Below are positions 1-46,952 of a stretch of DNA of 46,952 nt, in pieces; position 1 is the first letter of the stretch, and each line of letters starts with the position of its first letter. The notes under the pieces were generated by a model that worked only from the letters and a program-made list of their open reading frames with translations, did not search any database and was not told where the DNA came from. The position numbers were made by a program, and so were the translations under genes. Source of the stretch: Flavobacteriales bacterium (lineage in GTDB: Bacteria; Bacteroidota; Bacteroidia; Flavobacteriales; JANQLC01); assembly GCA_036881805.1 (NCBI GenBank), contig JBAJNK010000012.1:1-46952 (forward strand). The letters are read 5' to 3'.

Positions 1-1275
1 ATGCTAATAAACAACACACCAGAAGTAAAAGACGGTTTTTTACAAGATTGGCTACAGCACCTGGGGGTACCCGCCGGTTTGAGCGATTTTCTGGCGGTGG
101 TTATGAGCATTTTACTTCTAGCTGCCATAGCTTATATACTGGATCACATAGCGAGAAGGGGAACGAGATCAATACTCGGAAAAATCATTTTAAAGACGAG
201 CAGCCGTTGGGATAACGTCTTTTATGAAAAAGGTGTATTTAACAGTTTGGCGCATTTGGCACCCGTCATCGGTCTGCAAATTCTGACTCCCCTATTGCTA
301 TCGAAATATCCCTTTCTCGTCAACAATGCAAAGACTCTATACGAGATCGCATTCCTGGTTGTTGTCATCCTGTTTACCATCAATACGATTAGCGCACTGG
401 AAATCATCGGTACCCACGAAAACAAGAAGCGGACTATTGCCGTTTCCACCTTTTCACAATTGCTCAAAGTGCTCGCGGTGATCATAGGGATTCTAATTTT
501 AATTTCCATTCTGCTCAAAATAGATATCAAAACCACCTTAACGAGTTTGGGTGTGCTTTCAGCAGTGATTGTATTGGTGTTTAGAGACACCATTCTCGGC
601 TTTGTCTCCGGCGTACAATTGGCTGCGACAAAATCCATTCAAGTCGGTGACTGGGTCACCCTGCCCGATGAAAATGTGGACGGAACAGTTGTCGAAGTGA
701 ACTTGGCAACGGCTAAAATCCGCAATTTTGACATGACGATCAGTACCGTGCCCACCTATTCACTCATCTCCTCCACGGTTACCAATAACCAGCCCATGAG
801 CGCGCTGCAAATCAGGCGGATCAAGCGGTCGATCTACATCAACATCAAGTCCATTCGATTTGTAAACGAAACGGCTTTAGCAGATTTTAAGCGATTCGAG
901 TTAATCCAAAATTACGTAAGCGAACGCCAGGCAGAGATCCGGGCTTTCAACCAGCGAAGAGATGTCGATAAATCCAAGTTGACCAACGGCAGAAATCAAA
1001 CGAATATCGGTATCTTTCGCGAATACATACGTGAATACTTGAACCACCACCCCAATGTGGCACAGGAACAAACGCTAATGGTGCGGCTGCTGGAACCGAC
1101 TAAGGATGGGGTTCCGATCGAGATTTACTGCTTTGCCAACACTGGAGAATGGGTCTCATACGAAGGGGTTCAATCCGATATTCTCGATCACATATTGGCA
1201 GCTGCAGCTGAATTCGACTTGGAGGTTTTCCAAAATCCATCCGGATTGGATATAAACCGGCTAATCGCAAAATAA
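1..1275 (+). CDS. mechanosensitive ion channel family protein (MscS-type)
   Basis: 424-aa ORF. Several N-terminal hydrophobic helices are followed by an MscS-like beta-domain stretch (VGDWVTLPDENVDGTVVEVNLATAKIRNFD). The ATG sits at window position 1, so the true N-terminus could lie upstream. Confidence 0.8.
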   Translation: MLINNTPEVKDGFLQDWLQHLGVPAGLSDFLAVVMSILLLAAIAYILDHIARRGTRSILGKIILKTSSRWDNVFYEKGVFNSLAHLAPVIGLQILTPLLLSKYPFLVNNAKTLYEIAFLVVVILFTINTISALEIIGTHENKKRTIAVSTFSQLLKVLAVIIGILILISILLKIDIKTTLTSLGVLSAVIVLVFRDTILGFVSGVQLAATKSIQVGDWVTLPDENVDGTVVEVNLATAKIRNFDMTISTVPTYSLISSTVTNNQPMSALQIRRIKRSIYINIKSIRFVNETALADFKRFELIQNYVSERQAEIRAFNQRRDVDKSKLTNGRNQTNIGIFREYIREYLNHHPNVAQEQTLMVRLLEPTKDGVPIEIYCFANTGEWVSYEGVQSDILDHILAAAAEFDLEVFQNPSGLDINRLIAK

Positions 1276-1826
1276 TGCAGACCGAGAAAATAATCCTGGG
1301 CATCGACCCCGGGACGACGATCATGGGATTCGGTATGCTGTGTGTAAAGCAGCAGGAGATGAAGTTGCTCTACTTAGATGAAATTCACTTTGAAAGAACA
1401 GCCGACCACAGCTTAAGGCTCAAACGCATCTTTGCGCGCACCCTGGCGATTATCGACGAGTACAAGCCCGATGAGTTGGCTATAGAAGCACCCTTTTACG
1501 GAAAAAACGCGCAATCCATGCTCAAGTTGGGACGTGCACAAGGCGTAGCCATGGCAGCAGGACTGTATCGCGAAGTACCGATAGCGGAATATTCGCCCAG
1601 AAAGATCAAGATGGCCATTACCGGAAACGGCAACGCCGGTAAGCGACAAGTAGCCGGCATGCTGCAACACTTGCTCAAGGTGAAAGCGCTCCCCGAGCGT
1701 TTCGATGCAACCGACGGCCTGGCGGTAGCTGTATGCCACCATTTTAATGCAGGAAAGCCCGAAGCGCAAAAAAATTACAGCGGTTGGCAATCTTTTTTAA
1801 AAGAGAATCCGGAACGAAAGGGCTGA
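1275..1826 (+). CDS. ruvC: crossover junction endodeoxyribonuclease RuvC
   Basis: 183 aa. RuvC-type N-terminus ILGIDPGTTIMGFG and C-terminal ATDGLAVAVCH. The start overlaps the upstream stop (TAATG). Confidence 0.9.
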   Translation: MQTEKIILGIDPGTTIMGFGMLCVKQQEMKLLYLDEIHFERTADHSLRLKRIFARTLAIIDEYKPDELAIEAPFYGKNAQSMLKLGRAQGVAMAAGLYREVPIAEYSPRKIKMAITGNGNAGKRQVAGMLQHLLKVKALPERFDATDGLAVAVCHHFNAGKPEAQKNYSGWQSFLKENPERKG

Positions 1827-2950
1827 TGGCTGGGCTCTACCTCCATATTCCCTTTTGCAGGCAGGCTTGCGCCTATTGCGATTTTCACTTTTCCACCTCA
1901 TTGAAAAACAAACACCAGCTGGTACAAGCGCTCATCGAAGAAATTCAATTTTACAAGAACCACTGGCGATCGGAGTCCTTTGAAACGGTTTATTTCGGTG
2001 GGGGCACCCCTTCCCTACTAAATAGGCGAGAACTCGAATCCCTATTCGAATCGCTGTACGCCCACTATACCATTTCCCCCCAAGCTGAAATCACGCTAGA
2101 GTCCAATCCAGATGACCTGTCAAAATCATATGTGACCACCCTGCGCCAATTGCCGTTCAACCGACTGAGCATTGGGGTGCAGTCCTTTGACGGGGCGGAT
2201 TTACGCCTTATGAATCGCAGTCACAGCGCGCAGCAAGCCAGACGAGCGATCGCAAATGCACAGGAAGCTGGCTTTGACAATGTGAGCATCGATCTAATCT
2301 ACGGCCTGCCCAAGCGGAATACAAGCGACTGGAAACGAAATTTAACACGCCTCAAAGCGTTTCAAATTCCCCATTTTTCAGCTTATGCCCTTACGGTAGA
2401 GCCCAAAACCGCCTTGGCGCACCAAATTCAAACCGGCATGCAACAACCCATAGACGAAATACAACAGGTAAAAGACTTTTTCGTCTTGCAAGACTGGAGT
2501 GAAGACAACGGTTACGAAGCCTATGAAATTTCCAACTATGCGCAAAGCGGATTTCAGTCCCATCACAACAGCAATTACTGGAAAGGCAAACCCTACTTGG
2601 GCATCGGCCCGGCTGCCCACTCTTTTTACCACGGTAAACGCCGGTGGAATATCGCCAACAACAACCGCTATATCGAGACATGGCAAAAAGGCCAACCCTT
2701 AGCCCAATCGGAGGTATTGGGTGAGAAAGACCGGTTTAACGAACAGCTGATGACCCAGCTGCGCACGGCCAAAGGGGTGGACCTAGCCGAGATGCGAGCG
2801 CGTTTTGGACAAGCCGCTGTACAGCAGCTCAGGCAAGCGTTACAAAACGTTTGCAAAGCCTACTATGAATTAAAAGACGAGCGGTTGCGGCTCAGCCGGG
2901 CGGGACGACTCCACGCGGACGGCATCAGCGCAGCATTGTTCAACATATAG
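1826..2950 (+). CDS. hemW: radical SAM family heme chaperone HemW (HemN-like, oxygen-independent coproporphyrinogen oxidase family)
   Basis: Radical-SAM CxxxCxxC motif (CRQACAYCDF) follows directly after MAGLYLHIPF. I place the start at ATG 1826 (TGATG overlap with the ruvC stop) rather than the ORF-track start 1784. Confidence 0.85.
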   Translation: MAGLYLHIPFCRQACAYCDFHFSTSLKNKHQLVQALIEEIQFYKNHWRSESFETVYFGGGTPSLLNRRELESLFESLYAHYTISPQAEITLESNPDDLSKSYVTTLRQLPFNRLSIGVQSFDGADLRLMNRSHSAQQARRAIANAQEAGFDNVSIDLIYGLPKRNTSDWKRNLTRLKAFQIPHFSAYALTVEPKTALAHQIQTGMQQPIDEIQQVKDFFVLQDWSEDNGYEAYEISNYAQSGFQSHHNSNYWKGKPYLGIGPAAHSFYHGKRRWNIANNNRYIETWQKGQPLAQSEVLGEKDRFNEQLMTQLRTAKGVDLAEMRARFGQAAVQQLRQALQNVCKAYYELKDERLRLSRAGRLHADGISAALFNI

Positions 2951-2962
2951 TACCTTTAGCCC

Positions 2963-3346
2963 ATGGAACTAGAAGCACTGCGCACCTGCTGTTTGGCGAT
3001 GAAAGACACGACGGAAAGCCTGCCTTTCGATGCGGACACCCTGGTCTTTAAAGTATGGAATAAAGTATTTGCACTGACCGCATTTTCCGCCTGGGAAAAG
3101 GGTGAACCCGCTGTAAACCTGAAATGCGAACCCGGAAAGGCATCAGCGCTGAGGAGAAAATACGAAGCGGTACGACCGGGCTATCACATGAATAAAAAGC
3201 ATTGGAATACCGTGCGACTAAACACCGGCGAACTCAGCGATGCACAAGTCTTCGCCTGGGTAAAGGAATCGTACCAACTCGTGGTGAAAAACCTGCCCAA
3301 AGGGATTCAAGCCCACCCAACGGGGATTGACAAGCCGCAGCCATAG
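2963..3346 (+). CDS. MmcQ/YjbR family DNA-binding protein
   Basis: 127 aa. Family-typical segments FKVWNKVFAL...NLKC.P......YEAVRPGYHMNKKHWNTV. Confidence 0.7.
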   Translation: MELEALRTCCLAMKDTTESLPFDADTLVFKVWNKVFALTAFSAWEKGEPAVNLKCEPGKASALRRKYEAVRPGYHMNKKHWNTVRLNTGELSDAQVFAWVKESYQLVVKNLPKGIQAHPTGIDKPQP

Positions 3347-3735
3347 ATATCCCGTTTTTCAGACTGCGCACAGAGAAATACAAAAAGGCTGGGTTTTCAA
3401 AACGAACCCAGGTGTAAAATAAGCCCGTCTTATCAAATTGACTCAAAGGGACAAAAAACAAAAGATATCGCGTTTTTCAAGCTGACACATACGGGAGAGG
3501 CGTCAAAAAATAAGGCTAGACGGTTGGATGACTGACAGAGTCAAAACCCAAAAACGAACCAAGCGTCAAAATAAGCCTCCTTTTCAAACTGCTATGCATA
3601 CAAAAACAAAATCAAAGATAAACCCCTTCTTTATAAATCGCCACGCATATACAAACACAAAAAAACAAGCCTACTCTTCAAACCGTCAAACAGAGGTGAA
3701 AAAATAAAGTCGAGGGGTTAGACTTGGGTATATGA
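3347..3735 (-). repeat. tandem array (~10 units) of the degenerate ~45-bp GTTTGAAAAGCGGG/T-run repeat family, core on the minus strand
   Basis: The + strand shows reverse-complement units: AAAATAAGCCCGTCTTATCAAATTG (3416-3440), AAAATAAGCCTCCTTTTCAAACTGC (3568-3592), CGCCACGCATATACAAACAC (3639-3658) and AAAAAAACAAGCCTACTCTTCAAACCG (3659-3685). Confidence 0.8.
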
Positions 3736-3942
3736 CAAATCCAGTTCGGCTGACCACAGGGTTGACCTAGCTGGATGCGCGCCGCTTACCAAACCCGAAC
3801 GGCTCATAAGAACAAAAAAAGCTGTAGATTTGTCTGCCATCATTTACCTTCAATGCCTTACTGAGATGTACAAAGCCGTCTCCGCCGCCCTATTTGCAGC
3901 CGTTGCCAAACTCACAGTGACAACGCCAATCAACGATGAGCC

Positions 3943-4725
3943 TTGAGCGAGAACCCAAACACAAAAACGGTGTCCATCCATACGACGAGGGGTGGATTTT
4001 CTCTTGCTGTTTTCGACACAGCGCTCAGGCAGATTATAAGAGTCAACTCCTTTCAAAGCGATCGGTTTGATATGGCTGAGCTCGACGCTGCGATCGAAGA
4101 AAACCGAATTGTAGACCATTCGGTCCAAAGCGGTATCCTCAGCCAAAACCACTGTCGGTTTACGCTGGTTCCAGCTGCCTTTTACGATGCGAATCGAAAA
4201 AGAGATTTGCTCGCGCGCAGCACGAGAATCTCTGACTGTGAGATCGTAGCTACTGATCCGATCCCGGAGATGGGCATGCATATCGTATACGCCGATAAGC
4301 CCAAACCCAAGAGTTTGCCCAACTGCCAAAATTTACATTTCTTGACCGCTTTTTTACAATTTATAATTAAAAAAGAGCTGACCCGGGAAGCGGAGATGTG
4401 TTTTTTTGCACACCAATACCAAAACCGACTTTCCGTCTTGATCTTTCGGGATCAAAATCTACTCCTCGCCAATGCCTACAACACGTACACCGCGGCCGAC
4501 ACCCTGTATTACCTCCTGGTGCTCTTCGATAATTTTTCCCTATCAAACGAGCGTCACAAGCTCAACATATCGGGTGATTTATCCGGCGATCAAGGCTTGA
4601 ACCAATCCCTGGGCGCGTACTTCGCGAACTGTTCGGAGCTAAGTGATTTTCGAAGCCGCGTACATCCCGAACAATCGGCCGAGCCACTGGGTTTAGTTCA
4701 AACGCATCAGATCATTTTGGAGTGA
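3943..4725 (+). CDS. DUF3822 family protein
   Basis: 260-aa ORF with a TTG start. N-terminal VSIHTTRGGFSLAVFD resembles the DUF3822 LSI..S.DGFSF start. It lies directly upstream of rsmD and overlaps it (GTGA), a synteny I recall for Bacteroidota. The family call is from memory. Confidence 0.55.
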   Translation: MSENPNTKTVSIHTTRGGFSLAVFDTALRQIIRVNSFQSDRFDMAELDAAIEENRIVDHSVQSGILSQNHCRFTLVPAAFYDANRKRDLLARSTRISDCEIVATDPIPEMGMHIVYADKPKPKSLPNCQNLHFLTAFLQFIIKKELTREAEMCFFAHQYQNRLSVLIFRDQNLLLANAYNTYTAADTLYYLLVLFDNFSLSNERHKLNISGDLSGDQGLNQSLGAYFANCSELSDFRSRVHPEQSAEPLGLVQTHQIILE

Positions 4726-5273
4726 GGATTATCTGTGGACGCCACAAGGGAAAACGCATTCGCACACCCAAAAACTCGGGCGTACGCCCTACGACAGATC
4801 GCGCCAAAGAGGCCTTGTTTAACATCTTAGAAAACCGTTTTGTCTTCGGTGATATAAGCGCTTTGGATTTGTTTTCCGGGACGGGAAACATCAGCTATGA
4901 ATTGGCATCTCGAGGCGCTGCCGACATCACTGGTGTAGATAACAATCGATACTGCCGAAACTTTATCAAAAAAACTGCAGCGGAATTGGGGTTCCCGATT
5001 TGCGTGCGCTGCGAAGATGCCCTTCGCTTTTTGGAAGAGACAAATCGAGGGTTTGATTTCATCTATGCCGACCCACCCTACACCCTATGCGAGGCGGACT
5101 ACAGTAAGATTCACCGCTTGGCCTTCGATAGAAAAATATTGAAAACCGATGGGTTATTGGTTTTTGAGCATGCGAGAAGGCAAAACTTTGAAGGTCTAAA
5201 GGGTTTTTTGGAAAGGCGAAAGTACGGATCCGTACACCTCAGTTTTTTCAGCCATGGGGAGCAAAGCCAATAA
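4722..5273 (+). CDS. rsmD: 16S rRNA (guanine(966)-N(2))-methyltransferase RsmD
   Basis: 183 aa, GTG start. SAM-binding DLFSGTGNISYELASRGA and the ADPPY motif. Confidence 0.85.
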   Translation: MRIICGRHKGKRIRTPKNSGVRPTTDRAKEALFNILENRFVFGDISALDLFSGTGNISYELASRGAADITGVDNNRYCRNFIKKTAAELGFPICVRCEDALRFLEETNRGFDFIYADPPYTLCEADYSKIHRLAFDRKILKTDGLLVFEHARRQNFEGLKGFLERRKYGSVHLSFFSHGEQSQ

Positions 5274-5367
5274 ATTCCCAATGTGCCCAATCGCGATGGC
5301 TTATTTTTCATTGCTACTGCAAATTGACAGTGCCTGGGGTTATCGCTCAAACCAATGAAAACGCACT

Positions 5368-6204
5368 TTAGTCGCCCGTGGCAAATCCCCGCTTGATCGG
5401 TTTCTCTTTATATATGCGATCCAATCGATACCACAAAAACAATGCTACTACACCACTAACGATAAACCCAAGGCATTGTGTGCTGCTGATCGATGGCAAT
5501 TTCATCGCTTTTTCCAACCCCAATCGCCTCGCCTCGCAAATGAGCCATAGAAAAGCCAACAGATTATTAAAAAGGTGTATTAAAATCGGCATGAGCAAAG
5601 AATCCGTACGCCAATAGATATAACCCAAAAAGAGACCCACTGCAAAGCCAGCGACGAACTGCGCCGGATTGGCGTGCAGCAAACCGAATAAAAAAGCGCT
5701 CGAGGTGATGGCTACCCAGGGCCTATAGTTCTTTAAAAAAGATTCTAAGAAGTAACCCCTGAACAAGACTTCTTCAAAGAACGGGGCCAGAAAGACGGTG
5801 GTGATAAAAAATTCCAAAAAGTGCTCTCGATACATTTTCGCAAAGGTTTCTGCCACCGGTTCATTTAAGGGGTCGAGGGCGTCGATATGAGAGAGCCAGT
5901 GCACCAGGAGGTTACTCGTGTTGATCACGCCGAAAGCGATGATGAGCGCTGTGATCACAATTGGCCATCCGGGTAAGACAAACCGAATGCCCAGCGCTTG
6001 CCGATTTCGTTTTTTATACAAAGCGAAAAACAGCGGTAGACAGAACAAAAAAGGCAGTGCATAAGAAACGGGAATCCGCCAGTAATCCGATATATATGCT
6101 CGAACAAGTGTCCATGTGAAATGCACAAACAGGCCGACCACCATAAAGCATACCAGTAGCCCGGTCGCCTGCCAAAAATTGGGAAACCACTTTGTGTTAC
6201 TCAT
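5368..6204 (-). CDS. CPBP family intramembrane glutamic endopeptidase (CAAX protease family)
   Basis: Multi-pass membrane ORF with EEVLFRG, FGLLH and HLFNN motifs. I prefer ATG 6204 (MSNTKWF) because an exact TAnnTTTG box at 6223-6230 overlaps the ORF-track start 6225. Confidence 0.8.
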   Translation of the reverse strand: MSNTKWFPNFWQATGLLVCFMVVGLFVHFTWTLVRAYISDYWRIPVSYALPFLFCLPLFFALYKKRNRQALGIRFVLPGWPIVITALIIAFGVINTSNLLVHWLSHIDALDPLNEPVAETFAKMYREHFLEFFITTVFLAPFFEEVLFRGYFLESFLKNYRPWVAITSSAFLFGLLHANPAQFVAGFAVGLFLGYIYWRTDSLLMPILIHLFNNLLAFLWLICEARRLGLEKAMKLPSISSTQCLGFIVSGVVALFLWYRLDRIYKEKPIKRGFATGD

Positions 6205-6222
6205 ACTGCTGGGGTGCAATGG

Positions 6223-6230
6223 CAAAAGTA
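6223..6230 (-). promoter_or_regulatory. Bacteroidota-type -7 promoter box (TACTTTTG)
   Basis: Exact TAnnTTTG on the minus strand, 18 nt upstream of ATG 6204. No clear -33 TTG was seen. Confidence 0.4.
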
Positions 6231-6387
6231 GCTTTTACCAGATTGGAAAAAAAATGCAACTTTGTCCGATGTTCAATTGGAATTTACGCGGTTGGGTTTG
6301 CCGCTTATGACGAGTTTATAGCATTGTTGAATACGCATTAACCGCAACCCCAGTGTGTAAAGGCGATAAAACCCAATCTACGAGGCT

Positions 6388-7293
6388 ATGTGCAAGACCG
6401 TTTTAATTTCCGGCGGAAGCGGTATGATCGGCGATCGACTCAGCGCGGTTTTAACCCAAAAGGGTTATGTCGTAAACTGGCTCACTCGAAATCCAGGCCG
6501 AGAATCCAAATACAGATCCTATGGTTGGGACATAGAGCGCATGCAAATCGATGCGAAAGCCCTTACAAACGCCGATTATATCGTCCACTTGGCCGGCGCT
6601 GGTATCGCGGAAAAGCGCTGGACGGCCAAACGAAAAAAGATCATTGCCGACAGCCGGATAAAGGGTGCGGAACTGCTCTACCAGGGGATGGTGCAAAGCG
6701 ACCACAAACCCAAGGCGTTCCTATCGGCTTCTGGGATCAGCTACTACGGAAGCGGAAATGCCACCCAAATATATACCGAACAGGACGCGCCTGGAACAGA
6801 TTTTCTATCGGCGGTTTGTGTCAAATGGGAAGCCGCTGCACGCCGGGTTGAAAGATTGGGCATACGTTCGGTTCAATTGCGCATACCTACCGTTTTGAGC
6901 TTGCATGGGGGGGCTTTACCCAAAATGTGCGCACCCTTTAAACGCAACCTGGGTGCACCATTGGGCAGTGGCAAACAAGGATTTCCTTGGATTCATTTGG
7001 ACGATTTGGTAGCCCTGTACATCCATGCCCTGGAGCGCGAATTAAAAGGACCTTACAATGCGGTAGCCCCCGACCGAGTTCAAAATCAATCGTTTTCTAG
7101 CGCCCTTGCCAAAGCGATGCACAAAGCTTTTTTTATGCCCCATATACCCGCTTTTATCCTACGATTGTACCTGGGTGAAATGAGTGACCTCGTGCTCAAA
7201 AGCTGTTGGGCTTCCCCAAAAAAGGTAATGGATACCGGTTTTGCCTTTACCTATCCCAGTTTGGAGTTGGCTTTGCGCGACATCTTTGCGTGA
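6388..7293 (+). CDS. TIGR01777 family oxidoreductase (NAD-dependent epimerase-like, YfcH family)
   Basis: 301 aa. Rossmann motif ISGGSGMIGDRL at the N-terminus. Length and C-terminal region are typical of the SDR-like YfcH/DUF1731 family. Confidence 0.75.
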   Translation: MCKTVLISGGSGMIGDRLSAVLTQKGYVVNWLTRNPGRESKYRSYGWDIERMQIDAKALTNADYIVHLAGAGIAEKRWTAKRKKIIADSRIKGAELLYQGMVQSDHKPKAFLSASGISYYGSGNATQIYTEQDAPGTDFLSAVCVKWEAAARRVERLGIRSVQLRIPTVLSLHGGALPKMCAPFKRNLGAPLGSGKQGFPWIHLDDLVALYIHALERELKGPYNAVAPDRVQNQSFSSALAKAMHKAFFMPHIPAFILRLYLGEMSDLVLKSCWASPKKVMDTGFAFTYPSLELALRDIFA

Positions 7294-7339
7294 CTTGTCC
7301 TTTACCCATACCGTTGCATTTCGATTCTATCGACAAAGG

Positions 7340-7700
7340 CCTGCTGCGTTTGGGATGCCGACATGCTGGGATTTTTCCAATCGTTTGTTTTTGATATTTT
7401 GTGATACTTAAAAGGGAATTATTTTTGCTTTTGCGCTTTATATAGCGGTTTAAAAAAAGGTTTACTCCCGTTTGACGTTTTGAAAAGTGGGCTTGTTTTT
7501 TATTTCTGTGCTTAGCTGCGGTGATCTTTTTAGGCTGAATGGTTATATGTCGGTCTTTGGGGATTATAAATGCGGTGCGTTTGTAGCGGTGATCTTATTT
7601 TTTTGTCCTTTGTTTTTTCCGGAGTAAGGGTTTGAAAGAGGGGGTTATTTTTCGCCCCGTGGGACGCCTGGAAAAAATATAGAAGTCCTTTCTATATCTC
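7340..7700 (+). repeat. tandem array (~8 units) of the GTTTGAAAAGCGGG/T-run repeat family
   Basis: Units include GTGATACTTAAAAGGGAATTATTTTT, GCGGTTTAAAAAAAGG, CGTTTTGAAAAGTGGGCTTGTTTTTTT (core 7482), GGGTTTGAAAGAGGGGGTTATTTTT (core 7634) and GCCTGGAAAAAAT (7671). The middle units are more decayed. Confidence 0.7.
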
Positions 7701-7765
7701 GGTTGACGCTTAACCCAACCGTTTTAAGTGAGCGAGCGCCATGGGGTCTATCGGTGTGCGCTTCG

Positions 7766-8158
7766 TTACGATACCGGAATGGGATTTTTATCTTCGTCGA
7801 TGGCCACGAGTGAAAACGCGCCGGTTGCCGCTTTCCCACGCTTGCTCGAATACATTTGCTCCACGAATATATCCACCTGAACCCGCAGACTCGTATGGCC
7901 CACATGGGTTACCTCCCCAACCAACTCTATAATGGTACCGGTAGCGATGGACTTTTTGAAATCCACCTTATCGCTGCCCACCGTCACCATTTGTCGCCGG
8001 CTAAAGCGGGTAGCCGTAATAAATGCCACCTCGTCCATCAGCAGCATGGCCATGCCCCCAAATAAGGTGTTATAATGGTTGGTCACATTGGGGAAAATAG
8101 CTTTGAAAACACGGGTTTTAGATTTTTTAATTCGCTCTTCAAGGGTCATATCTCTCAC
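7766..8158 (-). CDS. acyl-CoA thioesterase (hotdog fold)
   Basis: 130 aa. Typical YciA/BFIT-type segment NHYNTLFGGMAMLLMDEVAFITA...VTVGSDKVDFKKS...G. Confidence 0.75.
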   Translation of the reverse strand: MRDMTLEERIKKSKTRVFKAIFPNVTNHYNTLFGGMAMLLMDEVAFITATRFSRRQMVTVGSDKVDFKKSIATGTIIELVGEVTHVGHTSLRVQVDIFVEQMYSSKRGKAATGAFSLVAIDEDKNPIPVS

Positions 8159-8164
8159 TTCATT

Positions 8165-9274
8165 TTACTGTTTTGTCCCTTTCTTTTCAACCAAGGGATT
8201 CCAAATCTTTATCTCATCGGTTTGGGTCACGCCGGATTTAACTTGGACATAGTTGTTGTCCGAAATGCCCAGCTCGACATTTTTCCTTTCGTATTGGTTC
8301 GCACCTGTCTTGACCTCCACGTAAGGCTCGCCTTTTGAATCGTATTGCAACAACGCTTCGGGAATGGCCAATACTTCTGCGCTTTGCAAGACCATAGAAG
8401 CGTTGGCACTGTAACCACTCCGCAAAAAGATGTTTGTAAGCGGTTGAACAGCTGCCTTGACTTCAAATTGAACCACGCCGTTTTCTGCTTGGCCTTTTGG
8501 TGAGATAAAGTCGAGTTTGGCTTTAAAAGTGGTATCCGGAATGGCACCTACGCTAATTTCGACGGGCATGCCTTCTGTAATCTTACCCACATCGGCTTCA
8601 TCGACCGCACCATCGAAAATCATCTGCCCCAAATCGGCAATATTGGCAATCGTAGTCCCAGCATTAAAGTTGTTGGCCTCTGTGACTTGAGAACCCACTT
8701 CGACCGGTACGTCCAACACCACGCCGTCGACGGTAGATTTGACCTGTGTATTACCGGCACCGCCTAAGCCACGGGCTGCACCGGTCTTGATAATCTCCAG
8801 TTTTTGCTGCGCGGCTATGCGGTTTTGCCGGTCGGTTTGGTACTGCGTTTGTACTTTCTGAAAATCAGCGGCAGAAACCACGCTTTCGCCGAAGAGTCTC
8901 TTTTGCCGTTCATAATTCTTTCGGCTGTTTTCCAGTGTAATTTGCGCGTTGTGCAGGTTCGAATTCGCCTCGCTTAAACGGCTCATATCTGTCACCACGG
9001 CAATACGGGCGAGCAAATCGCCTCTTTTAATCCTTTGGCCCGCCTTGACATACACATCACTCACAATACCGGAAATATTGGGCTTGATCTCGATTTCCCG
9101 TCTGGGAACTATGTTGCCGGTAGCTACAGTTTTTTCCGAAATACTGCGCATTTGGGGCGTTTCTACCTCGTACACTTCAGTGGTGACTCGGTTGGTCTCA
9201 ATCACGTATATGATGGCGGCAAACACACCCAAAACCAGTAAGCCGACTAAACCATATTTCAATACCTTGTTCAT
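8165..9274 (-). CDS. efflux transporter periplasmic adaptor subunit (HlyD/MacA family)
   Basis: Start placed at MNKVLKYGLVGLLVLGVF (ATG 9274, signal anchor). Has a coiled-coil hairpin region and beta-barrel C-terminus. Last transporter gene of the ABC exporter string. Confidence 0.8.
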   Translation of the reverse strand: MNKVLKYGLVGLLVLGVFAAIIYVIETNRVTTEVYEVETPQMRSISEKTVATGNIVPRREIEIKPNISGIVSDVYVKAGQRIKRGDLLARIAVVTDMSRLSEANSNLHNAQITLENSRKNYERQKRLFGESVVSAADFQKVQTQYQTDRQNRIAAQQKLEIIKTGAARGLGGAGNTQVKSTVDGVVLDVPVEVGSQVTEANNFNAGTTIANIADLGQMIFDGAVDEADVGKITEGMPVEISVGAIPDTTFKAKLDFISPKGQAENGVVQFEVKAAVQPLTNIFLRSGYSANASMVLQSAEVLAIPEALLQYDSKGEPYVEVKTGANQYERKNVELGISDNNYVQVKSGVTQTDEIKIWNPLVEKKGTKQ

Positions 9275-9312
9275 ATCGCTACAATTGATTATCCATCTCT
9301 TTTTAACATCTC

Positions 9313-10581
9313 TTATGCCTCTCTCAAAGCATCTATCGGCCGCACGCGCACAGCCTTTTGGGCCGGTATCAGACCGATCAGCGCACCCGACATGACCATC
9401 AAGGGCACGGAGAGCACCAAAAACCACGTGCTTACCGTCGGATTATAGAAAGGGATATCTCGCCCCGTCACATACGAGTTTAAAAGGGCTAATGTACCCA
9501 CTCCGAATACCATACCCAACAAGCCGGCGACGAGCGTAAGGGAAACCGCCTCTAAGAGTATCAAGCGCCTTATCGATCCAGGGGTGGCGCCCAGGGCCCG
9601 CCGCACACCGATCTCACGGGTTCGCTCTTTGACTGAGATCAACAGTATATTGCCTATGGCGATAACGCCGGCGATAAAGGTAGTCATACCTACGATTATC
9701 GTGAGCAATTGAATGCCGTTGAGGAATCCGGTCAGCTTTTTATAATTCTCACTCATGTTAAATGCCCGGATCGCTTGGGTATCTTTGGGCGATACGTGGT
9801 GGAGTTGTTTTAAAAGGACTTCAGCCCGCTGTTGCACCGCTTTGGCATCGGCATTATCCCGTAAAATCATAACGGTCGATCGAATCTGTTTGCCCTGATT
9901 AAAAACGCGTTGAAAAGTGGTGAAGGGCGTAAAGATCGTCTCGTCGGAATCGATGTGGATATTGGGGTTGGGGTGGTAAACCCCGATGACCTGAAAATAC
10001 AGCTCGTTAATCTCGATGAATTTTCCGATGGGGTCTTCGTCTTTCTCAAAGAGTTGTGCCACGTCTTTCTCACTGATAACCGCTACTTTTCGGCGGTTTT
10101 TCATATCGTTTTCATTTAAAAAACGGCCAGCTGTAAGCGCTCGTTTATTCACTTTGTCAATCAGTGGATAATCGCCGTAGACCGGAAAGGGGTGGGATTG
10201 TAAGCCGTAAGAAACCAGGGGTGCAGGGGTCCCCCAGCTACCCAACGAGTTGCGCGGGATGATAAACTGAATTTCGGAAACCTCAGATCGCAGCGTCTTT
10301 ATATCGTCTATATTGAGCCGAATCGGACGGCCTCGCTGAAACCCCTGATAGGGAACGCTGCTGCGTCCCCCGATCATAAAAATGCTATTCGTCGCAAAAT
10401 CTCCAAAGAGCTTGGAAAACCCGTTTTGCATACCCCGAGCTGCGCCCAATAATACGATTAACAAAAAGATGCCCCAAAGCACGCCCACGATGGTTATGGC
10501 TGTACGCGTCTTATTCTTTCCGATCGAATCGAAAATCTCCTGCCAGGTATCCCGCTTCAGTACAAATCTCAGGCTACTCAT
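9313..10581 (-). CDS. ABC transporter permease (MacB/FtsX family)
   Basis: 422 aa. N-terminal TM helix, large periplasmic domain and C-terminal FtsX-type helices (RTREIGVRRALGA). Overlaps the upstream permease by 8 nt. Confidence 0.85.
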   Translation of the reverse strand: MSSLRFVLKRDTWQEIFDSIGKNKTRTAITIVGVLWGIFLLIVLLGAARGMQNGFSKLFGDFATNSIFMIGGRSSVPYQGFQRGRPIRLNIDDIKTLRSEVSEIQFIIPRNSLGSWGTPAPLVSYGLQSHPFPVYGDYPLIDKVNKRALTAGRFLNENDMKNRRKVAVISEKDVAQLFEKDEDPIGKFIEINELYFQVIGVYHPNPNIHIDSDETIFTPFTTFQRVFNQGKQIRSTVMILRDNADAKAVQQRAEVLLKQLHHVSPKDTQAIRAFNMSENYKKLTGFLNGIQLLTIIVGMTTFIAGVIAIGNILLISVKERTREIGVRRALGATPGSIRRLILLEAVSLTLVAGLLGMVFGVGTLALLNSYVTGRDIPFYNPTVSTWFLVLSVPLMVMSGALIGLIPAQKAVRVRPIDALREA

Positions 10582-11806
10582 CGTGTAAAGCGGTTATGGG
10601 TTTAATTCGAGCTGCGCGTCGGGCTGGCACATAGCCCGCCAACAAGCCCGAAACGATGAGCAAAACCGTCGCCATGATCACCATGCTGCTACTCACATAA
10701 GGGTTGGTGATAGAGTAATCCTTTAGGTTTGTGCCGATTGCCCGCAAGGTAAGCACCCCCGCTATCAGTCCCAAGTAACCTGAAATAGTCGTTATAAAAA
10801 GCGATTCCTGCAAAATCAAACCGATTACGGCTCTCGGTGTGGCGCCCAAGGCTTTGCGAATGCCGATTTCCCGCGTTCGTTCCCTTACCACGAAGACCAT
10901 GATGTTGCTGATACCAATGGCACCCGCCAGCAGTGTGCCTATACTGATCAGCGTTACGATACCGCCGATCACCTGCAAGAAAATGTCGATATTTTTCAGG
11001 GCTTTTGCACGACTGTCCACGTATATACCGCCCTGGCCGTTCGGGCTGATGAAATGGCGTCTTTTTAGGTTCTCTCTCAGTTTGTCTTGAAAAGCCATAA
11101 TCCGGTCAAAATTCATCTCCGGGTTATAAGTCAGGGTGATCAGATCCACCCCATTACCCATGTGGCGGAGTAGCTGTATGGTCGTGCGGGGTACGTATAC
11201 CCGATTCTCCGCCATGCTGTTGCCCCCCTTTTCCATAAAAACACCGATGACTTTAAAAGCGATACCATCTACGTATATGTATTTCCCCACAGCGCTTTTG
11301 TGCTCGAATAAATCGGTTTGCAACGGCTGGCCAATCACGGCTACTTTTCGCTTGTCTCTGATATCGCCATAGTTGAGGAAACGGCCGCTGCGCAAGCCGA
11401 GCTGCTCGGTAAACTGACATCCAGGGTCAACGGCCCTTAGTTGGTAATTGCCATATTCATTTCCGTGGCGAATGGGAAGCTCTAAGTGTATGCGGCCGCT
11501 CAGATTTTGAACCGTATGGGGAAATTTATCCCGTATATAGGTCAGATCCCGATTGGTCAACCGAATCTTTCGACCGCTTTCAAAACCCCTATAAGGCAAA
11601 GACGAAAAGCCTGAGTATACGTACACCGCGTTGGGTGCGTCATTTTTGAACTGACTGATAAATGAATTTCTCAAACCATTGCCCATGCCCGTCATGGCGC
11701 TGAATATATAGATGCCGATAAAAACCGTAAAGCCGCTCAGCGCGGTGCGGAGTTTGTTTTTTTTAATCGTATCGAATATTTCCCGCCAACGATCCCTATC
11801 AAACAT
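10574..11806 (-). CDS. ABC transporter permease (MacB/FtsX family), paralogue of the downstream gene
   Basis: 410 aa with the same architecture (RTREIGIRKALGA). Overlaps the ATPase gene by 8 nt. Confidence 0.85.
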   Translation of the reverse strand: MFDRDRWREIFDTIKKNKLRTALSGFTVFIGIYIFSAMTGMGNGLRNSFISQFKNDAPNAVYVYSGFSSLPYRGFESGRKIRLTNRDLTYIRDKFPHTVQNLSGRIHLELPIRHGNEYGNYQLRAVDPGCQFTEQLGLRSGRFLNYGDIRDKRKVAVIGQPLQTDLFEHKSAVGKYIYVDGIAFKVIGVFMEKGGNSMAENRVYVPRTTIQLLRHMGNGVDLITLTYNPEMNFDRIMAFQDKLRENLKRRHFISPNGQGGIYVDSRAKALKNIDIFLQVIGGIVTLISIGTLLAGAIGISNIMVFVVRERTREIGIRKALGATPRAVIGLILQESLFITTISGYLGLIAGVLTLRAIGTNLKDYSITNPYVSSSMVIMATVLLIVSGLLAGYVPARRAARIKPITALHDE

Positions 11807-12512
11807 ACTGGGGCGATCGAGTCTGATTTATCGATTTATCGCTCACGATTTTACCGTCTTTCAGATTGACGATGCGCCTCGTCATATTGGCGATGTCGGG
11901 CTCATGGGTGACGATGAGGATCGTGCGCCCCTCGTCGTTGATCTCTTGTATTAAGCGCATGATCTCATGCGAATTTTGGGTATCCAAAGCGCCTGTCAAC
12001 TCGTCGGCCAGCAGTACTTTGGGATCAGCAGCGAGTGCGCGGGCGATGGCTACGCGTTGTTGTTGCCCACCAGACAGCGCATTGGGGTGGTGTGTAGCCC
12101 ATTGCGCCAGACCCATCTTATCCAAGTAATGCATGGCGCGTTCCATGCGATCCTTGCGCCGAATACCTTGGTAATACAAGGGCAAGGCAACATTTTCTAC
12201 CGCGTTTTTGTAGCCGATTAAATGGAAAGATTGAAAGATAAAACCCAAAAATTTATTGCGATACCGGGCCGCTGTGGTTTCATTTAAATTTTTAATCGGG
12301 ACACCATCCAAAATATAGTCGCCGGAATCGGCCTCATCCAGCATACCGATAATGTTGAGTAGGGTTGATTTACCCGATCCGGAAGAACCCATAATGGAAA
12401 CCAACTCACCGACTCCAACGCTTAGACAGATGCCCTTTAGGACTTGCAATTTGTTTTTACCCGTGCGGTAAGACTTCTGCAAGTCTCGTATCTCTATCAC
12501 CGGTTCTGCCAT
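11799..12512 (-). CDS. ABC transporter ATP-binding protein (MacB/LolD-like)
   Basis: Walker A GSSGSGKST, signature LSGGQQQRVAIARAL, Walker B LLADE. Start placed at ATG 12512 (MAEPVIEIRDL). Confidence 0.9.
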   Translation of the reverse strand: MAEPVIEIRDLQKSYRTGKNKLQVLKGICLSVGVGELVSIMGSSGSGKSTLLNIIGMLDEADSGDYILDGVPIKNLNETTAARYRNKFLGFIFQSFHLIGYKNAVENVALPLYYQGIRRKDRMERAMHYLDKMGLAQWATHHPNALSGGQQQRVAIARALAADPKVLLADELTGALDTQNSHEIMRLIQEINDEGRTILIVTHEPDIANMTRRIVNLKDGKIVSDKSINQTRSPQYV

Positions 12513-12564
12513 AAAAAATAAGTCACCTTTCCGCAATAGCAAAATATATGCCAAATCGAAGCGC

Positions 12565-12572
12565 CAAAGTTA
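12565..12572 (-). promoter_or_regulatory. Bacteroidota-type -7 promoter box (TAACTTTG)
   Basis: Exact TAnnTTTG on the minus strand, 52 nt upstream of the ABC ATPase ATG. Confidence 0.3.
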
Positions 12573-12726
12573 CGGTATTTGAAAAAATATAGGGCTTAGC
12601 GGAGAAAGCTGCGGAATCGCTGGTGTAAAAAGATAATTTCTCTACGCCTTGTCTCGACGGGTAGCCTGTGTGCACAAAGCCATTACATCCAGATAGAGAA
12701 GGTGCACTCAGCATGATCGATTAACC

Positions 12727-13999
12727 TTAAATCCTTACACATTTCACTTCGAACGAACCCGACTTTTTAGGATCATCTTTTGAAGTCGCCGTGATTGATA
12801 CGATTTTTGGGGATGATTGGGAACCCCCATCGTGAACCTCGATAAGAGCGCTTGTGGAATTTGATTTAACTATTTCGACATAACTTTCATCAGAACTCTC
12901 CCAGGTTACACCTTTGTTGGTGGCTCTTTCGGTTACTACAACCGCTTCCAAATCTGCTCCGGGAAGAAGTGCTAATAATGCTGGATCATAGGACAACTCA
13001 ATTGATTTTATAGGTCTACCACTTTTCCTTTCTCTTATAATATTTCCCGACACATCCCTTGCATATACCTGTACCGCCGATATCGTCTCGTGGCAACGGA
13101 TGCTAACAATAAGGGGATTATCTGCGGTATAATCGCTCAATTTTGGTTTTGATGTATCGACTTTGTTCTGCTCGCCATTAAAAATTTTGACAAAAGAATC
13201 ACATATGCCTGGATCGCATACATCACCTAGAACGACCGTTAAATTATACCTTTCATAGCCATCGGTGGGAAAACTGATGATTGCGCCACTGCCTTCCCCA
13301 ATGTAATCTGACAATCTCACGGATATGTAAATATCGCGATAAGCTGAATTTTTATACCCTTTCAGGCTTAGCGCGGCATCGTTGGTCAATACATCGTTAC
13401 AGTAACAGTACAGATGAAAGTTCGCAATTGGTGTGGGTTCGACTCCCAGCTTTACTTCTTTTTCGCCTGTAAATGTAGTGATATAACGACCTTTTAATAA
13501 TTTGAGAGGCAATAATTGAATGGTAACCGTGTTATTGATTTGTTCATTTATCAAAGAGAACTTCACAGGTAGGATTGATTCTTTATTTACAAAATGAAGC
13601 AAGTTGGGATCGTCTTTTTCACTGACTGCTGAAAATATAGCTTCACCACTAGTAGAATTGTCAAATGCTTTTAGTTCAATGATATAATAGATGCCGGAAG
13701 TAAGTGACAATTTTTGGCTGATTCCATCTGCAACGGAATAAGTTCCTTGTTTTATGATGTATTCCGAATCGGTGGTGGGATGGATCGGGTGTAGTCGAAA
13801 TACTCAATCTCAGCTTAGTGATCTTTGCAAAATCACTTTGAATATCGTTTTGTTTTTTAACCAATGATTGGGGTAAAGCCAATTGAATTTGAATAGTGGG
13901 ATCTTGCATCCCAACACCTTGACAACCGAGGAGTACGAGAAAAAAGTAAGTCTGCAATACTTTTTTATAATGTGTCAGTACACAATTGTGATATATCAT
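12727..13999 (-). pseudogene. surface lipoprotein with C-terminal Big_2 (bacterial Ig-like) domain, apparently split by a frameshift
   Basis: The upstream ORF (13676-14008) encodes a signal peptide with lipobox (KKVLQTYFFLVLLGC), then stops. The 327-aa ORF (12727-13710, TTG) stays open upstream to 13803 in another frame. The C-terminus carries a Big_2-like GVTWESSDESYVEIV...IVSITATS segment. Confidence 0.5.
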
Positions 14000-14242
14000 A
14001 TACTGCAAAATTTATTATATATACCCACTAGCCCAGCTCGGCGCAAAGGTACGGATTTCTTCATATCCGAATTGCAACTCCTTAAATTCTATAGCGGTTC
14101 TGTTTCTGATATGATGTTGATCATATTATAGATTTACTATTTTACTATAATAGTATTCATTCTATTTCGGATTTTAAATTTGGTTTTAGCGGAACTCCGA
14201 TGAGCGCTATTCCTGAGCTGGAACCCACAATACTTCCGCAAA

Positions 14243-14272
14243 GAAAAAAACCGCCTCGATCACCGTGCGGTT
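14243..14272 (-). terminator. putative intrinsic terminator downstream of priA
   Basis: The minus strand reads AACCGC-ACGGTGATCGAG-GCGGTT followed by a T-run (7 T in total), about 50 nt after the priA stop. The stem is short (4-6 bp) but GC-rich. Confidence 0.5.
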
Positions 14273-14322
14273 GAAGAACCAAATAGATTAAAAAAGTCAA
14301 CTCAAAGGAAATATGCACGTGC

Positions 14323-16776
14323 TTATTGCGGGTCTACATCGACGATCACTTGAACCGAACGGTAGGCTTTCAGCTGATTGAAAACCACCAGCTTTCTCGC
14401 GAGGAAGCGCTTTGATTTTTTCAAGGAAAAATCGGCTGGAATTTTAAGTGTAATCCCAAAGATATACCGGTTTCGAATGCGGCCAACCGCTGGCATTTCC
14501 GGGCCTAACAGATGGTTTGTAAACCCGATTCGCAGCAGATCAGACAGGTATTTTGCCGCTTCTTCTACCCGATATTTATCGCGGTGCTTCAGCGTAATTT
14601 GAATTAGTCTCGCATAGGGCGGATAGGAAAAACGCTTGCGCTCAGCGAGCTGTTCAGAGACCATTCCATCGTAATCACCAGCGGTGATTTGGCGGATGAT
14701 TCGGCTTCTCGGCTGATAGGTCTGAATGATCACCAAACCTCGCTCGCCCGTGCGCTCTGCCCGTCCAGCTACCTGGGTCATCAGTTGAAAGGCGCGTTCA
14801 TGGGCGCGAAAATCGGGGTAATTCAAGAGGCCGTCTGCTTGAATGATACCGACTAGTTTCACCCGATCGAAGTCCAGCCCTTTGGCGATCATATGGGTTC
14901 CGATCAAGATATCGGTCTCTCGATTTTGAAATTTTGACAAGATGGTTTCAAAGGCTCTTTTTTTGCGCGTGCTATCTCGGTCCATGCGGTCGATTCGGGC
15001 CTGTGGAAACAAGGGCTTTAACCCCATTTCGACTCGCTCGGTACCCGAACCCTTGTAGTTCAAGTCCGCACTGCCACAAGCGAGACAGGATTGTGGACGC
15101 GCTTGGGCATAACCGCAGTAGTGGCAACGCAACTGATCGATAGTCACGTGGTACACAAGCGACACATCGCAATGGGGGCATCGGGGTACCGTACCGCAGG
15201 TATGACACTCGAGAACGGGCGCATAGCCCCGGCGGTTTTGAAACAACAAAACCTGTTTCTCCTCGGCCAAGGTATCGGCTATGCCCTTGAGCAGCGCACG
15301 GCTAAACAGGCCTTTTAAGCGTTTTCGCTTTCGCTCTTCGACCAAGTCTACCACTTGTACAAGTGGAGGTGGCGTATCGTTAAAGCGCTGTTGCAGGGTT
15401 ACGAATCCATAGGTGCCAGCCTGGGCTTTCACATAGGTTTCAATCATGGGCGTGGCGCTGCCCAACAAGACTTTGGCTCCATAGAGACGCGCCAAGATCG
15501 AGGCGGCGTCTCGGGCGTGGTAACGGGGCGCTGGCTCCTGCTGTTTATAGGAAGTGTCGTGCGCCTCATCTACGATGACCAACCCCAGATTTTGAAAGGG
15601 TAAAAAAATACCCGAGCGAGCGGTCACCACCACTTTAAAACGCCCCGCTTTCACCGAATGCCACAACTCCACGCGCTCGTTATCGTTGCAATGGGAACTG
15701 AACACCCCCACAGACTCGCCGAAATAAGCTTTCATCCGGTAGACAAAGGAATGGGTCAAAGCGATTTTGGGCAACAAAAAGAGCACCTGTGCGCCCCGCT
15801 CGATCTGCTTTTGGATCAAGTGCGCATAAATCTCGGTTTTACCACTTCCGGTAACCCCTTTGAGCAATACGACTCCGCTTTCTTTAAAGCGTTGTAAAAC
15901 AGCCTGAAAAGCTGCCTTCTGAATGGGGTGTAAGCCTTTTAGCCCTCGATTTTGTCTCATTTCGGGTAAAATTCGGCGATCGACCGCCTGCTCATAGACT
16001 TCGACGATCTCTTTGGCGGCGAGAGATCGGATGGAATGCCGTTTGGAATTCGTTTCTCGAATCAATTGTGTGAGTTTAACCGCGGGATTACCCCTTTGCT
16101 TTTCGCGCACGAGATAGAGAAATACCGCCCTTTGTCTCTCGGCTCTATACAGTGATTTGAGGGTGTGCGCCAATATCGAGTCGGAGCTAATATCGACGGA
16201 GAGTCTTACAAAGCACACTTTCTTAGGCTTGTAGCGCGCTACGAGTACCTCCTCTTTGACTACCAGCCCCAAGCGCATAAGCGCCTGTATGGTAGCCAGG
16301 CTTTTCGATGTGCCCAAGCGCTTTTGAATCTCGGAAATCCGAAGGGCAGTGACGGATTGTAAAGCATCCAAAATCTGCTGTGCCTCAGCTGAGCGCGACG
16401 CATCGACTTGCGCCCCTCTTGTCGATTGTAGGCGAATGCGCATTTCGCTGTCCAGGCGCAGGCCCGAAGGCAGTGCCGCCCGATACACATCGCCCAGGTT
16501 GCAGCTGTAGTACGCAGCCATCCAAATCCAAAATTCCAGCTGCTGCGGATAGACTACCGGCGCGTGATCCAATACGTAATAGACCGCCTTGGCATCGTAG
16601 TGTTCAGGCGCATCCCCATGGGTTTTGTAAACCAAGCCGGTTTGCGTTTTCCCCTTACCAAAAGGCACGGCAACCCGGACGCCGGGTTTGACCCAAGCCA
16701 GCTGATCCGATTCCAATTTATAGGTAAACGTACCGGCAATGGGCAACGGTAAAATAACATCGACAAAATATGGCAT
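14323..16776 (-). CDS. priA: primosomal replication protein N' (PriA helicase)
   Basis: 817 aa. Walker A GVTGSGKTE, DEAH-type VDEAHD, and cysteine-rich zinc module CHTCG...CPHCD...CHYCG...CLACGS. Confidence 0.95.
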   Translation of the reverse strand: MPYFVDVILPLPIAGTFTYKLESDQLAWVKPGVRVAVPFGKGKTQTGLVYKTHGDAPEHYDAKAVYYVLDHAPVVYPQQLEFWIWMAAYYSCNLGDVYRAALPSGLRLDSEMRIRLQSTRGAQVDASRSAEAQQILDALQSVTALRISEIQKRLGTSKSLATIQALMRLGLVVKEEVLVARYKPKKVCFVRLSVDISSDSILAHTLKSLYRAERQRAVFLYLVREKQRGNPAVKLTQLIRETNSKRHSIRSLAAKEIVEVYEQAVDRRILPEMRQNRGLKGLHPIQKAAFQAVLQRFKESGVVLLKGVTGSGKTEIYAHLIQKQIERGAQVLFLLPKIALTHSFVYRMKAYFGESVGVFSSHCNDNERVELWHSVKAGRFKVVVTARSGIFLPFQNLGLVIVDEAHDTSYKQQEPAPRYHARDAASILARLYGAKVLLGSATPMIETYVKAQAGTYGFVTLQQRFNDTPPPLVQVVDLVEERKRKRLKGLFSRALLKGIADTLAEEKQVLLFQNRRGYAPVLECHTCGTVPRCPHCDVSLVYHVTIDQLRCHYCGYAQARPQSCLACGSADLNYKGSGTERVEMGLKPLFPQARIDRMDRDSTRKKRAFETILSKFQNRETDILIGTHMIAKGLDFDRVKLVGIIQADGLLNYPDFRAHERAFQLMTQVAGRAERTGERGLVIIQTYQPRSRIIRQITAGDYDGMVSEQLAERKRFSYPPYARLIQITLKHRDKYRVEEAAKYLSDLLRIGFTNHLLGPEMPAVGRIRNRYIFGITLKIPADFSLKKSKRFLARKLVVFNQLKAYRSVQVIVDVDPQ

Positions 16777-16840
16777 AGGCGAACAAAAAAATCCCAGACG
16801 AATAAGGTATGGGATTTACCGCTCAGAAAAATCCAGGATG

Positions 16841-17458
16841 TCAATCCGCAGTCCAAATCACCTGACCCATTTGAGATGGCGCATTTGTTTCTTCTGTAAT
16901 AATATCTTCAGCTATGTTGATTATATCTGCCGATATTTGTTTTCTGTCTTTAAATATTTCATCATATACTTTATCAAAATCTTCTTCTTTATAATCATTT
17001 GCTTTCCATCCCTCAACAAGTGCATTATAAATTTTATCAGTAGTTTGTTTATTATTATTTTTAATAAAATCTTTGACAAATTCTTGAAATATGGGTTTTT
17101 TATTAATGTCAGATTTCATACTTTCATAATAATCAGCAACAGATGATTTCAATTTTGCTTTTTGGGCTGGTGTTATATTATTTATTGATTGAGGTTCAAA
17201 TAATTCTTGATCTTTCAGATGAGAAAAATCGTTCTCATTTAGTACATTACTTGTAATTTCTTGTGCAAGATTACTTCTTTCTTGATTCAACTCTTGTGGT
17301 GGAACAGTAAAAGCGGTTGTCGACTTATCTTTATCGTTGAAATTCGCTCGCATACGGTACGCAACCCAATACGGCAAAAAACCGATCAAAAAAGAAAGAA
17401 CCCAAAAGCCGAGTGTGCCGATACAGACAAAGAGTAGAAATCCGAAAAACTGTTCCAT
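16841..17458 (-). CDS. hypothetical membrane protein (orphan)
   Basis: 205 aa. Two N-terminal hydrophobic helices, then a K/E/D/N-rich tail. An exact -7 box sits 17 nt upstream. The C-terminal two thirds are very AT-rich. No family recognised. Confidence 0.5.
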   Translation of the reverse strand: MEQFFGFLLFVCIGTLGFWVLSFLIGFLPYWVAYRMRANFNDKDKSTTAFTVPPQELNQERSNLAQEITSNVLNENDFSHLKDQELFEPQSINNITPAQKAKLKSSVADYYESMKSDINKKPIFQEFVKDFIKNNNKQTTDKIYNALVEGWKANDYKEEDFDKVYDEIFKDRKQISADIINIAEDIITEETNAPSQMGQVIWTAD

Positions 17459-17475
17459 CTGCCTTAGATTTTCTA

Positions 17476-17483
17476 CAAATGTA
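17476..17483 (-). promoter_or_regulatory. Bacteroidota-type -7 promoter box (TACATTTG)
   Basis: Exact TAnnTTTG on the minus strand, 17 nt upstream of ATG 17458. Confidence 0.4.
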
Positions 17484-17539
17484 GTACATATGGTACACTA
17501 AAAAAACGCTGCTCCCATCTGTATTGGATTTAATATCCT

Positions 17540-17547
17540 TACCTTTG
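17540..17547 (+). promoter_or_regulatory. Bacteroidota-type -7 promoter box (TACCTTTG)
   Basis: Exact TAnnTTTG, 17 nt upstream of the fumC ATG 17565. Confidence 0.4.
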
Positions 17548-17564
17548 AAAATAAAAGGCACCCG

Positions 17565-18962
17565 ATGAACTATCGAATCGAACGCGATACCCTAGGCGAA
17601 GTCAAAGTGCCTGCATCCCGATATTGGGGTGCCCAAACCGAGCGTTCCCTACAGCACTTCCAGATCGGCAGGCCAGCTTCCATGCCCATTGAAATCATCC
17701 ATGCCTTTGCACATTTGAAGAAAGCAGCGGCTGGGGTCAATTGCGACTTAGGCGTGCTGAGCGAAACCAAGATGAAGCTGATCACAGCGGTAGCGGATGA
17801 AATTTTACAGGGCGCGCTAGACGATCAGTTTCCACTGGTCATTTGGCAAACCGGTTCGGGCACGCAGTCCAACATGAATGTCAACGAGGTGATCGCCAAC
17901 CGCGCTCATGTGATGCAGGGCGGAAAACTAACGGACAAAATTAAGTGCATCCATCCGAATGATGATGTCAACCGATCGCAATCGAGCAACGACACCTTTC
18001 CCACCGCCATGCACATCGCCGCGTATGGGATGATTGCGGAAACCACCCTACCGGGTTTGATAGCGCTTCGCGATGCCTTGCAGCAAAAATCCGATGCGTT
18101 TGGCGACGTGATAAAGATTGGCCGGACACATCTGATGGATGCGACTCCGCTGACTATGGGGCAAGAGCTATCCGGCTATGTATCCCAATTGGATCACGGC
18201 ATCCAGGCGATCCAAAATACACTCCCCCATCTCGCCGAACTGGCCTTGGGCGGCACAGCGGTGGGCACCGGCTTAAATACGCCGAAGGGCTATGCTGAAA
18301 AGGTGGCGGAAAAAATCGCTGAATTGACCGGTCTGCCCTTTGTAACGGCACCCAATAAGTTCGAATCCCTTTCGGCGCACGATGCCATTGTGGAATCCCA
18401 TGGGGCCTTAAAACAAGTAGCCGTTTCGCTGATGAAAATCGCCAACGACATTCGCATGCTCGCTTCGGGACCCCGCGCGGGTATCGGCGAATACGTGATC
18501 CCGGCCAATGAGCCCGGCTCTTCCATCATGCCGGGCAAAGTCAATCCAACCCAGTGTGAAGCGGTCACCTTAGTAGCTGCCCAAGTCATGGGCAACGACG
18601 TTGCGATAACCTATGCCGGCGCCAGTGGACACTACCAGCTCAATGTATTTAAGCCGGTCATGGCCGCTGCGATTTTGCAATCCGCCCGGTTGCTCGGCGA
18701 TGTATGTGTATCCTTTGCCGTCAACTGTGTAAAGGGCCTGGTGCCCAATAAGAAGTGCATCCAAGCGCATTTGGGTAACTCGCTGATGCTGGTAACGGCC
18801 CTAAATACCCATATCGGTTATGAAAGAGCAGCCGAAATTGCCAAAGCCGCTTACCAAAACGAAACGACTTTAAAGGAAGAAGCGGTTAAGCTGGGTTACC
18901 TAACGGCCGAACAATTCGATGAGTGGGTCAGAGCTGAAGCTATGGTAGGCAGCTCATACTGA
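17565..18962 (+). CDS. fumC: class II fumarate hydratase
   Basis: 465 aa. Fumarate lyase signature [15 protein letters not shown] and conserved N-terminal [13 protein letters not shown]. Confidence 0.95.
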
Positions 18963-19285
18963 GCTTTTTAGCCCGTGGAACGTCCTATGCGATTCTCCAG
19001 CACGTGCCCACCCCTATTCTGCGATATTTGAGGCTGCTAGTCGCCTTTCTCACACACTTGGGCTGCGGGCTTTTTCAGTACAAAATTTTACCCGTGTAAG
19101 TATCGTGTTCTCACTCTTTCTATTGAATGGGTTTTATAGAAGGCATCTCGGCTCACAGGACGAAATCTCTTTAGCTCATGGGCAGTCGGTCGACGAGGTT
19201 TCAAAAATACTCGATTAGAATTCAAATCGCAATTGAGAATTCAGCATCTTTGCTGGGCTATTAGAGCGATCGTTTAAAATGTATT

Positions 19286-19897
19286 ATGAATATCGATATC
19301 AGCAACTTAGCACCCGCCCAAATCTATCACCTGATGATCCAAACGGTCATCCCACGCCCCATCGCTTGGGTGCTTACCGATTCGGGTGAAGCGAATTACA
19401 ACCTCGCCCCTTTTTCCTACTTTGCGCCCATTGGGAGCAGTCCACCCTTACTGATGTTTTCCGCAGGTAAAAAGCCAACGGATGAAGTGAAAGATACGGT
19501 GCGCAATTCGCTTGAGACTAAAAAGATGGTGATTCACATTGCCGCTGTAGGCTCTGCCTATGCCTTGACGCAAACATCGGCAACCCTGGAACACGGACAA
19601 TCCGAAGTGGCGGACAATGAATTGAAGTTGGTGGCATTCAAAGGCTTTGACATGCCGCGCCTTGAGGACTGCCCAATCGCTTTTGGCTGTTCGCTATACG
19701 AGGTGAAAGAGATCGGTGACACGCCACAAAGCCTGGTATTCGCTCAAATCGAGCGGGTTTACCTGAGCCCCGGTCTGATCGATCAGAAATCAGAGCGATT
19801 GAAAATCGATGCGTTAAGCGTCAACCCCTTATCGCGACTGGGCGGAAGTCAATACGCTGTATTGGGAAAGACATTTGCTGTGGATCGCCCTCGATAA
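19286..19897 (+). CDS. flavin reductase family protein
   Basis: 203 aa. Split-barrel FMN-binding-type N-terminus (VIPRPIAWVLT....NLAPFSYF). Confidence 0.7.
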   Translation: MNIDISNLAPAQIYHLMIQTVIPRPIAWVLTDSGEANYNLAPFSYFAPIGSSPPLLMFSAGKKPTDEVKDTVRNSLETKKMVIHIAAVGSAYALTQTSATLEHGQSEVADNELKLVAFKGFDMPRLEDCPIAFGCSLYEVKEIGDTPQSLVFAQIERVYLSPGLIDQKSERLKIDALSVNPLSRLGGSQYAVLGKTFAVDRPR

Positions 19898-20295
19898 GCT
19901 GCAAGACCTATTGAAAAAATGCGCATAGATCTAACCATGCATAGGAAAACCGGTGGGGGCAATGCTTTTGAATATTTTACTACTCTCAGAGTGGGACTGG
20001 CTAAACTCGCTTTATTCTTTCAAAAATCAATATTTAATATAAGATCAATTCCCACGCCACCATAGCAATGCACGATGACGCCATGTCGTAAAACGGACTA
20101 TCATACCCCTCAACTGCCTTATATAAGCATGCCTGTATGCTTACAATCCGCTCCTTCTGGACTATTAAAATGGAGGCAAAAATCAGTTATCTGAAAGGGG
20201 GATTATATAAAAACCACTGCGGTTGGATTTTGGGATTGACCTCTAAACCATGCCTTATTACTATTCCCTACTCTTTTACGACAGCACCTTTACAT

Positions 20296-20553
20296 TTAAT
20301 TTTTATGAAAGGACGCGGAGCCGGTCATAATAGTGGGAGGCAGCGTATAGTTTTCAGAATAATGTTTAAAAACTAAAAACATTACAATGATATCTCCGCT
20401 TTTGACTTTCATATCTACCACAAACCTTTGTTGGGCTTTGCGCTGATCCAAAACTATTGGAGTAAATATTTGCTGAGGATCACCCTTTTTATGCTTTCTG
20501 ACAGGAAGTAAGTATGCATCTGCTATATCCTCTCTCATTTTATTATCCGCCAA
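20296..20553 (-). CDS. hypothetical protein, possibly the C-terminal part of a frameshifted lipoprotein gene
   Basis: 85-aa ORF with a TTG start (ATG 15 nt later). Its frame stays open upstream to about 20672 and overlaps the end of the upstream lipoprotein ORF. No promoter box or family recognised. Confidence 0.35.
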   Translation of the reverse strand: MADNKMREDIADAYLLPVRKHKKGDPQQIFTPIVLDQRKAQQRFVVDMKVKSGDIIVMFLVFKHYSENYTLPPTIMTGSASFHKN

Positions 20554-20630
20554 GAACGCGAGTCTTAAGTTCAGACTTATCGTTAAAACTCCATCGAAAT
20601 TTACAGTAAAGTATCCTTTATCATTACCAA

Positions 20631-20879
20631 TTACAGGTCTCCCACGTATTGATCCGACATGGATAACGGTTCAAAATGGCTAGAAAACAAGTGTTGGGTT
20701 TTATATGTATGGGTTTGGTATGCATCCATCCGTAGCTTAGTGGAGCCTACTTTGACGGTATTGTCGAAATCTTCGGCTACTGGGGTTTTTGACTTCGGGT
20801 GTATGAGTAGGTTGCCACCGTCCGAGCAACCGATAAACAAAGGGCTGGTCAAGGTTAGATAAACCAGACTATACCTCAT
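20631..20879 (-). CDS. small putative lipoprotein, possibly the N-terminal part of a frameshifted gene
   Basis: Internal ATG 20879 gives MRYSLVYLTLTSPLFIGCSDGG, a signal peptide plus lipobox. Lies in a low-GC islet. Confidence 0.45.
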   Translation of the reverse strand: MRYSLVYLTLTSPLFIGCSDGGNLLIHPKSKTPVAEDFDNTVKVGSTKLRMDAYQTHTYKTQHLFSSHFEPLSMSDQYVGDL

Positions 20880-20990
20880 AATGTTGTAATTTGAAAAGCT
20901 GTGTTTGGCATGATTTTGCAATCCCTGCTTATGCATTGATTTGATAGTGTGTCGATAATTATGCCGAGAATGCCCGGCTATCGCATGCGT

Positions 20991-21959
20991 TTATTCCAAT
21001 GATTCACCGCCAAAGAGACTATCTACAAACTCATACTTGTTAAATACTTGAAGGTCGTCCATCTCTTCGCCTATACCGATGTATTTGACTGGAATTTGAA
21101 ACCCATCGGAAATACCGATCACTACACCACCTTTGGCCGTGCCATCTAACTTCGTGACGACCAAAGCGGTAACTTCCGCAGCTCGGATAAATTGCCTAGC
21201 TTGCTCAAAGGCGTTTTGGCCGGTAGTCCCATCCAGTACCAACAAAACTTCGTGGGGTGCATTGGGAATCACTTTTTGTACGACGCGTTTGATCTTGGAG
21301 AGCTCGCGCATCAAATTGACCTGGTTGTGTAGCCGACCGGCTGTATCGATGAGCACCACGTCGGCATTTTGTGCTATGGCACTTTGTACTGCATCGAAAG
21401 CGACCGATGCCGGGTCGCTTCCCATGGCTTGCTTGACGATGGGCACGCCTACGCGCTCACCCCATATCACCAGCTGATCGACGGCAGCTGCCCGAAAGGT
21501 ATCTGCAGCACCCAAAACGACGCTTTTGCCTTCGGATTTGAACCGGTGTGCCAGCTTGCCAATAGTCGTGGTTTTGCCCACACCATTTACCCCGACTACC
21601 AAGACGACATGCGGCTTTTTACCTTCCAGACCGAGTCGGCTCACATCCGTTTCATCTTTTTGCTCGGAGAGCAAGCCCACAATTTCTTCTCTGAGAATGG
21701 GGTTGAGTGCCGCCACCCCCATATATTTGTCACGGGCTACGCGTTTTTCAATGCGTCCGATGATTTTAAGCACCGTACATACCCCGACATCAGCGGTGAT
21801 AAGCGCTTCTTCCAGCCGATCGAGCACTTCTGCATCGACCTTTGTCCTTCCAGCTATAGCCCGAGCTAACCCACCGAATACGGAGCGCTTTGACCTAGCC
21901 AGGCCCTTATCAAGCGATTCCTTCTCTCGCTTGGAAAATACACGTGCAAGCCAACCCAT
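20991..21959 (-). CDS. ftsY: signal recognition particle-docking protein FtsY
   Basis: GTPase motifs GVNGVGKTTTIGKLA, DTAGR and TKLDG. Start placed at ATG 21959 (MGWLARVFSK); the ORF-track start is 21971. Confidence 0.95.
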   Translation of the reverse strand: MGWLARVFSKREKESLDKGLARSKRSVFGGLARAIAGRTKVDAEVLDRLEEALITADVGVCTVLKIIGRIEKRVARDKYMGVAALNPILREEIVGLLSEQKDETDVSRLGLEGKKPHVVLVVGVNGVGKTTTIGKLAHRFKSEGKSVVLGAADTFRAAAVDQLVIWGERVGVPIVKQAMGSDPASVAFDAVQSAIAQNADVVLIDTAGRLHNQVNLMRELSKIKRVVQKVIPNAPHEVLLVLDGTTGQNAFEQARQFIRAAEVTALVVTKLDGTAKGGVVIGISDGFQIPVKYIGIGEEMDDLQVFNKYEFVDSLFGGESLE

Positions 21960-22000
21960 AGTTTCCATCACAAAAAATTACGTATGTAATTTTCAGTAAT

Positions 22001-22150
22001 TTAAGCCTTAAAGAAATCTTTTACGGCAGTCGCAGGCAGGATTTTTTCTTCAAAGACCCATGCACCGCTCTTTTTTGATTTTACCATTTTAACGGCTTTG
22101 GTCAGCTTTTTCGCCGTGGTTTGCAGTGTCGCTACTGTTTTCTTGGCCAT
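22001..22150 (-). CDS. DUF4295 family small protein (49 aa)
   Basis: Not in the ORF track because it is under 60 aa. My translation: MAKKTVATLQTTAKKLTKAVKMVKSKKSGAWVFEEKILPATAVKDFFKA. It sits between rpmG and ftsY, the position I recall for DUF4295 in Bacteroidota. Confidence 0.6.
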   Translation of the reverse strand: MAKKTVATLQTTAKKLTKAVKMVKSKKSGAWVFEEKILPATAVKDFFKA

Positions 22151-22161
22151 ACGCTTCCAGT

Positions 22162-22347
22162 CTATTTGATCTCTTTGTGCGGAGTTGCGCGCTTGAGGTG
22201 GGGATTATATTTTTTTAATTCCAAGCGATCGGGTGTGTTCTTTCTATTCTTAGTCGTGATGTAGCGAGAGATTCCGGGTATGCCGGTTTCCTTTTGCGCC
22301 GTACATTCCAAAATTACCTGCACCCGATTTCCTCTTTTCTTAGCCAT
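22162..22347 (-). CDS. rpmG: 50S ribosomal protein L33
   Basis: 61-codon [19 protein letters not shown]...[21 protein letters not shown]. Confidence 0.95.
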
Positions 22348-22361
22348 CTCCTCTTTTCAGC

Positions 22362-22598
22362 TTATTTTATGTATCCGTTGGCACGTGCGCGTTTGACGGC
22401 TTCGGTAACGCCGATCTTGTCGGCCATTCGCAGTCCTTGAGCCGACACGAGAAGCCGTATCCACCGATCTTCTTCGGGAAGATAAAAACGCTTTTTGATC
22501 AGGTTTACGCCAAACCGTCTCTTGGTTTTATTGTGGGCATGGGAAACGCGGTTTCCCACCATGGCTCTCTTACCCGTAAGCGCACAGATTCTCGACAT
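22362..22598 (-). CDS. rpmB: 50S ribosomal protein L28
   Basis: Start at ATG 22598 (MSRICALTGKRAMVGNRVSHAHNKTKRRF). Confidence 0.95.
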   Translation of the reverse strand: MSRICALTGKRAMVGNRVSHAHNKTKRRFGVNLIKKRFYLPEEDRWIRLLVSAQGLRMADKIGVTEAVKRARANGYIK

Positions 22599-22633
22599 GA
22601 CAGCTGTTTTTATCACTTGAACTCAAAGCGGTG

Positions 22634-22641
22634 CAAATATA
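22634..22641 (-). promoter_or_regulatory. Bacteroidota-type -7 promoter box (TATATTTG)
   Basis: Exact TAnnTTTG on the minus strand, 35 nt upstream of the rpmB ATG. Confidence 0.4.
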
Positions 22642-22681
22642 GCAATTCTCTGCAAAATGGTACCCCGACGGCGCCGCACTT

Positions 22682-23233
22682 TTAGCTTCCCAACCGCAAA
22701 GCACAGATGAGCACTGCCAAGGCTTGTTCAACCGCGCGTTCAACAAATTTTTCCCGCGCCATTTTTCGCAGCTGAAAGGCATGAGCACTTACACAACCCG
22801 GTCCGCAAACCCCGATAAAAAGGGTGCCTACCGGATTTCCATCCACACCCCGGTCAGGGCCGGCTACCCCAGTAGTGGAAATCGCCCAATCCGCAGCGGT
22901 TAGCTGACGTACCCCTATTGCCATCGCTTTCGCCACTTCACCGCTCACCTCGGTATGGTGGTCTAAGAGTGCTTTTTTTACCTTTAAAAGTTTCTTTTTC
23001 AACGCAGTGCTGTAGCTGATCACACCACCCTTAAAATATGCGGAGCTGCCCGGTACCGAAGTAATGCGTGCAGCGACTCGGCCTGAAGTACAGCTCTCTG
23101 CCACCGCCAGCGTCTGATTGACCTCCAAGAGAATGCTACCGATCTCCTGGGGGAGATTTTCAGAACACTCGGGAAAACAATCCCCGCCTAAGGTGTTCAA
23201 ACCCTGGATCGATTGGTTTATTTGACGCGTCAT
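22682..23233 (-). CDS. CinA family protein (PncC-like nicotinamide-nucleotide amidohydrolase domain only)
   Basis: 183 aa. LAVAESCTSGRVAARITSVPGSSAYFKGGVISYS and AISTTGVAGP motifs of the CinA C-terminal domain. Confidence 0.85.
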   Translation of the reverse strand: MTRQINQSIQGLNTLGGDCFPECSENLPQEIGSILLEVNQTLAVAESCTSGRVAARITSVPGSSAYFKGGVISYSTALKKKLLKVKKALLDHHTEVSGEVAKAMAIGVRQLTAADWAISTTGVAGPDRGVDGNPVGTLFIGVCGPGCVSAHAFQLRKMAREKFVERAVEQALAVLICALRLGS

Positions 23234-23292
23234 TTTTTTCGCTATTCAACTCAGTGAAAAGCGCATCCGGACCCAACCCTGTTGCAAAGCCT

Positions 23293-23484
23293 TTACAACT
23301 CCGCTTGTCTCAGATTTTGGATGTATGCCGCTTTTAATCTCTGTTTGCGCTTCTTGATGGAGGGCTTTGTAAACTCCTGGCGTTGACGAAATTTACGCAG
23401 TGTTCCCGTGCGGTCGAACTTTCGTTTAAAGCGTTTCAATACCCTGTCGATGGACTCGCCCTCCTTTATCGGTATAATCAACAT
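23293..23484 (-). CDS. rpsU: 30S ribosomal protein S21
   Basis: 63 aa, ...ESIDRVLKRFKRKFDRTGTLRKFRQRQEFTKPS. Confidence 0.95.
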   Translation of the reverse strand: MLIIPIKEGESIDRVLKRFKRKFDRTGTLRKFRQRQEFTKPSIKKRKQRLKAAYIQNLRQAEL

Positions 23485-23523
23485 ATGCGTTTTACCTATT
23501 TCTATTTAAAATGGACTGCAAAG

Positions 23524-24690
23524 TTAAGGTCTTTTGTCCACTCGAGGTTTCATTCTTAAAATATTTCGTCCGATAACCACTTTTTGAATTTCACTGGTGC
23601 CCTCTCCGATGGTACACAGCTTGGCGTCGCGATAGAATTTCTCCACCGGAAAATCCTTGATATAGCCATATCCGCCGTGAATCTGTACCGCTTCGTTTGC
23701 GATTTTCACACAGGCTTCTGAAGCGTACAACTTACACATGGCACTCAGTGTGGTCATCTTTCGATTTTTATTCTTTTCATGTGCTGCTTTGTGCAGCAGC
23801 CATTCCGAGGCTTGGATTTCAGTTGCCATTTCCGCTAATTTAAACGAAATCCCCTGAAATTCGCCGATGGGTTTGCCGAATTGGCAGCGCGTGCCAGCGT
23901 ATTGTAGGGATGCTTCATAGGCACCCTTTGCAATGCCCAGAGATAAAGCGCCGATTGAAATGCGCCCCCCATCCAAGACTTGTAAGGCTTGGGCGAGCCC
24001 TTCACCTGCTTTACCCAACATATTTTCATGCCGCACGCGGCAGTTGTCGAAGATGAGTTCTGCGGTTTCAGAAGCGCGCATACCCAATTTATCTTCTTTC
24101 TTACCCGACCGAAGTCCTGGGGTTCCCTTTTCAACCACAAAAGTCGAGGTAGCGTGTGAATCGTCCTTTTTACCCGTGCGGACAATCACTACAGCTATAC
24201 TTCCGCTAATCCCATGTGTGATAAAATTTTTAGCGCCGTTAATCACCCAATAATCGCCTTCGCGAACGGCTGTAGTACGCATCCCAGCTGCATCAGATCC
24301 AGTATCGTGCTCGGTCAAGGCCCAGGCGCCAATCCATTGCCCAGTTGCGAGCCTGGGAATCCACCGTTTCTTTTGCGCCTCGTTTCCAAAGCGCAAAATG
24401 TGATTCGTACACAATGAATTGTGTGCGGCTACCGACAAACCGATGGCAGGATCTATTTTGGATATTTCTTCGATGATCGCAATGTATTCATGGTAACCCA
24501 AACCCGCGCCACCATAGGCTTCAGGAACCAGAATACCCATGAAACCCATATCGCCAAGGGCACTGAATAAGGGCAGTGGAAAAAGCTGTTTTTCATCCCA
24601 TTCCTTAACGTTGGGCTCGATGTGTTGGTGGGCAAAATCGCGTGCGGATTGCGCGGCCATGACACAGGTGTCGGAATAATCAAAATCCAT
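23524..24690 (-). CDS. acyl-CoA dehydrogenase family protein
   Basis: 388 aa. ACAD architecture with TEHDTGSDA, the FITHG region, and C-terminal IGEGTSEIQ containing the catalytic Glu. Confidence 0.9.
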   Translation of the reverse strand: MDFDYSDTCVMAAQSARDFAHQHIEPNVKEWDEKQLFPLPLFSALGDMGFMGILVPEAYGGAGLGYHEYIAIIEEISKIDPAIGLSVAAHNSLCTNHILRFGNEAQKKRWIPRLATGQWIGAWALTEHDTGSDAAGMRTTAVREGDYWVINGAKNFITHGISGSIAVVIVRTGKKDDSHATSTFVVEKGTPGLRSGKKEDKLGMRASETAELIFDNCRVRHENMLGKAGEGLAQALQVLDGGRISIGALSLGIAKGAYEASLQYAGTRCQFGKPIGEFQGISFKLAEMATEIQASEWLLHKAAHEKNKNRKMTTLSAMCKLYASEACVKIANEAVQIHGGYGYIKDFPVEKFYRDAKLCTIGEGTSEIQKVVIGRNILRMKPRVDKRP

Positions 24691-24710
24691 TTGTGCTTCT
24701 TATCAGTTCG

Positions 24711-25610
24711 TCAGTCGGACTTCAAATATAGTCTAATTTTATCGAAGTCCTTTCCTTGGAATGCCGGCAGCTTTTTCAACTGTTCGACATTTTGAAACCA
24801 CCCACCACCGTTTCGCAATTGAAAAACTTGCGTTACCATATTGTAATCGAAATACGGATGTCGAAGCAGCGTTCTGAAATCGACTCGGTTGATATCGATT
24901 CGGCGGACTTCTTGCAGGCTGATTCTCGCGTGTTCTATAAGGAACACAAAGGCCGTACTATCCATATGATATACCTCGTCGAGCTGCGAAAACCGCACAT
25001 AACCGCCGAGCATTTTCCGATAGGCAACCAGCGCAGCCGCTACCCGGCGAAGCGGTGGCAAACCCTTTAGATCGCTTGCAGATACGGTGTTTAAATCAAA
25101 GGTTTGATAAGCGATGTCCTTAGACCGAGTGCCTTTATTCAGCCTTTGGGCTCGGGGTTTCCCCTTGATTCGAACCGGTTTTGAAAATTGGATGAACGGC
25201 TCGATTTCGTCAAACTTCTCAGCGCTAATCACATACGATCGCCGAATTTGAGCTTTGTCCTCAAATCCGCCTAGGCTGCGTTTGTACTTTAGAATCGATC
25301 GCGCCTGTCGCTTGGAAAAACCCAAAGCCATCCAGCCTTTTTCGTCCAAACGATTGGGGTCAAAAGACCGAGACGAAGCCGGGTGGCCAGCGGCGGCAGC
25401 AACCGCCTTTGAATTGGAATCCCCTTGTTCGGCGTCCAAAAATCTCGCTTTAAAAGCATGCCACTCCGCCAGAGAAACCCTTTGATCTGGGGTGAAAATC
25501 GAGAAATCAAAGAAGCAGATCACGAGCTCTAGGCCAACTACTATTAGTGCTGCGATCAAAATCCCCAAGCGGATTTGCTTGGGAAACCCAGGTGGCGCAT
25601 TAAAACGCAT
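24711..25610 (-). CDS. helix-hairpin-helix domain-containing protein (ComEA-like)
   Basis: 299 aa. N-terminal membrane anchor and two regions resembling HhH DNA-binding repeats (..LNTVSASDLKGLPPL.., ..INRVDFRTLLRHPYF..). Confidence 0.6.
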   Translation of the reverse strand: MRFNAPPGFPKQIRLGILIAALIVVGLELVICFFDFSIFTPDQRVSLAEWHAFKARFLDAEQGDSNSKAVAAAAGHPASSRSFDPNRLDEKGWMALGFSKRQARSILKYKRSLGGFEDKAQIRRSYVISAEKFDEIEPFIQFSKPVRIKGKPRAQRLNKGTRSKDIAYQTFDLNTVSASDLKGLPPLRRVAAALVAYRKMLGGYVRFSQLDEVYHMDSTAFVFLIEHARISLQEVRRIDINRVDFRTLLRHPYFDYNMVTQVFQLRNGGGWFQNVEQLKKLPAFQGKDFDKIRLYLKSD

Positions 25611-25622
25611 GCGGAATTTCTT

Positions 25623-27437
25623 TTATTTTTTGAACACCTTATAATTCACCCTTTGAAATAGCTCACCGTTTTTCAACTTCTTTAAATAGGCACTTAAATC
25701 GCTGCGAACCTCACCCGAGAGTATGTACAAGCCGATAAAGTTGGGAAATGCCATGCATAGAATCATCGCATCTGAAAAATTCAGTATGGCACCCAAGCTG
25801 ACCGATGCACCTACTATGGCAAAGAGACAATACATAAGCTTGAAGATGTTTTCCGCTTGCCTGCTTCTGCCAAAGAGGTATGTCCAGCCCCGCATGCCGT
25901 AGTATCCCCAGCTCAGGATGGTGGAAAGTCCAAAAAAGAATACGCAGATGGTTAAAACTATGCCAGACCCAGGCAGGACGCTTGAAAAAGCAGCTGAGGT
26001 GAGCTCTACACCCGCTAAACCTTGAGCTTGATGGTGATCGGTGAGGATTAAAACCAAACCGGTTAAGGTACAGATGACAACCGTATCGATAAAGGGCCCT
26101 ACCGAAGCGACAAATCCTTCCGAAATCGGGTAATTCGTCTTAGCCACACTGTGTGCTATAGGGGCCGAGCCCACTCCGGCTTCATTGGAAAAAGCCGCCC
26201 GCCGAAATCCTATGATCAAAGCCCCGATAATGCCACCTTTCAAGGCCCCTGGCGCAAAGGCATCATGGAGGATCACACCAAAAGCCGCACCGAGGTTTGA
26301 GAACTTCACAAAGATGACAATTAATGCCATCAATACATAAAGACCGGCCATAAAAGGGACTACTCTTTCCGTAACCTTCGCGATGCGTTTTATGCCACCG
26401 ATGATAATCACACCGAGAAAAACAGCAAAAATCAATCCGATATAAAATCCCCTTCCGCTAAAAAGTGTAAACTGTTCTTGAAGCTGAATGGATATCTGAT
26501 TGGACTGGTATAGGTTTGAAGTACCAAAGGCACCGAGAATGACAAAAACGGCGAATAAAGCGGCGAGAAACTTACCCAAACCCTTTACATTACGGTGCTG
26601 CAAACCGCGTTGCAAATACGCCATAGGGCCGCCAAAAACACGGCCGTCTCTTTCTATGTGACGGTATTTAACACTCAAACTGCACTCTACAAATTTAGAA
26701 GCCATGCCGAGAAATCCAGCGACGATCATCCAAAACATGGCCCCAGGGCCACCGATAGAAACGGCCGTAGCCACCCCTGCGATATTTCCCAAGCCAACAG
26801 TACCTGAAAGCGCCGTGCTCAAAGCCTGAAAGTGCGTCACTTGTCCCGGTGCGTCGGGTTCATCGTATCGGCCACGTGCCAATTGAAAGCCGTGCTTAAA
26901 CTTCCTGATATTGATAAACCCCATCTTAATAGTGAGAAAGAGGGCACCTATGACCAACCATAAGACGATAAAAGGCACACTCTTTTTACGGACATCCCCG
27001 TTGGGGTATAACAAGGGTTGCTCGTTATCGGAGTACAACACCGGATTATAACACCCCAAGGCGGCAAAGGGATCGAAAAACAAAACTTTCCCTATCGCTT
27101 GCGTCGCTTGCGTAGCCACAGCGTTAAAATGCTCAGATATAGATCCGGCTGGAATTTTTAGGCTCTTTTTAACCGCATTCCCAGCGGCGTCTGTAACGAC
27201 TACATCATAGGGAATCCCTTCGGTCAGTGCGGTCGCCTTATCGGCATCCAACGGTATATCGCGGTCGCTCCACTTGTATTGATAAGGGGGTATACCGCCG
27301 TTGACTCGCAGCTGGATCAACCCATCTTGTATCCCGTTGGAACCATTTTTAACTTCAGCGTGAACTTTTAATTGGGACTGGGCAAATACAGCGGTATGCA
27401 ACAATAGGGTTAAAAACGTGAGATAAGCGCTATTCAT
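25623..27437 (-). CDS. alanine/glycine:cation symporter (AGCS) family protein with N-terminal secreted extension
   Basis: 604 aa. The AGCS core contains THFQALSTALSGTVGLGNIAGVATA. It is preceded by a signal peptide and a ~130-aa domain containing GGIPPYQYKWSD. Confidence 0.85.
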   Translation of the reverse strand: MNSAYLTFLTLLLHTAVFAQSQLKVHAEVKNGSNGIQDGLIQLRVNGGIPPYQYKWSDRDIPLDADKATALTEGIPYDVVVTDAAGNAVKKSLKIPAGSISEHFNAVATQATQAIGKVLFFDPFAALGCYNPVLYSDNEQPLLYPNGDVRKKSVPFIVLWLVIGALFLTIKMGFINIRKFKHGFQLARGRYDEPDAPGQVTHFQALSTALSGTVGLGNIAGVATAVSIGGPGAMFWMIVAGFLGMASKFVECSLSVKYRHIERDGRVFGGPMAYLQRGLQHRNVKGLGKFLAALFAVFVILGAFGTSNLYQSNQISIQLQEQFTLFSGRGFYIGLIFAVFLGVIIIGGIKRIAKVTERVVPFMAGLYVLMALIVIFVKFSNLGAAFGVILHDAFAPGALKGGIIGALIIGFRRAAFSNEAGVGSAPIAHSVAKTNYPISEGFVASVGPFIDTVVICTLTGLVLILTDHHQAQGLAGVELTSAAFSSVLPGSGIVLTICVFFFGLSTILSWGYYGMRGWTYLFGRSRQAENIFKLMYCLFAIVGASVSLGAILNFSDAMILCMAFPNFIGLYILSGEVRSDLSAYLKKLKNGELFQRVNYKVFKK

Positions 27438-27471
27438 ATTTCCAAAATTTTAAATGACCTATCGGAATGAT

Positions 27472-27479
27472 CAAATGTA
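27472..27479 (-). promoter_or_regulatory. Bacteroidota-type -7 promoter box (TACATTTG)
   Basis: Exact TAnnTTTG on the minus strand, 34 nt upstream of the symporter ATG 27437. Confidence 0.4.
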
Positions 27480-27521
27480 CTCTTTTTAATTTTCACCTTT
27501 GTGATTGCTATAATTCTCTAT

Positions 27522-27545
27522 GAAAAACAGATTGTTTATCTGCGG
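27522..27545 (-). terminator. weak candidate intrinsic terminator downstream of prfA
   Basis: The minus strand reads CCGCAGAT-AAACA-ATCTG-TTTTTC. The stem is only 5-6 bp and AT-rich. Confidence 0.3.
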
Positions 27546-27633
27546 TTCTCTCCACTAAAAGTGCTTATTAAAAAAGGTCTTGGCACGTACCTCTTATAAC
27601 TTACTTCGATACGATATAGTACTTTTTGATTAC

Positions 27634-28722
27634 CTACTTTAAAGGCGTCCCGGCCGCATGCAGTTTTTCAGCGTTTTCAGCCATCTTAAGGGCTTGGATT
27701 AACCCTTCTATATCGCCCTTCATAAAGGCGGGTAAGTCGTATATGGATTGGTTGATCCGATGGTCGGTCACTCGGCCTTGGGGATAGTTATACGTTCTGA
27801 TTTTCGCCGAGCGATCCCCGGTAGAAACCAGCGATCGCCGTTGCTGCGCGCGTGCGCTTTGCGCTTTTTCCAGCTCGATTTGATACAAACGAGCGCGCAG
27901 TACCTGTAAGGCTTTATCGTAGTTTTTGTGCTGCGAACGCCCATCCTGGCATTCCACCACGATGCCCGTGGGTATGTGCGTCAGGCGAATGGCCGATTCG
28001 GTTTTGTTCACATGCTGCCCACCCGCACCGGAAGAGCGAAATGTATCCTTGCGTATATCGCTCGGGTTGATGGCTACATCGATTTCTTGGGCTTCGGGCA
28101 AAACCGCTACCGTAACCGCCGAAGTGTGTATGCGTCCTTGTGACTCGGTCTCGGGCACGCGCTGCACGCGGTGTACCCCACTCTCAAACTTGAGCGTCCC
28201 GTAAATGTCGTCTCCACTCACGCGCATCACCAGCTCCTTAAAGCCGCTACCCCCACCCTCAGTGGAGTTGAGCACTTCAAACTGCCAGCCCTTTTCTGCG
28301 AAGTACAGGGTGTACATGCGAAACATATCCGCTACAAAAATGGCCGACTCATCGCCGCCGGTACCGGCTCGAATCTCTACGATGGCGTCCTTATCGTCCT
28401 CGGGATTTTTGGGAATCAAGAAGCGTTTGATTTCTGCTTCCAAATTCGGCAAGCGCGCTTCAGCCGCTTCCTTCTCCGCTTGTGCCAACGCCCGCATCTC
28501 TAAATCCGTACTGTTTTCAACGATTTGATCCGCTTCCCGAATCAAATCAACCGCAGTCCGGTAGCGCTGGTAAACCGCTACCAATTCACCCAACTCTTTG
28601 TATTCCTTACTGAGTTTGATGTACTTCTTCTGATCCGATAACACATCGGGTTGGCTGAGCGCCAAGGCCAGGGTGTCGTATCGATCTCTTATGCCTTGCA
28701 GTTTTTCAAATAAGCCCGACAT
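27634..28722 (-). CDS. prfA: peptide chain release factor 1
   Basis: 362 aa. GGQ motif (SSGAGGQHVNKTESA) and an RF1-type PxT tripeptide region (VPET). Confidence 0.95.
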   Translation of the reverse strand: MSGLFEKLQGIRDRYDTLALALSQPDVLSDQKKYIKLSKEYKELGELVAVYQRYRTAVDLIREADQIVENSTDLEMRALAQAEKEAAEARLPNLEAEIKRFLIPKNPEDDKDAIVEIRAGTGGDESAIFVADMFRMYTLYFAEKGWQFEVLNSTEGGGSGFKELVMRVSGDDIYGTLKFESGVHRVQRVPETESQGRIHTSAVTVAVLPEAQEIDVAINPSDIRKDTFRSSGAGGQHVNKTESAIRLTHIPTGIVVECQDGRSQHKNYDKALQVLRARLYQIELEKAQSARAQQRRSLVSTGDRSAKIRTYNYPQGRVTDHRINQSIYDLPAFMKGDIEGLIQALKMAENAEKLHAAGTPLK

Positions 28723-28744
28723 GTATTTTATGCCTTTGGGCTGA

Positions 28745-28752
28745 CAAAGATA
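28745..28752 (-). promoter_or_regulatory. Bacteroidota-type -7 promoter box (TATCTTTG)
   Basis: Exact TAnnTTTG on the minus strand, 22 nt upstream of the prfA ATG 28722. Confidence 0.4.
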
Positions 28753-28886
28753 CGGTTTTGTCCACCTTTAAAATCAAGAACGCCCGCAAGGGATACCGAG
28801 CACAAAAGCCACCTTCGAGCCCCATCCATTCCAATCTCCAGGCGGATCATTTTGCTACATCTCTTTTCTTTTCAATCGAATTTCGA

Positions 28887-28894
28887 TATATTTG
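28887..28894 (+). promoter_or_regulatory. Bacteroidota-type -7 promoter box (TATATTTG)
   Basis: Exact TAnnTTTG, 18 nt upstream of ATG 28913. It contains the TTG used as start by the ORF track, which argues against that start. Confidence 0.4.
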
Positions 28895-28912
28895 CGTCTC
28901 AAAATCAACCGG

Positions 28913-30100
28913 ATGAAAAAGCTAAAACTATCTCTGATACTCTCGTGTACCAGTCTAACGCTGATCCACGCACAAGACCATTTGGTACAGACTCCAAACA
29001 CGGCCGCCAAAGCGGGATTTCAATTTACCACAGTGGTGAATGTAGAAGCTACGCCGATTAAGAACCAAGCGAAGTCGGGTACCTGTTGGAGTTATTCGGG
29101 CGTTTCTTTTTTAGAATCGGAAATGGCCAAGGCCGGCAAAAAACCGATAGACTTATCGGAAATGTTTGTCGTTCGCAACGAATATATCGACAAGGCCAAA
29201 ATGTATGTGCGCATGCATGGGGCATTGGATTACGGAGAGGGGGGTGAGCTACACGATGTGATCAACCTATACCGAAAGTACGGGGCAGTACCCCAATCGG
29301 TTTACACCGGCTTGCACTACGGTACAAAGACCAATCAGTTCGACGAATTCTCAACCATACTAAAGGGCATCTTAAAAAGCGTGATCAAAGATGAAAACGG
29401 TAGCCTTTCAACGGCATGGCTCCCCGCTTTCACAAAAGTGGTGGATAGCTACCTGGGGCCATTTCCCAAAACCTTCACCTACAACGGCAAAACCTATACA
29501 CCCAAATCCTTTGCCAAAGAAGTCGTCGGCTTAGACCCCGATGATTACATCGAGTTTACCTCTTGGAAAAGCGAGCCCAAATGGAAGCCGGTCTTACTGG
29601 CTGTACCGGACAATTGGTCGTACGACAAGGCGTGGAACATTCCTTTCGAAGACATGACTCAAATCGTCGACCGAGCCTTGCGCAAGGGCTATACCGTCGC
29701 TTGGGCAACAGATGTCTCAGAACCGGGTTTTTCCAGAAAGGGCATTGCTTACATACCGAACGAGCCGGTGATCACCCTATCGAAGCCAGAGCGAGTCGCA
29801 CTGTTTAACGGGCCGAAGGAAGAAGCAGAGATAACAGCAGCCATGCGTCAACAGGCTTTTGACAACTACGAGACGACCGATGACCACGGCATGCAAATCA
29901 TCGGCCTAGCCAAAGATCAAAACGGCAAGGCGTATTATATGGTAAAAAATTCTTGGGGCGCCCAAAGGGGTCGCCAAGGGTACTGGTACGTGACCCAGAA
30001 TTACTTCAGGTATAAAACCACCGCCTTTTTGTTGAACAAAAAGGCCTTGCCCAAGGATATGCGCAAGCGAATCGAGAATTACAAGCCTTACGGCGTCTAG
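28913..30100 (+). CDS. pepC: C1 family peptidase (aminopeptidase C / bleomycin hydrolase-like), secreted
   Basis: Start at MKKLKLSLILSCTSLTLIHAQ (signal peptide). Catalytic Cys context QAKSGTCWSYSG. Length is typical of PepC. Confidence 0.85.
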   Translation: MKKLKLSLILSCTSLTLIHAQDHLVQTPNTAAKAGFQFTTVVNVEATPIKNQAKSGTCWSYSGVSFLESEMAKAGKKPIDLSEMFVVRNEYIDKAKMYVRMHGALDYGEGGELHDVINLYRKYGAVPQSVYTGLHYGTKTNQFDEFSTILKGILKSVIKDENGSLSTAWLPAFTKVVDSYLGPFPKTFTYNGKTYTPKSFAKEVVGLDPDDYIEFTSWKSEPKWKPVLLAVPDNWSYDKAWNIPFEDMTQIVDRALRKGYTVAWATDVSEPGFSRKGIAYIPNEPVITLSKPERVALFNGPKEEAEITAAMRQQAFDNYETTDDHGMQIIGLAKDQNGKAYYMVKNSWGAQRGRQGYWYVTQNYFRYKTTAFLLNKKALPKDMRKRIENYKPYGV

Positions 30101-30199
30101 CAAAAGTCCAAATTAAATACATGTCTATAGGTTTATAGATAGGGGTGGTGCCTTCGACTTGGCAGGCGAGCATTTCTCAATTTTGTGTCCACCCCATTC

Positions 30200-31080
30200 C
30201 TTTGGTCTCTGTGCTGGTGCATTCCCGTTTAACAGCCTGAAAGAACCTTATTTTTTAGTGTTTATCCGCTATGTCGGTTTGAAAACTGGCGGGGTGATTT
30301 TTTCCACCTATCCATGCGTAACGGTTTGAAAAGCGGGATTTTTGTTTCTGATCGGCGGTTTAAAAGGCTGCTTATCCTCCGTTTTTTGAAGGTTTAAAAA
30401 AGTGGTTTTATCCCCTCGTTCTTATCCGTGCTTGGCAGTTCGAAAAGGGGTTTGTTTCTTTGGTGTTTGTGCTGTGCGAGACGGTCTGCAATTCAATCTT
30501 TTTTTGGCGTTTGTTCCTCGCATGGTTATAGTAGCTCGATAAAAGTCCAGCCTTGTTTTTTTGATTTTATCTCTATGAGGACAGTCTGAGAAAGTAGCAT
30601 TATCTTTTTGCTTTTGACCTTATTATGGCAATTTGGAAGGGGGGTTATTTCTCCAACCCCGTTTGGCAGTTTAAAAAGCGGGATTTATTTTTTCGTTTTT
30701 TTCCATGCGTGGTGATTTAAAAGGGGAGACTTGTTCTTTGTCCGGTATGAGTAGTTTGAAAAGTGATTCTTTTTCGCTCTTTTTCCCTTTGGGGTGATTT
30801 GAAAACTCGAACTTATTTTTTCGTCTTTTTATCTCGTAGTTTATGCCGGTGAATCAACTAAAAAGAGGGATGTTTTTTTGTGTTTGTATGCACGTGGCAT
30901 TTTGAAAAGCGGGGGTATTTTCGGCTGGCGGTCTGGGGCGCGGCAATTTTTTGTTTTTCTCTTTTTGGGCGGATGTGAAAAGTGGGTCCTATCTCTTGTG
31001 TTTGTATGCACGTGGCAGTTTGAAAAGAATGGTCTTGTTTTTTTATCTCCATGGCGATGTGCTGAAGAAGTGTTCTAATC
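30200..31080 (+). repeat. tandem array (~20 units) of the degenerate ~45-bp GTTTGAAAAGCGGG/T-run repeat family
   Basis: (G/T)AAAAG-type cores at 30239, 30281, 30328, 30361, 30395, 30442, 30538, 30588, 30635, 30672, 30718, 30758, 30801, 30859, 30904, 30977, 31022 and 31064. Spacing is 32-58 bp. Confidence 0.85.
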
Positions 31081-31119
31081 GCTGCTGGTTTTGTCCTTAT
31101 GGGAGCTGTAGCCGCAGGG

Positions 31120-32304
31120 CTATTTACGCACATAAGATGTGACGTCTGCAGCCGATATTTCATCCCCACCCAAAATCAGCAAGCGTTCTACGACATTGCG
31201 CAACTCGCGAATGTTGCCCGTCCACGGGTATGCTTCTAAAAGCTGTAGAGCTTTCGGGGAAAAGCGCTTCTTTTTGGTTCCCTGTCGTTCGGTGATTTCG
31301 CGCAGAAAGTGCTCGGCCAAGAGGGGTATGTCTTCTCTGCGATCCTTAAGGGGGGGTACTTCAATCGGTATTACGGCCAAGCGGTGGTACAAATCTGCCC
31401 GGAAGCAGCCCTTTTGAATTTCTGCTCTGAGGTCTTTATTGGTAGCTGCGAGCACGCGCACATCCACCTGTATGGGCTTGTCTCCGCCTACACGGGTGAT
31501 GTTACCCGCTTGCAAGGCGCGCAAAACTTTGGCTTGTGCAGCCAGACTCATATCGCCTACCTCATCTAAGAACAAGCTGCCTTTATCCGCTTTTTCAAAC
31601 CGGCCTTTCTTTTGTTTAAACGCGCCGGTAAAGCTCCCCCTTTCGTGGCCAAATAGTTCACTTTCGATCAACTCGGAAGGGATGGCCGCACAATTGACCG
31701 CTACCAAAGGGGCTTGGTTCCGTCGGCTCTTTTGGTGAATCCAATGCGCGACGAGTTCTTTGCCAGTTCCGTTTTCTCCGGTGATCAAGATGCGCGCATC
31801 GGTATTGGCTACCCTTTCAATAAGCGATTTGATCGTCACCATCGCCTTGGATTCACCCACCATTTCATAGCTTTCGGATACCTTTTTGCGAAGTCTTTTG
31901 TTTTCCCGATGCAAGGTTTGGTTGGAATCCAACAGATTTTTTCGGTCGACAGCATGGCGTACCGAGGTGAGCAAGCGATTTAAGTCCGGGGGCTTGGCGA
32001 TAAAGTCAAATGCCCCTTTTTTCAAGGATTGTACAGCGGTTTCTATATCGCCATGTCCCGAAATCATAATAAAGGTGCTATCGGGTTTAAGGGCAATCGC
32101 TCGTTCCAACACCTCCATGCCATCTATCTTCGGTATTTTAATATCGCAGAGGACGACGTCAAAATCGGTTTCCCTTATCTTTTCAATGCCCGCAACACCA
32201 TCGGAAGCCTCCGAAACAGCGTAAGAATCATCTTCATCTACCAATATGTTTCGCAAGACATTTCGGATGTTCTGTTCGTCTTCAATGATGAGAATTTTTG
32301 CCAC
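31120..32304 (-). CDS. sigma-54-dependent response regulator (REC + AAA+ domains, no C-terminal HTH)
   Basis: 394 aa. REC domain (DVVLCDIKIPKIDG), Walker A GENGTGKEL, GAFTGA variant GSFTGA, Walker B LFLDEV. The protein ends about 20 aa after the AAA+ domain. Confidence 0.9.
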   Translation of the reverse strand: MAKILIIEDEQNIRNVLRNILVDEDDSYAVSEASDGVAGIEKIRETDFDVVLCDIKIPKIDGMEVLERAIALKPDSTFIMISGHGDIETAVQSLKKGAFDFIAKPPDLNRLLTSVRHAVDRKNLLDSNQTLHRENKRLRKKVSESYEMVGESKAMVTIKSLIERVANTDARILITGENGTGKELVAHWIHQKSRRNQAPLVAVNCAAIPSELIESELFGHERGSFTGAFKQKKGRFEKADKGSLFLDEVGDMSLAAQAKVLRALQAGNITRVGGDKPIQVDVRVLAATNKDLRAEIQKGCFRADLYHRLAVIPIEVPPLKDRREDIPLLAEHFLREITERQGTKKKRFSPKALQLLEAYPWTGNIRELRNVVERLLILGGDEISAADVTSYVRK

Positions 32305-32307
32305 GGC

Positions 32308-33564
32308 TCAATATTTCAACCACTTGTACAACTCCTTCCAATTCGGTTTTTTACCGTACATCAAAATGCCGACCTTGTAAATACGCGCGGCGATCCACAC
32401 CATAAAGAAAAAGAAACCGACCAACAGCAGCATCGACAAAGCCAATTGCCAAAGGGGCACGCCAAAGGGAATACGCGCCATCATCGCTATGGGTGAGGTC
32501 AGTGGAATCACAGACAGCCAAAATCCCACCGCACCGTCTGGATTTTGTGCGATGGAAAAGCTGCCGTACATGGCAATCGCTATCGGAATGGAAACCACCA
32601 ATAAGAACTGTTGGGTATCCGTCTGATTATCGACCGCAGACCCGATGGCGGCAAATATCGAATTATAGGTTAAGACACCAAAGGCGAAGTAAAAGATAAA
32701 AGCAAAGAGCAAAAGGGGTATATTCATCTCGGCGAGTCCGGCTATCGGGTAGGCCTGCGACAAGCCGGTGGAAAAAACAGCTCCAAAGAGGAGGAAGGCG
32801 CCGCCGATGAGCAAAATCCAAATGGCAAACTGGGTGAGCCCGACCAGGACTGAAGCAAATATTTTACCCAACATCAACTGCACGGGCTTCACAGCAGAGA
32901 TGACGACTTCTACGACGCGGTTTAGCTTTTCTTCCAACACGCTGCGCATGACGCGTACACCGTACACGAACACGAAAAAATACATCAAAAAAATAAAGGC
33001 GTACGAAATGGGAGCAGCCAGCGCCGAAATGCGCCGGGTATCTTGGTTTTTAAAGTTTTTCAACCTGATTTTCACCTGGGTTTTGGCGGCTTTAATCCGG
33101 CGCTGAGGCACGCCCAATCGCTGCAATTTGTAGTTTGTAAAAAAGTTATCAAAGGTGTTTTCCAGCTGATCGGTTACCCATGTACTCACGGGTTTCACCG
33201 AAAACAGTTCGATATGCGCTTGTGTATAATCGGCATCGAACGCACCCTTAGAAGGGATGTAGAGCAATCCCATGTATCGATCACCAGTTCGAATCCGGTC
33301 CTTAGCAACTGCCAAGCCATCGGTGGGCACAAAGACCACATGGTGGAAACCCGCTCGCTGGATTGCCTCTTGAAACATCCCGCTCTCATCGTAAACCGCC
33401 AGCGGCTTGGAGTCCGCTATATTGTATTGAAACATAAAATAGATAAGAGTCGCCATGCCGAGCAAGAGCAAAGGCATGACCAGGGTCATGATTAGAAAAG
33501 TCCGCTTGCGCACACGGGCCAAATAGTCTCTCCGCAAAACCAATCCTATTTTATTCATGGGCAT
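32308..33564 (-). CDS. ABC-2 type transporter permease (NatB-like)
   Basis: 418 aa. One N-terminal TM helix, a large extracytoplasmic loop and a C-terminal bundle of about 5 TM helices. Overlaps the ATPase gene by 14 nt. Its stop is 3 nt from the response regulator start. Confidence 0.8.
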   Translation of the reverse strand: MPMNKIGLVLRRDYLARVRKRTFLIMTLVMPLLLLGMATLIYFMFQYNIADSKPLAVYDESGMFQEAIQRAGFHHVVFVPTDGLAVAKDRIRTGDRYMGLLYIPSKGAFDADYTQAHIELFSVKPVSTWVTDQLENTFDNFFTNYKLQRLGVPQRRIKAAKTQVKIRLKNFKNQDTRRISALAAPISYAFIFLMYFFVFVYGVRVMRSVLEEKLNRVVEVVISAVKPVQLMLGKIFASVLVGLTQFAIWILLIGGAFLLFGAVFSTGLSQAYPIAGLAEMNIPLLLFAFIFYFAFGVLTYNSIFAAIGSAVDNQTDTQQFLLVVSIPIAIAMYGSFSIAQNPDGAVGFWLSVIPLTSPIAMMARIPFGVPLWQLALSMLLLVGFFFFMVWIAARIYKVGILMYGKKPNWKELYKWLKY

Positions 33565-34483
33565 TTTGCTTTACGGCTTCGATAAAAATTTCATTCATCG
33601 TCGGCATCGACTCTTCAAAAGCACGCACGGTTCCGATTGACATCAGAACATGTAGCAATTCGTTTGGGCTTTGTTCGGGTTTTAACTCAACCCATATGCG
33701 CTTGGCTCCGCTGTATTTTGGCGGGTTGTTTTTTTCGCGCCAGTCAAAGTGGGCCAAGGTGTGCCATGTCTTTCCTTCAAAGGGTACCAGATGTACATCG
33801 TAAACGTGCTTTTTAAACCGATTTTTGACCGCTTGCACGGAGCCGTCCAGAATTTTTCTCGACCGGCTGATCAGCGCGACGTGATCGCAGAGCGCTTCCA
33901 CCGACTCCATACGGTGCGTGGAAAAGATCACCGTCGCACCCCGGTCGCGAAGCCCCAAAATCTCATCCTTGATCCGGTCGGCGTTGATCGGGTCAAAACC
34001 ACTGAAAGGTTCATCGAAAATCAACAGGTCCGGATTGTGTAAGACGGTGATGACAAACTGTACTTTTTGCGCCATTCCCTTGGACAATTCCTGCACCTTT
34101 TTATGTCGCCAATCCTGAATTCCAAGCCGTTGAAACCAATGGGTAACCCGAGCGCTCGCCGCTGCCGTGTCCAAGCCCTTCAGCCGAGCGAAAAAAAGGG
34201 CTTGCTCGCCCACCTTCATATCGCGATATAAACCGCGCGCCTCGGGTAAATAGCCTATATTTTGAACGTGATGGGGTTTTAGCCTTTCACCGTTTATTCG
34301 CACTGAACCGGAGTCCGGTGCGCTAATCTGGTTTACGATGCGAATCAGAGAGGTCTTACCCGCACCGTTGGGGCCGAGCAAACCGAATATCTGTGCTTTT
34401 TCAACCGCCAGGCTCACATCGTGTAAGGCGGTGTGATTGCCGTAGTGCTTGCTCACGTGTTCTATACTCAGGAAGTGTCCCAT
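33551..34483 (-). CDS. ABC transporter ATP-binding protein (NatA-like)
   Basis: 310 aa. Walker A GPNGAGKTS, signature LSKGMAQKVQF, Walker B LIFDEP. Confidence 0.9.
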   Translation of the reverse strand: MGHFLSIEHVSKHYGNHTALHDVSLAVEKAQIFGLLGPNGAGKTSLIRIVNQISAPDSGSVRINGERLKPHHVQNIGYLPEARGLYRDMKVGEQALFFARLKGLDTAAASARVTHWFQRLGIQDWRHKKVQELSKGMAQKVQFVITVLHNPDLLIFDEPFSGFDPINADRIKDEILGLRDRGATVIFSTHRMESVEALCDHVALISRSRKILDGSVQAVKNRFKKHVYDVHLVPFEGKTWHTLAHFDWREKNNPPKYSGAKRIWVELKPEQSPNELLHVLMSIGTVRAFEESMPTMNEIFIEAVKQNAHE

Positions 34484-34497
34484 TGAAAGCTCGGGCT

Positions 34498-35595
34498 TTA
34501 CTCAAACATCTCTTTTACGCGATCAAAAAATGATCGATCGGTCGGACGCGCCTTAAAATTATCATCACTGCGCATGCTTTCAAAGAATTCCCGCTGTGCT
34601 CGGGTCAGTTTCTGGGGTGTAAACACATTGACATGCACCAAAATATCGCCCTTTCCATAACCGTTTAAATCGGGAACACCCTTACCGCGCAGTCGCAGTA
34701 TTTTCCCGGATTGGGTGCCGGCCGGCAATTTAATTCTCGCTTTACCCGTCACGGTAGGAATTTCCAGTGAAGCGCCCAAAACCGCATCTGGGAAGGAAAT
34801 ATACAAATCGCAATGCAAATTGTTGCCTTCGCGTTTCAGCTGCGCATCTTCTTCCTCTTCGATTAGGACGATCAAGTCTCCCGGCGCACCGTTTCCCTTT
34901 CCGCTTACCCTGAGTTGCATGCCATCGCTCACACCGGGCGGAATTTCGATGGAGACGGTTTCCTCTTCGCGGATCATACCATTTCTATCCGCTCCTGGTG
35001 GTATCTCATCGACCACCTCGCCGGAGCCCCCACATATATGGCAGGTACTGGTCGCCTGCATTTGTCCCAGTAGGGTACGGGTTATACGGGTGACCTGGCC
35101 GCTTCCGTGGCAAACCGGGCAGGTCTTATAGGTCGTGCCAGGGGCTTGTTTGAGTCGGGATACCTTCACTTTTTTCGTCACACCTCGTACGATATCTCCC
35201 ACGCTCAATTTTAATTTAATCCGCAGATTCGTACCGCTTTGCACACGGCTCCTCCCAGTGCCAAAACCGGTGAATCCCCCTTCGTTAAAGGCATCGCCAA
35301 AAATATCGCCAAAGCGGCTGAATATATCTTCCATATTCATGCCCCCTCCGCCCCCAAAGCCTTTAGAACCGCTTAGACCGGCGTGGCCAAATCGGTCGTA
35401 TCGCTCGCGCTTTTCGTCGTTGCTCAAGACCTCGTAGGCTTCTGCTGCTTCCTTAAATCGCTCCTCTGCCTCTCGGTTACCCGGATTTTTATCGGGGTGG
35501 TACTTCAGCGCCAACTTTCGATAGGCTTTTTTTATCTCAGCTGCCGAAGCGCCTTTGCTGAGGCCTAAGATTTGGTAGTAATCTCGCTTTGCCAT
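34498..35595 (-). CDS. dnaJ: molecular chaperone DnaJ
   Basis: 365 aa. J-domain HPD motif ([10 protein letters not shown]), G/F-rich linker and zinc-finger CxxCxGxG repeats ([16 protein letters not shown]). Confidence 0.97.
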
Positions 35596-35603
35596 CGCCT
35601 TTA

Positions 35604-36167
35604 TTATCTTCCTACAACCACCTTAGCGAAACGAATCACCTTGTCGTTCAAGAGGTAGCCCGTCTGAACTACCTCGATGACTTTTCCCTTTAATTTTTTA
35701 TCGGAAGCCGGAACCTGTGTGATGGCCTCGTGGAAATCCGTATCAAAGCGATCACCGATCCCGACAATCATCGGCTCTAATCCTTTGGTTTGTAAGACTT
35801 CTTTTAACTTGTTGTAGATGAGTTCCACACCTTTTAATAGTTTGTCGTCGCCCGACCGTGCAATTTCTTTGTTCGCGCGTTGAAAGTCATCTAATATGGG
35901 TAGCAGCGCTGCGATGACCTCTTGTCCCACAGACTTGTATAAGTCACTGCGCTCTTTACGGATGCGTTTTTTATAATTTTCAAATTCTGCAAAAAGACGT
36001 AAGAATTTATCCTGCTCTTCGCGAACTTGGGCCTCCAATCGCGCTAATTTTTCGAGGTTTTCATCCAGCTTTTCTTCCCAAACCCCTTCTTCGCAATTCG
36101 AAGCTGCTGTTTCTCGATCGGGATTGTGCTGAATCTCTTCACGCTGTGTGCGCTTATCTCCTGCCAT
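35604..36167 (-). CDS. grpE: nucleotide exchange factor GrpE
   Basis: 187 aa. Coiled-coil N-terminus, FENYKKR motif, beta-domain C-terminus. Lies 8 nt upstream of dnaJ. Confidence 0.93.
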
Positions 36168-36343
36168 TTTCGCTTGTATTTTTTATCGGGTTACACCATT
36201 GCAAAAGCTTTGCCAGGACATAAAACGGCCAGATTGTCATTTGTCGTCGATTCCTGTGTTGGCAGTTTTAAGGAGTCCGCAGCTGTTCGATAAGGGTTTC
36301 CGAATCTCAGATGCGACCCATTCCTTTTTTTCACGATGCCACT

Positions 36344-37651
36344 TTAATCCAAGCGAACGATGTGGGCGCCGACTTTTCTCAACTTGTCATCGATACCTTC
36401 ATAACCGCGATCGATTTGTTCTATATTGTGAATCGTACTCGTACCTGTGGCCGATAGCGCTGCGATCAGCAGGGAAATGCCCGCCCGAATGTCTGGCGAA
36501 GTCAGCGTTGTAGGGCTGAGTTCGGGTTTGTGGTTCAATCCGATTACCGAAGCGCGATGGGGATCGCACAGAACGACTTGGGCACCCATATCGATCAATT
36601 TGTCGACGAAAAACAGCCGGCTTTCAAACATCTTTTCGTGGATGAGCACACTGCCTTTGGCTTGGGTGGCCACCACCAATAAAACAGAGAGCAAATCGGG
36701 TGTAAATCCGGGCCAGGGGGCATCGGAAATCGTCATGATGGAATTGTCGATAAAGCTTTGAATCTCGTAGTGCGGCTGTGCTGGAATGCGCATATCAGCA
36801 CCTGCTCTTTCGACCTGGATGCCGAGTTTGCCAAAAACCGATGGTATTTGGCCGAGATTCTCCCAGCTGACATCTCTAATCACGAGCTTTGAACCGGTCA
36901 TGGCTGCCAAGCCGATCCAGCTGCCGATCTCTATCATGTCGGGCAGGATTCGATGTGTACAACCGCTTAGTTTTTTTACCCCTTGAACGCACAATCGATT
37001 GGAACCGATGCCGCTGATCTCAGCCCCCATAGCGAGCAGCATTTTAGAGAGCTGTTGGATATAGGGTTCACAAGCCGCGTTGTAGATCGTGGTCTTTCCT
37101 TCAGCCAAGGCGGCAGCCATCAATACATTGGCCGTACCGGTAACCGACGCTTCATCCAAAAGTATGTGGCTCCCCCTCAGTTCCTGACATGCGATGCGAT
37201 AGAAGCCACTTCGGTTGTCGTAGTGAAATGCGCCACCGAGCGCCACCAAACCCTTCAAGTGTGTATCGAGACGACGGCGTCCGATCTTGTCGCCACCGGG
37301 GCGGGGAATACAAGCCAGCCCAAAGCGGGCCAGCATGGGACCTATGATCATAACCGAGCCGCGTATCGACGCACCAAGCGTGACAAAAGACTTGGATTTG
37401 AGGTAGTCCAGGTTAATCGAATCGGCCTGAAAAGTGTAATCTCCACGACCGTTCTTTTGAATGGTAACGCCCAAATTCTCGAGAATTTGGATGAGTAGAT
37501 TTACGTCCACTACACTGGGAATATTGGTGATGTGCACCGGCTCATCAGTGAGCAGAACCGCGCAGAGCACTTGTAAGGCTTCATTCTTGGCCCCTTGTGG
37601 TGTCACCGCTCCGCTTAAAACACGTCCGCCCTCAACTCGAAAAGTTCCCAT
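36344..37651 (-). CDS. murA: UDP-N-acetylglucosamine 1-carboxyvinyltransferase
   Basis: Start at ATG 37651 (MGTFRVEGG...GAKNEAL). Active-site loop reads PRPGGDKIGRRRLD, with Asp where E. coli has Cys115. Confidence 0.95.
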   Translation of the reverse strand: MGTFRVEGGRVLSGAVTPQGAKNEALQVLCAVLLTDEPVHITNIPSVVDVNLLIQILENLGVTIQKNGRGDYTFQADSINLDYLKSKSFVTLGASIRGSVMIIGPMLARFGLACIPRPGGDKIGRRRLDTHLKGLVALGGAFHYDNRSGFYRIACQELRGSHILLDEASVTGTANVLMAAALAEGKTTIYNAACEPYIQQLSKMLLAMGAEISGIGSNRLCVQGVKKLSGCTHRILPDMIEIGSWIGLAAMTGSKLVIRDVSWENLGQIPSVFGKLGIQVERAGADMRIPAQPHYEIQSFIDNSIMTISDAPWPGFTPDLLSVLLVVATQAKGSVLIHEKMFESRLFFVDKLIDMGAQVVLCDPHRASVIGLNHKPELSPTTLTSPDIRAGISLLIAALSATGTSTIHNIEQIDRGYEGIDDKLRKVGAHIVRLD

Positions 37652-37670
37652 GGAATAAGGCTGTATGCAT

Positions 37671-38267
37671 TTAATATTTCTTTCGCTTGTTGTTGTAATT
37701 CCTTCGCTTCTTTCTCGCATACGTATGGTTGTCCAACCGGTTTTCATCGGAATCGATCAAATCGATTTGACCGCCGGACAGCTGTTTTAAATGTCCAAAG
37801 ATCACCCCATCCGCTACGATACCTCTATTCCAGGCTAGAAAACATTTTTTCATGTGGTTGGCGATGATCATGACCAATGCATCTCGCTTCGGACCGCTTT
37901 TCCAAGTAACCGCTTGGTCGATCATCAATTGAATGTTGCGGCCGTAAAAGCGATACCTTCTGTTTTTTTCCGGATAGGCCAGACGCTTGGGACGCGCCAG
38001 CATTTCTTCCCGCGTCAGTTTTGGATACGGTGAATCGACATCCAAATTGAAGTCCGCCATAATGAAGAGCTGATCCCACAGCTTGTGCTTGAGTTCGGGT
38101 ATATCGCGCAGCTGTGTATTCAAATTTCCCATGACCTCGATGACGTAATGGGCGTCTGCATTTCTCTTTTTCCGATCTTCGACCGTCGTCAAATAATGGG
38201 CCATTTGCTGGACGTGGCGCCCATATTCAGGAATGATCAGCCTTTCACGCTGTGAATTGTATCGCAT
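37671..38267 (-). CDS. DUF4290 domain-containing protein
   Basis: 198 aa. N-terminal YNSQRERLIIPEYGRHVQQM resembles the DUF4290 family start. It lies directly upstream of murA, as I recall for Bacteroidota. Confidence 0.6.
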   Translation of the reverse strand: MRYNSQRERLIIPEYGRHVQQMAHYLTTVEDRKKRNADAHYVIEVMGNLNTQLRDIPELKHKLWDQLFIMADFNLDVDSPYPKLTREEMLARPKRLAYPEKNRRYRFYGRNIQLMIDQAVTWKSGPKRDALVMIIANHMKKCFLAWNRGIVADGVIFGHLKQLSGGQIDLIDSDENRLDNHTYARKKRRNYNNKRKKY

Positions 38268-38289
38268 ACGATTATGTAATAATGGAAAA

Positions 38290-40623
38290 CTATATCCGCT
38301 TTTCTAAGCGCGCAAATTTCAAAAGGAGTTTTTTCTCACCGACATTATCAAATCGAATCGTGGCGCTGGCACTCGCACCTTTACCCGCCAGGCTTGTCAC
38401 CAATCCGATTCCGAATCGTTTGTGTTCCACTTTGTCCCCGATCCGCAGTCGGGGGATTTCCGCAGTTCTACCCAAATGTCGACCGGAAGGCGACTCCAGG
38501 CTTTTTCCACCGACAAAAATAGGCTTTTTATGCGAAATCGCATCGCTTTGACGACTGAATATATGGCGCGGCCTGGCGGGGAAATCAAAAGTCGAGCTGC
38601 GCAGCTGACCCCTATCAGCTGCTTCGGCGAGTTGTGTAAGGGCGGGGGCTGTCAGGTATTTTTCATCGATATCGAATAAAAAACGACTGGGCTCGTTGTC
38701 CACGGGTCGCCCCCAACGAAAACGCGATAGCGCATAAGTTAAAAATACCTTGTTCTCGGCACGTGTAAGCGCCACGTAAAAGAGCCTTCGCTCCTCCTCC
38801 AATTCCGATCTCGAATTCGTGCTGCGCAAAGCGGGAAACAAATTTTCTTCTAAGCCCGCGATGAACACATAGGGGAATTCCAATCCCTTGGACAGGTGTA
38901 TCGTCATCAAAGACACCGCATCCCCTTCGCCTGCACCGTCCTTATCCCAATCGGTGGCGAGTGCAATATTTTCTAAAAATCCGACCAATGTGGGATTCCC
39001 ATCGGCCAACTCCCGCTGTTCATTCACAAAGCCTTTGACACCGTTGAGCAACTCCTGTATATTTTCGTAACGGCTCACCCCTTCAGGGGTTTTGTCCGCC
39101 GCTATCTCTCGCAGTAAACCGGAGCGCTCAGCTACCGCTTTGGCCACATCAAAGGCATCGCGGTCAGCCATTTGGGCTTGTAAGCTTTTAATCAGGGCGT
39201 AAAAATCGACGAGCTTGCGCTGCATGCCGGCGTGAATCGGTAAATCGTAACGCTGTAGGTTTGCTAAGATGGCGTAGATACCCACCCCATTTTGTCTCGC
39301 GGCCACGGTGAGTTTATCCACCGTAGTCCGACCAATGCCCCGTCTGGGAAAATTGACGATTCGGGCAAAGGCTTCTTCATCGGCGGGGTTTACCAAAAAG
39401 CGCAGGTAACTCACCAGGTCTTTGATCTCTTTGCGCTGGTAAAATGAGAGCCCGCCATATACGCGATAGGGTATGTCTTTTTTTCGCAAGGCGTCTTCCA
39501 GGGCCCTCGATTGGGCGTTGGTGCGATACAAAATGGCAAAATCGGAGTTCTTAAGCCGGTTGTGCGCCTTTTCTTCAAAGAGGGTACGCGCGATATATGC
39601 GCCTTCTTCCGCATCGGAATAGGCGCGATACAATTGAAGGGGGGTACCCGCTTGGTTTTTTGTCCAGAGATTTTTTTCGAGCTGTTCCCTGTTCTTTTTA
39701 ATCACGCTATTGGCAGCGCCTATGATGCACTTCGTAGAACGGTAGTTTTGCTCCAGGCGCAAAATTTGCGCATCGGGATAGTCCTTTTGAAAATTGAATA
39801 TGTTGCGAATGTTTGCACCGCGAAACGAATAGATACTTTGGGCGTCGTCCCCTACCACGCATACATTTTCGTATCGGGCGGCCAGGGCCTTTACGATTAA
39901 ATACTGCGCGTGATTGGTATCCTGGTACTCATCGACCATCAGGTAGCGAAACCGATTCTGATACGCGGCCAAAACCGCAGGAAATCGAGTGAGTAAAGCG
40001 TTGGTCTGCAAGAGCAGATCATCAAAATCCATAGCGCCAGCCCGAAAGCAACGGTTTGCGTATTCGGCATAAATCTCACCTGTTTTGGGGCGTTTTGAGG
40101 CCGCATCATAGGCCTGCCACTCCGCATTGCGCTGATAGGCTTTGGCCGTGATCAGGTTATTTTTAAATTGGGATATGCGCGCCCGGATCAGCTTGGGTCG
40201 GTACACATCCTTATCGAGCCCTTTCTCCTTGATGACCTGGGTCAGTACACCGACTGAATCCTGGGTATCGTAAATGGTGAAATGGGAAGGGTACCCCAAG
40301 CGATGGCATTCGGAACGCAAAATACGTGCAAACACCGAGTGAAAAGTGCCCATCCACAGATTCCTGGCCTCGCTCACACCCACGATTTCGGCGATGCGCG
40401 CCCGCATTTCTCGGGCGGCCTTATTGGTAAAGGTTAGCGCCAGAATCTGAAAAGCGTCTGTACCCCCGTTCATCAGCTGTGCAATGCGATAAGTCAAAAC
40501 CCGCGTCTTACCCGCACCGGCACCGGCTATAACCATCACCGGACCCTCGGTAGCTGCCACAGCGCTGCGTTGGGATTCGTTAAGCGCTTTGAAGTAGTCG
40601 ATAAACGTTGAATTTTGCTTCAA
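38290..40623 (-). CDS. ATP-dependent DNA helicase, UvrD/PcrA/Rep family
   Basis: 777 aa with an apparent TTG start. Walker A AGAGAGKTRVLT, DEYQDTN motif, and a C-terminal Tudor-like tail (GDKVEHKRFGIGLV). Confidence 0.9.
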   Translation of the reverse strand: MKQNSTFIDYFKALNESQRSAVAATEGPVMVIAGAGAGKTRVLTYRIAQLMNGGTDAFQILALTFTNKAAREMRARIAEIVGVSEARNLWMGTFHSVFARILRSECHRLGYPSHFTIYDTQDSVGVLTQVIKEKGLDKDVYRPKLIRARISQFKNNLITAKAYQRNAEWQAYDAASKRPKTGEIYAEYANRCFRAGAMDFDDLLLQTNALLTRFPAVLAAYQNRFRYLMVDEYQDTNHAQYLIVKALAARYENVCVVGDDAQSIYSFRGANIRNIFNFQKDYPDAQILRLEQNYRSTKCIIGAANSVIKKNREQLEKNLWTKNQAGTPLQLYRAYSDAEEGAYIARTLFEEKAHNRLKNSDFAILYRTNAQSRALEDALRKKDIPYRVYGGLSFYQRKEIKDLVSYLRFLVNPADEEAFARIVNFPRRGIGRTTVDKLTVAARQNGVGIYAILANLQRYDLPIHAGMQRKLVDFYALIKSLQAQMADRDAFDVAKAVAERSGLLREIAADKTPEGVSRYENIQELLNGVKGFVNEQRELADGNPTLVGFLENIALATDWDKDGAGEGDAVSLMTIHLSKGLEFPYVFIAGLEENLFPALRSTNSRSELEEERRLFYVALTRAENKVFLTYALSRFRWGRPVDNEPSRFLFDIDEKYLTAPALTQLAEAADRGQLRSSTFDFPARPRHIFSRQSDAISHKKPIFVGGKSLESPSGRHLGRTAEIPRLRIGDKVEHKRFGIGLVTSLAGKGASASATIRFDNVGEKKLLLKFARLEKRI

Positions 40624-40670
40624 ATTTACAGAATAATTTTACCCCATATCCGATCGCGTATTCCCATACT

Positions 40671-41048
40671 TTAAATCGGTGATTTCAGCCCTTTATAACT
40701 CCAGTAACCCGCTAGTAAGCCGACGGCAATACTCAAAACTACATACGTAAAAAAATATGGGATTTGTCCCCTTCCCAACAGCTCGACCTGATCGATAACG
40801 AAGGCGGAAAAAGTGGTAAAGCCTCCGCAAAAGCCTATTGCCCATAGAAAATATGCATGGGTTCGGTAAAATTCAGGGTGCTGCGCAGCCTGCCCTACGA
40901 GTAAGCCCATGAGAAATGCACCCAGCACATTGACGGCAAAGGTGCCTGTGGGAAACTGCGGAATGGACTCCTTCAACCACAAACCGATGTAATAGCGCAG
41001 CACGCTACCCATGCCACCGCCCAGAAAAACCAATCCCGCATGCTTCAT
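40671..41048 (-). CDS. crcB: fluoride efflux transporter CrcB
   Basis: Start at ATG 41048 (MKHAGLVFLGGGMGSVLRY). 125 aa with four TM helices and a GFCGGFTTFS motif. Confidence 0.88.
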   Translation of the reverse strand: MKHAGLVFLGGGMGSVLRYYIGLWLKESIPQFPTGTFAVNVLGAFLMGLLVGQAAQHPEFYRTHAYFLWAIGFCGGFTTFSAFVIDQVELLGRGQIPYFFTYVVLSIAVGLLAGYWSYKGLKSPI

Positions 41049-41061
41049 GGTACAAATTTTG

Positions 41062-41069
41062 CAAAGGTA
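41062..41069 (-). promoter_or_regulatory. Bacteroidota-type -7 promoter box (TACCTTTG)
   Basis: Exact TAnnTTTG on the minus strand, 13 nt upstream of the crcB ATG. This implies a very short leader. Confidence 0.35.
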
Positions 41070-41206
41070 ATATGAAAGTCTTGAATTAAGCCGATATTTC
41101 CCACTTCGTATGGAGATTCGGACAATCAAATATATGGCCTTTTTATGAAAAGGGGTGCGTCAAAGCCAAAATCCGTTACTTTTAAACGCAAAATAGGGCG
41201 GAAAAT

Positions 41207-43330
41207 ATGAAGTCGGTACAGCTTTCAAAATACGAGACATATTTGCTTTTTATTCCGATCTTATTCTTCTCATTCGGCCTTTTTAACCGGCTTGAACGCG
41301 CTTTTGAAGCCTTGCAGAAATACGATTATTTCAAAGCAAAAAAGCTCTTTGAGAAATCTTTGAATCGAAATCCGGTACCCGCTTCATATGGTTTGAGCCT
41401 GATTTACGGCCGGCGTGACAACCCTTTTTACAACCTGAAAAAGAGTTATCGACTCATCGAGACCGCGCAGGCGGGTTATGCAAAACTCTCGGATAAGGCG
41501 CGAGAAGCGTTGGCCGAGTACGGTGTGAACCCGGTAACGCTTACCGCACAGGAAAACCATGTATACGAGGCTTTCTATGTAATAGCGAAGCAAAAAAACG
41601 ATTTGAAAGCCATAGTGGATTATTTAGAGACGTACCCGGAATCGCATTGGATACCCGATGCGAAACGCTTTCGGGATAGCTTGGCCTTCGCCGCAGCCGA
41701 AAAGGCCAACACCTATCAAGCCTATCGCACATTTTACCAGACTTACCCCGAAGCAGAACGAGTCGACGAAGCCAAAAAACGCTATCGAGATCGGGTGTTT
41801 CAAGCCAAGGTTGGGGACGGCACGCTGCAGGGGTATTTGGATTTTGTAAAAGCGTTTCCAGGCAACCCCCATGCGCTGCAAGCCTGGGACAAAATCTACA
41901 ATTTATGCGTCACCACGGGATCGGAGCAGCAGAACTACGCTTTTATTCAGCACTATCCCGATAGTCCGGTAGTAAACCGCGCCTGGGAAGCGATTCAATA
42001 CATCAATTTACCGGAAAGAAACCATGTTGCATTTCTGGCGAAATACCCTGAGGTACCCAAAGCTGTCGCCAATCGCTACCGGTATTTGGTTCAAAGTCAA
42101 CCTTACCAGTTTCTCAGTGGTGGGAAATTCGGTTTTGTAAATGCGAGCGGTCAGCCCGTGGCGCCGCCCCAATACGATTTTGTGAATGACTTTAGCGAAG
42201 GCTTGGCGCTGGTAGCTGATTCCGCACATGTGGGGTATATCGACCTCGAGGGAAGGACTGTTGTGCCTTTTATATACGATGAGGGAAGCGATTTTCATAC
42301 GGGCTTGGCCATCGTGGAAAAGGAGGCGCGATTCGGGGTGGTGGACTACAGGGGCAGTTTGGTCGTCCCCGTCGCGTATGATGCCATCCAATGGGCGAAT
42401 GAAGGATTTATTTTGGTGGAGAAAGATGGTGTTTTTACCTATCTCAACCGTCGGGGAAAGGATTGGCTTGGAAAAAACTTTACCGCCGCTGCGCCTTTTT
42501 TTAAAGGCTTGGCCATCGTTGGGGTGGGCGGTAAAAAGGGGGTTATCGATAGGGCGGGGAATTGGGTTATCAAACCTGAATTCCTCGATTTGCAAAGGCT
42601 TTCCAACGGAAATTATATCGCAAAACGCCGGGATGCGTACACCGTATTGGATGCGGGTGGTGCTGCCCGCAGCGCAAGCGAATACGATTTTATCGGCGGG
42701 GAAGGAGATGGCCGAATCATCACAGAAAACGGTGGTGTGTTTGGTTATGCCGATTTGAATGCTAAGGTGCGCATCGCACCTCGCTTTCCGGTTTACCCCG
42801 GCTATACCCGGCAAGCCGTTTTTGAGAGCGGCTATGCCAAGGTGCAACGGAACGGCAAATTCGGTTTGATCGATACAGCGGGCAAACGCATTTTCAATTA
42901 CCTATACGATGCGATTGGCAGCTTGAAAAGCTTTCCGGTAGCCTGCCGGCGAAATGGCAAATGGGGCTACGTCCACAAAGATTTCACCCGATCCGTCCCA
43001 TACCTATACGATGTGGCAAAACCCTTCTACAAACAGACGGCTGTGGTGGCCAAAAGCGGTAAATTCGGTCTGATCGATGAAACGGGTGCTTTTATCATAC
43101 CCTTGCAATACACCCGTTTGGAACGGATTCCCCACGACCTGTTCATCGGCCAAGCGGGCGCTTACTACGGTGTGTGTAATGCAAAGGGTGAAACGCTTGT
43201 CCCCTTTGTCTTCAACCGTATCGAGCGGGTAAATGACGATTTGATCCGTTTGATCGCGCTGGGGCAATACAGCTATTACGATACGAAACGACAACGGCTC
43301 GCCTATGGTGCTATGCCTTCGGTGCAATAG
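41207..43330 (+). CDS. WG repeat-containing protein with N-terminal TPR-like repeats
   Basis: 707 aa. N-terminal anchor, then five ~35-aa repeats of the form YPE/D....A..... The C-terminal half holds many WG/KWG-type repeats (GKFGFVN, RFGVVDY, GKFGLID, GKWGYVH). Confidence 0.75.
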   Translation: MKSVQLSKYETYLLFIPILFFSFGLFNRLERAFEALQKYDYFKAKKLFEKSLNRNPVPASYGLSLIYGRRDNPFYNLKKSYRLIETAQAGYAKLSDKAREALAEYGVNPVTLTAQENHVYEAFYVIAKQKNDLKAIVDYLETYPESHWIPDAKRFRDSLAFAAAEKANTYQAYRTFYQTYPEAERVDEAKKRYRDRVFQAKVGDGTLQGYLDFVKAFPGNPHALQAWDKIYNLCVTTGSEQQNYAFIQHYPDSPVVNRAWEAIQYINLPERNHVAFLAKYPEVPKAVANRYRYLVQSQPYQFLSGGKFGFVNASGQPVAPPQYDFVNDFSEGLALVADSAHVGYIDLEGRTVVPFIYDEGSDFHTGLAIVEKEARFGVVDYRGSLVVPVAYDAIQWANEGFILVEKDGVFTYLNRRGKDWLGKNFTAAAPFFKGLAIVGVGGKKGVIDRAGNWVIKPEFLDLQRLSNGNYIAKRRDAYTVLDAGGAARSASEYDFIGGEGDGRIITENGGVFGYADLNAKVRIAPRFPVYPGYTRQAVFESGYAKVQRNGKFGLIDTAGKRIFNYLYDAIGSLKSFPVACRRNGKWGYVHKDFTRSVPYLYDVAKPFYKQTAVVAKSGKFGLIDETGAFIIPLQYTRLERIPHDLFIGQAGAYYGVCNAKGETLVPFVFNRIERVNDDLIRLIALGQYSYYDTKRQRLAYGAMPSVQ

Positions 43331-43599
43331 GTCTCTTACCGCTCGGGCTGGGACAAGTCTTACAAATGAAGGGAGTTCGCCGATTCGATCCCCACACCGC
43401 TCTCACACAACCCGCGGGTAACCCCAGTGCCATAAATAGTCCAAAATGGGTGTATTCATAAAAGGGTTGAAAATCACAGGTCTCTCCTACCGCGCTGTCT
43501 ATCCCAAAATCCTGGCCGTATCTATGGATTGAGTATACAATTTGCTTTAACCGAGGAGAGCTGGTGTCAGGGCTTTGATTGGTCTGTGGGGCGGTGGTC

Positions 43600-44398
43600 G
43601 TTCTGCTATAGGCTCGCCTTTATCCTGTGCGGGACATTTGAAAAGCAGGTCTTTTTTGTATTTTACCTTTTGTGACGCTTTCGATGAGGGCCTATTTTCT
43701 CAGTGTTTGCCACTATGGATCGGTTTGAAAGGCGGGTCTTATCTCTCATCCCTGTGGGGCATTTGAAAAGGGGGTGTTTTTGGGTGTTTGTCGCCCTGCA
43801 TAGTAGTTTAAAAAGCAGTCTATTTTTGCTTTTGACCTTTTGTAATGTAAGAGTAACACCTCATTTTTCTTCCTCGGTCGATAGTCTGAGAGCCGGGTTT
43901 ATCTCTCTGTTTTTGTAGGACTGGTTTAAAACGTGGAATTGCGCTTTTTGTCCTTTTTTGCTGTAGGGGTGGGGTTGGAAAGGGGCCTATTTTTCTATCC
44001 CGTATATCGGTTTGGAAGATCGGGGTGTGGTGGTTTTTTGGTTTTGTTCCAAGCGGGTAATTAAAAAAGGGATTTTTTGTATTTGTCCTTTTGAGCTGGT
44101 TTGGTAAGCGGGGCCTATTTTTATTCCTGTGTGGCAGTTTGGAAAGCGGGGACTTATTCGGGATTGCGACAGCTGCTATTCGTCACCCATTTATCCGTGC
44201 GTCAATTTGAAAAGGAACGCCCGACTTCTTTGGTCTCTATCTTTTGTGCGGGTTTAAAAATCTGGCATTACGCTTTTGTACTTTTTCTGTGGCATATCTG
44301 AAAGGGCTGGCCGCTATCTCTCGCTTTGCATCGAATTGCAAAATCCCAATCACGGCTCGGAGTGGCGCGCAGCTGAAAAGCCCATCTTATTTTTTTGT
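43600..44398 (+). repeat. tandem array (~18 units) of the GTTTGAAAAGCGGG/T-run repeat family
   Basis: Cores at 43640, 43684, 43727, 43765, 43809, 43847, 43888, 43927, 43977, 44014, 44062, 44103, 44141, 44209, 44255, 44300, 44338 and 44375. The last unit ends about 35 nt from the dnaK stop. Confidence 0.85.
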
Positions 44399-44431
44399 TC
44401 CCGCCACCCCACCAGTCGTTGAATCGCTTCT

Positions 44432-46345
44432 TTACTTCACCTCTTCAAAATCCACATCTTGTACCGAGTCATCTGCTGCTGCAGCCGAATCGGTTGAGCC
44501 AGCTGCGCCATCAGCGCCTGAATCTTGTGATCCAGCGTTTTTTTGCTGTGCGGCATACATCTCCTGAGACGCTTCGCTCCAAGCCTTATTGACTTTTTCC
44601 ACGGCATGGTCGATAGCGCCTAAATCCTGGCTCTCATGTGCTTTCTTCAATTCTGCCAAAGCCGATTCAATCGGTTTTTTCTTGGCGTCGGAGAGTTTGT
44701 CACCAAACTCTTTCAATTGTTTTTCGGTTTGAAAAACCATGCTGTCCGCCTGGTTGAGCTTATCCACTTTCTCTTTGCGCTTCTTATCAGACGCTGCATT
44801 TTGCTCGGCTTCTCGCTTCATCTTTTGAATCTCCGACTCGCTCAAACCGGAAGAAGCTTCGATGCGAATCGATTGTTCCTTACCCGTACCTTTGTCTTTG
44901 GCTGAAACATTTAATATGCCGTTGGCATCGATATCAAAGGTCACTTCAATTTGCGGTACGCCACGGGGCGCTGCTGGAATATCGACCAAGTCAAAGCGGC
45001 CGATTTCCTTATTATCCTTAAACATAGGCCTTTCCCCTTGCCCGACGCGAATGGTCACCGCACTTTGGTCGTCTTGTGCCGTAGAGAACACTTCGGACTT
45101 TTTGGTCGGGATCGTCGTATTGGATTCGATCAACCGGGTAAACACACTGCCCAAGGTTTCGATACCGAGGGAGAGTGGCGTCACATCCAAGAGCAACACA
45201 TCTTTTACATCCCCGGTCAACACACCACCCTGAATAGCTGCACCGACAGCTACCACCTCATCGGGGTTCACGCCCTTAGAAGGCTTTTTACCGAAGAATT
45301 TTTCTACCTCTCCCTGAATTTTGGGGATACGCGTAGAGCCGCCCACCAAAATTATCTCGCCGATATCGGCTGCCTTTAGGCTCGCGTCGTCCAATGCTTT
45401 TTTTACCGGTTGCATGGAGCGCTCGACCAGGTTTGCCGTCAATTGGTCGAATTTGGCGCGGGTTAAGGTTTTTACCAGGTGTTTCGGGCCTGAATCCGTA
45501 GCCGTGATATAGGGCAGATTGATCTCCGTTTGCGAACTGGATGAGAGTTCGATCTTTGCTTTTTCAGCTGCTTCTTTCAAACGCTGAAGCGCCATCGGAT
45601 CTCGGGACAAGTCTACGCCTTCCTTCTCTTTAAATTCGCCCGTCAGCCAATCGATGAGCTTTTCATCGAAATCATCGCCGCCGAGATGGGTATCCCCATT
45701 GGTAGAGAGCACTTCGAATACACCGTCACCCAATTCTAAGATAGATATGTCAAAAGTACCCCCACCCAAATCGTAAACCGCTATCTTCTTGTCGCCCGCC
45801 TCTTTATCCAAACCATAGGCCAAGGCAGCAGCTGTAGGCTCATTGATGATGCGATCCACCTTCAAACCCGCAATCTCTCCGGCCTCTTTGGTCGCCTGGC
45901 GCTGTGCATCGTTAAAATATGCAGGTACCGTAATGACAGCCTGGCTCACATCTCGCCCTAGGTAATCCTCAGCGGTTTTCTTCATCTTCTGAAGGATCAT
46001 CGCCGAGATCTCCTGCGGGGTGTACATGCGGCCATCGATGTCCACACGGGGGGTATTGTTGTCACCCTTTACCACTTTATAGGGCACCCGTTTGACTTCC
46101 TTAGTCACCTCGGAAAATTTATTGCCCATAAAACGCTTAATCGAAAAAATAGTCTTCGTCGGGTTGGTCACGGCCTGTCGTTTGGCCGGATCGCCAATCT
46201 TTCGCTCACCGCCCTCGACAAAAGCGACGATAGAAGGCGTCGTGCGCTTGCCCTCCGAATTGGGGATTACCATAGGCTCTTTACCCTCCATCACCGATAC
46301 CACCGAATTGGTCGTACCCAAGTCTATTCCAATTATTTTACTCAT
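44432..46345 (-). CDS. dnaK: molecular chaperone DnaK (Hsp70)
   Basis: Start at ATG 46345 ([16 protein letters not shown]). Hsp70 signatures DLGGGTFD and [12 protein letters not shown]-terminal EEVK-type tail. Confidence 0.98.
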
Positions 46346-46671
46346 GGTTAACCGTTTTCTCAAAAATTATTCTCGACTTAAACCCTGTCAAGCATTATGC
46401 CAGCCATATCGCACAGGGATTTCAAATCGCATCTCTGCCAAAAAGGCAGAAACCGACCGCTACCGGGTATCCCAGGCGATCCCATCACCAGGTGTTTACC
46501 GAAATGACGCCGCCCCAAACAGATGCAGCATGCCAGATGGCCTGCCGCAAACCCAAAGCACGACAGCTCGACTGCAATCACAGACCACAATAGAAATCGC
46601 CATAGGTGAAAGAAAGGGAGACCTGAAAAGCCAATTAAATGGATATCAGGCGTACTATGTCGAGGAGCAGC

Positions 46672-46944
46672 TCAGTGCTCTAAGTCAGAATCATGCTGCC
46701 GCTTCAAAGTTTCACACCTCTTTTTTAACCGCGCTAAACCTTCCGCATCAAAGTTTTTGTACTTGTTTTTGGTGATCCGTTCTTTATACTCCTTCGAGAA
46801 GGGATTGTATTTCTTCCATTTCGGAAGATTCCAGTTTGGAAGAAAAAATTGCAAAACCAGTGTAACAGGCACCAAAGAAAATACCCAAGTCCAGTTTTGA
46901 AGATCAAACAAAATCTCGATTAAGCGGACGACAAGAAAAAGCAC
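46672..46944 (-). CDS. hypothetical small membrane protein, possibly N-terminally incomplete at the window edge
   Basis: 90-aa ORF with a hydrophobic N-terminal half and a basic C-terminal tail. The window ends at 46952, so the start is uncertain. Confidence 0.3.
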   Translation of the reverse strand: MLFLVVRLIEILFDLQNWTWVFSLVPVTLVLQFFLPNWNLPKWKKYNPFSKEYKERITKNKYKNFDAEGLARLKKRCETLKRQHDSDLEH

Positions 46945-46952
46945 TAAAATCG

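Follow-up and report, generated by a model that had tools for sequence, protein, structure and literature searches.

Degenerate, strand-polar arrays of an apparently undescribed non-coding repeat at gene 3' ends in a coral-associated Flavobacteriales lineage

The gap between pepC and a sigma-54 activator gene in a 46,952-nt stretch of DNA from an uncultured Flavobacteriales bacterium (hereafter the window, meaning the whole stretch that was analysed) is filled with degenerate direct units of about 44 bp. These units belong to a non-coding repeat family that is real and, apparently, undescribed. Whole arrays of the family are collinear with one another across loci and in a second species, and substitutions accumulate in the copies no more slowly than at synonymous sites. 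The arrays may well be neutrally drifting relics of a past block-wise amplification of one dispersed element, a reading to which we give an even chance.

Results

A first-pass annotation, made from the sequence alone, had described about 20 tandem units between pepC and the sigma-54 activator gene. The purine runs that it listed were all present as described (18/18), but core-anchored segmentation found 17 cores in 30200-31090, so that the repeat stands and the count comes down to ~17-18 units (Table 1). Each unit consists of a TTTGAAAAG core, followed by (C)GGG and then a T-run. Across the four arrays of the window the units have a median spacing of 44 bp, with 79% of spacings within 34-50 bp and extremes of 30 and 73 bp. 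The strand composition of array C (T 0.40, G 0.25, A 0.19, C 0.16) agrees with the G/T-richness that had been judged by eye. About 30 bp separate the end of the array from the stop codon of the sigma-54 activator gene, which lies on the minus strand; its product has receiver, AAA+ and lid domains and is without an HTH domain. On the other flank, the pepC open reading frame was 402 aa long, and the called form, with a different start, was 395 aa. The non-array spacer 3' of pepC showed no significant similarity to the pepC 3' flank of PL25a_bin.37, either locally or globally (flank identity at shuffle level).

Table 1. Positions of the repeat arrays and of the features flanking array C in the window.
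Feature	Position	Strand	Description
Array A	3347..3810	minus (G/T-rich strand)	~8-10 units; matches the middle of the long profile
Array B	7380..7690	+	~5-6 units; convergent gap between an epimerase gene (plus) and a 4HBT thioesterase gene (minus)
pepC (Peptidase_C1_2, C1-family aminopeptidase)	28892..30100	+	left flank of array C; G/T-rich strand of the array is sense
Non-array spacer 3' of pepC	30101..30227	+	gcatttctc-atttt-gt- seemingly common with the PL25a_bin.37 pepC 3' flank, by eye only
Array C	30228..31090	+ (G/T-rich strand)	~17 degenerate direct units of ~44 bp; aligns collinearly with D and P1
Response-regulator sigma-54 activator	31120..32304	-	right flank of array C; A/C-rich strand of the array is sense
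Array D	43600..44400	+	~18 units; end ~30 bp from the stop of minus-strand dnaK

The profile scan that had been proposed as a check bore the repeat out: in nhmmer the unit profile matched array C with E-values down to 3e-8 and left coding DNA almost unmatched. The window has 10 exact matches to TTTGAAAAG, and 9/10 of these lie inside the four arrays, each on the G/T-rich strand of its array; with one mismatch allowed there were 63 matches in the window against 27.5 ± 5.6 in shuffles. Core-anchored units had a mean ungapped identity of 0.36-0.47 (unit likeness is elsewhere given as ~45-57%), and the core is kept far better among units than the sequence between cores. Two species share the unit consensus. 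Neighbouring units were no more alike than distant ones, and recent unit duplicates are almost absent, with a single 32-nt pair at 97% identity. Tandem Repeats Finder, run on the window, gave no report for the arrays because their units are too divergent.

No ORF of at least 66 aa lies wholly inside array C, which has stop codons in every frame and no ORF in phase with its units, and the number of inverted repeats in 30100-31120 was 0. A tRNA/tmRNA scan found none, and Rfam returned no family at the gathering threshold and one chance match only at a permissive threshold. According to Pfam annotation, the genes flanking all four arrays, and those of most of the window, are housekeeping only. 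Earlier statements that the region holds no consistent hairpin, convincing ORF or cas genes were thus sound, as was the statement that there are no unique spacers, since family consensus and keto skew are both present in the inter-core sequence itself.

Units of this family also fill three further gaps of the window, as had been claimed, and arrays A, B and D are real. Together the four arrays comprise 41-49 units depending on threshold, rather than the 55 first counted, whilst their total of 2504 nt (5.3% of the window) fits the ~2.4 kb and ~5% of the original estimate. Six arrays lie in 50.8 kb of the window genome, with further ones in two relatives, and arrays A, B, E and P2 and that of L414 also align to the long profile. 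Seven of the eight distinct arrays are downstream of a gene stop, which is to say all those with known flanks (the upstream flank of E is lacking), and most are in convergent gaps. Divergent gaps held no arrays, either in the window or among arrays with known flanks. Array A starts right after the stop of a plus-strand YjbR-family gene and lies upstream of a DUF3822 gene. Comparison of the left flanks of six arrays with one another, and likewise of their right flanks, showed no common sequence (junctions, end modules), and a transposase, element ends and target duplications were not found.

The arrays are also oriented. In 7/7 arrays with known flanks the adjoining gene, whose stop is 0-75 bp away, has the A/C-rich strand as its sense strand, with 90-270 bp of non-array DNA on the opposite side; as either orientation follows a gene stop in a convergent gap, only array A is truly informative here. 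In 5/5 informative arrays (a small sample) the A/C-rich strand runs in the direction of most local genes. Keto skew was 0.15-0.33 in the window-genome arrays, and in intact arrays it is strong and opposes the local coding-strand skew. The split array P2 had a keto skew of 0.09, compared with 0.23-0.33 in other arrays of at least 300 bp; it has lost most of its skew, one sign that disruption is tolerated. A keto-skew scan of other loci was non-specific, as coding regions gave equal values.

Array C aligned to P1, an array at a non-syntenic locus in another species, with a score of 201, and to array D with a score of 194. When unit order was permuted the observed score was reached in 0/200 permutations (z = 4.5 for C-P1 and 3.8 for C-D), and a three-way alignment of C, D and P1 was collinear over ~850 columns, at pairwise identities of 56-57% for C-P1 and C-D. 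Since the arrays are collinear across loci and in a second species, they are copies or fragments of one ancestral, internally periodic element, not locally grown minisatellites. The positional orthologues C and P2 scored 93-101, below the non-syntenic pair C/P1, which implies unequal rates or gene conversion between arrays. Aligned globally under lenient gap costs, orthologous intergenic regions had an observed identity equal to that of shuffled sequence.

Comparison of array D with its counterpart in L414 showed how the copies change. The dnaK-proximal 460 bp of the array is ~86% conserved in L414, whose DnaK is 97% identical. The two arrays were 84-87% identical and so less conserved than the dnaK four-fold sites of the same pair (91.4% identical), and the core plus 4 positions was 83.6% identical compared with 86.6% for other positions (Fisher p = 0.46; one array pair, 64 substitutions). 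Change in the present-day copies is thus no slower than at synonymous sites, and the core has no extra protection.

Pieces of about one unit have also been added to or lost from copies, and inserted genes have broken up or shortened some of them. Array D differs from the L414 array by an indel of unit size (~40 nt), but between 99.9%-identical assemblies no unit-size indels were seen over arrays B (part), C (part) and D; one homopolymer indel was seen between near-identical assemblies. In L203 the pepC array is split by a 2.6-kb gene insertion. In L414 the distal half of D has been replaced by a helicase/methyltransferase gene block, and the dnaK-proximal part is still attached to dnaK despite the changed neighbour on its other side. 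Array B is missing at the syntenic site in PL25a_bin.37. Arrays nevertheless persist in three species with otherwise compact genomes (four-fold identity down to 0.71).

Among ~400 loci the family was found in three related coral/marine genomes and in none of the others, so that by sequence comparison the repeat appears confined to a small coral-associated Flavobacteriales lineage. An exact-pattern scan of genome contigs with GCAGTTTGAAAAGNGGG, insensitive enough to miss the PL25a_bin.37 copy, gave single chance matches only, among the matches listed. A three-core gapped pattern returned 120 chance matches and no family member from metagenome contigs, and blastn of array C against plasmids and phages gave no match. 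The literature yielded no described counterpart, which agrees with the initial impression that the repeat was not a described element.

Within the tests run, the arrays are without coding, RNA-structure, promoter or hairpin-terminator signals. An array of antisense promoters had been proposed, but sigma-70-like sites in the array were at shuffle level, and the Bacteroidota promoter (TTTG at -33, TAnnTTTG at -7 and ~19-21 nt between them) had a single match in the window, which lies in array B (1.5 expected); TAnnTTTG is absent from array C. An array of multiple hairpin terminators, also proposed, fared no better. Terminator-like sites in the array numbered 2 against 1.8 in shuffles, and hairpin-plus-T terminators were not enriched anywhere in the window. 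A CC...GGG stem around the core (CCGC/GCGG, CCCG/CGGG or AUCC/GGAU by eye) failed a permutation test over 66 units, in which 155/500 and 118/500 shuffled arm pairings did at least as well.

RNA folding of the array gave no signal (z = -0.36 and +0.71), and RNAalifold on three arrays returned a weak, arbitrary structure (-55.8 kcal/mol over 1355 columns). Intrinsic DNA curvature, from a wedge model, was at z -1.2 to +1.3 against shuffles. Four resemblances noticed by eye were discarded: to the sigma-54 -24/-12 promoter, where the spacing is off by one; to the DnaA box, where TTATCC is followed by GTG or ATG, not ACA; to Haemophilus uptake sequences (core plus two T-tracts), which are not tandem; and to Gram-positive Chi (AGCGG / GAAGCGG), where the conserved part here is TTTGAAAAG, not CGG.

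Discussion

Our preferred reading is that of an old amplification. An ancestral element of ~0.85 kb, already made of ~17-18 diverged ~44-bp sub-repeats with a common core, would have been copied in blocks, through copy-paste or recombination, to many sites just downstream of genes and mostly in convergent gaps. Such copies may persist since gene 3' ends tolerate them, and any present role would probably be a bulk property (spacer, or unstructured RNA richer in C than in G) and not recognition of a motif. Several observations weigh against this. The better retention of the core than of inter-core sequence among units calls for selection to have acted on the core at some time, in the progenitor if not later. 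The arrays have been retained in compact genomes, where deletion bias should remove junk, and intact arrays keep a strong keto skew despite the opposite local coding-strand skew. Their orientation (5/5 informative arrays) is non-random in this small sample. The positional pair C/P2 is less alike than the non-syntenic pair C/P1, the comparison that suggests neutrality covers one array pair with 64 substitutions, and the search for a transposase, element ends or target duplications that might account for the spread found none.

Alternatively, the arrays might be selected, polar pads for termination or insulation that separate convergent transcription units in a lineage with few hairpin terminators, a possibility that we regard as unlikely but would take seriously. 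Rho would load on the long, unstructured A/C-sense RNA, in which C exceeds G, and U-runs every ~44 nt in the G/T-sense RNA would slow RNA polymerase. Consistent with this, the A/C-sense RNA had a median C/G of 1.06-2.13, compared with 0.91 in mRNAs, and 30%-97% of its 78-nt windows had a C/G above 1.5, compared with 5.5% in mRNAs. Its predicted fold was weak as well (-39.9 kcal/mol per 301 nt, z = +0.7). The position of the arrays after gene stops and outside divergent gaps, the A/C-rich sense strand beside those stops, the window's lack of enrichment in hairpin-plus-T terminators and the part of D that stayed with dnaK after its other neighbour changed would all suit such a role. However, a rut site needs ~80 nt, and arrays of 300-900 nt with a repeated core go far beyond that. 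The C/G of array A, the lowest at 1.06, barely qualifies as rut, the core is not extra conserved, inserted genes have split arrays, and syntenic sites have lost them. It is similarly doubtful that a master element, copied block by block, spread and renewed pads placed directly after stops, a predicted repeat-based end to convergent transcription.

Somewhat less probable again is a platform for a sequence-specific DNA-binding protein (a nucleoid-associated protein, topoisomerase or insulator), in which the core would be the putative site and the sites would be phased at gene 3' ends, by analogy with BIMEs, which are bound by gyrase or IHF. The short, non-palindromic core with its strict strand polarity, its ~44-bp recurrence and its better retention than the flanking sequence could suit such a protein, as could a consensus common to two species and a convergent-gene-end niche resembling that of E. 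coli REP/BIME. Against it, the core evolves as fast as the rest between close relatives, and the spacing of 30-73 bp means that the sites are not helically phased. Nor did intrinsic curvature exceed that of shuffles, and no candidate protein was identified.

The first-pass annotation had also considered a neutral, expanding minisatellite, and its neutral-looking evolution was borne out. That each array grew in place by slippage or unequal recombination is, however, improbable. The direct, tandem structure, the unit-size indel between the window and L414 and the homopolymer indel between near-identical assemblies are what local growth would leave. The unit order common to arrays across loci and species (z = 4.5 and 3.8) would not arise from independent growth; adjacent units resemble each other no more closely than distant units do, Tandem Repeats Finder gives no detection, and the arrays are collinear copies of a ~0.85-kb element with stable copy number.

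We give almost no credence to guide-RNA arrays (CRISPR or TIGR type) or another family of structured non-coding RNA genes: short conserved motifs do alternate with more variable segments, and a C/D-box snoRNA match at 30518-30611 was at chance level (E = 2.6), but the variable segments carry the family consensus and keto skew and are not unique spacers, the annotated neighbours include no cas or Nop-domain (tas) gene, several arrays occur per 50 kb, and folding, consensus structure and the stem permutation test gave no significant signal. CRISPR arrays share with ours a periodic short conserved motif with more variable DNA between, as do TIGR arrays, which are likewise too degenerate for standard repeat finders. 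The near-identical 23-55 bp repeats, unique constant-length spacers and cas genes of CRISPR have no equivalent here. TIGR arrays sit at tas loci, which encode a Nop-domain protein, and are anchored by box C/D nucleotides (bioRxiv 10.64898/2026.09.09.750476). In contrast, our arrays have no adjacent Nop-domain gene, have a ~44-bp period and have a consensus without the RUGAUGA...CUGA frame.

The arrays may also be set beside the dispersed intergenic repeats of other bacteria. Enterobacterial REPs are imperfect palindromes of alternating orientation that are linked to RAYT transposases. Likeness to REP/BIME, another early suggestion, held for the genomic niche: both occupy extragenic gene 3' ends and avoid divergent gaps, in mosaic clusters that make up a visible share of intergenic DNA. 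It failed for the anatomy, as our arrays have no palindromes or other inverted repeats and no alternating orientation, all units being direct and the strands strongly asymmetric. Pneumococcal BOX elements have conserved boxA and boxC end modules with a stable fold, around tandem boxB modules of ~45 bp, and neisserial NIMEs have 50-150-bp modules whose units are bounded by 20-bp inverted repeats. Like these, our arrays are intergenic composites with a variable number of tandem modules, but they have no conserved end modules and no folding signal.

Mycobacterial MIRUs are dispersed intergenic minisatellites with direct tandem units of ~40-100 bp, oriented to flanking genes and encoding no conventional protein. 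Our arrays share with them direct tandem units (median spacing 44 bp), many intergenic loci in one lineage, orientation and a non-coding nature. MIRU copies are similar enough for strain typing by copy number, whereas likeness among the present units is ~45-57% and assemblies that are 99.9% identical do not differ in copy number (no VNTR behaviour); the unit-size indel appears only where dnaK four-fold sites are 91% identical. MIRUs sit inside operons, with small ORFs that overlap neighbouring genes, whereas most of the present arrays are in convergent gaps, and stops interrupt every reading frame. Whole ~17-unit arrays are, moreover, homologous to one another here.

Bacterial families of dispersed intergenic repeats are few, and the present one is a non-palindromic, strand-polar addition to them. 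If the arrays are relics, ~5-6% of a compact genome region in an uncultured, coral-associated Flavobacteriales would consist of fossil copies of one periodic non-coding element; if they are instead termination pads, they would represent a new, repeat-based solution to ending convergent transcription. Standard repeat finders miss the element, which matters for the binning, assembly and annotation of such MAGs. Most short-read contigs of the lineage that we examined end in or beside the repeat.

Structure of the Repeat Units

Array C fills the gap between pepC, assigned by Pfam to the C1-family aminopeptidases, and a gene for a response-regulator sigma-54 activator; within 29900-31400, the plus-strand gene stops at 30100 and the minus-strand gene at 31120. 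All 18 purine-run coordinates recorded in the first-pass annotation were present (18/18). The repeat array itself was confirmed, but the count of about 20 units fell to 17 in 30200-31090 when units were anchored on the core TTTGAAAAG. Across the four arrays of the window the median unit spacing was 44 bp, with 79% of spacings within 34-50 bp. An nhmmer profile made from 21 units matched array C with E-values down to 3e-8 and had nearly no matches in coding DNA. The exact core occurs 10 times in the window, 9 of these within arrays and all 9 on the G/T-rich strand of the array; allowing up to one mismatch, 63 copies were found vs 27.5 ± 5.6 in shuffles.

The plus strand of array C is composed of T 0.40, G 0.25, A 0.19 and C 0.16. 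On the G/T-rich strand, units run from T-runs (CTTATTTTTT, GTnTTTGT) through CC and nTGnGTGGCAG to TTTGAAAAG and (C)GGG. Among units, conservation is much stronger in the core than anywhere else, flanking positions showing only a weak consensus; the sequence between cores keeps this family consensus, in agreement with the earlier statement that there are no unique spacers. No inverted repeats were found in the array C gap, and there were no ORFs of at least 66 aa wholly within the array or phased with its units. A search of Rfam, as the first-pass annotation proposed, matched no family in the array, and no tRNA genes were found. Tandem Repeats Finder detected no array in the window because the units are too divergent.

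Distribution and Polarity of the Arrays

The three other gaps thought to hold the same family (arrays A, B and D) do so, and the four arrays add up to 2504 nt (5.3% of the window), close to the earlier estimate of about 2.4 kb and roughly 5%. A 3.9-kb leftward extension added arrays E and F, giving six arrays in about 50.8 kb.

Positions of the repeat arrays and associated features (window coordinates unless a locus is named)
Feature	Position	Context
Array A	3347-3810	inverted relative to C
Array B	7380-7690	
Array C	30228-31090	pepC/activator gap
Array D	43600-44400	
Array E		leftward extension; upstream of TonB-dependent receptor gene
Array F		leftward extension; between TonB-dependent receptor gene and BaxI-family gene; ~5 units
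Array P1		PL25a_bin.37; non-syntenic gap between DUF1203 gene and unknown gene
Array P2		PL25a_bin.37; pepC array
Array-adjoining ORF	L203 14982-15422	
Sigma-54 activator	31120-32304 (minus)	394 aa
PL25a_bin.37 activator orthologue	L203 11264-12448	
Thioesterase 3' segment	7690-7766	ggttgacgcttaacccaaccgttttaagtgagc...
Similar segment	L285 ~11741-11880	
L203 insert	L203 12842-15422	three or four ORFs without Pfam matches
L414 block	L414 12619-21684	S24 peptidase, ResIII/SNF2 helicases, N6/N4 methyltransferase
L285 foreign-looking gene	L285 11905-13123	Big_2-like ORF
Rearranged segment	40639-43330	compared with L203 1-2872
Conserved ORF without Pfam family	12727-13710 (minus)	327 aa
Conserved ORF without Pfam family	L285 17128-17784	218 aa

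The window spans one entire contig of 46,952 bp. The MAG GCA_044670265.1 and the Logan assembly SRR27962760 contain the same DNA as the window (99.9% identity). Only two related organisms were found. Genes of PL25a_bin.37, a Flavobacteriales MAG, are ~83% identical to the window in nucleotides (71% at four-fold sites); PL25a-prefixed MAGs were recovered from Porites lutea coral skeleton (PMC9868349). The DnaK of the SANT21-1_SAMN15702776 organism is 97% identical to that of the window. One contig of a Tara marine metagenome includes a pepC with 79% identity. The family was present in the window's organism and both relatives (3/3), and absent from ~400 other loci compared (together 4.1 Mb, with many of Bacteroidota origin); plasmid and phage records gave no match to the array, and a literature search found no description of the family.

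All arrays with known flanks, those other than E, sit downstream of a gene stop. Convergent gaps hold six (B, C, D, F, P1 and P2) plus the array at L414, a scaffold locus of the SANT21-1 organism, where it is the positional counterpart of D, and one array (A) lies in a co-directional gap. Divergent gaps within the window are short, and no arrays lie in them. The arrays come to within 0-75 bp of the stop of one neighboring gene, for which their A/C-rich strand is sense, these genes being YjbR, thioesterase, activator, DnaK, TonB receptor, gene X of PL25a_bin.37 and an ORF at L203 of the same MAG; the opposite side of each array has 90-270 bp of non-array DNA. The A/C-rich strand lies on plus in E, F and A, where plus-strand genes dominate, and on minus in C and D, where minus-strand genes dominate, thus following the majority gene direction in 5/5 informative arrays; B lies at the switch. 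At L414, array D keeps its dnaK-proximal half joined to dnaK, whilst the array's other neighbor has been replaced by an S24-peptidase, helicase and methyltransferase gene block. The polarity relative to the adjoining gene is suggestive rather than proven, because the sample is small and convergent gaps offer a stop for either orientation.

Homology Between Whole Arrays

Array C aligned collinearly with P1 (local score 201) and with array D (194). When unit order was permuted in the partner, scores fell to ~127 ± 17 (z = 4.5 for C-P1 and 3.8 for C-D), and 0/200 permutations reached the observed score. A three-way MAFFT alignment of C, D and P1 was collinear over ~850 columns, with 56-57% pairwise identity for C-P1 and C-D. 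The resulting profile placed the other arrays on sub-ranges of one consensus (A, E = 4e-14; P2, 6e-14; E, 1.5e-11; B, 3e-3; L414, 2.7e-47). As whole arrays are collinear, dispersal took place in blocks of many sub-repeats, and these alignments point to an ancestral element of ~0.85 kb that was internally periodic before its blocks dispersed.

We favor, at about even confidence, a reading of the arrays as relics of an old, internally periodic element. Copies and fragments of this non-coding ancestor would have been dispersed in blocks, all in a single orientation, to the 3' ends of genes, and would now be decaying close to neutrally.

Evolution of the Arrays

The clearest test was the comparison of array D with its L414 counterpart. 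Four-fold sites of dnaK were 91.4% identical and the arrays 84-87%, with one unit-size (~40-nt) indel. Core-plus-4 positions were 83.6% identical (107/128) and other positions 86.6% (277/320; Fisher p = 0.46); 21 changes were seen in core-plus-4 positions vs ~6 expected if the core evolved three times slower. Inserted genes (2.6 kb) interrupt P2, which aligns poorly and has lost most of its keto skew (0.09 vs 0.23-0.33 in other arrays of at least 300 bp), and array B is absent at the PL25a_bin.37 site. The D/L414 rates, the split of P2 and the absence of B fit unconstrained, disruption-tolerant DNA. Three observations do not fit simple neutrality. Among units the core is much better kept than the flanks, so it must once have been under selection, in the progenitor if nowhere else. 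Arrays have persisted in three species. The syntenic pair C/P2 scored 93-101, lower than the non-syntenic C/P1 (201), which implies that rates differed or that gene conversion took place among the arrays.

Tests of Specific Functions

The Bacteroidota -7 box TAnnTTTG precedes many window genes (e.g., at 6223, 17476, 17540, 28745, 28887 and 41127) and is absent from array C. The combined -33/-7 pattern was at chance level and sigma-70-like sites in the array at shuffle level, so the suggested antisense-promoter array was not borne out. Nor was a multi-terminator array of the hairpin type: array C had no hairpin terminators beyond chance, and hairpin-plus-T sites across the window were no commoner than in shuffles (29 vs 23.3, 26 vs 26.4 and 5 vs 8.5), with few at gene ends. 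Folding of array C gave z = -0.36 (plus strand) and +0.71 (minus strand), and RNAalifold returned a weak, arbitrary fold. A CC...GGG stem enclosing the core was rejected, as it failed a permutation test on 66 units; the earlier view that there is no consistent hairpin thus stands.

The A/C-sense transcript is weakly folded, with C/G medians of 1.06-2.13 vs 0.91 in mRNAs, a composition compatible with Rho loading, though far from proof. In the main rival reading, intact arrays would be selected, polar termination or insulation pads working through Rho. This would account for their position downstream of stops and their polarity, for a transcript that is unstructured and has C>G, and for hairpin terminators seeming to be missing, but leaves the array length and the unprotected core unexplained, and we consider it unlikely. 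We regard a protein-binding platform as less probable still; the curvature prediction proposed in the first-pass annotation gave no excess over shuffles (wedge model).

A locally growing minisatellite is very improbable. Since unit order is shared, the arrays cannot each have grown independently in place, in agreement with adjacent units being no more similar than distant ones, recent unit duplicates being almost absent and no conserved end modules being found. Between the 99.9%-identical assemblies, arrays differed by 2 SNPs and one homopolymer indel, with no change in unit number. Of the proposed neutral expanding minisatellite, neutral-like evolution was retained, but local expansion was not, the arrays being collinear and, between these assemblies, stable in unit number. 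A guide-RNA array is scarcely credible: annotated neighbors include no cas or Nop-domain genes, bearing out the earlier report of no cas genes, and a CRISPR or TIGR array was rejected on this ground and for want of unique spacers.

By analogy, the nearest known kinds are the dispersed intergenic repeats MIRU, REP/BIME, BOX and NIME. A REP/BIME-like mosaic, as once proposed, matches in genomic niche but not in anatomy, since palindromes are missing. MIRU has the same tandem ~45-bp-type format, but its VNTR behavior and overlapping small ORFs are missing here; the boxB tandem ~45-bp format is likewise common to both, but BOX end modules are missing. Whole-array homology and strong strand polarity are two further, unusual traits of the family.

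Neighboring Genes and Contig Ends

Most short-read contigs examined from this organism and its relative end in or at the edge of arrays: L083 (window 3800-7501), L283 (ending at window 30643), L415, L413 (starting in array E and ending 40 bp past YjbR), and the MAG contigs JADOBR010000161.1 and JADOBR010012477.1. An exception is L082, which stops at window 43525, in the spacer ~75 bp short of array D. Long exact repeats are scarce in the arrays. In this lineage the family seems to restrict the contiguity of MAGs, which is of practical relevance to assembling and annotating them. At L081 15747-16308 (562 bp past the window's right end), a MAG contig terminates in ...GTGTGGGTTTGGTAAACGG, which resembles the GGGTTTGGTAAGCGG variant at the start of array A (~3785-3800) and within D (~44097); another array probably lies just beyond that end.

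Foreign-looking genes lie within or replace arrays at L203, L414 and L285, and new genes may land preferentially in the arrays or simply be tolerated there. The ~75 bp directly after the thioesterase stop look conserved by eye at L285 of PL25a_bin.37, where the adjacent array B is absent, and could be a terminator belonging to that gene or some small 3' element. The sigma-54 activator has receiver, AAA+ and lid domains and no C-terminal HTH; its PL25a_bin.37 orthologue is equally long, which makes the truncation ancestral rather than a product of the array. Two conserved ORFs have no Pfam family. A local rearrangement separates the two species: in PL25a_bin.37 an AhpC/TSA-family gene comes 88 bp after the WG-repeat gene, and both array D and dnaK are missing from that position.
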